Assembly (NCBI GenBank): GCA_964016885.1
Contig: OZ024741.1
Coordinates: 399,280,001 to 399,344,000, forward strand
Direction of reading: 5' to 3'
Source: Eledone cirrhosa
Lineage: Eukaryota
Length of the DNA stretch: 64,000 nucleotides
The notes beneath the pieces are model-generated. The model worked only from the letters and a program-made list of their open reading frames with translations. It was not told where the DNA came from and searched no databases. Positions 1 to 64,000 of the stretch are shown here, piece by piece. Each line of letters opens with the position of its first letter. The stretch's first letter is position 1. Both the position numbers and the translations under genes were made by a program.

Positions 1-692
1 ACATATACACACACACATGACCATATCACATACATACACACACATATACACACATACACACACACACATAACCATATCACATACATATACACACATATAC
101 ACACATATACACACACACATGACCATATCACACACATATACACACATATACACACACACATGACCATATCACATACATATACACACATATACACACATAT
201 ACACACACACATGACCATATCACACACATATACACACACACATGACCATATCACATACATATACACACATATACACACGTACATAACCATATCACAAACA
301 TACACATATATACACACATATACACACACACATGACCATATCACATACATATACACACGTACATAACCATATCACATACATACACATATATACACACATA
401 TACACATATACACACACACATAACCATATCACATACATATACACACATATACACACGTACATAACCATATCACATTCATACACATATATACACACATATA
501 CACACACACATGACCATATCACATACATATACACACGTACATAACCATATCACATACACATATATACACACATATACACACACACATGACCATATCACAC
601 ACATATACACACGTACATAACCATATCACATACACATATATACACACATATACACACACGCATGACCATATCACATACATATACACACATAT
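1..692. repeat. AC/AT-rich minisatellite built around a CATGACCATATCAC / CATAACCATATCAC core
   Basis: The motif recurs about every 30-50 bp among ACAT/AC runs. Confidence 0.9.
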
Positions 693-1565
693 CATTGTCT
701 GACTTGGCATTTTATCAGTCAAATATAAAAAGGTTGTATTCATTCACAGTATTCAGATTTGTTCATCCTTAACTCCGTCCTTTATTTTTATTTGTTTCTT
801 ATTCTCTTTCTTTTAGTGATTAGTTGGAAACAATCAGCCAAGTACGAAAGAAAACAAAGGCAACGTAACCGCTCAAGGGTTTTCCATATTTTACATGTTC
901 CCTTCTAATTAGATACAGCTCTCACCAACCCCTGAATTGGTCCTACACAGGGAGGGCGAGACATGGTAACATGTGAATTGTTTTCAAAATTGAAAATACG
1001 AGGTGAGGGTGAAATATTCATAGGCTGACTATGAAGGTGTGATGCTAGAGCTGTGAAATATTGCATGAATTAATTTCAACTCTTCTTATTAATAACTCCT
1101 TTTTTTCTAGGAACTATGTTGAAAAATAAACCTCATTTAGTCATTCCATGAGAGTTTTTTGGTCAGCCTATGAACCTTTCAGCCGAACTGCTTAGGGCTT
1201 GACGTCCCACCTGTTGATAAATTAGCCTCACTGATTATAGGATGGGTAAATACATTAGAGGAGTACCTAAGGGCTCTTCCACCGCGACCCTCCCAGATAT
1301 ACCTTGGAGGAGGCCAACTAAACCTGCATAGGTGTGAGCTGTCACACACACACACGCACACACTCTCAGTTCAGTAGGGATGGTTTAAATAAGTTTCAGT
1401 TAATTGTGGATTCAATACAATAAACTATGCAAGTATTTTTGTATCTCTATCTCCTGGTAGAGTCATAGAGACGTCACAGTGGCTTAGGGCATTTCTTAAG
1501 TGATTTTAAAGCTAGCTGGGCCCATCTCACCTCCAGATCTGAATACAGCAGGTTTCTTCCAGTGA

Positions 1566-1629
<64 letters not shown>

Positions 1630-1636
<7 letters not shown>

Positions 1637-1953
1637 AGCTCACACCTATGTGTGTGTGTGACAGCCCACACCTATGTTTGTGTGACAGCTCACACCTATG
1701 TGTGTGTGTAACAGCTCACACCTATGTAGGTTTAGCTGGCCTCCTCCAATGTATATCTCATTGGAGGTGTCTTGGGTAATTTAATGATAGGGACCCCAGT
1801 CCTATCATCCCATTTCTACAGCTGAGTAAACTGGAGCAACGTGAAATAAAGTGTCTTGCTCAAGGAAACAACACATCACCCGGTCCGAGAATTGAACTCA
1901 CAACCTTTTGATTGCAAGCCCAATGCTCTAATCACTAAGCGATGTGCCTTCAC
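1630..1953 (-). mobile_element. tRNA-derived SINE with CORE-like domain and (CATAGGTGTGAGCTGTCACAC)n tail
   Basis: Minus strand shows an A-box-like CGCTTAGTGATTAGAG, B box GAGTTCAATTC, CORE-like CCTTGAGCAAGACACTTTATTTCACGTTGCTCCAGTTTACTCAGCTGTAGAAATGGG and a tandem tail; further copies at 4068 and 55744. Confidence 0.85.
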
Positions 1954-2567
1954 AATAGAGAGTGAGTAAATGGAATTGAGAAAGTAACACAGAGGAAGAA
2001 TCGGCTCCAGTATTAGACTGGTACTTTTTTTAGCGATCTTGAATGGATGAAAGGCAAAACTGACCTCAACAGGATTTGAACTGAGAATGCAGAGAGTCGG
2101 AATGAATAGCTTAAAGCATTCTATCCGATGTTTTAACGACTCTGTCAATTTGCGGCCTGTATATGTCTATATAAAATGTTACAAATACGGATGTCTTAAG
2201 CAGCGCTTCCCAAATAATTTTTAAGCGACTCTTCAGGAGGCCGCGTAAATATTGTTGAGGGTCGTGGGAATATTTGTAAAAAATATATTTTAAATAATTG
2301 GGTATTTAGTGTTATCTCTTTACAAGTAGCATCACTACACGGTACTTACGAATGTTAAGTTTTACTACATAAAGAAAGTATCTGAACGGTATTCACATAT
2401 TTTATGAGGAATTACTTTCAACATTTTTTATAATTTGTCTCAATAGAATATTCCAATGAATTAGATTTCGCCGTTTTTGCTTTTACTAAAGTAAATATTC
2501 ATATCCAATAGTATAAATATAGTTGTGAGCAGGTTTTAGGTGTTTATATGACACCGTTATGTAAGCC

Positions 2568-3077
2568 GGAGATGGATTGGCAGTATCGGTAGAGTGTCGG
2601 ACGCCATGCTTTGAAGTATAGAGTTATGGACCTATATGATATGAGTTCAAATCCCTCCCAGGTTAGCTTTGCCTTTCATCCTTACGGGGTCGATAGAATA
2701 AAGTACCAGTAATTGTTTCTACTTTTGGCACAAGGCCAGCAATTACCAGTACATTACTGGTACTTTATTTTATCGACCCCGTAAGGATGAAAAGCAAAGT
2801 TAACCTCGGCGGGATTTGAACTCAGATCGTAAAGAGCCGTAACTATGCTGGAAAGCATGTCCGACCCTCTACCGATACTGCCAATTCACCACCCCTTAAC
2901 TAAATACGCTGGGGTAATTGCTGGCCTTGTACCAAAAGTAGAAACAATTATAAGTTCTGAGCTCAAATCCCGCCGAGGTTAACTTTGCTTTTCATCCTTA
3001 GGGGTTCGATAAAATAAAGTACCAGTAATACACTGCGGTAATTGCTGGCCTTGTGTCAAAAGTAGAAACAATTATTA
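2568..3077. mobile_element. Cluster of tRNA-derived SINEs with Meta-like domain, both orientations
   Basis: GGATTGGCAGTATCGGTAGAG...GAGTTCAAATCC...TTGCCTTTCATCCTTACGGGGTCGATAAAATAAAGTACCAGT consensus and its reverse complement. Confidence 0.85.
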
Positions 3078-3394
3078 TAAATTTAGAAAGAGAAACTTGG
3101 TGAAAAAAAAACATAAATTAAGAACTGAAATATTCAATATGGAAAAAAATTACTAGTAAATCAGTGACACTTACATGTACACCAGGTCCGAACACAGAGG
3201 AACCAAACTCCCACTGTCATGACCTCCGTCTCTCTCTCGCCCTGCCCATCTCTCATGTATTACTGGTACTTTATTTGATCGACCCCGTAAGGCAAAGCTA
3301 ACCTCTAGTACAACAGAGTCTAGACATGCAGCAGTAATGGTGTTAGGATATATTGAAGACAGTATTGATTTCTGATACGGCCATGTTGATTGGG

Positions 3395-3596
3395 GGTGGT
3401 GATGGTGATGGTGATGGTGGTAATAGTGTTGATGTTGATGATGGTGGTGATGATGGTGATGATGACGACGATGATGATGATGCTGATGATGGTGATGGTG
3501 ATGACGATGATGATGATGGTGATGATGATGATGACGATGATGATGATGTTGATGATGATGGTGATGATGGTGATGATGATGATGATGACGATGATG

Positions 3597-3628
<32 letters not shown>

Positions 3629-3650
3629 GATGACGATGATGATGATAATG
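3395..3650. repeat. (GAT/GGT)n microsatellite
   Basis: Direct reading. Confidence 0.95.
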
Positions 3651-4067
3651 AGAATGAGGTGGGAAAAGAGGAAGGAGGTGGGGAAAACGGTGATATGATG
3701 AAGACCACCCCCACTACAACTACTCCCTCCACGACACCTGTGCCGTGGAGGGAGTGGGGGTTGATGATGATGATGATGATGATGTTACCTATAAGATCAA
3801 GAATGAGACACTAAGTCCCTCGATCTTTTTCTTTTCAAAATAAGTGCGAATTGGTAGAGTTTAAGGTCGATAAAAAAGTACCAGTCTAATACTGGGGTTG
3901 ATTCTTCCTCTATATCTCTTTCTCACTTTCATTTCGTCACTTACTATCTTCTCTGGAAGAAATCTGCTGTGTTTAGACCTGGAGAATGATGGGCTCCACC
4001 AGGTTTAAATTGTCCAACAAATGCCGTATGTCTCTTCGGCACTCTTACATTCCAGGAGTTATCATAC

Positions 4068-4416
4068 CGTGTGACAACTCACACCTATGTGTGTGTGTGA
4101 CAGCTCACACCTATGTGTGTGTGTGTGTGTGACAGCTCACACCTATGTGTATGCGTGTGTGACAGCTCACACCTATGTGTGTGCATGTGTAACAGCCCAC
4201 ACATATGCAGGTTTAGCTGGCCTCCTCCAAGGTATATCTCGTTGGAGGTGTCTTGGGTAATTTAATGATAGGGACCTCTGTCCTATCATCTCATTTCTAC
4301 AGCTGAGTAAACTGGAGCAACGTGAAATAAAGTGTCTTGCTCAAGGAAACAACACATCACCAGGAACCTTTCGATTGCAAGCCCAATGCTCTAACCACTA
4401 AGCCATGCGCCTTCAC
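4068..4416 (-). mobile_element. CORE-like tRNA SINE, same family as 1630-1953
   Basis: Near-identical body and tandem tail; small deletion in the tRNA head. Confidence 0.85.
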
Positions 4417-4659
4417 ATACCATTATGGAACAATATTGAAATATCTGAAGTCTACGTAAGAGCGTTGGGCGTCTAAATTGCAAACGTTGCGGGTTATTAT
4501 TGCTGAGGGAGGGGAAGAAACCTTCCATAGATTCGATATGTTATTTAAACTACCACCATTAGAAAAATTTGCACATATTTGAAAAATCGCAGTTGGAGTG
4601 AATTATTTGAACCAACTACTGAAGTAAAACAACAACACAATGTATGAAACAACAGGACT

Positions 4660-4990
4660 TTTCTCAGGAATATACAACCACTGACATATCATAGGTTAAG
4701 AACTAATAGCCGCAGTATTGTTATCAAATATAAACAAACTCTAAGTTGCCGTACACTGATTGACATGATAAGAACATTTTCAGTGAATGAAGAAAAACTA
4801 TCCAAATACATAGGAATGAAAATGGAGATTAGGCAAGTTACAGGTTTTCAAATCACATACTATGGATTATAAAGAGGGGCAGTGGGTGCAGTGCATGCAA
4901 ATATAATTTTAGAACAATATTGTAGAAAAACCGATTAGATAGTTGCTAATAAAACTACATAGAAACACGCATGGAAACACAACAATATAT
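4660..4990 (+). pseudogene. Highly degraded R4/Dong-like RLE domain fragment
   Basis: Broken translation (LIDM..KNISVNEEKLSKY) resembles LIDMSVPIDKNVSIKTFEKFSKY in the element at 27756. Confidence 0.5.
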
Positions 4991-5254
4991 GTTTAATAAT
5001 AATGGTTTGTATTACATGGGGACAGGGCTATAGCTGTAGTGAATACTCAATGTAAATGTGACATGAAGGGATTCAGTAAGGCACATGATTTTCTTTAATA
5101 CATTAGCAAAGGGTATGAAGTAAATTAGCGTCAAACATCAATTGAAACGGAATGGTTCTAACATCGTCGCCCTCAATGTTCAACTGTAATAATGTCTACA
5201 TAAACAGAACATCTCCAGTTATATGACAGGGAATAGATCATACTTTGTAGTAGC

Positions 5255-5597
5255 ATGGTCTGAGTTCAAATCCCGCCGAGGTTAACTTTGCCTTTCATCC
5301 TTAAAGGGTCGATAAAATAAAGTACCAGTAATACACTGGGACAACTGCTGGCCTTGTCCAAAAGTAGAAACACTTATGTTATTAACAAAGGCGGTGTGTT
5401 GGTAGAATCTTTAGAGCGTTGGGCAAACTGATTTGCGGCATTTAAGTTCTGAGTTCAAATCCCGCAAAGCTCAACTTTGCTTTTCATCCTTTCCAGGGTC
5501 GATAAAATAAAGTACTAGTTAAGTATTGAAGTCGATATAAACGACATCCACCTTTCCCATGTTGCTGACCTTGTACCAATGTTAAATAAGAATTATT
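5255..5597 (+). mobile_element. Two Meta-like SINE copies, the first 5'-truncated
   Basis: B box, TTTCATCCTT..GGTCGATAAAATAAAGTAC core and tail. Confidence 0.8.
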
Positions 5598-5839
5598 ACT
5601 CTATTGTCATATTTTATGTGTTAATAACGTAAGGGAGATAAAATGAATTCAAGTGAGAGTCAAAACAAAGCTGTCGTTAAACATTTCTTTATTTTTTATG
5701 TGATTGAGGAAACACCCGTGTGCTAGAAACAGCACCCAGATCTCCCTCAAATCCCTATATCTCAAGAAATACTCTTTGGATAATGTAGTTCTATATATAT
5801 GTAAGATGGTGAATAGTCATGGTTAGAACTGTCATGATC

Positions 5840-6648
5840 CATAGATGATCTCTGGATTATAGATAAACTCTTGATCACAGATTAACTCTTGGTCATAGAC
5901 CAGATCTTCATCATCGACTATCTCTGGATCATAGATCAGCATTTGGTTATAGATCTTTGATTACAGATCAGTTCTTGATCATAGGTCAGTTCTTAATCAT
6001 AGATCAGCTCTTGATCATAGATCAGCTCTTGATTATAGATTAACTTTTGATCATATATCAGCTCTTGGTCATAGATTAGCTCTGGATCATAGACCAGCTC
6101 TTGATCATAGATGAAGTCTTCATCATAGATCAGCACTTGATCATAGATCAGTTCTTAATCATAGATCAGCTCTTGATCATAGATTAGCTCTGGATCATAG
6201 ACCAGCTCTTGGTCATAGACCAGCTCTTGATCATAGACCAGCTCTTGATCATAGATGAGTTCTTGATCATAGATTAGCTCTGGATCATAGATCAGCTCCT
6301 GATCATAGATCAGCTCTGGATCATACACCAGCTCCTGATCATAGATCAGCTCTGGACGAAAGACCAGCTCTTGATCATAGACCAGCTCTTTGTCATAGAC
6401 CAGCTCTTGATCATAGACCAGCTCTTGGTCATAGACCAGCTCTTGATCATAGACCAGCTCTTGGTCATAGACCAGCTCTTGGTCATAGACCAGCTCTGGA
6501 TCATAGATCAGCTCTTGGTCATAGATCAGCTCTTGGTCATAGATCAGCTCTTGATGATAGATGAGTTCTTTATCATAGATGAGTTCTTTATCATAGATCA
6601 ACTCTGGATTATAGGCCAGCTCCTGATCATAGGTCAGTTCTGGATCAT
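5840..6648. repeat. 18-bp minisatellite (GATCATAGATCAGCTCTT)n
   Basis: Roughly 45 degenerate tandem units. Confidence 0.9.
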
Positions 6649-6930
6649 GCCGACCCTATCATCAAGACAAATGTTATTACATACTTCTATTGTGCCGCAA
6701 CTCAGACACAATTGTGCTGCAAATGTGCCACACACTTATCATTATCATTGTCCCTGTCACAAACCAAACAAAGCTATGATATTGTTATTTCTTTTGTTGA
6801 TAATATTTTAGCTATTATCAGTTGTGTGTGAGTATATAGACACACAGACATACACATACACACACATATATAGACACACATACATAAATGAAATAGAGAT
6901 GATATAAAGTATATATCTTTCGTTTATTAC

Positions 6931-6998
<68 letters not shown>

Positions 6999-7722
6999 TT
7001 ACACCTGCATATATTTATACATAGGTAGATTCACACATGCATGCACTTATATACAAATGCACACACATACATACCTACACACACACACGCAATAGAAAAT
7101 CTATTCCTTTGAAGAATTTGCATTTTTGTCGTATTTTTTAAAAGTGTCAACGTCTGAGTCTTCTTGTTTAAATGTCATCAGTTTTATTTTCTGTTTCTCT
7201 TATGTTCAAGTCTAGTTGATTGTTTTCACAATTGTTTTCCTTGAAGGCATAATTGGTGGCTACATCGTTGTGGCTAGTACATCCACCTCTTACTCCCCGC
7301 CTCCCACATACCTCCTCTCACTCTCCATCTCTCACTCCTCCCCACCTCTCACTCCCCACCACCTCTTACTCCCCACCACCTCTCACACCTCACCCCTCAC
7401 TTCGCACCTCTCACTCTCCACCACCTCTCACTCCCCACCTCTCACCCCTCGTCACCACCTCTCACTCCCCACCACCTCCCACCACTCCCCCACCACTGAA
7501 GTAAATATCCACAGCAAAACATGAATAAATAAAATTCTTACAATAACATAAATTATAAAAATGTCGGAAGACAAATCTTATTTTTCCGTCCCAATAAAAA
7601 CGAGATACATATTGAAATCTTCCAAAGTCTTCTATTGGGAAATAAAAGAAAACCACTTTTTACATCAAGTGTAACGTGGTAGATCTGAACTTTCTACAGA
7701 GCTGTGTCCACGGAACTCCAAT

Positions 7723-8665
7723 TACAACAACAGCAAGGACGACAACAAGGGGAACATCAACAACGACAGCAAGGACGACAGCAAGGACGACAGCAAGGAC
7801 AACAGCAAGGACGACAGCAAGGACAACAGTAAGGACGACAGCAAGGACGACAGCAAGGACAACAGCAAGGACAACAACAACAGCAACAACAACAGCAAGG
7901 ACAACAGCAAGGACAACAACAACAGCAAGGACAACAGCAAGGACAACAACAACAGCAACAACGATAACATCAACAACAACAACAACAACGATAGCAACAG
8001 CAAGGACGACAACATCAACAACGACAACAGCAAGGACGACAACGACGACAACAACGACAACAGCAAGGACGACAACAACAAGGACGACAACGACGACAAC
8101 AACAACAGCAAGGACGACAACGACGACAACAACAACAGCAAGGACGACAACGACGACAACAACAACAGCAAGGACAACAACGACGACAGCAACAACAACA
8201 GCAAGGACAACAACAACAAGGACGACAACGACGACAACAACAACAGCAAGGACGACAACGACGACAACAACAACAGCAAGGACGACAACGACGACAACAA
8301 CAACAGCAAGGACAACAACGACGACAGCAACAACAACAAGGACGACAACAACAACAACGACGACAGCAACGACAACGACGACAACAACAACAACAAGGAC
8401 GACAACGACGACAACAACAACAGCAAGGACGACAACGACGACAGCAACAACAACAAGGACGACAACAACAACAACGACGACAGCAACGACAACGACGACA
8501 ACAACAACAACAAGGACGACAACGACGACAACAACAACAGCAAGGACGACAACGACGACACCAGCAAGGACGACACCAGCAAGGACGACAACGACGACAA
8601 CAACAACAGCAAGGACAACAACATCAACAACAACAACAGCAAGGACGACAACATCAACAACGACA
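7723..8665. repeat. (ACA/ACG)n microsatellite with recurring GCAAGG
   Basis: Direct reading; explains the poly-Thr and poly-Leu ORFs. Confidence 0.9.
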
Positions 8666-8789
8666 ATTTCTTATATAGGCACAAGGCCAGCAATTTTGGG
8701 GGAGAGGAAAGTCGATTAAATCGGCCCCAGTGTGTTCCTGGTATTTTACTATTACAGAAAATCCACTGTAACAACAGTAACAACAATAT

Positions 8790-9140
8790 TAGGGAATATT
8801 CAATGTGCGTGAGCGACCGAGCATAGATGTGCTGAGAGAGAAACTGGGTATAAGAGGGATAAGTTGGGGTGTGCAGGAGAGAAGATTGAGATGGTATGGA
8901 CATGTGATGCGCATGGAGGATGACCGCTGGGTAAAGAAGTGCCAAGAAATCCCAGTTGAGGGAAGACGCAGTAGAGGTAGACCACGAAAACCATGGGCGG
9001 AGGTGGTGAGAGCAGACCTTAAATCGCTGGAACTCACGGAGGAGATGACCAAGGACCGTGACATGGGGGGAGATGCTGAATGGGATCCGTTCCACCCTTG
9101 CAAGCAGGGAAAAGCGGATGTAAAATGATGATGATGATGA
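8790..9140 (+). mobile_element. RTE-clade LINE 3' fragment with (ATG)n tail
   Basis: RRLRWYGHVMRM...RSRGRPRKPW..VV..DL is the typical RTE C-terminus; followed by ATGATGATG. Confidence 0.8.
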
Positions 9141-9420
9141 TAATGATTCAAGACCTGATAATTTTATACCCAATAAAGAAAAAAAGTGTATTGTATAAAT
9201 GATGTTGCTTGGTCGTTTGATAATGGAATGGTGAAGAGAGAAGGTGCGACAATGGAACATTACAACAAACAAAAGTAGAGAATTCAGAGAATTTGAAATT
9301 GCCGCAAAGTTGTTATGAAACCGAAACCTAATTGTAACAAGAGCTTTAAGGAGAGTGGCAAGAATTTAAAAAAATAGTAGGTTAAAGGGTCTTTGGAGTA
9401 ACGTTACTCGATAAATAACC
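9141..9420 (+). pseudogene. Degraded R4/Dong RLE fragment
   Basis: Broken translation SRPD..NKEKK..DVAWSFD..QRI*NC..PIV..RAL parallels RPDLVVLDKEKR..DVACPFD..KRIWNC..PIVIGAL. Confidence 0.5.
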
Positions 9421-9439
9421 CGGATATCAGAGAGTCACT

Positions 9440-9735
9440 TCAGGTAGAGCTGTTAATTTTCCGAATTGAGACATCACAGCTCTCAGATACTACGAGAATG
9501 TGGTTAGAATGTGGAAAGAATCGCTGGACAGATTTTACGGGCAAAACCGACTGGCATGAGACCCAGAGGTAGACCCTAAGCAAGATAGTTGGATAACATC
9601 CATGAGCCTGGCTGGTCTCGCTTGGGGATCCAACGGGAACAGTTGGAGACTGTTGCTTCAGAGAGGACCTGCTGGAAGGAGTGATTGAGGACTCTGTCCC
9701 CACAACCCTCCCAGGATTAAGTGGGCGAAGAACGT
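9440..9735 (+). pseudogene. Degraded RTE-like 3' fragment followed by an (AAC)n tract (to about 9958)
   Basis: LRYYENVVRM and RPRGRP motifs in shifted frames. Confidence 0.5.
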
Positions 9736-10062
9736 AACAACAACAACAACAACAATAATAGTACCAATAGCAATAACAGTAACAACAATAACAACAACAA
9801 CAAAAACAACAACAATAACAACAACAGCAATAACAACAACAATGACAGCAACAGCAATATCGACAACAACAATAACGACAACAACAATGACAACAACAGC
9901 AATAACAACAACAATAACAACAACAACAATATCGACAACAACAATGACAATAACAATGTCGATGTTTTTTTATTTATTTATGTTACAAGCAGCGAGAATA
10001 ACATTTGTTAAATGTTTCGTTCTACGTTGTTTGGTGTAAAATTGTAGAGTGACAAAGTTTAA

Positions 10063-10434
10063 ATAATTGTTTTTACTTTTGGCACAAGGCCAGAAAATAC
10101 CAGTGCATTACTGGTACTTTATTTTATCGACCCCGTAAGGATGAAAGGCGGGATTTGAACTCAGAATGGCAAGGGCCGTAACTCTATGCGTCAAAGCATG
10201 GCGTCCGACCCTCTACCGATACTGCCAATCCACGGACAAAGTTTAAATAATTGTTTCTACTTTTGGCACAAGGCCAGCAATTATCCCAGTGTATTACTGG
10301 TACTTTATTTTATCGACCACGTAAGGATGAAAGGCAAAGCTAACCTCGACGGGATTTGAACTCAGACCGTAAAGGGACCTAACTATGCAGCAAAGCACGG
10401 CGTCCGGCCCTCTACCGATACTGCCAATTCACCG
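10063..10434 (-). mobile_element. Two tandem Meta-like SINEs
   Basis: Two reverse-complement copies separated and flanked by GACAAAGTTTAAATAAT. Confidence 0.85.
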
Positions 10435-11207
10435 ACAAAGTTTAAATAATATTGTAAAGATAGGATTAATTCTTATTATATCTGTCCAGTTCTGCTTGTG
10501 TGTTTACAACGATATATATTACTAGAAGTACTACTTACATAAACACGACATGTCATGCTATTGTTTGTAGAGAGAAATTGGGGTTTGTGTTGTGTTGAGT
10601 ATTATTTAAATAAACTATTTCAGTATTTGGTTATTTTATAACATTACGGAGCTTCATTTATTTATACGTTAGTACATTAAAGTCTGTGTTTGCTTTTGTT
10701 TGGTGGATAAGATTTGATTTGAAGACTGATAACTGTTATTGCTTCTTTTAGAAAGAAAAAAATTTGTTTGCAGTCTTGTTGGCTTTGACAGCGGAAGCAA
10801 CCTAATCAAAGCATTCAAGACTTGTTCGGATCACAATGTATGTATAGACCTGTAATCCAAGAGGAATTTGTTGGGGCACAGCCGTGGAATATGGCATGTC
10901 TAGGCCACGATACATTTGATGGAACCCCCATCCCGTCTCCAGGTCTGAACACAACAGATTTCTTCTAGAGAAGGAGAGAGAGGAAGTTAGAAAGAGATAT
11001 AGATGAAGAATCCAACCCAGTACAAGACTGGTACTTATTTTATTAGCCTCGAAATGATGAGAAGCAAAGTTGATCTTGGAGGGGTTTTGAAGTCATAGAG
11101 CAGAGATCGAATGCCGCAAATTATTATATCAGAAGTCTTAACATCTCTACCAACTCTCCATTTATTTATACCACGCTGTCACAAGATTATGGTTTACACT
11201 AAACACA

Positions 11208-11574
11208 TACTCCCGGATCTCTAATAATTTCCTCCCCCTCCACATATTTATTTTTAAGATTTTTTTCCAACACTCCCCGCTTATTAAATTGTATTACTCT
11301 AACTCCAGCGAAATTTTATTTTAAATGGTAGCATTCTTGCAACAATTATTTTTCTTTAGACATTAAATTCATTATAAATGACAAAAATAAGTCACTTTCT
11401 AGAAATCCCATATGTTATAAAATAAATAAAATGGGTTGGGGTCTCTATATGTAAACTAAACGACTAATTCTGGTTTTAAAAAATCAACGAAAACAACCTA
11501 GAAAAATTACCGATTTTCCAAGCCCCCCACTAGCTTATTCCAACTCCCGCCTAATTATTTGGGACCCGAGAGTA
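11208..11574. mobile_element. MITE with ~22-bp imperfect TIRs and TA ends (Tc1/mariner/pogo-type)
   Basis: TACTCCCGGATCTCTAATAATT ... AATTATTTGGGACCCGAGAGTA; second copy at 52268-52658. Confidence 0.75.
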
Positions 11575-12012
11575 TTGTCAATATATTCTGATAAGTTCAA
11601 AGTCCAACGGTTTTTTAGTAAAATTATGTTTTTGTTTCAGGTTGTAATCAAAATTCCCCTCGCCCCAAATTGTTGGTCTAGTGCCTAAATCAGGAACCAT
11701 TATTTTGACACGAAGAAAGTGTCTCGGGTGAACATTCTACATACTAAATTGATAAACTGTAGGACATCACATATGTAATATATTTAGTTGAACATCTTCG
11801 GTTTAATAATATTATCCATGGAATGGGTAATCAAATTCTCAGTGTTGGAAAATTTAAAATAAAATAAAAACAATAGACAGGGGAGATAAATCCAATAAAA
11901 CCAGTTAATAGAAATATTTCAAGAACAAAGACAGTGTCAATTGCAGCGTATATTGTCTTTAAAATTCAATTGGTAAAACTATCGAACATGTTTTAATCAT
12001 ATTAGACCTCAT

Positions 12013-12334
12013 ATGCTTTAAACGTGTCTTGGAGGGAACACCCAACAAATAAGGATCTCTATGGCAATATACCACCTATCAACAGGTAAATACGTGGACA
12101 GAGACTCAGATTTTCTGGCCACTGTTGGCGCAGCAAGGAAGAAATAGCAGGTGATGTGTTGTTATGGAGCCCATCTCATGGAGCAAGAAACGCTGGTCGT
12201 CCCAAGAAGACAAACGTCAAGCAACTTGAGGACGATACTGGATGTACTGCGGAAGAAATGGCAAACGCTATGAGAGACAGAGATGGATGGAGGAAACGTG
12301 TCGTAGAAAGCCGAGCAAGCTCGACCTGATGGTG
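12013..12334 (+). mobile_element. 5'-truncated RTE-like LINE with 9-bp TSD AGACCTCAT
   Basis: QRLRFSGHCWRSKEE..LLWSPSHG..GRPKKT..MRDRDGWR; TSD at 12004-12012 and 12335-12343. Confidence 0.8.
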
Positions 12335-12626
12335 AGACCTCATTAGCGAAGCATATTTTTATTCAGTTGTAAAGACTTAGAAGCGATCAGTATATATACA
12401 TACACACACACACTCGCTCACACACTCACACACACACTCTCTCTCACACACACAAACTCTCTCTCACTCACACACTCACACACACGCTCTCTCACTCACA
12501 CACGTACACACACACTCTCTCTCTCATCTATTCACTCACACACACTCACACAAACACTATCTCACTCACACACACACTCTCTCTCTCACACACACACACA
12601 CACATATACAGAGAGAAAGTGAGAGA

Positions 12627-12662
<36 letters not shown>

Positions 12663-12745
12663 GGTGCTGAGACCGGAGAGACCACTTATTATGTGAGTAC
12701 TCAATGTAAGCCGAAACCGCTTTGCGCCTCACTCGGGACTTTACA

Positions 12746-13094
<349 letters not shown>

Positions 13095-13096
<2 letters not shown>

Positions 13097-13679
13097 ACAC
13101 ACGATTTACTGTGTTTCTTACTGCATATATATTATTATAATGCTCAGTATTTATACTTAGAGCTTACTGATTACAGGGTTTCAGTAAGAGTTATTAACTC
13201 TAACTTTTATTTATATTTCGGCTCCCTCATGAGGTGAGCTTACTAAGTTGCGTGTGTTGGACTGTTGTTTCTAACCAATACACTCACACCACTTTTGACT
13301 TACGGCACACGAGGTGATGAATTCATTTTTCTGTGTGAACGTTAGTACTAGGTGTTTGTCGCATTTAATCAGATTCTCTCGCTGATGATGCCCATGGATT
13401 ATCTGTTGCAAACACACTCTGGGCGAAACAGATTATCCCTAATCTGTCCGAGAGATATAATTGTTATTGAGTCGGTTTGTATAATATAATTTTATTTTAT
13501 TTTATCATTCTGTCTGCTTCATGGTTAAATATTTCAAACAATTGTGGTTTTTCAACCCTCGTAATATTGGACACACGATTTACTGTGTTTCTTACTGCAT
13601 ATATATTATTATTATAATGCTCGGTATTTATACTTAGAGCTTATTGATTACAGGGTTTCAGTATGAGTTATTAACTCTA

Positions 13680-13690
<11 letters not shown>
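13095..13690 (+). mobile_element. Retrozyme-like non-autonomous element: ~120-bp terminal direct repeats (period 474) and an internal HHR
   Basis: GGACACACGATTTACTG... at 13095 and 13569; (TA)n on both sides; no coding capacity. Confidence 0.85.
13376..13454 (+). ncRNA. Type I hammerhead ribozyme, canonical core
   Basis: CTCTCG-CTGATGA-(T)GCCCA..TGGGC-GAAA-CAGATTA..TAATCTG-TC-CGAGAG; all three stems pair. Confidence 0.9.
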
Positions 13691-13733
<43 letters not shown>

Positions 13734-13885
13734 CATTGCATTTGAGCTCAGAAGGAAATCTCTATTCTTCTTTGAGCTAATACTATTATTATTATTACAG
13801 TAATGCACTGGGTAATTGCTGGCCTTGTGCCTAAAGTAGAAACAATTATTACAGTGAACTGCGGAATACTCTTAATTCCGATCTT

Positions 13886-14000
<115 letters not shown>

Positions 14001-14138
14001 GTATATATATATATATGTATATATATATATGTATATAGTAATAATAATGAATTTGAAGACTAAAATCCAAAGAGGGCTCGATAAGGATAAATATATATCA
14101 AATATATAAGAACCGTAGAGCAAATATTTATTAAAATA

Positions 14139-14214
14139 ACAGATTAAAGTTTAAGCAAAGAATCGCTGCTTTCACCCTTAACGGGATCTTCTGAAACTAA
14201 GAAAGTCAATCTGT
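14139..14214 (-). ncRNA. pLTR hammerhead-like motif with variant core CAGAAGA
   Basis: Minus strand: ACAGATTGA..AGTTT-CAGAAGA-TCCC..GGGT-GAAA-GCA..TGC-TT-AAACT-TTAATCTGT. Confidence 0.7.
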
Positions 14215-15132
14215 AAACGCAGAACTGGATATTTCAAAAACGTTGCAACCGGAGGAAGACAGGAAGACGATACTTTGGTTAGTGGAAACGTTCGCTGGCT
14301 AAGAACCGAAAAAAGCGAATAAAATACGTCATTATTTGGAGCGGTGAAAAACAATTACGCGCAAAGACAGAACCACGTTTATGGTATAAAACAAGTCGTA
14401 GACTAATGTTCTCTTATGTGGTGCATAGAGACGTTCTCTGGCAATGAACGAAAAAAAACGAAGATAATACGTCATATGTGGAGCGTGGAGAAAAATAGCA
14501 CGCAAAGACAAAACCACGTAAATGGTATAGAAGAAGTCGTAGACTAAATTCTAACTAGGAGACCGAATGAATCTCCGCTACGGAGTTAAGAACAAAGTAA
14601 ATAAATACAATACAGAAGTAATAGAAATAAATAAATACATACACGCAAACAAATACCTACATAGACAAGCATACGCAAAAACTTACCATAGGTAAACAAA
14701 ACTACGCACATATAAATATGTGTGTGTGTGTGTAAGCGTGTATACAAATAAATAAATAATTATATAAACGTATATAAATAAATAAATACGTATATAACAA
14801 GCGCACACACATACCTACATGTAAATGCACGAATGTTCGGAGACGTAAGTCAACCAAAACATGAAGTACACATATACATACGCCCTACATACGTACGAAC
14901 CTGCATACTCACACAGACGCAAAACTCCCGTATACACATAGCCGAACCATATGTACCAAAATATATTAAAAAATTATACGCCATAACAATCAAATATACG
15001 TACGAGAAGGTATACGTACCTTCACAAAACATACGGATAATATATACTTACCTATGCAAATAAGTAAAGGTATAAACAAAACATATATTTAGCTCCCACA
15101 TCGAGACGTAAAATATCCACGTATAGATCGTA

Positions 15133-17258
15133 CTATCCGTTAGGGTATAACGTGGGGCTGTAATACAGGAAAGTTTTGTGCAATTTATGTTTACAAGCCG
15201 AAATTGCCTCAGATTTTTTGTTTAAGATGTGGTGTGTGGCGTAGAGTATTTCCAGGGCCTCAGCGGCGCAGAGGTCACATGGTTTTTTATTTCCGTTATA
15301 CGATCTAGCTCTAGCTAGGATCTCCCAGTGTAACTTATTTTGGGTGTGGTTGTCTTTTAGACTCCAGATATAAGCTGAAAGTGACGTCATATTCCTTCTT
15401 AGAGGGTAACGAAAAGAATGGGTATGCATGTAAAGACGCTGCTTGAATCTATTGGCGGTTAACCCTATGTAGGCCCTACGGGACGTGGGTGTTACAACCT
15501 TACATTTGTAGACAATGTTACTAGAGAGGCATTTCCCGGGTAGGGGGCAATCAACCCGATTCCTACAATTACAGTTAGTACTAACTACAGGGTTGCACGT
15601 GTTCCTACGGCTAGGTAGTTTAGCTAAATTTGAAGCTGTGATGCTATGTGCAAGGTTAGGAGTCGTAGAGTAAGAAATTTGAATAGTATTTCTATTAAAA
15701 ATTGTACTATATTTATGTGTAGGGAAAAATGCTTCGTAATAAGGGAAAGAAAGATCTTAGCTAATGGTGTGGCCACTTCCATATTATATAGTGGGTTATA
15801 CCAACAAATGCGACGGGATCTATTTCTTCTAGGTCTATTTTCGTACTCTGTATATGCTACCTTATCGACAAATCCACTTCGAGCAAGAGCTTCATTGTAA
15901 TAAGTGGAATGGTCGTTAAAAATACGCTCGTTGGTGGAAAGACGGGAAAGCCTCAACGAAACGCTTCTTACCAGGTTCTTGGTTATGCTGGCAGGTTGGT
16001 TGGAATGCTTACTTATGTAATTAAGCGTATCATTCGGCTTTCCATAGGGGTAAAACAACCCATTCAATAAGTTGAGGGTAACGTCGAGGTAATTAACGAC
16101 CGAGAGATTGGCCTCAACCTGTATAGAGAGGTTGAAGACTTTAAAGAAGGCTGTGAGTTCTTTTCTGAACCTGTCGCAAGCACGAGGTCCGCACTTAGTC
16201 ATGGTCAAAAGACCATCGTCACGGTACAAACCACCGCCCGCGTTGGGGAATTCGTCCTTGATAGAGAAAAGAAGGAAAAGGCCGATAAGATCAGTAACCT
16301 CCGCAGAATCACTGGCGCCCATACTCACGTCGAATGGGGTACTATTGGATTTTTTAATCCAAATAGAGTCGTCGAAATTAATCACCGACTTTCGGGCATT
16401 GAGGATGACATCAACTTCGAAATCCTTAACCACTGTGAGTGTTTTAGCGAAATTGATAGCTCTAAGGAGAAGTGGTAAAGTGATGGAGGAGTAGTAATTG
16501 TTGATGTCGAATTGGATAAAACGGCAATGTTCCTTGATACATATGCCGTTGAACCAATCAATCACCGCGAAGGAATTGTTCCACAGTGCAAGAGGGGCCA
16601 AACTTCTAATTTCAGGTATAATTCTATCAAGAATCGTCTTACTAAGTCTACCTAAATCGGACTTCGTAGGGTTAATAAGCCGAATAGAAAGGTTGTTCGG
16701 AAAATTGGATTTGTGATCTTTCATGGTAAAGTGGGGAGAAATAGGGTCCAGAGGTTCGGTCCGGTCCATGTTGAGATCAGATGTGATTTTAAACCCAGCA
16801 TCGTTGATTTCATTGATGACGCACCGATTAGTTTTACGGTAATCCTTAGTTACAGCATTATGTAGTAGTTGATGGTAAGTACTCCGCTCCACTTGATATA
16901 GGTTGCCAGTTTTGTCGGAATGGACGTGCACGGCATTAGAATCCTTAATAGAACGAATTCTATTCTTCAGGTCTTGCTGGAAGGAATTGCTCCTATTCCG
17001 AAATTTGATACTCCGAATGAGTTCCAAGACATCATTTTCGAAGGGTAGCAATGCTGGGTTACACGGGGGGTTATTATAGGTTTTAAATCCAAATTTATCC
17101 TGTTTGTTGTCTGCTTTTCGTGGATTATCGAAGTAAAAGGCCCGCCAACGCAACCTTTTAATGAACGCGTCTGTTTTCTGTATCAGGAGTTTTAGGTATG
17201 TTTTCCTGCTTGGTACGGGTATGTTCTTTGTAGAAATATTCAGATGTTGTTTCTGCAT
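15133..17258 (-). CDS. PLE reverse transcriptase / GIY-YIG endonuclease polyprotein (~708 aa if one frameshift near 15722-15729 is corrected)
   Basis: RT motifs FDINNYYSSI, MGASDSAE and YRDDGL; the shifted frame continues HKYSTIFNRN..CNCRNRVDCPLPGKC..IVY..YIG..CDLCAAE..ACKH without stops. Confidence 0.88.
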
Positions 17259-17403
17259 GATGAATATAAGTCAGTAGAGTGCTCAACCGAGGGAGCCAAA
17301 TAGTAATAATAATAAATTTGAAGACTAAAATCAAAAGAGGGCTCGATAAGGATAAATATATATCAAATATATAAGAACCGTAGAGCAAATATTTATTAAA
17401 ATA

Positions 17404-17479
17404 ACAGATTAAAGTTTAAGCAAAGAATCGCTGCTTTCACCCTTAACGGGATCTTCTGAAACTAACAAAGTCAATCTGT
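17404..17479 (-). ncRNA. 5' pLTR copy of the CAGAAGA hammerhead-like motif
   Basis: Same core and stems as 14139-14214. Confidence 0.7.
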
Positions 17480-17559
17480 AAACGCAGAATATATATATAT
17501 ATATATATACACATATATATACATATATATATATACATATATATATATACATATATATA

Positions 17560-17643
<84 letters not shown>

Positions 17644-17645
17644 CT

Positions 17646-17714
<69 letters not shown>

Positions 17715-17723
17715 TTATATGTA

Positions 17724-17788
<65 letters not shown>

Positions 17789-18286
17789 GAAGACACAAAA
17801 GTGAAATGCAGGGAAGGGATACAATTACACAAAGTCTTAATTAGTTTCACGGTTGTTGGAAACGACGCGGAAATGTTTAAACGTATCAGACACGAGTCCT
17901 TCATCAGGAGTGAGGGAAGTTAGGAGAAAGAGGAAGTTGGGTGGTGAGAAAAATAATATATAATGTACAATGTGTATATATGTATGTATATATGTATAAG
18001 TGTATGTATGTATGTGTACATGTATGAGTGCATGTATGTATGTATCTGTATGTATGTATGTATATGTGTGTATGTAAGTGTATGTGTGTGTATATGTGTA
18101 TGTACGTGTGTGTGTGTATGCTGCTTCTCGGGTTTCACGTTCTGTGCTCTTTCACTTCAAAGAGACGTGAATATCAGTTTTAATGTAAACGATTAAAATA
18201 GATTTCATTTTCGTTTACAAACTATAGCAAACTTTGTGTATACACACACACATATATATATATACATATATATTCATAAATATATA

Positions 18287-18378
<92 letters not shown>

Positions 18379-18381
18379 TTA

Positions 18382-18417
<36 letters not shown>

Positions 18418-18719
18418 TTATGGATATATATTTATGAATATATATGTATATATATGTGTGTGTGTGTGTCTGTGTGTGTGTGTTAATATACAGTACATTA
18501 TTTTCCTAACTTGTAGAAAACTTTTAATGAAACGATCGTTTGGAAAGAGAGATGTATTTAATTATGTCTCATATAAAATAATACAACTGACTATCCGCAA
18601 AATACGTATAGTTAGCACCCAAACGTATAATTGGGATTATACTAAGGTATATCCTAATGTTTGTTGAGTGAGACGGAAGTCAGTCGGAGTATTGCTTAAA
18701 GCTTTCTCTGTTAATGTAT

Positions 18720-18796
<77 letters not shown>

Positions 18797-18800
<4 letters not shown>

Positions 18801-19503
18801 GAAATGGTATATATTTTATCTTGTGATTCTATAGACATGTTTTATGATATATAGCTCTGATTATTTAATTTATTAATTTTTCATTGAGCCACAAAGTGAC
18901 CCGTTGCAAAACACGTATATATATATGTATATATATATGTAAACTTTTATATGTAATAATCTCCCATTAGGTTGAGATACAAATTTGGCTGTATTGTGCT
19001 GTGCTTTCTAGCAAAAATGCCACCAGTCGTAAGCAACTACCACACCCCTTCCAACCTGACCGCGACTACGTCACGATTCTTAGCCATTTTGAATGAATTC
19101 TTGGCGCGATCACTTTGGAAAATTTAGTGTCTAGATAAGAGCAAATCTCCTGATGAATCCGGTGCTCGAGTTTATATAGTTATTACATAATTATTGGAAA
19201 GCTCAAAATGCGGATGAAACCATGGTAGAGGTATTTAAATGTATTCTATTTTCTCCTAGTTTATTTTACACCTAATTCTGTTTAGTTGACTGTATCTGGA
19301 CGATTACGCTGTCGAAATATTCAATAAATATTCCGTTGTGGCCGACGCGAAGGGCTAATTTCGGTTATTTATTGGAAATTTCTTCATAGAAGCCTCATTC
19401 TCATAGCCTGGTCTATTCGATTTTTTATATAGTTAATTATGCTAATTGGGAGAGGAAATGGTATATATTTTATCTTGTGATTCTATAGACATATTTTATG
19501 ATA
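18797..19503 (+). mobile_element. Retrozyme-like element: ~55-bp terminal direct repeats (period 654) and an internal HHR
   Basis: GAAATGGTATATATTTTATCTTGTGATTCTATAGACAT at 18801 and 19455; TA/GA runs flank it. Confidence 0.8.
19143..19236 (+). ncRNA. Type I HHR with palindromic stem III (CCATGG) and long stem II
   Basis: ATCTC-CTGATGA-ATCCG...CGGAT-GAAA-CCATGG-TA-GAGGT. Confidence 0.8.
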
Positions 19504-19623
19504 TATATATATATATATATATATATAACGAAGGTAATGTGGTAAGGAACCAGAATTATGTGTCTCAACAACAAACGTTTGACCAATCCTTGTGACAATC
19601 ACTTTTACCATATATGGAATTAT

Positions 19624-19692
19624 CCCCTGAGAAGCTCGGCTATTCATAGTCCAGAATTAGCCGTCGAAACGGCTCGAACTCAGCCGTCGGGG
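19624..19692 (+). ncRNA. HHR of family H1, slightly degenerate core (CTGAGAA)
   Basis: CCC-CTGAGAA-..CGGCTA...TAGCCG..-GAAA-CGGCT..AGCCG-TC-GGGG. Confidence 0.65.
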
Positions 19693-19703
19693 TCCTACTC
19701 GTT

Positions 19704-19755
<52 letters not shown>

Positions 19756-19955
19756 AGGATCCTTGTATAATTAACGACCTCCAAATTGTTGAGCTAATAA
19801 ATTCGAATGGTTGGGCTGCCCTCTCTAGCATTTTCCCCAATTCTTGAGAGCCGTTATTTGATGCAAATAACACGTGATTTCGTTCTACCCTGGGCAGCGT
19901 GTGTATTTGCGTTCTCTCTTTCCATTAAGCTAGATGTGTAGCGAACAATTCCACA

Positions 19956-20031
19956 CTTGCTGACTGAGGACTCTGTGGACTTTTACACTGCACATTTCAG
20001 TGGTGAAACGAAATAGATTCGTATCAGCAAG
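19956..20031 (+). ncRNA. Type I HHR inside a TA-flanked element (~19753-20222)
   Basis: CTTGCTGA-CTGAGGA-stem II-GAAA-CGAA..TTCG-TA-TCAGCAAG; perfect 8-bp stem I. Confidence 0.85.
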
Positions 20032-20220
20032 CTTATAGTTATAAGGTTGGTAATTTAAAACTCTACTTCGGAGATTTGATTCTGACTTAGTGTTCTTTCT
20101 ATTTAATTGCTAACCTGTAGATGTTGTTTTCCATACAGTAACGGTTAAACTCACATGTAATAATTCTTTACACACATCTCACTGTGTAACACACTTCTCT
20201 TTGTGTAATATATATTTGTG

Positions 20221-20291
<71 letters not shown>

Positions 20292-20336
20292 CACATATAT
20301 ATGAATATATGTGATGGCTGCAACTTGATTTCGAGT

Positions 20337-20480
20337 AATAATTGTTTCTACTTTTGGCACAAGGCCATCAAATAACCCAGTGCATTACTGGTACTTTATT
20401 TTATCGACTCGGTAAGGATGAAAGGCAAAGATAACCACTTGAACTCGGGCCGTAAAGGGCCGTAACTCTATGCTACAAAG
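20337..20480 (-). mobile_element. Meta-like SINE, partial
   Basis: Reverse complement of the SINE core and tail. Confidence 0.75.
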
Positions 20481-21028
20481 GAATTTAATTAGTATTAATA
20501 TCTATATGCTTTGCTCTTTAGCTAAGTGTTGGAGCTGGCATACTTTCACTCTACAACATTCCTTGATTCTCACTGAAATTACTTTCTTACCCCATTAAAG
20601 ATAGTTGTAAAGATTTCTCTCTTAAGACCGGCTTGGCACCCACAGGTTTGACATCATCCTACTCCCTCTACTCCACAAGCCAGTTTAGGTGTGTGTATGT
20701 ATGAGTGTGTGTGTGTGTGTGTGTATGAGTGGATACAGGTGTGTGTGTGTATGAGTGAATACACGTGTGTGTGTGTGTATGTATGTATGTATGTATCAGT
20801 AACTGTAGGTGTGTGTATGTATGAGTGTGTGTGTATGTATGTGTATGTATGAGTGTGTGTGTATGTATGTGTATGTATGAGTGTGTGTGTATGTATGTGT
20901 ATGTATCAGTGTGTGTGTGTTGTGTGCTTAGTTTACGCAAACTAAGCACACAACACACAACACACACAAAAACAAGATGGCGTAGGACAGAACAAAGGAG
21001 AGGCACAACACAAAGAGAAGAAACTCCA

Positions 21029-21071
21029 GTCACTGAAGAGGTCACAGAATGTGTGACGAAAGAACTTTGAC
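21029..21071 (+). ncRNA. Minimal HHR (family H2)
   Basis: GTCA-CTGAAGA-(G)GTCACA..TGTGAC-GAAA-GAAC-TT-TGAC; related motif at 43877. Confidence 0.8.
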
Positions 21072-21264
21072 CATATATGAACAACCGTCCGGTTGTGGAA
21101 CCAACCAACCAACCGGAAATTTATAAATTTCTTAAATTTGAAATGGAGTGAAAGCAACTGGTGCGTGTGTTTCTTATTGGAAACATGACCCTCCCAAAGT
21201 ATAACAATATCAGTTTCAACACACTTTTACAGATAAAGAATCTTGCTAAATAAATTCAGAAACG

Positions 21265-21369
<105 letters not shown>

Positions 21370-21398
21370 CATATATATACATACATATATATATATAT

Positions 21399-21517
<119 letters not shown>

Positions 21518-21868
21518 TATGTATACCTTTTTAATTATACCATTGGAACCAGATTAATGTGCCAGATATGGAATGGCAGTGATCCGTGGAATGTTTCAAA
21601 ACTTACAAAGTTGTTGACGATAACGCCCACAGCATCCACCAGGTTCTATAATTGGACAGATTTACAATTTTCACTTCTAATTATATTCAGCTGAACCGAG
21701 TTCAGACCTTATTTCTGTGTGATGCCATAAATTAAATCTACCACACATAGCGAATTATTTTCTTCAATTTTTCGCCACAAACTTCATATGTAAGACTCCC
21801 AAACGAGATTGTCTAGTTGTTTAATCGTTAAGGGTCTAACGTTTCTGGTTCATCACACTTATCAGCAG

Positions 21869-21912
<44 letters not shown>

Positions 21913-21994
21913 GCATACAGAGACACAGACACACACACGCACACACACACAGACACACACACACAGACACACACACACAGACACACACACACAG

Positions 21995-22027
<33 letters not shown>

Positions 22028-22183
22028 CATATATATTTATATATACATATATATATATATACATATATATATACATGTATATATGTATAGTAATAAGAAT
22101 ATTTATATTTATATATGTTTAATACAATTATAAATATGGAGGGTAGTACTAAGGAGTTTAGTCACATGTTTTGACATTCCCTA

Positions 22184-22229
22184 TGCTCCGATGAATTAGA
22201 CTTCCTTCTGGAAGAAACAATTGTCAGCA
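22184..22229 (+). ncRNA. HHR-like motif with CCGATGA core and palindromic CAATTG stem III
   Basis: TGCT-CCGATGA-..TTCC..GGAA-GAAA-CAATTG-TC-AGCA; extra bases before stem II. Confidence 0.6.
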
Positions 22230-22268
22230 AATAAATGTTCTAAACTAAAATTTGATTGTTTTAATACA

Positions 22269-22305
<37 letters not shown>

Positions 22306-22494
22306 CTCATATCCTTATTCTGATATTATTTCTTCCCGGGGACGGTGGAACCCTGAGGTGAACATTATTGTTGTTTACACATCATTATTAACTTTGCCTT
22401 TCATCCTTACGGGGTTGATAAAATAAAGTACCAGTAATGTGCTGGGTAATTGCTGGCTTGTGCCAAAAGTAGAAACAATTATTCTTATTATTCT

Positions 22495-25400
22495 TTGAGT
22501 CTCAGTCATTGATGTTATTTAACTGGAAAGTTTGTTGAAATGAATATCAAGCCGCTACCTGCAGCCTCAGATATTCAGGGTGTATCGGAGGGTTCTTGCT
22601 GTTCCCAGCAAGCATGCCCTTTGAAGTGTTCCAAAAAGCGGGGCTGGACTAATTTTCTTTAACCATCTTTGGAAACTCTTTGAGATAGTACCTAGTGCGC
22701 CTATGACAATCGGGACGACTCTGACTTCATGGCAGTTCCAAATCCTTTTTACCTCCCACTTTAAGTCCTGGTATCGGTTAATTTTCTCCCTCTCCTTCTC
22801 TTGCACTCTCGTGTCAAATTGGCAGGCTACATCCACAATCAGGCACGATCTTTTTTCCTTGTCCAAAACCACCAGGTCAGGCCTATTGTGTTCCAGTTTC
22901 TTGTCCGTCTGTATCCTAAAATCCCATAGCACCTTCACCTAATCGTTTTCTATCACCGACCCTGGCTTATGCTCATACCACTTCTCAGAATGTGGTAAAT
23001 TGTTTACTTTGCATAGGTGCCAGTGGATCACCCTGCCTATCACATCATATCTCCAGCCTTTATAGTGAGTCTGGGCTAGGTGTTAACACTCGGATACAAT
23101 GTAAGCCACAGTCTCCTCTCTCTCTCCACAGATCCTACACTTGGGCTAGCCTCCTCCTTTTAAATATGGTGTTTCACCCATTTCGTTCTGAGGGCCTGCT
23201 CTTGCGCAGCTATTAGCATTCCTTCTGTAGCTTTTTTAAGGTCTCCTCTTTTTAACCAGTTTCATGTTTGTGGATCTTTAAATTCAGTTTTCCTAAAGAA
23301 GGTACTTGTTATTTCCTCCTTGGACATCCCCTGGTCTATTGTCTTCTCCTTCAGTACAATTTTGAGCATTGGCTCCCTACTGTCAGTCACGTATTGGTGC
23401 AGGTTGTCTTTCTCCATCTGAACACAGTCTTCTATGCTGATAAGACCTCTTCCACTTTCAGATCTCTTTCAGTAGAGTCTATCGACATCACTCCTCTTGT
23501 GGAACATGTTGTAGATAGTCAATAGCTTCCTATTCTTCCTATCCATTTCTTCTTGTTCAGCAACATTCCATTTCAGAATTCCCGCACTGTACCTAATAAT
23601 AGACACAGCTCGGGAATGCACTGCACTTATGACATTCCTACTATTTAGATGTGATTTTAATACGCTCCTTACTCTCCTTATGTACTCAGATCTTATCAAT
23701 TCCTTCATGTTTTTGTTCTTGATGTCATCTGCCTCCAGAACACCTAAATATTTGTATCCTTTTTCAGTGTCAATTTCCTTTATCATCTCACCTATTGGTA
23801 CCTAGATTCCGTTGCTTCTGCTCAATTTACCCCTCTTCATCACTAGGACTCCACACTTATTAATACCAAATTCCATACATATATCATTGTTGAAAATACG
23901 GACAGTGTCAACAAGTACATCAAACTCCTTCTCACCACTCTTCCCAAAGCGATTAAGATCGTCCACGAAGAGGTGGTTGATGGCAAGCTCTCCTTTTCTC
24001 AACTTGTATCCTGCTCTCACTTTTCGCAATATAACGGTCAGGGGTATCAGGGCAAGGATAAACAACAAAGGGGACAGACTATCTCCCTTGAAGATACCTC
24101 TCTTGATCTTCACACCGCCCAAGGATTTTCCACCCGATGTTAACTCTGTTTCCCAGGAATTCATACTTTTGCTCAACAACTGTCTGATGTTATCTGCCAC
24201 CTTGAAGATCTCTAGGCTTTTGGTTATCCAAGAATGAGGAACCATGTCAAATGCCTTTTTGTAATCTATCCATCCCATGCCAAGATCAGTGTGTCTCCTC
24301 TTGCAGTTCCTCATTACCATCTTATCAATAAGTAACTGGTCATTTTTACCACGAGACTTCTTTCGGCATCCTTTCTGTTCGTCCGGTAACAATGCTTGTT
24401 AACAGTTTCCACATTACGGACAGACATGTGATAGGTCTATAGCTGGTAACATCATTACCCTTGATTCGGGCTTTCATTACCAGAATTGTGGTACCTTTTG
24501 TCAACCACTCTGGTACCTCACCCGACATCAAGCAGTCATTGAACATGGTTGTCAGTTTCGGGTGGAGGGATGTTATATTTTTAATCTAATACCCCTGCAC
24601 ACCATCTGGGCCTAGTGATTTCCAGTTGGTTAGTTGTTTGGCCTGCCCTTTAAGAGTTTCAACTGTGATACTCAAATCAGGTTGTTGGTGTGCTTGTTCA
24701 CTAATCTCCCTTTGAACTGTCTCAATCCACACTGCCTGATCATTATTTTCAACATCCTGCTCCCATATTCCTCTCCAGAATGGCTTAGTCTGTTCCGCCT
24801 CAGGGATCAAGTCGTTGCCTCTTTCTTTCCCTTCAAGCTGTCCAAACAACATCTGGTTGTTGTCAAACATGCGGTTCTGTCTATACTGACTGACTCTGTT
24901 CTCATACCGCCTAATCTTTGCACTTTTTGCGTTGCTTCAGTTCCTCTATGGTAATATTTAGTTTTTCCCCCCTAGTTTTGTACTTTATTTCCAATCTATC
25001 TTTAGTGTCTATGTTTTGTAATGTCCCATTCAGTACGGCTTTCCAATGTCTTTTCTCATTTCCTTGATTTGACCATTCAATCGTTTCTTCCACCAAGGTT
25101 CTGATCTTTCTTGTTTGTTGTTTCCTCTCGTTTTTATGCCAAGTAATTTCCTCACCGCATTTGCTGTTGCTTTGAGAATATTGTTGCATTGGTGAAGGTT
25201 CCTCGCCTCAAGGTATGGGATGACTTTGTTTACCTTAGCTCTTGTTTCTTTTAACTTTTTCTTGTCTACAAATCTTAGGTTCATAGGTTTTCCACTATCA
25301 TTGTTCATTTCATCTACCACTAAGTTCAGGATATCAACCAAATCTTGTCCTAGCCCGTCAGCATTCATTTCCTCAATGGCCGTATCTTTGTTCTAGGTGT

Positions 25401-25990
25401 TATTTATTTCAGCATTCAGATCATTGTCTGCTTTGGATGCTTTCTCAGGTCTCTCAACCTCTTCACCTTCATTTTCCACTGGCTCGCTTGCTTGACATAC
25501 TCCATCCATTAGTTCTTATTACCCGAGCCTGCCCGGCCAATTTTTGTTCATCTAATTTAAATACACCAATCTCGTTCCAGATGTTGTGCATCCGTTTCCT
25601 ATAGCCTTTTTCCATGGGGTTACTCTTCAGGTAACATTCCATGACAGTTCTATTCAATTCTTTCGTCCAGTTGGTTCTTGTCCCTTTCCTTCTTCTTCCT
25701 CCAACACCAGCAGTATTTGGATGACAGCCAGGTCCCTGCTGCTGGGCCAAGGAGCACTTGCTGGATGAGAGTCTTTCACATGACGTTCCAATCTCCTTTT
25801 CACCGTTATTCGAACTGTTTAGGTTCGAGATTTAAACACTCAAATCGAGGATTGGTGAATTTAGCGTGGCACCATCACGCTGTAGACGAACATAAATAAA
25901 TAAACAAATAAATAGATAAAAACTTGAAAAAATAAACATAAGTTTCATTGTAATGTTTGAATGTCTGACTTAGTTTTTTTTTCCTTTTTG
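22495..25990 (-). mobile_element. Degenerate near-full-length R4/Dong-like RLE non-LTR retrotransposon (copy A)
   Basis: Fragmented RT ([26 protein letters not shown]) and RLE (RPD..D..K..Y) ORFs with many stops, frameshifts and deletions; collinear with copy B. Confidence 0.9.
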
Positions 25991-26181
25991 TTTTTCAAGG
26001 CCAGTAACATCGGTTACTAGAGTTGTTGTTGCTGCTGCTGCTGTTTTTTGATTTTAACTACAAGGGAAGTAGGGGTTGTTGCGTTCAAAACTTTTGAAAT
26101 TTGTTTTTCTGTTGCTGTTGTGTTTGTTTTTGTCTGTGTTGTGTTCTGTAATTTTTCGACTTGTTGCTTATCATTATTATT

Positions 26182-26400
26182 GGTAGTATCGGTAGAGGGT
26201 CAGACGCCATGCTTTGACGCATAGAGTTACTGCCCTTGCCATTCTGAGTTCAAATCCCGCCGAGGTTAACTTTGCCTTTCATCCTTACGGGATCGATAAA
26301 ATAAAGTACCAGTAATACAATGGTCGATAAAATAAAGTACCAGTAATGCACTGGGATGATTGCTGGCCTTGTGCCAAAAGTAGAAGGAATTATTATTATT
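26182..26400 (+). mobile_element. Meta-like SINE with internal duplication
   Basis: Consensus match; GTCGATAAAATAAAGTACCAGTAAT present twice. Confidence 0.8.
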
Positions 26401-26968
26401 ATTTGACATCGTTTAAACTAAACATTTTGAGAGAGTTTAGAGATACAACAACAATAATTATTATGGTGTTGTTGTTACTGTTTGACCGAGTCACTAAATC
26501 AGTCTATTTATATCTTTTGCTGATTTCCTCGCTTCTAGTCATGTGTAGTGATACTACTACCATCCCTCTCTTAACAGGAGGTAGTGAGGGAATAGTGGTG
26601 GTAGTGATGATGTTGTTGCTGCTGTTAGTTTGTATCTAGCTAAATTGTTTGTGGTAGTGGTGGTGGTGGTGGCGGCGGTGGTGGTATTGGTGGTGAAATT
26701 ATTTGGCTGCTGTTTTCTTCTATTTGTGACCATTTGTAACCATTTCCTTTTTTGATTATACAATTTCTGACACAAAATTAAATATTAAATATTGAAGCTC
26801 GATGCCATAGTGTTATGCGTTGTCACTTCCTGATAGTGAAGACTACTATCTTATGTCCCATTTGTAATAAGAATTATTCTATCACAATTGTTTTAAATAT
26901 GTAAAAAATCAAAAACTTACGGGAGCGATTCCATAACACTCTATCCATCATGTGTGTAATCTTCCCCA

Positions 26969-27010
<42 letters not shown>

Positions 27011-27011
27011 T

Positions 27012-27210
27012 GGCGGTGGATTGGCAGTATCGGTAGAGGGTCGGATACTATACTTTGAAGCATAGAGTTACGGTCCTTGCCATTCTGAGTTCAAATCCCG
27101 CCGGGGTTAACTTTGCTTTTCATCCTTACGTGGTCGATAAAATAAAGTACCAGTAATGCGCTGGGTAATTGCTGGCCTTGTGCCAAAAAGTAGAAACAAT
27201 TATTATTATT
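27012..27210 (+). mobile_element. Full-length Meta-like SINE in (ATT)n
   Basis: Consensus match from head to tail. Confidence 0.85.
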
Positions 27211-27590
27211 ATTTGAAAAGGAAAATCAGGGTAGAGAGGGAAGTGCTCTCTTCCCAGCATTTTGTTGAAAGATGGGTGAGAGAGGCAAGAATGGCCCGAG
27301 TGAATGGGCCTACTCTGAGTATGTGCCTGTAAATTGAAGGTGTGAAACTGGGAGAGGGCACTTGCCCTGGTGATCAGGGTCACCGTGGCTTTTTTTAATG
27401 GGATTTCTCAACGATGGTCCTCGGAAGTCTCCCCCCTTTTGGGGAATTTTTCATTGTTTCTTTTTTGTTTCATCCTCTGTTTTTGTGTTTTTTTACACGC
27501 AGAAATGCCCATTTGTACCGTCCTGTTTTGTCCTGTACTGTCCTTAATGTCTCACTTTGTGTAAACCCTTGTGGTTAATAAAGAAAACAT
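27211..27590 (+). mobile_element. 3' end of a LINE, possibly L1/Tx1-like
   Basis: ORF end LKRKIRVEREVLSSQHFVERW.., T-rich 3' UTR, AATAAA, then (ATT)n; diverged reverse copy at 37441-37675. Confidence 0.5.
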
Positions 27591-27610
27591 TATTATTATT
27601 ATTATTATTA

Positions 27611-29055
27611 CAGCTGCATTTATCTTGCTTTATGTTCATACGAGTTATTACCAAGTCCCAACCAGTGACCTCAAGAGACAACAAGGTCCGCCATGTTCAA
27701 GAAAGAACATACATACTCACACATGCATCTTTAGGTGTTTAGACTTGTGATGTACTTATATTGACAGAATCTTCCTTAGTATATGGGCAGTTCCCATTAG
27801 TACTATCTTTTGTATTTCTCCTATACGCGGGTTTCCTGGGATTTGCGATAAGTAATCATTAGACCCCTTAGGTATCATTCCTAGAGCGCCTACAACCACT
27901 GGTATTGTTTTAGTTCTCAATTTCCACATTTTTCCAATTTCTATCTCTAGGTCCTTATACTTGCTAAATTTTTCAAATGTTTTTATAGATACATTCTTGT
28001 CTATTGGAACGGACATATCAATTAGCAGGCATACCCTTTTTTTAAAGTCCTTCAATATTATATCAGGTCTATTTGCATCTATTTTTCGGTCTGTTTGGAT
28101 GCTAAAGTTCCACAAGATTGCGATGTGATCTTTTTCAAGTATGGGAGGTGGTTGATGCTCCCACCAATTCTTTTGATGGGGCAGGTCAAAATGCTTACAC
28201 ATTATCCAATGTATGTATTGTGCAGCTCTGTCATGCCTGTTTAGGTATTCGGTTGGAGCTATAGGACTACACATTGAAATTATATGGTCAATGGTCTCTG
28301 GTTGTTTTTTACATACACGGCATAATGGGCTGCATCCATTTTTTATTATGTTGGCTTGGTAATTTTTTGTTGGCAGACACTGATCTTGTGCTGATATAAT
28401 CAGTCCTTCAGTCTCCGATTTCAGTCCAGAGGATGCCAACCACTGATCGGTTAAAGATTTGTCAACATCAGGATTGTTAGCTCGTTCTGGGTATTTTCCA
28501 TACAGAGGCTTTTCTTGCCATTTCTTAGCCAGTTTCTGTAGCAGTTCTTTCTTTGCAGTTACTTTTACCTGCTTTGCTTTTTCTGTGTTTTCCATTTCAG
28601 CAGTAAATGGGACTTCTGAAATTTGTAGTCCATTACTGTATCTTTGTGCATCTTTTGTAATGGAGTATGATCTTTTGATGCTTTCGTGTTTCAAAACGAG
28701 TTTGATCATCCAATCATGTGATTCCCTTAGATATGTAGATAATCCAATTGTTGCAGTTTTCAACGCAATGTCTAACTGGATTAACCCACGCCCTCCTTCT
28801 TCCTAGGGAGATATATTCTATCTGTATCTGCCTTAGAGTGATGCATTCTGCGCATGGTTAAGAATTTTCGAATTTTTCTATCGAGCCTACGGATCTCTGT
28901 GCTTGACCAGTTGATGACATTGTAACTGTAGGTTACTACTGATATGGCATCGATCCTATTCCTTGCACTCAATTCCGTTCTTAAGATTGCTCTTACTCTG
29001 CGGTAAAATTCCTTCCTTATCCTTTCCCTCATTGTCGAGTGCTTGATTCGTCTCC
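27611..29055 (-). mobile_element. 5'-truncated R4/Dong-like element of a second family (copy C)
   Basis: CRVCKKQPETIDHIISMC zinc knuckle, RHD, RPD and LID..K..KY RLE motifs; flanked by (ATT)n. Confidence 0.88.
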
Positions 29056-29071
29056 TTTACAAACACCTAGA

Positions 29072-29136
<65 letters not shown>

Positions 29137-29156
29137 CTTGAATCTCAGTCATTGAG

Positions 29157-29223
<67 letters not shown>

Positions 29224-29235
29224 TTATTGTTATTA

Positions 29236-32200
29236 CTCCTTGAGTCTCAGTCATTGATGTTAGTTAACTGGAAAGTTTGTTGGAATGAATATCAAGCCAC
29301 TACCTGCAGCCTCAGATATTCAGGACGTATCGGAGGGTTCTTGCTGTTCCCAGCAAGCATGCCTTTTGAAGCGTTCCAAAAAGCGTGAAGGGGCCGATTT
29401 TCTTTAACCATCCCTGGAAACTTTTGGAGATAGTCCCCAGTGCGCCTATGACAATCGGGATCACTTTGACTTCATGGCATTTCCAAATCCTTTTTACCTC
29501 CCACTTTAAGTCCTGGTATCGGTTAATTTTCTCCCTCTCCTTCTCTTGCACTCTCGTGTCGAATGGGCAGGCCACATCCACAATCAGACACGATCTTTTT
29601 TCTTTGTCCACAACCACCAGGTCAGGTCTATTGTATTCCAGTTTCTTGTCCGTCTGTATCCTAAAATCCCACAGCACCTTCACCTGATCGTTCTCTATCA
29701 CCGCCTCTGGCTTATGCTCATACCATTTCTCAGAATGTGGTAAATTGTTTACTTTGCACAGGTGCCAGTGGATCACCCTGCCCATCACACCATGTCTCCA
29801 GCCATTATAGTGGGTCTGGGCTAGGTGTTTACACTCGGATACAATGTGAGCCACAGTCTCCTCTCTCTCTCCACAGATCCTGCACAGTGGGCTAGCCTCC
29901 TCCTTGTAGATATGGTGTTTCAACCACTTCGTTTTGAGGGCCTGCTCCTGCGCAGCCATTAACATTCCTTCTGTAGCCTTTTTAAGGTCTCCTCTTTTCA
30001 ACCAGTTCCATGTCTGTGGATCTCTAAATTCAGTTTTCTCAAAGAAGGTACTATGAAGGGATTTTTCCTGAAGGCTGCTCTTTCTCCTTGATGTTATTTC
30101 CTCCTTGGACATCCCCTGGCCTATTGTCCCCTCCTTCAGTACATTTCTGAGCATTGGCTCCTTACTATTAGTCACGTATTTGTGTAGGTTGTTTTGTTTT
30201 TCTCCATCTGAACACAGTCCTCTCTGCTGATAAGACATCTTCCACCCTCAGATCTCCTTAAGTAGAGCCTATCGACATCACTCCTCTTGTGGAACATGTT
30301 GTAGATAGTCAATAGCTTCCTAGTCTTCCTATCCATTTCTTTTTGTTCAGCAACATTCCATCTCAGAATTCCCGCACTGTACCTAATAATAGACACAGCT
30401 CGGGAATTTACTGCGCTTATGGCATTTCTGCTGTTCAGATGTGACTTCAATACGCTCCTTACTCTCCGAATGTATTCAGTTCTTAACAATTCCTTCTTTT
30501 TTTGTTCTTTATGCCATCAGCCTCCAGAACGCCCAAATACTTGTATCCTTCCTCAGAGTCAATTTCCTTTATCATCTCACCTGTTGGTATCTGGATTCCG
30601 TTACTTCTGTTCAACCTACCCCTCCTCATCACAATGACTCCACACTTACTAATACCAAATTGCATACATATATCACTGCTGAAAATACGGACAGTGTCAA
30701 CAAGCACATCCAACTCCTTCTCACTCTTCCCGAAGAGCTTAAGATCGTCCATGAAGAGGAGGTGATTGATGGTAAGCCCTCCCTTTCCCAACCTGTATCC
30801 TGCTCTCACTTTTCGCAGTACACTGGTCAGGGGCATCAGGGCAAGGACAAACAACAGAGGGGACAGGCTATCTCCCTGGAAGATACCTCTCTTGATCTTC
30901 ACGCTTCCCAAGGATTCTCCAGCTGATGTCAACTCTGTTTCCCAGGACCTCATACTTTTGCCCAACAACTGTCTGATGTTATCTGCCACCTTGAAGATCT
31001 CCAGGCTTTTTGTGATCCAAGAATGAGGCACCATGTCAAATGCCTTTCTGTAGTCTATCCATCCCATGGCAAGATCAGTGTGTCTCCTCTTGCAATTCCC
31101 CATTACCATCTTATCAATAAGTAACTGGTCCTTTGTACCACGTGACTTCTTTCGGCATCCTTTCTGTTCGTCCGGTAACAAGTTGTTTGTGTGGAGGTGA
31201 TGGTAGATTTCCTCAGACACAATGCTCGTCAACAGTTTCCACATTACGGACAGACATGTGATAGGTCTATAGTTGGTAACATCATTACCCTTGATTCGGT
31301 CTTTCATTATCAGAACTGTGGTACCTTTTGTCAACCACTCTGGTACCTCACCTGACATCAAGCAGTCATTGAACATGGTTGTCAGTTTCGGGTGGAGGGA
31401 TGTTATATTTTTAATCCAATACCCCTGCACACCATCTGGGCCTGGTGATTTCCAGTTGGTTAGTTTTTTGGCCTGCCCTTTAAGAGTTTCAACTGTGATA
31501 CTCAAATCAGTTTGTTGGTGTGCCTGTTCACTGAACTCCCTCTGTACTGTCTCAATCCACCCTGCCTGGTCATTATGTCTAACATCCTGCTCCCATATTC
31601 CTCTCCAGAATGTTTTAGTTTGTTCCGCCTCAGGGATCAAGTCGTTGCCTCTTTCTTTCCCTTCAAGCTGTCCAAACAGCATCTTCTGGTTGTTGTCGAA
31701 CATGCGGTTCTGTTTATACTGACTGACTCTGTTCTTGTATCACCTGATTTTTGCACTCTTTGCTACAATGCGTTGCTTCAGTTCCTCTATGATCATATTT
31801 AGCTTTTTCCTCCTAGTTTTGTACTTTATTTCCAGTCTATTTTTAGTGTCTATGCATTTTAGTGTCCCATTCAGTAGGGACTCAAGCTTTCCAATGTCAT
31901 TTCACATTTCCCTGATTTGACCACTCAGTCGTTTCTTCCACCAAGGCTCTGCTCTTTCTTGTCTGTTGTTTCCTCTCGCTTTTATACCAAGTAGTTTCCT
32001 CACCATATTTGCTGTTGCTTTGAGGATATTGTTGCACTGGTGAAGGCTCCTCGCCTCAAGGTATGGGATGACTTTGTTTACCTTAGTTGTTGTTTCTTTT
32101 AACTTTTTCCTGTCTACAAATCTTAGGTTCATAGGTCTCCCACTATCATTGTTCAATTCATCTACCACTAAATTTAGGATATCAACCAAATCTTGTCCTA

Positions 32201-32965
32201 GCCCGTCAGCATTCATCTCCTCAGTGGCCGTATCTCTGTTCCAGGTATTATTTATCTCAGTATTCAGATCATTGTCTGCTTCGGGTGGTTCCTCCGTTCT
32301 CTCGACCTCTTCACCTTCATTTCCCACTGGCTCGTTTGCCTGGCATACTCCACCCTCCATCTCTAAGCTAATCTCTTTGCTCAGTTCCTCCAGTTCCAGC
32401 TCGCTTATCCACCCATTAGTTCTTATTACCCGAGCCTGCCCAGCCAATTTATGTTCATCTAATTTAAATAGACCAATCTCGTTCCAGATGTTATGAATCC
32501 GTTTCCTATAGCCCCTCTCCTTAGGGTTACTTTTCAGGTAACATTGCATAACAGTTCTATTCAATTCTTTCGTCCAGTTGGTTCTGGTCCCTTTCCTTCT
32601 TCCGACACCAGCAGTATTTGGTTGACAGCCAGGTCCCTGCTGCTGGACCAGGGAGCACCTGTTGGGTGAGAGTCTGTCACATGACGTTCTAGTCTCCATT
32701 TCACCGTTATTCGAACTGTTTAGGTTCGACATTTAAACACTCTTATCGAGGATTGGCGAATGTATGGTTACATAACCACCGGTGGATTCACCGTCTCCGG
32801 TGGTTGCGTCACTCCACGTGGCTCTTGTGTGGCATTATCACGCTGTAGACGAACACAAATAAACAAACAAACAAACAAACAGGCAGAAAATAACCCAAAA
32901 ATGAATAAGCATAAGTTTCATTGTAATGTAGTGTTCGAATGTCTGACTTAGTTTTTCCCTTCCTT
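29236..32965 (-). mobile_element. Full-length R4/Dong-like RLE retrotransposon (copy B) in (ATT)n
   Basis: Single original ORF 32732-29312 (~1140 codons); 3' UTR ends in (TAA)n. Confidence 0.92.
29312..32732 (-). pseudogene. RT-RLE polyprotein disrupted by two TGA stops and two frameshifts
   Basis: SPGPDG, YRPITCL, GIFQGDSLSP, FMDD, CRICGEREETVAHIVSEC and RPD motifs; TGA near 31902 and 31740; frameshifts near 30490 and 30190. Confidence 0.88.
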
Positions 32966-33099
32966 TCTCTGTCCGTCCGTTTGTTTCTCTCTTCATTCTT
33001 ATTTTCTTTACGTTTTTTTGTTGTTGTTGTTGTTGTTGTTGCTGTGCTGCTTTGATTTTGATTTTTGTTTTTTCTTTTGAGTCTATCTATATATTTTGA

Positions 33100-33626
33100 T
33101 GCCATCCTCTTTTTTAGTAGGAATTCTACAATGTGGTGGCGGTGCTGTGCTAGCAGCAACTAGCAGGAGGTAGTGGGAGAGAATAGCGGCGGTAGCGATA
33201 CTGAGGCAGTGGTGGTGGTGATGTGGTCGTATTACTGTAGTGATGGTGTCCTCGTTTAGTAGGAATTCCACAATGTGGTGGTGGTGCTGTGATAGCAGCA
33301 ACTAGCAGGAGCTAGTGGGAGAGAATAGCGGCGGTAGCGATACTGAGGCAGTGGTGGTGGTGATGTGGTCGTATTACTGTAGTGATGGTGTTGTAGTTGG
33401 GGTATAAATTTGAGTCGATTTGACCAGAGTTTTCATCGTGGTAGTGGTGGTGGTATTGGTGGTGAAATAATAATCTGTAGTCGTTTAGTAGTGGTGGTAA
33501 TGTGGTCGTATTACTGTAGTGATGGTGTTGTAGTTGGGTATAAATTTGAGTCGATTTGACCAGAGTTTTCATCGTGGTAGTGGTGGTGGTATTGGTGGTG
33601 AAATAATAATCTGTAGTCGTTTAGTC
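33100..33626. repeat. Two successive tandem duplications (~120-140 bp units), GGT-rich
   Basis: The TAGTAGGAATTC.. block occurs twice and the GTGGTCGTATTACTGTAGTGATGGTG.. block recurs. Confidence 0.75.
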
Positions 33627-34472
33627 ATTTTGCCATTCTCGACTCCAACATTCCTGATCCAAAATTAAATATTAATCTTGTTTATCAATATTGTCTAGTG
33701 ATATCGCCATCCTCCCCTTTCGTAAGTTAACAGAAGGTAGTGGGGGGATAGCGGTGGTAGCAATGAAGGAGTGGTGGCGGCGGTTATGGGATAGTGGTAG
33801 TAATGATGGATGGGCGGCGGCGGCGGCGGCGGTGACTGTAGTGATGGCGTTGTCGTTACTGATGTCCGTTCGGTGAATCTATGGGGTTAGTCGCGTATAT
33901 GTGTTGACATAAATTCCCTTAATGTTGGAATTAAACATTTTGTTAAAACTTGGGACAATAATAATAGTAATTATTATTATCATTATTATGTTGAGATTGG
34001 TTGTGGTGGTGGTGAAATTGCCGTTATCTGGCTGTTGTGTTTAGCGTACACAGAGGGGTGATGGGGTAGGTGGTGTATCTAGTTTCTGGTGTTGGTGAAA
34101 TTGCTGTTGTTTGGCTGTTCGATATAGTGTAGACAGAGGAGTGGGTGGGGTGGGGGGGGGGGTCTTCTTCTTCCATTTATAGCCATTTTCTATTATTATT
34201 ATTATTATTATTATTATGGACTGGCAGTATCGGTAGAGCGTCGGACAACATCATTTGCAGCATATAGTTACGTCTCATTACTCTCTGAGTTCAAATCTCA
34301 CCAAGGGTAGCTTTGCCTTTCATCCTTAAGGGGTCGAGATAATAAAGTAACAGTAACTTACTGAGGTCGATTTAATCGACAAATTACTGGCCTTGTGCCT
34401 AAATCAGAAACCATTATTATTATTATTGTCTTTTATCTCATCCTTCAGTTTTGTTTCCACATCTTGCCAGCT

Positions 34473-34692
34473 GTCTTCCCAACACCTGAGGCAGAAAATA
34501 CCAGGTGTCTTCCCAACACCTGAGGCAGAAAATACCAGGTGTCTTCCCAACACCTGAGGCAGAAAATACCAGGTGTCTTCCCAACACCTGTGGCAGAGAA
34601 TACCAGGTGTCTTCCCAACACCTGAGGCAGAGAATATCAGGTGTCTTCCCATCACCTGAGGCAGAGAATACCAGGTGTCTTCCCATCACCTG
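34473..34692. repeat. 34-bp minisatellite (GTCTTCCCAACACCTGAGGCAGAAAATACCAGGT)n
   Basis: About 6.5 tandem copies. Confidence 0.9.
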
Positions 34693-34844
34693 ATTGTTCA
34701 CATCACATACTTTACACAATTACATGTCATTTACTTTATACATACATGTGTATATTACCTGTTTACAATCCTATTTACCGCAGAATGGTGTTCAACCATA
34801 TAAGAGTGCTCAATTATTTACAATATAATTATGGAATATAATCT

Positions 34845-35034
34845 AATAATTGTTTTTACTTTTGGCACAAGGCCAGCAATTACCCAGTGTATTACTGGTA
34901 CTTTATTTTATCGACCACGTAAGGATGAAAGGCAAAGTTAACCTTGGCGAGATTTGAACTCAGAATGGCAAGGGCCGTAACTCTATACAGCAAAGCCTGG
35001 CGTCCGACTCTCTACCGATACCGCCCATCCACCG
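34845..35034 (-). mobile_element. Full-length Meta-like SINE with TSD GGAATATAA(T/G)CTAATAA
   Basis: Consensus match and flanking direct repeat. Confidence 0.85.
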
Positions 35035-35149
35035 GAATATAAGCTAATAAAGTTAAGTAAAACAATTACAGGTGTGCTAAACTATAGGAGGGAGTGGGGG
35101 GAGGGTAGTTAAATAGGTGTGATAAATTGAAAGGAAGGAGTAGGGAAGG

Positions 35150-36260
35150 GAAGTGAACAGGTGTGATAAACTACAGAGAGTAGGAGGAGGGGAGTGAACA
35201 GGTGTGATAAACTAGAGAGAGTAGGAGGAGGGGAGTGAACAGGTGTGATAAACTACAGAGAGTGGGAGGAGGGGAGTGAACAGGTGTGATAAACTAGAGA
35301 GAGTAGGAGGAGGGGAGTGAACAGGTGTGATAAACTACAGAGAGTGGGAGGAGGGGAGTGAACAGGTGTGATAAACTAGAGAGAGTGGGAGGAAGGGAGT
35401 GAACAGGTGTGATAAACTAGAGAGAGTGGGAGGAGGGGAGTGAACAGGTGTGATAAACTACAGAGAGTGGGAGGAGGGGAGTGAACAGGTGTGATAAACT
35501 ACAGAGAGTAGGAGGAGGGGAGTGAACAGGTGTGATAAACTAGAGAGAGTGGGAGGAGGGGAGTGAACAGGTGTGATAAACTACAGAGAGTGGGAGGAGG
35601 GGAGTGAACAGGTGTGATAAACTACAGAGAGTAGGAGGAGGGGAGTGAACAGGTGTGATAAACTACAGAGAGTAGGAGGAGGGGAGTGAACAGGTGTGAT
35701 AAACTACAGAGAGTGGGAGGAGGGGAGTGAACAGGTGTGATAAACTAGAGAGAGTGGGAGTGGGAGGAGGGAAGTGAACATGTGTGATAAACTAGAGAGA
35801 GTGGGAGGAGAGGAGTGAACAGGTGTGATAAACTAGAGAGAGTGGGAGGAGGGGAGTGAACAGGTGTGATAAACTAGAGAGAGTGGGAGTGGGAGGAGGG
35901 AAGTGAACATGTGTGATAAACTAGAGAGAGTGGGAGGAGGGGAGTGAACAGGTGTGATAAACTACAGAGAGTGGGAGTGGGAGGAGGGAAGTGAACAGGT
36001 GTGATAAACTAGAGAGAGTGGGAGGAGGGGAGTGAACAGGTGTGATAAACTAGAGAGAGTGGGAGGAGGGGAGAGAACAGGTGTGATAAACTAGAGAGAG
36101 TGGGAGGAGGGCAGTGAACAGGTGTGATAAACTACAGAGAGTGGGAGGAGGGGAGTGAACAGGTGTGATAAACTAGAGAGAGTGGGAGGAGGGCAGTGAA
36201 CAGGTGTGATAAACTAGAGAGAGTGGGAGGAGGGCAGTGAACAGGTGTGATAAACTGTAG
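35150..36260. repeat. 41-bp purine-rich minisatellite (GAACAGGTGTGATAAACTACAGAGAGTGGGAGGAGGGGAGT)n
   Basis: About 27 highly similar tandem copies. Confidence 0.95.
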
Positions 36261-36850
36261 GAGAGGGTGAGAGGTGAGAAACAAATTGATAAAAATGCTA
36301 GAAAGAAGAATGAAGTTAAAGGCAAAGCGAAGAGAAGGTGGAAGATGGATACGACATCCTCCTTCAACATTTCCCTAGTTTATTATACAAGAACCAATGG
36401 ATTAGATAAATAACTTCCATTTAGAGAAAGAGACAGTAGAAATATGTGAGAAGATGATCTCTAGTTATATAAAGCATGCAGAAGATAGGTTGTTTCTAAG
36501 AAACTACTTTGCGTGTTACATAAATCCCTAACTGTGCTTCACAAATCCCTAATTGTGCTTCATAAATCCTTAACAGTGGCCTACACGCTATATTCCTCGC
36601 TTGGTAACTAAAATTTATTAGGGATACTTTAGGAAAAAATCTGTACTTAATGCATGGAGTATGTGTAAGAGGAAGTTTGATGGCGAAAGTTAGTTTGAGA
36701 TGTGATTTGACCAAGTAGTTTATATGTTATTATTTTACATTTTAGCTCTTTTAATTATATGTTTTACTATAGATATTCATTAATTATTTTGTCTAATTAA
36801 AAACAACATTAGCGTGTCACAATATATTATATATTATATTCTAACTCTAA

Positions 36851-37039
36851 GGGCGGTGGATTGGCAGTATCGGTAGAGAGTCGGACGCCATGCTTTCCAG
36901 CATAGTTACGTCCCTTTACGGTCTGAGTTCAAATCCCGCCGGGGTTAACTTTACCTTTCATCCTTACGGAGTCGATAAAATAAAGTACCAGTAATGCACT
37001 GGGTAATTGCTGGCCTTGTGCTAAAAGTAGAACAATTAT
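36851..37039 (+). mobile_element. Full-length Meta-like SINE
   Basis: Consensus match. Confidence 0.85.
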
Positions 37040-37251
37040 GTTCTAATTCATTCTTACAGAATATTGGTTTATCTTCACATATTTACTTTTTATTGTCTGA
37101 ATGAATGGAACATGGTGCCAAGTCAAGATACAACGACAACAATAACAACAATATATTGTTTTCTTTCTGAACATGGCGGAAGATGGAGGTCACTGGTTGT
37201 GACTTGGTGATAACACGTAGGAAAATATAGCAGAATAAAAATGATGATGGT

Positions 37252-38316
37252 AATAATTGTTTCTACGTTAGGCACAAGGCCAGCAAATACCCAGTACATT
37301 ACTGGTACTTTATTTTATCGACCCCGTAAGGATGAAAGGCAAAGTTAACCTCGGCGGGATTTGAACTCAGACTGTAAAGGGACGTAACTATGCTAGAAAG
37401 CATGGCGTCCAACCCTCTACCGATACTGCCAATCCACCGCAGCGATTTCTGTATTAACTACATAGGGCTTACATGAAGAAAACATTAAGGACGGTACAGG
37501 CAGAAACAGGACGGAAAAGGTGTGGGTTTTAGTGTGTAAAAAGTTCATATAACGAGATATAGAAAACATTCAAACAGTAATCCTCCAAAAAAGGGAATTT
37601 CCGAGGGTCATGCATTAAGAAAGGCCACAAAAAGACACGGTCACCCTGACCACCAGAGTAAGTGCCCTCTTCCAAATAATAACAATGATAATTGTTTCTG
37701 CTCTAGCACAAGGCCAACAATTTGAAAGGAAAGGGAAAGTCGATTAAATTGATCCCAGTGCATTACTGGTACTTTATTGTATCGACCTTGTAAGGATCAA
37801 GGGCAAAACTAACCTCGGTGGGATTTAAAATCAGAACGTAAAGGGAGGTAGCTCTATGCTGCAAAGCAAGGTGTGCGACGCCCTACCGATTCTGCCAATC
37901 CACCGAGACTTTACACAAGGGATTGAACCGCTCCATAAGTCAAGCTTGCTGGGAACAGCCAAATATTGAGAAAGGTTCTGGACTACCAGAAGTAGAGAAA
38001 TGACAAAGAATTATATGAGAATGTTGGAGTTACCCTGGGTTACCAGTTGTAGCCTGGTATTCCCTTAAATAATCCTTCCAAAACAACATCAAAGTTGGTC
38101 ATGATAAATAGTCAAATAACAATTATAATTGTTTCTACTTTTGGCACAAGGCCAGCAATTATCCCAGTGCATTACTGGTACTTTATTTTATCGACCTCGT
38201 AACGATGAAAGGCAAAGTTAACCTTGGTGAGATTTGAACTCAGACAATAAAGGGCCGTAACTCTATGCTGCAAAGCATGGCGTCCGACCCTCTACCGATA
38301 CTGCCAATCCACCGCC
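37252..38316 (-). mobile_element. Three Meta-like SINEs (37252-37439, 37690-37904, 38127-38316) interspersed with LINE 3' fragments
   Basis: SINE consensus matches; 37905-38125 on + encodes SLLGTA..LRKVL, an R4-like C-terminus. Confidence 0.8.
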
Positions 38317-38389
38317 ATTATAATAATAATGATTTGTTTTATTTGCGTTTGTTATGGGTTTGTTTCTATTTCGCTTATTGGTGTTTATC

Positions 38390-39065
38390 GTGGTGTTGAT
38401 GATGATGATGGTGATGGTGTTGGTGGTGATGGTGATGGTGATGGTGGTGATGGTGATGGTGATGGTGTTGGTGGTGATGGTGGTGATGGTGATGGTGGTG
38501 TTGGTGATGGGGATGGTGTTGGTGTTTGTGGTGTTGGTGTTGGTGGTGATGGTGGTGTTGGTGATGGTGATGGTGATGGTGTTGGTGCTGGCGTTTGTGG
38601 TGTTGGTGTTGGTGGTGATGGTGGTGTTGGTGATGGTGATGGTGATGGTGTTGGTGGTGATGGTGTTGGTGCTGGTGGTGATGGGGTTGGTGTTTGTGGT
38701 GTTGGTGTTGGTGGTAGTGGTGATGGTGTTGGTGATGCTGATGGTGTTGATGTTTGTGGTGATGGTGTTGGTGGTGATGGTGTTGGTGGTGATGGTGGTG
38801 TTGGTGATGGTGGTGTTGGTGTTGGTGTTGATGGGGTTGGTGATGTTGATGGTGTTGGTGTTTGTGGCGTTGATAATGATGGTGATGATGGTGATGGTGT
38901 GGGTGTTTGTGGTGATGGTGTTGGTGGTGTTGATGATGATGATGGTGTTGATGGTGATGGTGTTGTGGTTGGTGGTGATGGGGTTGGTGATGATGATGGT
39001 GTTGGGGTTTGAGGTAATGGGGTTGGTGATGGTGTTTGCGGTGATGTTGTTGATGATGCTGGTGT
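38390..39065. repeat. (GGT/GAT/GTT)n compound microsatellite
   Basis: Direct reading. Confidence 0.95.
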
Positions 39066-40389
39066 GGAAATGCGTTCGTTCCATACAGACAATATATCAG
39101 CCGGAGGTACATGAGTCGTAGTTGGATGTTTGTGTGGTGGGTTGCTAGAAACACTTGTTTAAGGTCAAATATCTGAATATTAACATTGATTGATGACACA
39201 GCTGTAGTCGGTACATAACTCATCATTCATGGCTGACCTATCGAGATTCTTGGAGTCCTAATACTGCCTACATGAATTCCATGCACACAGATTCACACAC
39301 ACACACACACACAGACATACACAAACACACACACGGACATATATATGCTAGCACACAAATAGATACACATGTATATAAATAAATAAATAAATATATATAT
39401 ATAAAAAAAACGAGAGGAGCTGCGTGGTTGTAAATATAGTTTAAGATGGTAGTATGGACAAAACAAGAGAAGAAAAGAAATCCTTCATCAGCTGTAAATC
39501 GAGATCAGCGCTTAATACAGGACATCTAAAAGCGGTCAGCGGCGCGCCCAAGACCTTTTATATATACATAACATGTCTTCTTGTGACGCTAAACTCCGCC
39601 ATTTGCAGACTGCGCATCAACATGAGATACTTCTCTCCACAAAGTTCGATCATCAGCAGCAGAGTTCAAAGAGCAAATATCAAGTCCAGTCCATAATTTG
39701 ACATAACATGTATATATATATATATATATATATATATGTTTGTATGTATATATATATATATATATATATACATACGTGTATACATAAACACATACACATG
39801 TACATATATATATATGTACACTGTAGTAGTAATTTGGTATATATATATATCCTAGGGTTTAGAGTCTGTCGTCCAGGCTAAATGAGTTGGGTTAAATAAC
39901 CCAACGAAACTTAATTACCAGTAGATATGACTTGTAACTAATTATATATATCTGATAACTGTCACTTCTTTACAGAAGATAGCCATCTCTTCAACGAATT
40001 TCCTGCTACCATCAACCACCACCAACTGCATGCTGCTGATGACTTATTTAGATGACTTATTTGATGACTTTTCTAGAGCCTTCCCATGTGGTTTGGGTGA
40101 GCACTGCGTCCCCCAAAACGAGCTGTTCAGACGCTCACGACTCTGCTGAAATCTGTTGCTATTCAGGTCAGTGCAGCGACATTAGGATAAGACAGGAGCC
40201 ACTCATGTGTAGATGTGTGACTATGTGCTTCTAACCGATTCAGTCTGCACATTCAGTCAACATTGGTCTTGTGAAGAAATATCTGCACATAAAGATGGCA
40301 ATGTTATTTGTTTGTGCAACACATATCACCCACTCCATCTCCATAGCTATGTGTCCAGTGACAAGCCAAGTAAATATAACTGGACATTT

Positions 40390-40560
40390 ATGAACATCGC
40401 ATGTGTTAATTCCTGAGATCCATGGACGAGTTCTCTCCAGCAGTCTCTGTCCCTCATTATCGCTGCCATGTCCTGCGTCTCCAAGAGACTAGTGTCTGTC
40501 CTTAGTGCATCAACATATGTTAACCTCGGTGTGTCCATGCAGGTGTTCCTGCAGGAGCAC
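40390..40560 (-). pseudogene. RTE-like 3' fragment
   Basis: PRLTYVDALRTDT..MRDRDCWRELV resembles the RTE end at 12013. Confidence 0.65.
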
Positions 40561-41582
40561 TGAGTATATATACTGAAGATTTATAAGGGCCCACTTGAAT
40601 AAGTATCTGTTGATCTTATACAAGCTTCTACATAACTTGGTAAAATTTCACCCAACTTGTAGAAATCTTATAATGAAACGAGTCATCTGGGAAGTGATAT
40701 ATTTGATATATCTCATATGAAATAATACAGCCAATTATCCACACAATACAATATAGTTAGCACCCCAAACGATTAATTGGGAATATACTCAGGTATTTCC
40801 TAATGTTTGTTGAGTGAGTTGGAATTTGGCCGGAGTATCGCTTTTAGCTTTCTCCGATTATGTATTTATATATATATATATAAATATAATTCAAAATATA
40901 AGATATATGTATAGAGACAGAGCTATATATCGTTAGAGAAATAATTAGTATTTATAAATATATATAAAGCATGTAATATTTATGAACAAGTACATACTTT
41001 ACGGTATTATTACGGTTCTATGAAAATATGAAGCGGGACCTTAAGGAAAATAAGAATTTCTCCACTTTAAAGTATGTACATTTTCCTAAATATCACCTGC
41101 TTTATATATATGTACTACAGGCGGCGAATTGGCAGAGTCGTTGACGTCGGATACGATGCTTTACAGTATGCATCCCACCTCATTGCGCGCTCTGAGTTCA
41201 AATCCTGCCGTGATCAACTTTGCCTTTCACCTTTCGAGGTCGATAAAAAATGTACCAGTCTAGTAATGGAGTCGATTCTTCCTCTATAGAAAGAATCGGC
41301 TGTGTTCAAACCTGGAGAGGGTTGGGCTCTGTCAGGCTTAAAAGTGCCCTAGACACGCCGTATGACAGTGCCTCTACGACTCCACAAGGAGTTATGGGAT
41401 ATTTATCCTTTTTATAAATGTACTAAATGTTATGTTTCTCTAACGATATATGGATCCCTCTATATGTATACACATATCTTATAATTTGAATTATTGATAC
41501 TCTGGACAAACATCCACTGAGCTTTCCTACTGAGAAACATAATTATCATACATACATATGTTATGATATCTTAAATTAGTAG

Positions 41583-41629
<47 letters not shown>

Positions 41630-41712
41630 GGCACTATTTCTTGAGCCCATAAATTAAGTGTGACTTCCTGTTTGTAACTAGTAAGTAAATACATACACAC
41701 TAATATCATATA

Positions 41713-43033
<1,321 letters not shown>

Positions 43034-43104
43034 TAACTTATTCCGGGTTGAATCGGAGGTAACCACAGTAAGTAATGAAACAGTTCTAGTCATGTAGAAT
43101 CTCA

Positions 43105-43158
<54 letters not shown>

Positions 43159-43489
43159 GACACACATATATGTATGTATATGAAGGAAAAAACCACTGAT
43201 GATTTCGATAATGAGTGTTTCCAGATGTTTCATGAAATTACAGAGTAAGTGGCTGAGCTTTCCACCGTGTACACTTAACATAATTCTCACCAAAATATTC
43301 AGTGTGCCACATTATGTGTCATTAAAGGGCTCTTTAAATTATAGGGACAGTCCAGCTAACCTCCTCCCAGATTTCACTGGCAGGGTGCGGATTGTTTCAA
43401 GAGTTTGGTAAACAATACATACTGTAACCGGGGTTACGCTGTAGGATCGAAGTTGGGATCTAATGATTGGGTTCGATCCCAGTGCCTGG

Positions 43490-43610
<121 letters not shown>

Positions 43611-43876
43611 GAAAGTGAACATATATATATATATGTATATTTGTTTTGCAAGGTTTTTTTATATGAAATCGTGTGTCGAAACAAATATTGTTATAGTTGG
43701 GGAGGGCCATATTGTTGTAATAATATTGCCAGAAATAATAACAACACACTCACTGTTTGGTTGGTTTTCACTTCTGTATCTTTTATATCTCCATAGTTAA
43801 TTTATTTGGTCCTCAATGTTTATCATTGATTGACCAACGGTTAAAAATACAGATATAAATACATATATATATAGTC

Positions 43877-43920
43877 TAACAAAGTTCTTTCGTTGTACAT
43901 CTGCAACATCATCAGTGGTA
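43877..43920 (-). ncRNA. Minimal HHR (family H2) in a TA-flanked element 43640-43987 with an inverted terminal segment
   Basis: TACCA-CTGATGA-(T)GTTG..CAAC-GAAA-GAAC-TT-TGTTA; downstream sequence resembles 21100-21260. Confidence 0.75.
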
Positions 43921-43979
43921 CTATTATATTCACTCCTAATGTATTGTATGTCTACAACAATATAACCCTCCCCAAGTAT

Positions 43980-44053
<74 letters not shown>

Positions 44054-44259
44054 TGAAGTTTCCGTTGAAAATTGAAAAAGTCATAGGAGAGAAGAGTGCT
44101 CTATGTAAGTACCAGAGCAAAATTTAATGTATAATAAACAATACAATATAATTACCTCATTACCAGAGGTTTCCCGAATAAGACGAATACGAAAAACGTC
44201 CTCATTCGTTAATCGGACAAGGCAATTTAAAACAGTGAAATATTTTAAAAGTCTCTTCC

Positions 44260-45428
44260 GTAGTACATTGGTATAATAATATTAAAGATAAAAATAGTTC
44301 TAGATTCACCCAATTAGACATTGTAGATTTCTACCCGTCTATCACTCAAACACTTTTAGCGAAAGCCTTAAATTTCGCTAGAAAGTTTAGCAATATTTCT
44401 GATATTGAAGAGAATGTCATCTTGCATGCTAGAAACACTCTGCTCTTTACTGATAATGACACTTGGGTAAAAATATCTAACCCAGAGAACCCATTCGATG
44501 TCTCAATGGATTCTTTTGACAGTGCTGATGTTTTTGATTTAGTCGGCCTATTCCTCCTACACACACTTAAAGAAAAATTCCCTAACCATATTTTTGGGCT
44601 TTATCGCGACGATGGTCTAATACTTTCCCATACCACCATAGGCCATAACTCAGATAGATTAAGGAAAGACTTAATAAAAACCTTCGCTAGTTTTAATCTT
44701 AAAATTACTATTGACACTAACCTTCCCAATGTTAATTTTCTAGATATAAACATAGATCTGCCTACTACTTCTTATAAACCATACCATAAAACTAATAAAA
44801 ATTTAAAATATATAAATAAAGGCTCTTGCCATCTTCCTATGGTTTTTAAAAACCTTATCCCTAATATTAGCCGTAGGATCTCCACCCTCTCTTCCTCAGA
44901 AGCTATTTTCAATAAGGCATCCCCTACTATAATAAAGCCCTTCAAAATAGCGGATTTAGCGAAACGATTAAGTACATACACAACAATACTAACTCTTTTA
45001 AACATAATAATAGGAAAAGAAAAAAATAATCTGGTTCACCCCCCCCCCCCTACTAACAGTTAAAACTAATGTAGGCAAAACATTCCTAGAGCTCTTAGAT
45101 AAACATTTCCCTAGAACACATAGATACTATAAGATCTTCAATAGAAACTGTGTCAAAATTAACTACTCCTGCAGTCCCCCTATTAAATCTTATATCATCA
45201 ATAAGAAATCACCCAGAGAACATCAAAATTGCTCCTGTGGAGTCAAAAGTGAATGCCCATTACAAGGTAAATGCAACACCAAAATCATTGTATATGCGGC
45301 TAAAGTGACAACCATCAGCAACAACCTACCAGCCACCAGCGAACGATATGTGGGTATGACACAAGACAAATTCAAAACGCGTTATTACTCACATGTCGCA
45401 TCTTTTCGACATCCAGAAAAAAGATTCC
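44260..45428 (+). pseudogene. PLE RT/GIY-YIG remnant with frameshifts and a ~400-bp deletion at its end
   Basis: LDIVDFYPSI, YRDDGL, CSCGVKSECPLQGKC..IVY..YVG. Confidence 0.85.
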
Positions 45429-46548
45429 ATTAAGACCCTCCCCTACTTTTCGATTCACTTACCTAATATCTTCACATTCCACATTTTACTTCCCCATTTT
45501 CTTTCACTACCTGATAACACTTGTCACTTGCGTTTTCCACTCCAGATATATTCTGTTGTTTCGCAGCCGATTTCATATTTGTACTCATTTATTCATACGG
45601 CTGGTTTATAATCTGTATCTATGCGGGTGAGTGTGCATATGTGTGTATACGTTCTGTATATGTATACGAACGCCTCCGTATGTGTGCGTGCGTACGTATA
45701 TATATGTGTGTGTGTTTTTATATCTGTTTTTTTCTATCTTTTTTTTTACATACTTATTTATACGTGTGTGTGTATGCGGGTGAATGTATGTGTATGTATA
45801 TGTGTGTATATGTATACGTATGTATGGGTGTGTATGTATATATGTATATGTATGTATGGTCGCGTACGTACGTGTGATTAGATATACATGTGGCAATATA
45901 TATATATACGTGCCTCGTGTGTATATATGTACGCATGCATGCGCTTTTGTCTGTACGTATTTGTGTGTATAAATATTTATATATATATATATGTGTGTAC
46001 GTGCGTACCTATGTTTGTTTTCTTTTTTCTAGTGTTAATTGATTACTTTCTCTTTGATTTAAAATTTTTTTTCATTCTCATATATTGTTTCATTTTTATA
46101 TATATATCGAGAATGACACTTCTTTTTACTATTACACTCCCTTCCCTCTTTATCTTCCGCATATAAGTGACCGCGCGTGTGTGTGTGTGTGTTTATACGC
46201 GTGCTTTCATACTCGTATGTGTATTTAATACCTGTATCTGGATGCGTGTTAACTATATTATCTTACAATTTCCTTTTCAACTCATATTATATACGTATTT
46301 GTGGTCACATATACACAAATATACTTGCCCTCATATATGTACTTACGCACACATTTTCACCATACACATGCATTTGTACATACACACATATGTATATTTG
46401 AGAGTGTATATACATACATATACACATACCCTAACTATATTTCCTTATTTTTTTATATATCTCTTGCATTACTTTTATTTATATATTTTTTGCCCGTTAA
46501 ACTCTTGCCTTTCTTGAGGAGACTTTTCAAATATTTCACTATGTTTTA

Positions 46549-46626
46549 AATTGCCTTGTCCGATGAACGAATGAGGACGTTTTTCGTATTCGTCTTATTC
46601 GGGAAACCTCTGGTAATGAGGTAATT
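46549..46626 (+). ncRNA. PLE family 2 pLTR HHR with CCGATGA core
   Basis: AATTGCCTTGT-CCGATGA-long stem II-GAAA-CC(TCT)GG-TA-ATGAGGTAATT. Confidence 0.75.
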
Positions 46627-46663
46627 ATATTGTATTGTTTATTATACATTATATATATATATA

Positions 46664-47292
46664 TAACAACTAGAAATTGATTAACATATAAATAAACATA
46701 TGAAACAATCACAGGTGATAATTTTTACAAGAGTGTAAGCACACATAGCTAGGTAGGTAACTAAATAAAGTTAACTAGAACTTCAAAAATATTTACCTTA
46801 TAATATGATTAATCTTCCTGGTATATATTCCATTAAAGAAATATATTTCACCAATTAATCGATTGGTAAAAGACGGAGGCCGGTACTTGGATTCTCAACA
46901 AGGAAGAAGTCCAGCGATCTGTGTTTACGCATTAAGTTTAAATCAGCGACTGGCCAGTAACACGTGCTGTATACTAAAAATACACACATCGTACCAGCTT
47001 CGTCCCAGTGGCGTGAATAGGGTTATCGACAACTAGAAACAGCAGTCAAGTGCTTTCAACAGAGTTAGCTCTACAATTAAGGAGCCGTATTCATATATCT
47101 ATATCCAAAATTAAGATAAATCAAGATGAATTTAATCTAAATCAAAATTATGGGTGTCATGCCAGAAAGGCATGCGCCATATCACCCATAAAATAAGCTC
47201 TAAGATTCTAATGAATAGGTCCGAGCATTTTATAACAACTAGAAATGGATTAACATATAAATAAACATATGAAACAATTACAGGTGATAATA
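46664..47292. mobile_element. TA-adjacent element with ~60-bp terminal direct repeats (period 569)
   Basis: TAACAACTAGAAAT.GATTAACATATAAATAAACATATGAAACAAT.ACAGGTGATAAT at 46664 and 47233; no clean HHR seen. Confidence 0.7.
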
Positions 47293-47370
47293 TTTCTTTC
47301 CTGTTGCAGTAATTTTAATTTTAATTTTAATTTTGATTTAGATTAAATTCATCTTGATTTATCTTTATTT

Positions 47371-47421
<51 letters not shown>

Positions 47422-47464
47422 CAAAATATTAATAAATGAAGACGTTCACATAATCAAAATATAT

Positions 47465-47532
47465 GTTTTATTATATATATTTCGGAGGTACTGTGCTGTT
47501 TTTTCAGTACGTTCTCATCAGATAAAATACAT
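47465..47532 (-). ncRNA. Type I HHR (family H3) with TATATA stem III
   Basis: TTTTAT-CTGATGA-GA..GTACTG..CAGTAC..-GAAA-TATATA-TA-ATAAAA. Confidence 0.8.
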
Positions 47533-48091
47533 AACTTGATGTACGACATACCTCAACTGTCTTGATGGTTTAATTTCAGTGTTGGCACTGATTTATTACA
47601 ACAAAACTCTATGTTTATATACCACAAGAAGGAATAACATGACAAACTAAATATGATGAAGAGAGGGATGTGGAGCGAGATATAAGTATCAAGAGGGGGT
47701 GGGTATGAGAAAAATATAGAAGAAATAAATAAACACATAAGTACATAAATGTTAAAATATATAAATATTCATGTTAGAGAAGAAAGAGAAGAGAGAGAGT
47801 GCTAAATAGAAGGGAAGAGGGAAAGAAAAAAAGATGAAGATAAAAAGAAGGAGGGAGAGGGAGATAAAAGAGAGGATGGAATACATAACTGCAACAGGAA
47901 AGAAAGAAAGAATGAAAGAAGGGACATGATGCGTGACAGTTTTCAAATATATATCAGGTAGAAGCGACCAATTAAATACCGTTAAAGTTTTACTATATAT
48001 TGTATTTGGTTATGTTTGAGCGAAATTATACTAATATATTAAATCAAAATTAAACAATATAAAATATTTTCAATGATAATGTATATATATA

Positions 48092-48234
<143 letters not shown>

Positions 48235-48324
48235 TAAACGCATAATGCATACATATATATTTATATATATATATACATACGTTTATACATAAATACTTAC
48301 ATATACACAATGTATTCTGATTTA

Positions 48325-48524
48325 GGCACAAAGTGAGGCGAATAATTTTTGGGGAGGGGAAACTCGATTAAGTCGACCCAGTACATTACTGGCTGTTTAT
48401 TTTATCGACTCCATAAGGATGAGAGGCAAAGCTAACATCGACAGGATTTGAACTCAGAACGTAAAGGGCCATAACTCTATACCACAAAGTAGGTTGTTCG
48501 ATGCTCTACCGATACTGTCAATTC
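48325..48524 (-). mobile_element. Diverged Meta-like SINE
   Basis: Reverse complement of the consensus. Confidence 0.7.
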
Positions 48525-48526
48525 AA

Positions 48527-49187
48527 ACATACTTCATTCATACATACATACATGCGTACATACATACACACATACATACAAACACACACAGACACATACA
48601 CACATACACATACACACAGACACATACATACATACACACATACACTCATACATACACACACACATACATACACACATATACATGCATACATGCACAAACA
48701 TTCATACATACACTTACAAACATACATACATACACACATACATATATACGTACATACATACACACACATACATATATACATACACATACCCATACATACA
48801 TACATACACACATACACACACACATACAAACATACACGCATACACACACACACCCATACATACATACATAGATACATACATACACACATACACACACACA
48901 TACATACATACATACATACATACACACACATACACACACATGCACACATACATACATACATACACATATACACGCACGCATACACACATACACACACATA
49001 CATACATACACACATACATACATACATACATACATACACACACTCATACACATACATTCACACATACACACACACATACATCCAAACACATACACACATA
49101 CATACACACATACATACATACATACATACATACATACATACATACATACATACATACATACATACATACATACATACATACATACAT
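48527..49187. repeat. (ACAT/AC)n microsatellite
   Basis: Direct reading. Confidence 0.95.
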
Positions 49188-49526
49188 AAAGCCCTCATGG
49201 ACTGGTTATACAGCTGTCAATATTTGTCAGAGCAGTGAACATTCATACACAAAATGTCTACCAATTCTCGCCCATTCAACACAAATCTCACGTTTGCTAC
49301 TATCTTCCAACACAGTTTTTCTACCAGATATTTTACTGGCGAAACACATAAAAAGATTAATTTACAAGCAACAAACCAGTGACAGCCTGTTAGCGTGTCG
49401 TCATAGACGAGAAGACGGTAGAGCTTACCACCTTCCCAATCAATGTGACATCATACCGGATCTGACTGAAAGCAGACGACATACACTTTATATACACACA
49501 CATATATATGTGTGTATGTGTATAAA

Positions 49527-49558
<32 letters not shown>

Positions 49559-49561
49559 GTT

Positions 49562-49647
<86 letters not shown>

Positions 49648-49660
49648 ACCATGTCCATTA

Positions 49661-49701
49661 CGAGCTGAGGATCCGCTAAGAAGGTGAAACAATTATTCTC
49701 G
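49661..49701 (+). ncRNA. Minimal HHR (family H4)
   Basis: CGAG-CTGAGGA-TCC..GGT-GAAA-CAATTA-TT-CTCG; relatives at 58448 and 54639. Confidence 0.75.
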
Positions 49702-49730
49702 GTAAGGTGAACTAACTGTTGTGTTACCAC

Positions 49731-49809
<79 letters not shown>

Positions 49810-49812
<3 letters not shown>

Positions 49813-50001
49813 CGATGGAAATGTGGTAAGGAACCAGGTGGACCATAACGCACCAAAGTCCTCAATACTTAGGGTATTAGAGTGGGTAATAGGAACGAGT
49901 AGGACCCCGACGGCTGAGCTCAAGCCGTTTCGACTTCTAATTCAGAATTAGCCGTCGAAACGGCTTGAGCTCAGCCGTCGGGGTCCTACTCGTTCCTATT
50001 A
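49810..50001 (-). mobile_element. Family H1 fold-back element
   Basis: Tail plus hairpin, homologous to 12841-13059. Confidence 0.8.
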
Positions 50002-50011
50002 TATATATATA

Positions 50012-50790
50012 TTTTCGGCTGTGCGAAGGATTTTAAGCATTGTCTCTATGTGTTGGTATTTAAACGATAGTTATCGCTCTGGTTTTTCCAAACTATTGAG
50101 CCCTTTGCCATGCATTTCGAAGATTGTGTTTCGTTATTTCGTGGGCCGAGATTCCGATTCTCGATTATTTATTTGTATTTATCTCCAGTCTTTAGCTATT
50201 GACCAGTTAATTTTATTGATTTTTTAGTTAATCTTATTGACTGATGAATAGCTCTTGTTAATTTTAACCCGTCTGTTGAGAACTCTAATTCGATATGTGA
50301 TATTTTGTATTTTTACAAATTATACACTACTGAATTCATTCGCCTAATATAGGGGTTCCCTCCCTTGCTGGACCCCACGTGCGTTTAGTAACGGGTGCCT
50401 CTGTATTTTTGAACGAAATGCCTGCCGAGAAAGTGGTTTCCTCGTTCGTCTTTTTGCCAGAAGTCAGATATATTTTTTATGTAGGCTGACGGTAATTGAT
50501 TAAGGAACCGCAGAAACCCAAAAAGCTAGAATCTAACATCCTTCTAGCGGGTCCGGGTAAGATTTTTCATTCATTTAATTTATTAATTTATTAATTTATT
50601 ATTTGTATGACCCGAATTTTCCTGGTCGTTTTTTCGGCTGTGCGAATGATTTTAAGCATTGTCTCTATGTGTGGTATTTAAACGATAGTTATAGCTCTGG
50701 TTTTTCCAAACTATTGAACCCTTTGCCATGCATTTCGAAGATTGTGTTTCGTTATTTCGTGGGCCGAGATTCCGATTCTCGATTATTTAT
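50012..50790. mobile_element. TA-flanked element with ~160-bp terminal direct repeats (period 619)
   Basis: TTTTCGGCTGTGCGAA.GATTTTAAGC... at 50012 and 50631. Confidence 0.8.
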
Positions 50791-50796
50791 ATATAT

Positions 50797-50832
<36 letters not shown>

Positions 50833-50836
50833 GTTA

Positions 50837-50879
<43 letters not shown>

Positions 50880-50887
50880 AATATATA

Positions 50888-51007
<120 letters not shown>

Positions 51008-51699
51008 TGGCTTCTACAGGAATAGAATTGTTTCATTCGAAGGAAATCATCGGGAAAGCCCTGATCATTTCCCGTAGAATCCATTTCTATATTAAATATT
51101 TAAATATTTATACTCTGCTATGTATTGAGGTTACGCTCGATTGAACCCGGAATACACACACACGCACACGTGTGTGTGTGTACGTGTGTGCCCCAGCATG
51201 GCCACAGTCCAATGACTGAGGCTATTAAAGCAATTCAATACTATTAAAATAAGTCAACAAAGCCACTAAAATGCAAGGGATTACTGAGAAGGGAGAAGGA
51301 CAAAACAGAAAGAACATAATTCACGGTGAGAGAAGATGACGATTGACGTTGCTTTAAAATGTTTTTTAATCGTAGAGGCCAGGAAAGCGTGACGCTGGAA
51401 GATAATTCCATAGACACGGTCATTTAATTCCATGTCAGGCCTGAAAAAGTGATTAATCATCAACTATATTTCTAGAGGCATCTAGGTAATGACACTAGAT
51501 AATCTAACTTCACTTTTCCACCTTTTTTAATGACTTAGGTTTAGATGGATGAGGAAGAGTAGATTCCGGGACCCTTTTGCGTGTTGAAGTTAAAGTCAGG
51601 TCTAAGCCGAAGGCTCGACAAGTCGGTGTTTATCCCCAGTGTTTTTCCGGTATGTTCCCAGTGTTATCCCGGTGTTTTACTTTGTGTTAAGCGACTGAG

Positions 51700-51905
51700 A
51701 GAACAAGACTCTCCCTGGATATGACGCTAGTCTATCACAGGATTAACTCCCCAGTTACTGCTAGTACTCACTCTCGGCTGAGTATACTGGAACAACATGG
51801 AATAAAGTGTTTTGCTCAAGAACACGACGCAACACCCTGTCTAGGAATCGAACCAATGACATTATAATCGTAAGTTTAACATCCTAACCATTAGGCTATA
51901 CAGCT
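51700..51905 (-). mobile_element. Diverged CORE-like tRNA SINE with a different tail
   Basis: Minus strand: GGTTCGATTCC B box and TCTTGAGCAAAACACTTTATTCCATGTTGTTCCAGT. Confidence 0.65.
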
Positions 51906-52267
51906 TTACATGCCTCATTGGCTTATAGAAGTTAGCGAGGTAAATTAGAAACTGTCTCGCATGCTTGAAACAACAAAGAACCAGGTAACTATTATTTGAA
52001 ACAGATCACCTACCTCGTTGGTTCTTGTACAGGATATTGTTACTGTTATTATTTAATCGACTTACCCCTCCCCTAAAATTGTTGGCCTTGTTCCTAAATC
52101 AGAAACCGTTATTCAGCCCCAAATCCAACCGTATCAATGAAATCTATGACAGAAAGTATCCTATACTGTCTGTTTTAGGAGTATCTGGAATTAAAATTAC
52201 CTAATATTTTCTTCCTTCTGAAGGTTGTAGAGAGTGATTTCAGGTAAATTCTGTCGATATTTCTAGC

Positions 52268-52658
52268 TACCCTCAGGTCTCGAATAATCGCCCCTCCTAA
52301 CCCCCGCTTATTAATTTTTCAGGTTTTTCCAACCCCCACCTCTCGCTTATTAAATTTTGCTAATTTGTGTCCGGCGAAATTTCATTTTAAGTGATATTCC
52401 TGCGACAATTAATTTTCTGTAGACACCAAAAAAAACATTATACATAACAAAATGAGTACATTACAAGAAATCCAATACTTTATAAAATAAATAGAATGGG
52501 TTGGGTCCCAATGTGTAAATTAAACGACTAATTCTGGTTTTAAAAAATAATCAACGGAGATAACCTAGAAGAATTACCGATTTTTATACCCACCCCGCTT
52601 ATTCCAGCGCTGCCACTTATTACCCCCCCCCCCCTCTATTATTTGGGACCCAACAGCA
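52268..52658. mobile_element. MITE, second copy of 11208-11574
   Basis: Collinear similarity including termini. Confidence 0.75.
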
Positions 52659-53127
52659 GTCGAAGGACTATGTACAGTTTCTCTAGTTGACATATATAGG
52701 GGTTAGTGGAGACGGTACTAAGTCAGTAAGTCCTGAAGAACAGATATCACTTTAGTAACAACAAATGGAACAGTGTGTCCCTGCATGAAAGGGCGGTGTA
52801 ACATGTAGCGGCGAGGAATAGCTATATTTTAGTATACACATCTAAAATATATATTTACGTGATTGCTATACAGCTCCAGATGTATGAAATATATTCTAGT
52901 GTTGGGCGTATTTGAGCTCTGAATAACCTTAGCAGCTGTTTGGAGTTGAAGCATTTCCTGGCTCTGAAAATCACATTTTTTTAATACAGATATGTTCAAA
53001 CTGTGTAGTTATCGGAAACTGTAAACCCTAGTCCTATTGTTTAGATCCAGACTAACCCCCATTTATACGTTCCAGCCATGACTACTCCTTGTTTTCCTAG
53101 ATATATCATGAAGAACTACATTATCCA

Positions 53128-53590
53128 GGGCGGTGGATTGGCAGTATCGGTAGAGGGTCGGACGCCATGCTTTCCAGTATAGTTACGTCCCTTTACGATC
53201 TGAGTTCAAATCCCGCCGAGGTTGACTTTGCCTTTCATCCTTAAGGGGTCGATAAAATAAAGTACCAGTAATGCACTGGGTAATTGCTGGCCTTGTGCCT
53301 AAAGTAGAAAGAATTATTTAAACTGTACAGTATGATGAAAGATATATTTGGCTGCTATTTTTGACAGATCAACAGACAATATTATCTTGCAATACATCAA
53401 GGGCGGTGGTTTGGCAGAATCGGTAGAGCGTCAGACACCATGCTTTGCAGCATAGTTATGGTCCTTTACGTTCTGAGTCCAAATCCGCCGAGGTTAACTT
53501 TGCCTTTCATCCTTACGAGGTCGATGAAATAAAGTACCAACAATACACTGAGATAATTGCTGGCCCTGTGCCAACAGTAGAAACAATTAT
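53128..53590 (+). mobile_element. Two Meta-like SINEs (53128-53318, 53401-53590)
   Basis: Consensus match; the second is flanked by an ATTATCTTGCAATACATC direct repeat. Confidence 0.85.
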
Positions 53591-53794
53591 CTTGCAATAC
53601 ATCTACTATTTGGTGTGTGTAGAATTATTGCATCTGTATCCTGTTTATAAATAGAGAAGTAAGAACTAGAATACATTGTCTTGAGAAATTAATGTTTTAA
53701 TATCGTTGAATGAGGGAGGGTTGTGGAATTTCCACCATAAGTTCTTCTGGAGGTCACTATTTATGTGGGATGCAGACACACACATACACACACA

Positions 53795-53841
<47 letters not shown>

Positions 53842-54007
53842 CAAAAATATATATATTGAGTTAGAAACTCAAAATAGTCTCTTACAATTAAATAGTTGAA
53901 GGATAGAGATTTTTCCGAGCCGTATAATATTATAATTGAATATAAAAGATTTTAACACATATGTATATATATATATATCTGTGTTTAGTTCTCTTTTATA
54001 TTCATTC

Positions 54008-54056
<49 letters not shown>

Positions 54057-54286
54057 ATATATGATGGTTGCAAACTCTGCTAAGAGTATTGCAATCGCTT
54101 GTCAGATTATAGAGTTCGGTGCACTTTTAGGCTACAGCCAGCCACACGAACCTGTAACAGATCCTGACCAAGCATTGTCTGTGCTTTGAAGGTTTTTTAA
54201 GTGAGAAAAAGCCTTGCACTCGAACAATCCCTCTCGCTGAGCATCGAAAACACTACCTGAAAAGGAGAACTAGTTAACATCATCGG

Positions 54287-54376
<90 letters not shown>

Positions 54377-54742
54377 GCATGCATGATGGACTCTCCCGTC
54401 TCTTTGAATGTTTATATCGGGTATTACATTTTAGACCTGCCAAGGATTTGCAAGCAAGTTCACAGATTATGTGGACAATGCTGTTGGTATGTTTGGTAAT
54501 GCTTTTCTCCTACCCTCTTACTTCTTGTAATCCATGGATACAATTGGATTCACACGCACACACATATATATAGAGAGGTAGAACACAGGAAGGTAATATC
54601 CGTAGTGGTAGAGCACTCAGTCCATGGGACGAGTTTGGTAGAAGTAGTAACACAACAGTTAGTTCACCATACCGAGAACAATTGTTTTCAGTATGGTGAA
54701 CTAACTGTTGTGTTACCACTTCTCTCTCTCTCTCTCTCTCTC

Positions 54743-54784
<42 letters not shown>

Positions 54785-55743
54785 TAACAGATTAAAGTTT
54801 AAGCAAAGAATCGCTGCTTTCACCCTTCAATCTTTGGATTTTAGTCTTCAAATTTATTATTATTACTATATATATATATATAAGTTTCGTGAAATAGTCT
54901 TTAAGACTATATAGAGCATTTGTAGTTTTTCTAAATTGAAGGATGAGTATTTAAACTTTATTTTATTCTGAGTTAAGACTCTATTGGGTTTTTTCCCAGG
55001 ATTTCACAAAATCTGTGGATAAAATCTCTGTCTTGATTTTTTTTAACTGAGTTTGAATTATTTTCCCATATCTTACGTTAATTATTTTCTACTTTGACGT
55101 TATAGTCACTTATATATTATTAAATACTGTTGGCTTCTTGCTCACATTAATTTCTATATTTTCATATATATATATATCTGTGTGTGTTTGTACCCCAGTA
55201 CTTTTTTATCGACCACAAATAGATGAAAGGCAAAGTTGACCTTATTGGGATTTGAACTCAGGGACCAGTGAGCCGAAAGAAATGCCGCAAATCATTCTAT
55301 CTGACGTTCTAATGAGTCTGTCAATCCCCGCCTACTATTTGTCACTCCACTGCAACACTAAATAAAAATAAAATCTGATTTTAAAAATATATTATGAAAT
55401 AAGTAGGCGCCATTTATAATTTTAGCCTTTAAGTGTCACTAGAGAATACTGTGTATTTCCCATTATATAACTCTATTTCCCATTTAAAATAGAGTTATAT
55501 AATTGGTTTAGTAATTGTTAAGTTTAAAATAACATAATAGCGTTTCACTAGTTTTAAACCATTGGAAAATAATTTTTAAAAATATCCCCAACAAATAACA
55601 ACATTACTTTATTTCTGCTATAAAAAAAATATGTTTTAACCTCCTTTCATAAAAGAGCTCACTCATAAAGTAACTAGATTTAGCGAGGAGCGCCGTTAAT
55701 TCAAAGGAATTGTTGAGAACCGGTTGTCGATTCTCAGATGTCA

Positions 55744-56004
55744 TGAAGGCGCATGGCTTAGTGGTTAGAGCATTGGGCTTGCAATCGGAAGGTTGTGAGT
55801 ACAATTTTCGGACAGGGTGATGTGTTGTTTCTTTGAGCAAGACACTTTATTTCACGTTGCTCCAGTTTACTCAGTTGTAGGAATGAGATTATAGGACTGG
55901 GGTCCCTATCATTAATCCCCCAAGACACCTCCAACGAGATATACCTTGGAGGAGGCCAGCTTAACCTGCATAGGTGTGAGCTGTCACACACACCACACAC
56001 ACAC
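55744..56004 (+). mobile_element. CORE-like tRNA SINE
   Basis: Same family as 1630-1953. Confidence 0.85.
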
Positions 56005-56144
56005 ATAAAAGGAGCTCAGGAAGTTACTAGAATCTGTGAGAATCGCCGTTAAGTCAAAGGAAGTCGTTGAGAACCGGTTGTCGATTCTCAGATGTCGACT
56101 CCATCATAAAACTATTTCACTTTGGTTATTTAAGTATTTAATGT

Positions 56145-56260
56145 GAAATAATAACCTGGGACGATTTGATAAATTCCGACCTTACGCACTTGCACCTCTC
56201 TAAGACAATGTCACTGGACCGAGAACTTTGGCGCCACGCAGTAATACAGCCTTGCCTATG
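56145..56260 (+). pseudogene. Short RTE-like 3' fragment
   Basis: TWDDLINSDL..MSLDRELWRHAV. Confidence 0.45.
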
Positions 56261-56378
56261 TACAATACGAAACCTACAGTCAGTAAGCACCTCTTAACCA
56301 AATATACACCCCAACCCACTACCCCTACTCCATCCTCCCACTCCCACCAACACCACCCTTTCTCTATAAGTTTGGACA

Positions 56379-58367
56379 AACTGTGTCAAAATTAGCTACT
56401 CCTGCGGCCCCCCTATTAAATCTTATATCATCAATAAGAAATCACCCAGAGAACATCAACATTTTCTCCTGTAGAGTCAAAAGCGAATGCCCATTACAAG
56501 GTAAATGCAACACCAAAATCATTGTATATGCGGCTAAAGTGACAACCATCAGCAACAACCTACCACCCACCAGCGAACGATATGTGGGTATGACACAAGA
56601 CAAATTCAAAACGCCTTATTACTCACATGTCGCATCTTTCCGACATCCAGAAAAAAGATTCACAACAGCTCTGGCTAGCAGAATATGGGATTTGAAAGAC
56701 CAAGGTATCCAATATAAATTGGATTGGTAAATTTTGAACCAATCTAAAGAATATGCAAGAGGAACAAGAAGATGCACACTCTGCATAAGTGAAAAATATT
56801 GGATTTTACAGAACCTTAAATCACCAAAAACCTGCCTAAATACAAAAAACAGAAATGTTCACCAGTTGGTCACACATGAAATCATACTTGCTTTCCAGCT
56901 CATATAAACTTAACTCACTTTCAGATACTTATCCTCCATAAACTCTTATTCTTCACTTTCCTTAAATTATCCTCTTTACAGACTTCTCTTTCTGATTTAC
57001 TTTCATTTTTAAATTTATTTTTAATTTAATTTTTATTTTTATTTTTACTTCACATTTACCAATAAGCCCCTCCTCCTACTTTTCGATTTACTTCCCTAAT
57101 ATCTTCACATTCCACAGTTTACTTTTCCATTTTCTTTCACTACCTGATATCACATGTCACTTGCATTTTCCACTCCAGATATATTCTGTTGTTTCGCAGC
57201 CGATTTCATATTTGTACTCATTTATTCATACGGCTGGTTTATAATCTGTATCTATGCGTGTGAGTGTGCATATGTGTGTATACGATCTGTATATGTATAC
57301 GAACGCCTCCGTATGTGTGCGTGCGTAGTATATATATGTGTGTGTATGTGTGTTTTTATATCTATGTTTTTATATCTATGTTTTTTACATACTTATTTAT
57401 ACGTGTGTGTGTATGTGGGTGAATGTATGTTTATGTGTATGTATATGTGTGTATATGTATACGTATGTATGGGTGTGTATGTATATATGTATATATATAT
57501 ATAGTCGCGTACGTGCGTGTGATTAGATATACATGTGGCGATATATATATATACGTGCCTCGTGTGTATATATGTACGCATGCATGCGCTTTTGTCTGTA
57601 CGTATTTGTGTGTATAAATATTTATATATATATATGTGTGTGTACGTGCGTACCTATGTTTGTTTTCTTTTTTCTAGTGTTAATTGATTACTTTCTCTTT
57701 GATTTAAAAATGTTTTTCATTCTCATATATTGTTTCATTTTTATATATATATCGAGAATGACACTTCTTTTTACTATTACACTCCCTTCTCCCTTTATCT
57801 TCCGCATATAAGTGACTGCGCGCGTGTGTGTGTGTGTTTATACGCGAGCTTTCATACTCGTATGTGTATTTAATACCTGTATCTGGATGCGTGTTAACTA
57901 TATTATCTTACAATTTCTTTTTCAACTCATATTATATACGTATTTGTGGTCACATATACACAAATATACTTGCCCTCATATATGTACTTACGCACACATT
58001 TTCACCATACACATGCATTTGTACATACTCACATATGTACATTTGTGAGTGTATATACATACATATACACATACCCTAACTCTATTTCCTTATTTTTTCA
58101 TATATCTCTTGCATTACTTTTATTTATATATTTTTTTCCCGTTAAACTCTTGCCTTTCTTGAGGAGACTTTTCAAATATTTCACTATGTTTTAAATTGCC
58201 TTGTCCGATGAACGAATGAGGACGTTTTTCGTATTCGTCTTATTCGGGAAACCTCTGGTAATGAGGTAATTATATTGTATTGTTTATTATACATAAAATT
58301 TTGCTCTGGTACTTACATAGAGCACTCTTCACTCCTATGACTTTTTCAATTTTCAACGGAAACTTCA

Positions 58368-58372
<5 letters not shown>
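56379..58372 (+). mobile_element. 5'-truncated PLE family 2 copy (GIY-YIG remnant, long 3' UTR, pLTR)
   Basis: Collinear with 45146-46651; ECPLQGKC..IVY..YVG..CTLCISEK with a premature TAA at 56728. Confidence 0.9.
58194..58271 (+). ncRNA. PLE family 2 pLTR HHR (CCGATGA)
   Basis: Same sequence as 46549-46626. Confidence 0.75.
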
Positions 58373-58418
<46 letters not shown>

Positions 58419-58447
58419 AGTAGAAACACACCAGTTAGTTCACCATA

Positions 58448-58488
58448 CCGAGAACAATTGTTTCACCATAAGCGGATCTTCAGCTCGG
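58448..58488 (-). ncRNA. Minimal HHR (family H4), canonical core
   Basis: CCGAG-CTGAAGA-TCC..GGT-GAAA-CAATTG-TT-CTCGG. Confidence 0.85.
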
Positions 58489-58499
58489 ACCATATATAA

Positions 58500-58539
<40 letters not shown>

Positions 58540-60076
58540 CCTAAACTCTGATAGAGATTGAACTTCTAGCTACACTTTATAACCAGAAATCCCAACACAC
58601 ATACCGACTGAGCCACCAGGCGTCCCTATTTACTCTGATTACCCACGACTTAACCCGGAATTTACACACACACACGCACACACTATATGCATATACATAT
58701 ATACATATGTGTGTTTGTGTGTATGTGTGTGTAAGAAATAACACTAATACAGCGTAGTTCAGACTAAAGGCATATCTGGCCTAGTATAAACTCTGTTTGT
58801 TTTACATTTATTCTGAGTTAAAGTGTCAATGAAACGCATATTTATGATTTTTATGCATAAAACGTCAAAAATCTATATTCTTTTTGCATCAAGAACCAGG
58901 ATTAGTTTAATCTATATATTTTAATCTTTCCTTATGAAAGATTTAGATGAAAAATAAAAAAAATATTACAAAGAAAGAATAATTATATTCTCGTATAAAT
59001 TTATGAAAAATAAAGTTCAGTTTTTATGAAACAAAATAAATATCAGACTTGCCAGCCTCTAAAAACCCTAATTGGGAGTACCATGAAAAAAAGTGCCCCA
59101 AGACGGGGAGAAATGAGGTAAAATGGGGGAATTTTTTCATAATGAAAGTTATATCCATTTTCATAACAGGAGACATTTCTCACTCATCCCAAAGTGGGTG
59201 AGAGATCTACCCTCCCCGCTGGACGGGGAGAGTCAACAGATCTGAAGTGTAAAGACTAAAGTTTGTTGTGTTATAAATATGTGAAGTTTGAGATAAATAA
59301 ACTTGAATTTATGATCACATCAAAATTTTAAAAAGCCATATATATTTCTGGAATATTAAAAGAAATATTTAGCACAGAACAATTAACTATTTGCGAAAAT
59401 GTTTCAAAACTGCTCCAGTTGGTCTATAAACATAAATATTTGTTAAAATGTATTCTTGCTGTTTAAGAGAGGGATATGAAAACATCACTGCTGTGTTGAC
59501 ATTTAGAAATTATGACAACCATGGTTGTAAAAAAATAAAATATCTTTCATGAAAATACCGCTTAGAACAACTACAACGCGTTTTGTTTTTCTAGAATACC
59601 CAGCAAAGTTGTCAAAACACAACAGAGATTTTTTACCAAAATGTCTGTATGTTAAATGTAAAAGATAAACTTTTATAAAAGAAGATCATATATTAACATT
59701 TATCTAATTGGCATCGGGTCACTGGTGTTTACTATTTTAAACACTGGGGTATACGCTGAGAGACTGTTTCATTCCTAGTTAGGAGATATCTACGATAACT
59801 AAACTTAATATGAGGCAACTATTTTCATGGAGGTATCTAACCATCTCAAGTGTATCTCCGATGACGGAATAGATAACTACATCAACTGAACTACAGTGTA
59901 TTAAAGTGTTATTTAAATATTTTCATAGCATAGTGATCTGTATCACAGAAGCTCAACAACTAACAACTGCAGTAACTCGCATCTTCCCCAAATCGGAGCT
60001 CATCCACTCAACGCAATGCTAGGCTACTCCTTTCGTCTTACTCATCAAGTACTCTCAATTATACACACACACACAC

Positions 60077-60158
<82 letters not shown>

Positions 60159-60245
60159 TGTATATATATACATACATTTATACATAATTATAAACCCATA
60201 CTAGCGTGGAAGATAGACGTTAAACGATGATGATGATGATGATGA

Positions 60246-60276
<31 letters not shown>

Positions 60277-60280
<4 letters not shown>

Positions 60281-60474
60281 AAAATGTTCAACCCCGAAGG
60301 CAGAGCTCAAGCCGCTTCGACGGCTTGAGCTCTGCCTCCAGAAACAGCCGTCGAAACGGCTTGAGCTCTGCCGTCGAGGTTGAACATTTTCCTATTATCC
60401 ACTCTATTGCCCTAAGTATTGAGTACTCTGGTGCGTTATGGTCCATCTGGTTCCTTACCACTTTTCCTTCATTA
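60277..60474 (+). mobile_element. Family H1 fold-back element
   Basis: Hairpin plus tail, TA-flanked. Confidence 0.8.
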
Positions 60475-60513
60475 TATATATATACATTTATACATATATA
60501 TATATACATTTAT

Positions 60514-60632
60514 TTAAACTTTAATCTGTTATTTTAATAAATATTTGCTCTAGGGTTCTTATATATTTGATATATATTTATCCTTATCGAGCCCTCTTTG
60601 GATTTTAGTCTTCACATTTATTATTATTACTA
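60514..60632 (+). mobile_element. Solo 3'-terminal fragment of the family 1 PLE pLTR
   Basis: Reverse complement of 14036-14154 with a few substitutions. Confidence 0.85.
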
Positions 60633-60842
60633 TATATATATATATATATATAAAGTAAGTAGGATTGAAATCAGTATTGCAGCATGTATATAACATTTAT
60701 TAGCGTATTACAATCGTTTCAATACCAATCCGCCCAGGGTACAATCATGAGGACCGGGGCCCGATTCTTCCTTGACATCTAAAATATGCGAGTTTATATG
60801 TGTAAAGAGACATTATGGTTGCATACGTAACAGACACACACA

Positions 60843-61028
60843 TAATTGTTTTTACTTTTGGCACAAGGCCAGCAATTATCGCAGTACATTACTGGTATAT
60901 TATTTTATCTACCCCGTAAGGATGAATGGTAAAGTTAACCTTGGCAGGATTTGAACTCAGAATGGCAAGGGCCGTAACTTTCTCCTGCAAAGCATGTGTC
61001 CAACCCTCTACCGATTCTGCCAATTCAC
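60843..61028 (-). mobile_element. Meta-like SINE
   Basis: Consensus match. Confidence 0.8.
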
Positions 61029-61206
61029 ATGGAAATAACATCTACATGACTAGAACTGTTTCATTCGTAAGAAGGTCCTGTACGAATGAAACGGTTATAG
61101 TTCTGGAGGAGTTGTTTCTATAATAAAATATATATACCTATACTCTACAGACGTATTGAGTACCTTTTTTAATTGTGGTCCCTTCACAATATACATCGGG
61201 AATCCA

Positions 61207-61268
<62 letters not shown>

Positions 61269-61275
<7 letters not shown>

Positions 61276-61673
61276 ACATACGGTATATTGCCAAATATAC
61301 TATACGTACGTTCATGTATACATCGCTAATTCAGAGCAACAATCCTAATACTAATTTTTGCTGGACCGGCAATCGCTCTGTATAATCAGCTCCTGATTAT
61401 TACTGGAATTCTATAAGAACCCAGCTTCTATAATTTTAGGCGAAAGCAGGGGAGTACGTGGCTCCGATGAACGCCAACCAACGTGAAACAGACTATCAGC
61501 TTATCTCCCTTCTTTCACCGAAAAGAAGTAAGTGACATTGTCACTACTTTAAAACTGATAGCGTATGGTCTTCTAAATGGTTTTAAATTAAACATACAGT
61601 ATATTGCCAAATATACAAATATACTATACATACATTCATGTATACATCGCTATTTCAGAGCACCAATCCTAAT
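61269..61673 (+). mobile_element. Retrozyme-like element: ~85-bp terminal direct repeats (period 316) and an internal HHR
   Basis: AAATTAAACATAC.GTATATTGCCAAATATAC at 61269 and 61585; TA-flanked. Confidence 0.8.
61460..61501 (+). ncRNA. HHR-like motif with CCGATGA core
   Basis: GGCT-CCGATGA-ACG..CGT-GAAA-CAGACTA-TC-AGCT, extended by GGGAG/CTCCC. Confidence 0.65.
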
Positions 61674-61710
61674 ATATATATATATATATATATATATAGG
61701 ATAACAAGAT

Positions 61711-61750
<40 letters not shown>

Positions 61751-62083
61751 AATGTAACATTAAATGTGTTACAATTATGTGCTTCTCAATAAATTATCTC
61801 AATAGACAATATCCAGAGCAATATTAAGTCAAAAGTAGAAGAAATATCTAAATATAGTGAGAGAAGACAGAATATATTTTATATAGACTAAATACATATT
61901 ACAGAGAAGAACATGTACTCAAGATGGAATCAATAGAGACCTTACGGTGCAATTTCGTTAACTATAAACTGATTTAAAATAGATATATGTGAACGGATAT
62001 CGGTCACAAACTATCGATTAAGATTAAACCACAGCAGACTCAGAAAACTCGTCAGAGATATCGTCTTTAGCATTCTAATGGAA

Positions 62084-62263
62084 ATATATAAGCAAAAAAG
62101 TAGTATATAGAGCAATATACTTGCAGATATTTGGAGAGAAGTTTACCATGCCACACCATGTTGAAAATCACATGGGAAAACTGATGGTGTAACTATGACA
62201 ACGAGGACGACGACATAATATGTATTTAGTATTCAATATATTGTGTTTTCTCTGGATATATGG

Positions 62264-62300
<37 letters not shown>

Positions 62301-62520
62301 CAAGTTTAAGATATATATATATAGAGAGAGAGAGAGAGAACCATATATCCAGAGAAAACACAATATATTGAATACTAAATACATATTATGTCGTCGTCCT
62401 CGTTGTCATAGTTACACCATCAGTTTTCCCATGTGATTTTCAACATGGTGTGGCATGGTAAACTTCTCTCCAAATATCTGCAAGTATATTGCTCTATATA
62501 CTACTTTTTTTGCTTATATA
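62084..62520. repeat. Near-perfect inverted repeat with ~215-bp arms
   Basis: Arms are reverse complements around the loop ACAAGTTTAAG near 62300-62310. Confidence 0.9.
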
Positions 62521-62528
62521 TATATATA

Positions 62529-62701
62529 TAGGAAAATGTTCAGGACCCCGACGGCAGAGCTCAAGCCGTTTCGACGGCTATTAACGACTTGAGCTCAGCC
62601 GTCGGTGTCCTGAACATTTTCCTATTACCCACTCTACTACTCAAAGTATCGAGTACTCTGGTGCGCTATGGTCCACCTGGTTCCTTACCACACTTCCTTC
62701 G

Positions 62702-62704
<3 letters not shown>
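62529..62704 (+). mobile_element. Family H1 fold-back element
   Basis: Hairpin plus tail, TA-flanked. Confidence 0.8.
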
Positions 62705-62739
<35 letters not shown>

Positions 62740-62876
62740 AATGAGTTATTTGGTTTGTTGATTATTCAACAAAGTTAATTTTACAACAGATTAGAAGCAC
62801 TCAACAAGATTTATCTGGAGTATCATTAATATAAATAATATTAATAAATGGAAAATATCTTTATAAAACCATATTT

Positions 62877-62935
62877 ATTTTATTATACGTATTTCAAGGG
62901 TACTAATATTTAAGTACGCTTTCGTCAGATAAAAT
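62877..62935 (-). ncRNA. Type I HHR (family H3) with TACGTA stem III
   Basis: ATTTTAT-CTGACGA-AAG.GTACT..AGTAC.CTT-GAAA-TACGTA-TA-ATAAAAT. Confidence 0.85.
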
Positions 62936-63223
62936 ATAATAATTGGTGTAAAGATATCTTCATATGAACTTAATGTTATAAGTTCAGTGAGGATATCTAT
63001 ATATGAATCCCTGGTTCAATCGGGAGGTGTAACCACTGTAAGGTACTCAATTAGTGGAGTGTAATCATCATGTTTAATACTGAAATGGGGTCTACAGGAA
63101 TAGAACTGTTTCATTCAAAAGAAATAATTATGAAATCTTGATGATTTCTTTTGAATGAAACAGTTGTAGTCCCGCAGAAGCAATTTCTATATTAAACATG
63201 ATATATATATATATATATATATA

Positions 63224-63657
63224 TACAATATTAAATAAATGGAAAACTATATTTATAAAACCATATCTATTTCATTATATATATTTCGGGGATATCATAT
63301 TAACAATATGCTATGCCTTCATCAGACAAAATACAATATAAACAGTTTTATAGATAAATATATTCGACATACCGTAATAAACATCAACTTCATTTGAAGA
63401 GGTTTACTCTAGCAGTAAACCTAGAGGTTACCGTAATAAACATCAACTTCATTTGAAGAGGTTTACTGCTAGAGTAAACCTCTTCAAATGAAGTTGATGT
63501 TTATTACGGTATGTCGAATATATTTATCTATAAAACTGTTTATATTGTATTTTGTCTGATGAAGGCATAGCATATTATTAATATGATATCCCCGAAATAT
63601 ATATAATGAAATAGATATGGTTTTATAAATATAGTTTTCCATTTATTTAATATTGTA
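63224..63657. mobile_element. Fold-back family H3 element carrying two opposed HHRs (63269-63332 minus, 63549-63612 plus)
   Basis: ~200-bp inverted arms; ATTTTGT-CTGATGA-stem II-GAAA-TATATA-TA-ATGAAAT. Confidence 0.85.
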
Positions 63658-63741
63658 AATATACTCCAAGTATTTGTCGAGTGCTTTTATATCAGTTATA
63701 AATATTTACTAGTTGTAACCCAACAATTTTAAATATAACTT

Positions 63742-63776
<35 letters not shown>

Positions 63777-64000
63777 AGGGTTGACGGAACCAGCATATTT
63801 ATCAATGCCAGTACCGGTTGTATCTCAGCCCACTCAATGGGCAATGTAAGATACATTACCAGAGTATACACATAGTTATTTGCCTCAACACAATACACGT
63901 AAAAAAAAAAGAAAAAAAAAAATATATATATATGTGTGTGTGTGTGTGTAAATGAAGTAATTCCGTCGGAAAAGTCCAGGAAAATCCAAATTCAATAAAC

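Follow-up and report, generated by a model that had tools for sequence, protein, structure and literature searches.

A short non-coding insert with an internal hammerhead motif in Eledone cirrhosa, probably a Hydra-type Penelope-like element copied over more than one turn

The locus studied is an insert of about 600 bases, lying in a window of 64,000 nucleotides (the whole stretch of DNA analysed, to which all coordinates refer). It is made of a retroposed multi-copy unit of 474–477 nt, present for a total of 1.256 turns. The first repeat (13095..13216, plus strand, 122 bp) is a 5′-truncated second turn, or pseudo-LTR, and the second repeat (13569..13693, plus strand, 125 bp) is the 3′ end of the insertion, called end B, which runs into (TA)n. 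When the two are aligned, 119 of 126 columns are identical; 4 substitutions are present, as well as a 3-nt insertion in the second repeat, and the start-to-start spacing is 474 nt before this insertion and 477 nt after it. The left (TA)n target tract (13058..13094) also adjoins the 3′ end of a PLE-like insert on its other side, and the right one extends from about 13685/13689 to 13731. Terminal direct repeats 474 nt apart, TA tracts on both sides and about 1.25 turns had all been reported in an earlier note made from the sequence, and these points were borne out. The (TA)n flanks carry little weight alone, because 90 such tracts are found in the 64-kb window.

The insert holds no protein-coding frame, stops being present in all six frames, and its GC content is 34.6%. 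A 34-codon frame starting in the ribozyme core was rejected as a gene: indels found in loop III among members of the family would break it. By inspection of the sequence, neither a PBS nor a PPT adjoins the repeats, and the repeats have no CA end. Pol III boxes and a plus-strand polyA signal were looked for in the insert and not found, and the 64-kb window contains no second copy of it.

Between the repeats, motif scans and shuffles identified a type I hammerhead (13375..13455, plus strand), predicted to cut after C13448. Stem I is 7 bp long (13375–81/13449–55), stem II 5 bp and stem III 8 bp, and the core is composed of CUGAUGA at 13382, GAAA at 13425 and GUC before the predicted cut. Two features are odd, an extra U (U13389) between A9 and G10.1, and a loop II of 25 nt. 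An extra nucleotide after A9 is described as a hallmark of PLE hammerheads (PMC4209133). Not one of 20000 mononucleotide shuffles of the insert contained even a weaker hammerhead motif, on either strand. Rfam searches over the window returned no hammerhead match at gathering score, and none among the 67 weak matches obtained at E≤5. In the family reads described below, none of the 38 best-supported variant positions (taken from the best 40 of 114 variants) fell in the 50 core and stem positions (P=0.012), and such a perfect core, kept family-wide, speaks for a ribozyme that would be active. Of the textbook hammerhead that the earlier note had placed in the non-repeated middle, the motif and its mid-unit position stand, while the word textbook does not, given the extra U, the 25-nt loop II, the lack of an Rfam match and a hammerhead fold that differs from the predicted minimum-energy fold (MFE).

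What the folds predict in its place is a pairing of loop II with a strand located just upstream of the hammerhead (13352..13370, plus strand), by 16 bp in three helices. Pair probability between 13397–13415 and 13352–13370 is 0.88–0.96 in both circular and linear folds, stems I and II drop to 0.01, and 4.0 kcal/mol would be needed to reach the hammerhead fold. At all prefixes tried, the predicted block was already formed before the ribozyme was complete. Such an early block, together with the opening cost of 4.0 kcal/mol, means that cleavage may be rare: on this prediction, the ribozyme blocks itself by way of its long loop II. The duplex itself is modestly unusual only, since 43 of 1000 shuffles matched or beat it. 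In the family reads, the majority allele A13408 keeps or adds loop II pairs, and so do, in a hand alignment, the changes found in two consensuses of loose ends, each drawn from two contigs; all these supporting changes are one-sided. A second partner for loop II (13396–13407 with 13427–13438) was dropped, as it was dominant only in short pieces. In about 40% of hammerheads, stems I and II are joined by a pseudoknot that activates the ribozyme (PMC3088659), and part of the 13352–13370 pairing may instead activate the ribozyme in this way, a role left possible by folds that cannot model a stem I/II pseudoknot. The circular fold of the unit has a z-score of −2.65 (0 of 100 shuffles as good), and the minus strand one of −3.35.

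Relatives of the unit were sought in public sequencing runs. One sample is represented by contigs (runs X1 and X2), and two others carrying the same species label by RAD reads (X4 and X5); the runs contain 0.44–0.50 of the sequence words, and the sampled organism may be a relative. Alignment was to one non-redundant unit (13155–13631), which has both insert ends inside. In X1, X2, X4 and X5 respectively, 437, 428, 508 and 407 records aligned, mostly 90–99% alike. The unit is therefore a multi-copy family, with at least 400 records in each run, and not the single-copy local duplication that the earlier note had set against its own reading. Summed word depth in X1 is 2.2–3.7k at 13219–13346 and rises to 22–30k at 13523–13586, a measure that is not a copy number (single listed pieces have 6–11). 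Pattern scans of metagenome contigs (49 loci) and viral contigs (7 loci) yielded no relative among the 56 loci, the best match being 17 nt long.

Two ends were detected among the best 24 of 200 loose ends. At 13216, 8 X2 contigs pass into (TA)n, and 64 and 62 RAD reads leave the unit at 13215, probably at one locus. A second TA-rich end was found at 13606 (1 X1 contig, 19 X5 reads), and we take this position (plus strand) as a probable alternative 3′ end, called end A. If it is one, this suggests that 13607–13693 would be an optional PLE tail; alternatively, these loose ends could come from an expanded internal TA tract. The head-to-tail junction is crossed in the family: plus-mate depth in X4 is 15–16 at 13203, 13208, 13220, 13230 and 13243, and X1 keeps 2178/4107 from 13208 to 13220. 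No indel was seen at the 13216/13217 junction or the 13448/13449 cut site among the best 12 of 15 indels, and no joint was listed at either place. Neither a tandem array nor a copy carrying two hammerheads turned up in these runs, whose short reads and contigs would not reveal one. On the 5′ side, X1 depth is 27.9k at 13555–70 versus 21.8k at 13571–86. Because depth does not fall left of 13569, the start of the first repeat is a truncation point rather than the edge of an LTR. The fixed-length LTRs with TG..CA ends named in the earlier note as the contrary outcome were not what we found, as most of the depth continues 5′ of 13569 and TG..CA ends are absent. Its expectation for homologues, a fixed 3′ end with variable 5′ overlap, was answered in part, by a conserved 3′ end abutting TA and a head-to-tail junction, with no fixed 5′ boundary. 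RAD read ends at 13320–23, 13462 and 13563, all on AATT, were taken as enzyme artefacts, and for this reason no 5′ truncation was read from the loose ends before 13563 and 13421. At 13421, 35 and 32 RAD reads start with the 3′ strand of stem II, and the letters upstream of it are mixed; a sister family in which stem II is longer may be behind them, or chimeras formed at the cut site.

A frameshifted Hydra-clade Penelope-like element (PLE) lies 350 bp to the right of the insert (14038..17488, minus strand), with RT and GIY-YIG-type domains and the motifs RWR, DKT, YRDDG, CxCx5C and AYIG. RWR, DKT and CxCx5C are marks of the Hydra clade as defined in PMC8557442, and the Hydra identity of this neighbour is given by the motifs plus a by-eye likeness to File S7 of the same source. 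It matches RT-like eukaryotic clusters; Pfam at E≤1 gave no informative family for five PLE ORF pieces, nor did a PDB search with one of them. Its layout begins with (TA)n, followed by 190 bp that repeat its own 3′ end (98.4%), then the body, the 3′ end, and (TA)n again. Both of its hammerhead copies (17458 and 14193) carry U4A with an intact cut site. A 141-bp repeat is present in its 3′ UTR. A second Hydra-type PLE is found in two copies (44050–46649 and 56287–58371, plus strand), with U4C in both cores and the cut site intact; it has an inverted 5′ copy with a 77-nt tail at 44050–44234. In sequence, the insert has only the junction motif (see below) in common with the PLE at 14038–17488, and no extended match to an autonomous family was found in the window. 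This neighbour shows only the type that a helper would have.

These neighbours bear on a further claim of the earlier note, that an intact hammerhead inside the copy is the signature of a circRNA retrozyme. It was not supported: ORF-bearing Hydra PLEs with U4-altered cores also keep the cut site, and PLE RT, when purified, takes uncleaved RNA and initiates within it, with no need for ribozyme cleavage (PMC11167929).

The rest of the window is animal repeat DNA. Scanning the whole window for hammerheads gave 8 matches, versus 0 in 10 shuffles; two further type I hammerhead-like motifs lie at 19150 and 21033 (plus strand). To the left of the insert, a palindrome (12844–13057) looks like two PLE 3′ ends in inverted orientation, with the 3′ half of a hammerhead and an 80-nt tail with ACTC...GAGT, and is not a MITE; its relatives are at 19528–19705, 49812–49999, 60279–60472 and 62531–62702. 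At 62737–63745, two PLE ends that bear hammerheads (63325 minus, 63556 plus) again stand in inverted orientation; their 205-nt arms show 99% complementarity, and one more motif is located at 62928 (minus). A small non-coding partial tandem of period 569 (46666–47372, minus strand) carries motifs A and B (see below) and is about 65% identical to the insert around the junction; scans found no hammerhead in it. Decayed non-LTR retrotransposons (RVT_1, zf-RVT) extend over 22570–32732 (minus strand), with a C-terminus that we presume to resemble a restriction-like endonuclease of R2/R4 type. Finally, a high-copy SINE-like repeat of 140–180 bp, which we take to be akin to an octopus SINE, is found at 2573–2713 and at least 13 other places.

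The feature in common between the insert and its PLE neighbour is a short stem. Directly behind the 3′ end of the unit lies a GCUC-N11-GAGC stem (motif B, 13221..13239, plus strand), which is present in the MFE, and behind end A a GCUC-N14-GAGC stem (motif A, 13619..13640, plus strand), whose first-repeat copy is at 13142–13163. Motif A has a pair probability of 0.68–0.81 in whole-unit folds and is absent from the MFE of a 65-nt piece. In the PLE at 14038–17488, GGCTCCCTC...GAGC stands directly behind the first repeat (17297 minus, before the ATG), as at 13220.

To see how common this arrangement is, 60 nt beside each side of the 90 TA tracts (180 ends) were taken, and copies running on past the end were sought in the window; self-hits and copies also ending in TA were dropped, while 5′ truncation ends and satellites were included. 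The pattern RCTC-N7–24-GAGY occurred within 16 nt at 12 of 53 distinct run-on sites, versus 0.97% of 20000 random positions, and at 12 of 36 when low-complexity sites were left out. Since the pattern was defined after seeing 5 of these 12 positive sites, the count to retain is that of sites new after its definition, 7 of 48, where about 0.5 was expected, several of the 7 being copies of one family. By reading, 9 of the 16 sites folded have the stem in their MFE; covariation in it is partly imposed, because the pattern itself restricts the R/Y combinations. Several families of the window have two TA-abutting ends 77–94 nt apart, which fits two RT starts bounding a tail (PMC11167929). By eye, the full GCTC...GAGC is present in 3 of the 6 Hydra consensi of File S7 (PMC8557442), behind the hammerhead in Hydra-2_Amil and Hydra-2_Ajap, and twice before the ORF in Hydra-1_Ajap. 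Hydra-1_Crog has the variants GCCC...GGGC and GCTC...GAGG, Hydra-1_Obim the first half only, and the incomplete Hydra-1_Amil consensus lacks the motif. We did not find it in published literature, and the words hairpin and stem-loop are absent from the main texts of PMC8557442 and PMC3846280.

Judged from these positions, the motif likely marks an internal start of reverse transcription. Because the insert stops short of motif B on its 3′ side, the template would have continued past that end. A broader proposal, which we put forward tentatively, is that RCUC...GAGY is a clade-wide docking and start signal of the Hydra PLE RT, the insert being a minimal circRNA parasite composed of this signal and a hammerhead which, once ligated, would shut itself off by way of loop II. 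As part of it, and just as speculatively, the presence of the motif twice would give the two 3′ ends and the tail.

According to PMC8557442, Hydra-clade PLEs insert in (TA)n and carry hammerheads, and PLEs show partial tandems, 5′ truncation, tails and (TA)n targeting. Because its layout and junction motif match those of the Hydra PLE at 14038–17488, its target is (TA)n, and its hammerhead has the extra nucleotide after A9, we assign the insert with high confidence to the non-coding Hydra-type PLEs, or animal non-LTR retrozymes, with an internal RT start; retrozyme and non-autonomous PLE are here one class.

As to how the copy was made, the reading we prefer, with a probability of about 50%, is that of a 5′-truncated, 1.26-turn copy of a Hydra-type PLE, read from a ribozyme-made RNA circle. 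A master locus with at least two hammerheads would be transcribed and cut to unit length, and a host ligase would close the unit RNA into a circle. Loop II would then pair with 13352–13370 and keep the circle from being cut again. The Hydra PLE protein would bind motif B or A, nick (TA)n and prime at the UA-rich stretch 5′ of the motif, after which the RT would run across the ligated cut site, then over the point where it began, and stop after 1.26 turns. The insert itself would be a daughter and not a master, because it holds one hammerhead and two would need 1.67 turns. In favour of a circle, comparable units in coral, mussel and axolotl make circles, as seen by Northern and RT-PCR (PMC7229834). 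Against it, cleavage failed in 8 of the 9 Xenopus retrozymes that had been predicted (bioRxiv 10.64898/2026.07.22.740005). The alleles of the insert were compared with those of the family. Both repeats share minority alleles, namely G at 13095/13569, where 92–99.8% of the depth is A, G13597 and T13208, while the two differences between repeats that could be checked in reads are each private. Among the variants listed, private change is about 1.5% in the repeats and the middle alike (2/124 and 5/352 nt). Shared alleles with private differences fit repeats that were identical at insertion; a homogeneous array would fit too.

The circle reading is slightly favoured over one in which the RT copied linear, uncleaved RNA transcribed straight through a head-to-tail array, with the hammerhead folded off and the same class and internal start, an alternative we hold to be a serious one, if short of an even chance. 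An intact hammerhead does not prove a circle, because PLE RT copies uncleaved RNA from internal starts; in vitro, unprocessed RNA is its main substrate, and ribozyme mutants insert normally (PMC11167929). Moreover, the partial-tandem layout can probably arise without a circle, since the neighbouring PLE has this layout and U4A in both hammerheads. Linear read-through also agrees with the hammerhead being predicted off in linear folds (P about 0.99 for stems I and II), and with retrozyme families forming arrays (PMC7229834). It would, however, leave unexplained the perfect core and the 8-bp stem III kept in the family, and each round would yield fewer units than its mother, so that arrays would need some other renewal.

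The other ways to obtain such a structure fare less well. A partial tandem could also come from an RT that switched to another molecule after copying one linear RNA of unit length; this we consider improbable, although jumping has been invoked for PLEs (PMC3846280). The fact, noted above, that no indel or joint is among those listed at 13216/13217 and 13448/13449, the rare alleles common to both repeats, unlikely for a random second RNA, and an insertion 3′ end that is internal to the template, with motif B beyond it, all argue against a jump. Template jumping of the R2 type is otherwise known. A small LTR element, either a TRIM or a plant-type LTR retrozyme with 122-bp LTRs, would account for the terminal direct repeats, and the first repeat does start with TG once it is extended by one base into the TA tract; in the absence of a CA end, a PBS and a PPT, with a type I hammerhead outside the repeats and with depth continuing 5′ of 13569, this has hardly any probability left. 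A local DNA duplication, or a chance arrangement beside a lone hammerhead, is equally improbable: the lack of a second copy in the window speaks for it, but the junction is crossed by reads and contigs of three samples with other alleles, and motif and layout match those of Hydra PLEs. For the family a local duplication is refuted, and it could apply only to the history of the insert locus itself.

Neither the class nor the circle model is new; PLEs were suggested in 2014 to be copied from a circle over more than a unit (PMC4209133), and retrozymes in 2020 (PMC7229834). What the insert brings is a 480-nt RNA with which open questions become testable, namely how PLE RT picks an internal start, and whether the template is circular or linear. 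The motif offers an exact target for mutation, and ties a retrozyme-like unit by sequence to one particular PLE clade. In addition, a self-block as predicted may answer why animal retrozyme circles escape being cut again, a question left open by PMC7229834.

Among known systems, plant LTR retrozymes (PMC4918200) resemble the insert by their terminal repeats, hammerhead, and ribozyme blocked by self-pairing. Their type III hammerheads, one in each LTR, and their PBS/PPT are absent from the insert, where the hammerhead is of type I and outside the repeats; they also have 4-bp TSDs, which would be unreadable inside (TA)n. Chlamys PLEs such as MRC1 (PMC8557442) are likewise non-autonomous PLEs with a pseudo-LTR mistaken for an LTR, but they are algal, belong to a different clade and, unlike the insert, mostly lack canonical hammerheads. 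The Poseidon PLE of Anolis (PMC11167929) has an AT-rich target, as the insert does, and would also have in common with it two internal RT starts bounding a tail and an uncleaved hammerhead template; its start, determined in vitro, is in an AC-rich stem-loop inside the ORF, whereas those we infer for the insert are UA-rich ends just 5′ of a different, conserved stem. Hydra PLEs (PMC8557442) share the (TA)n target, the pseudo-LTR tandem, the hammerhead upstream of the 3′ end and the GCUC...GAGC motif. The insert probably also has an optional tail like theirs, which would be about 85 nt long versus 30–40 described. The insert differs from autonomous Hydra PLEs in having no RT/GIY-YIG ORF, and its loop II of 25 nt and stem III of 8 bp compare with 3–10 nt and 3–4 bp in the Hydra rows of File S2; its cut site is 158 nt before end A, versus 21–35 nt in the two neighbouring PLEs. 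Animal non-LTR retrozymes (PMC7229834; bioRxiv 10.64898/2026.07.22.740005) form tandem arrays, while the insert is a dispersed 1.26-turn copy with one hammerhead, and most metazoan retrozyme circles are predicted to leave the ribozyme free, while that of the insert is predicted to be self-blocked. Its unit is slightly above the 170–400 nt of PMC7229834 and within the 51–972 of bioRxiv 10.64898/2026.07.22.740005. Like the insert, these retrozymes are short, AT-rich, non-coding multi-copy units with the same type I hammerhead and without LTR, PBS or PPT, and they have been proposed to ride on PLEs.
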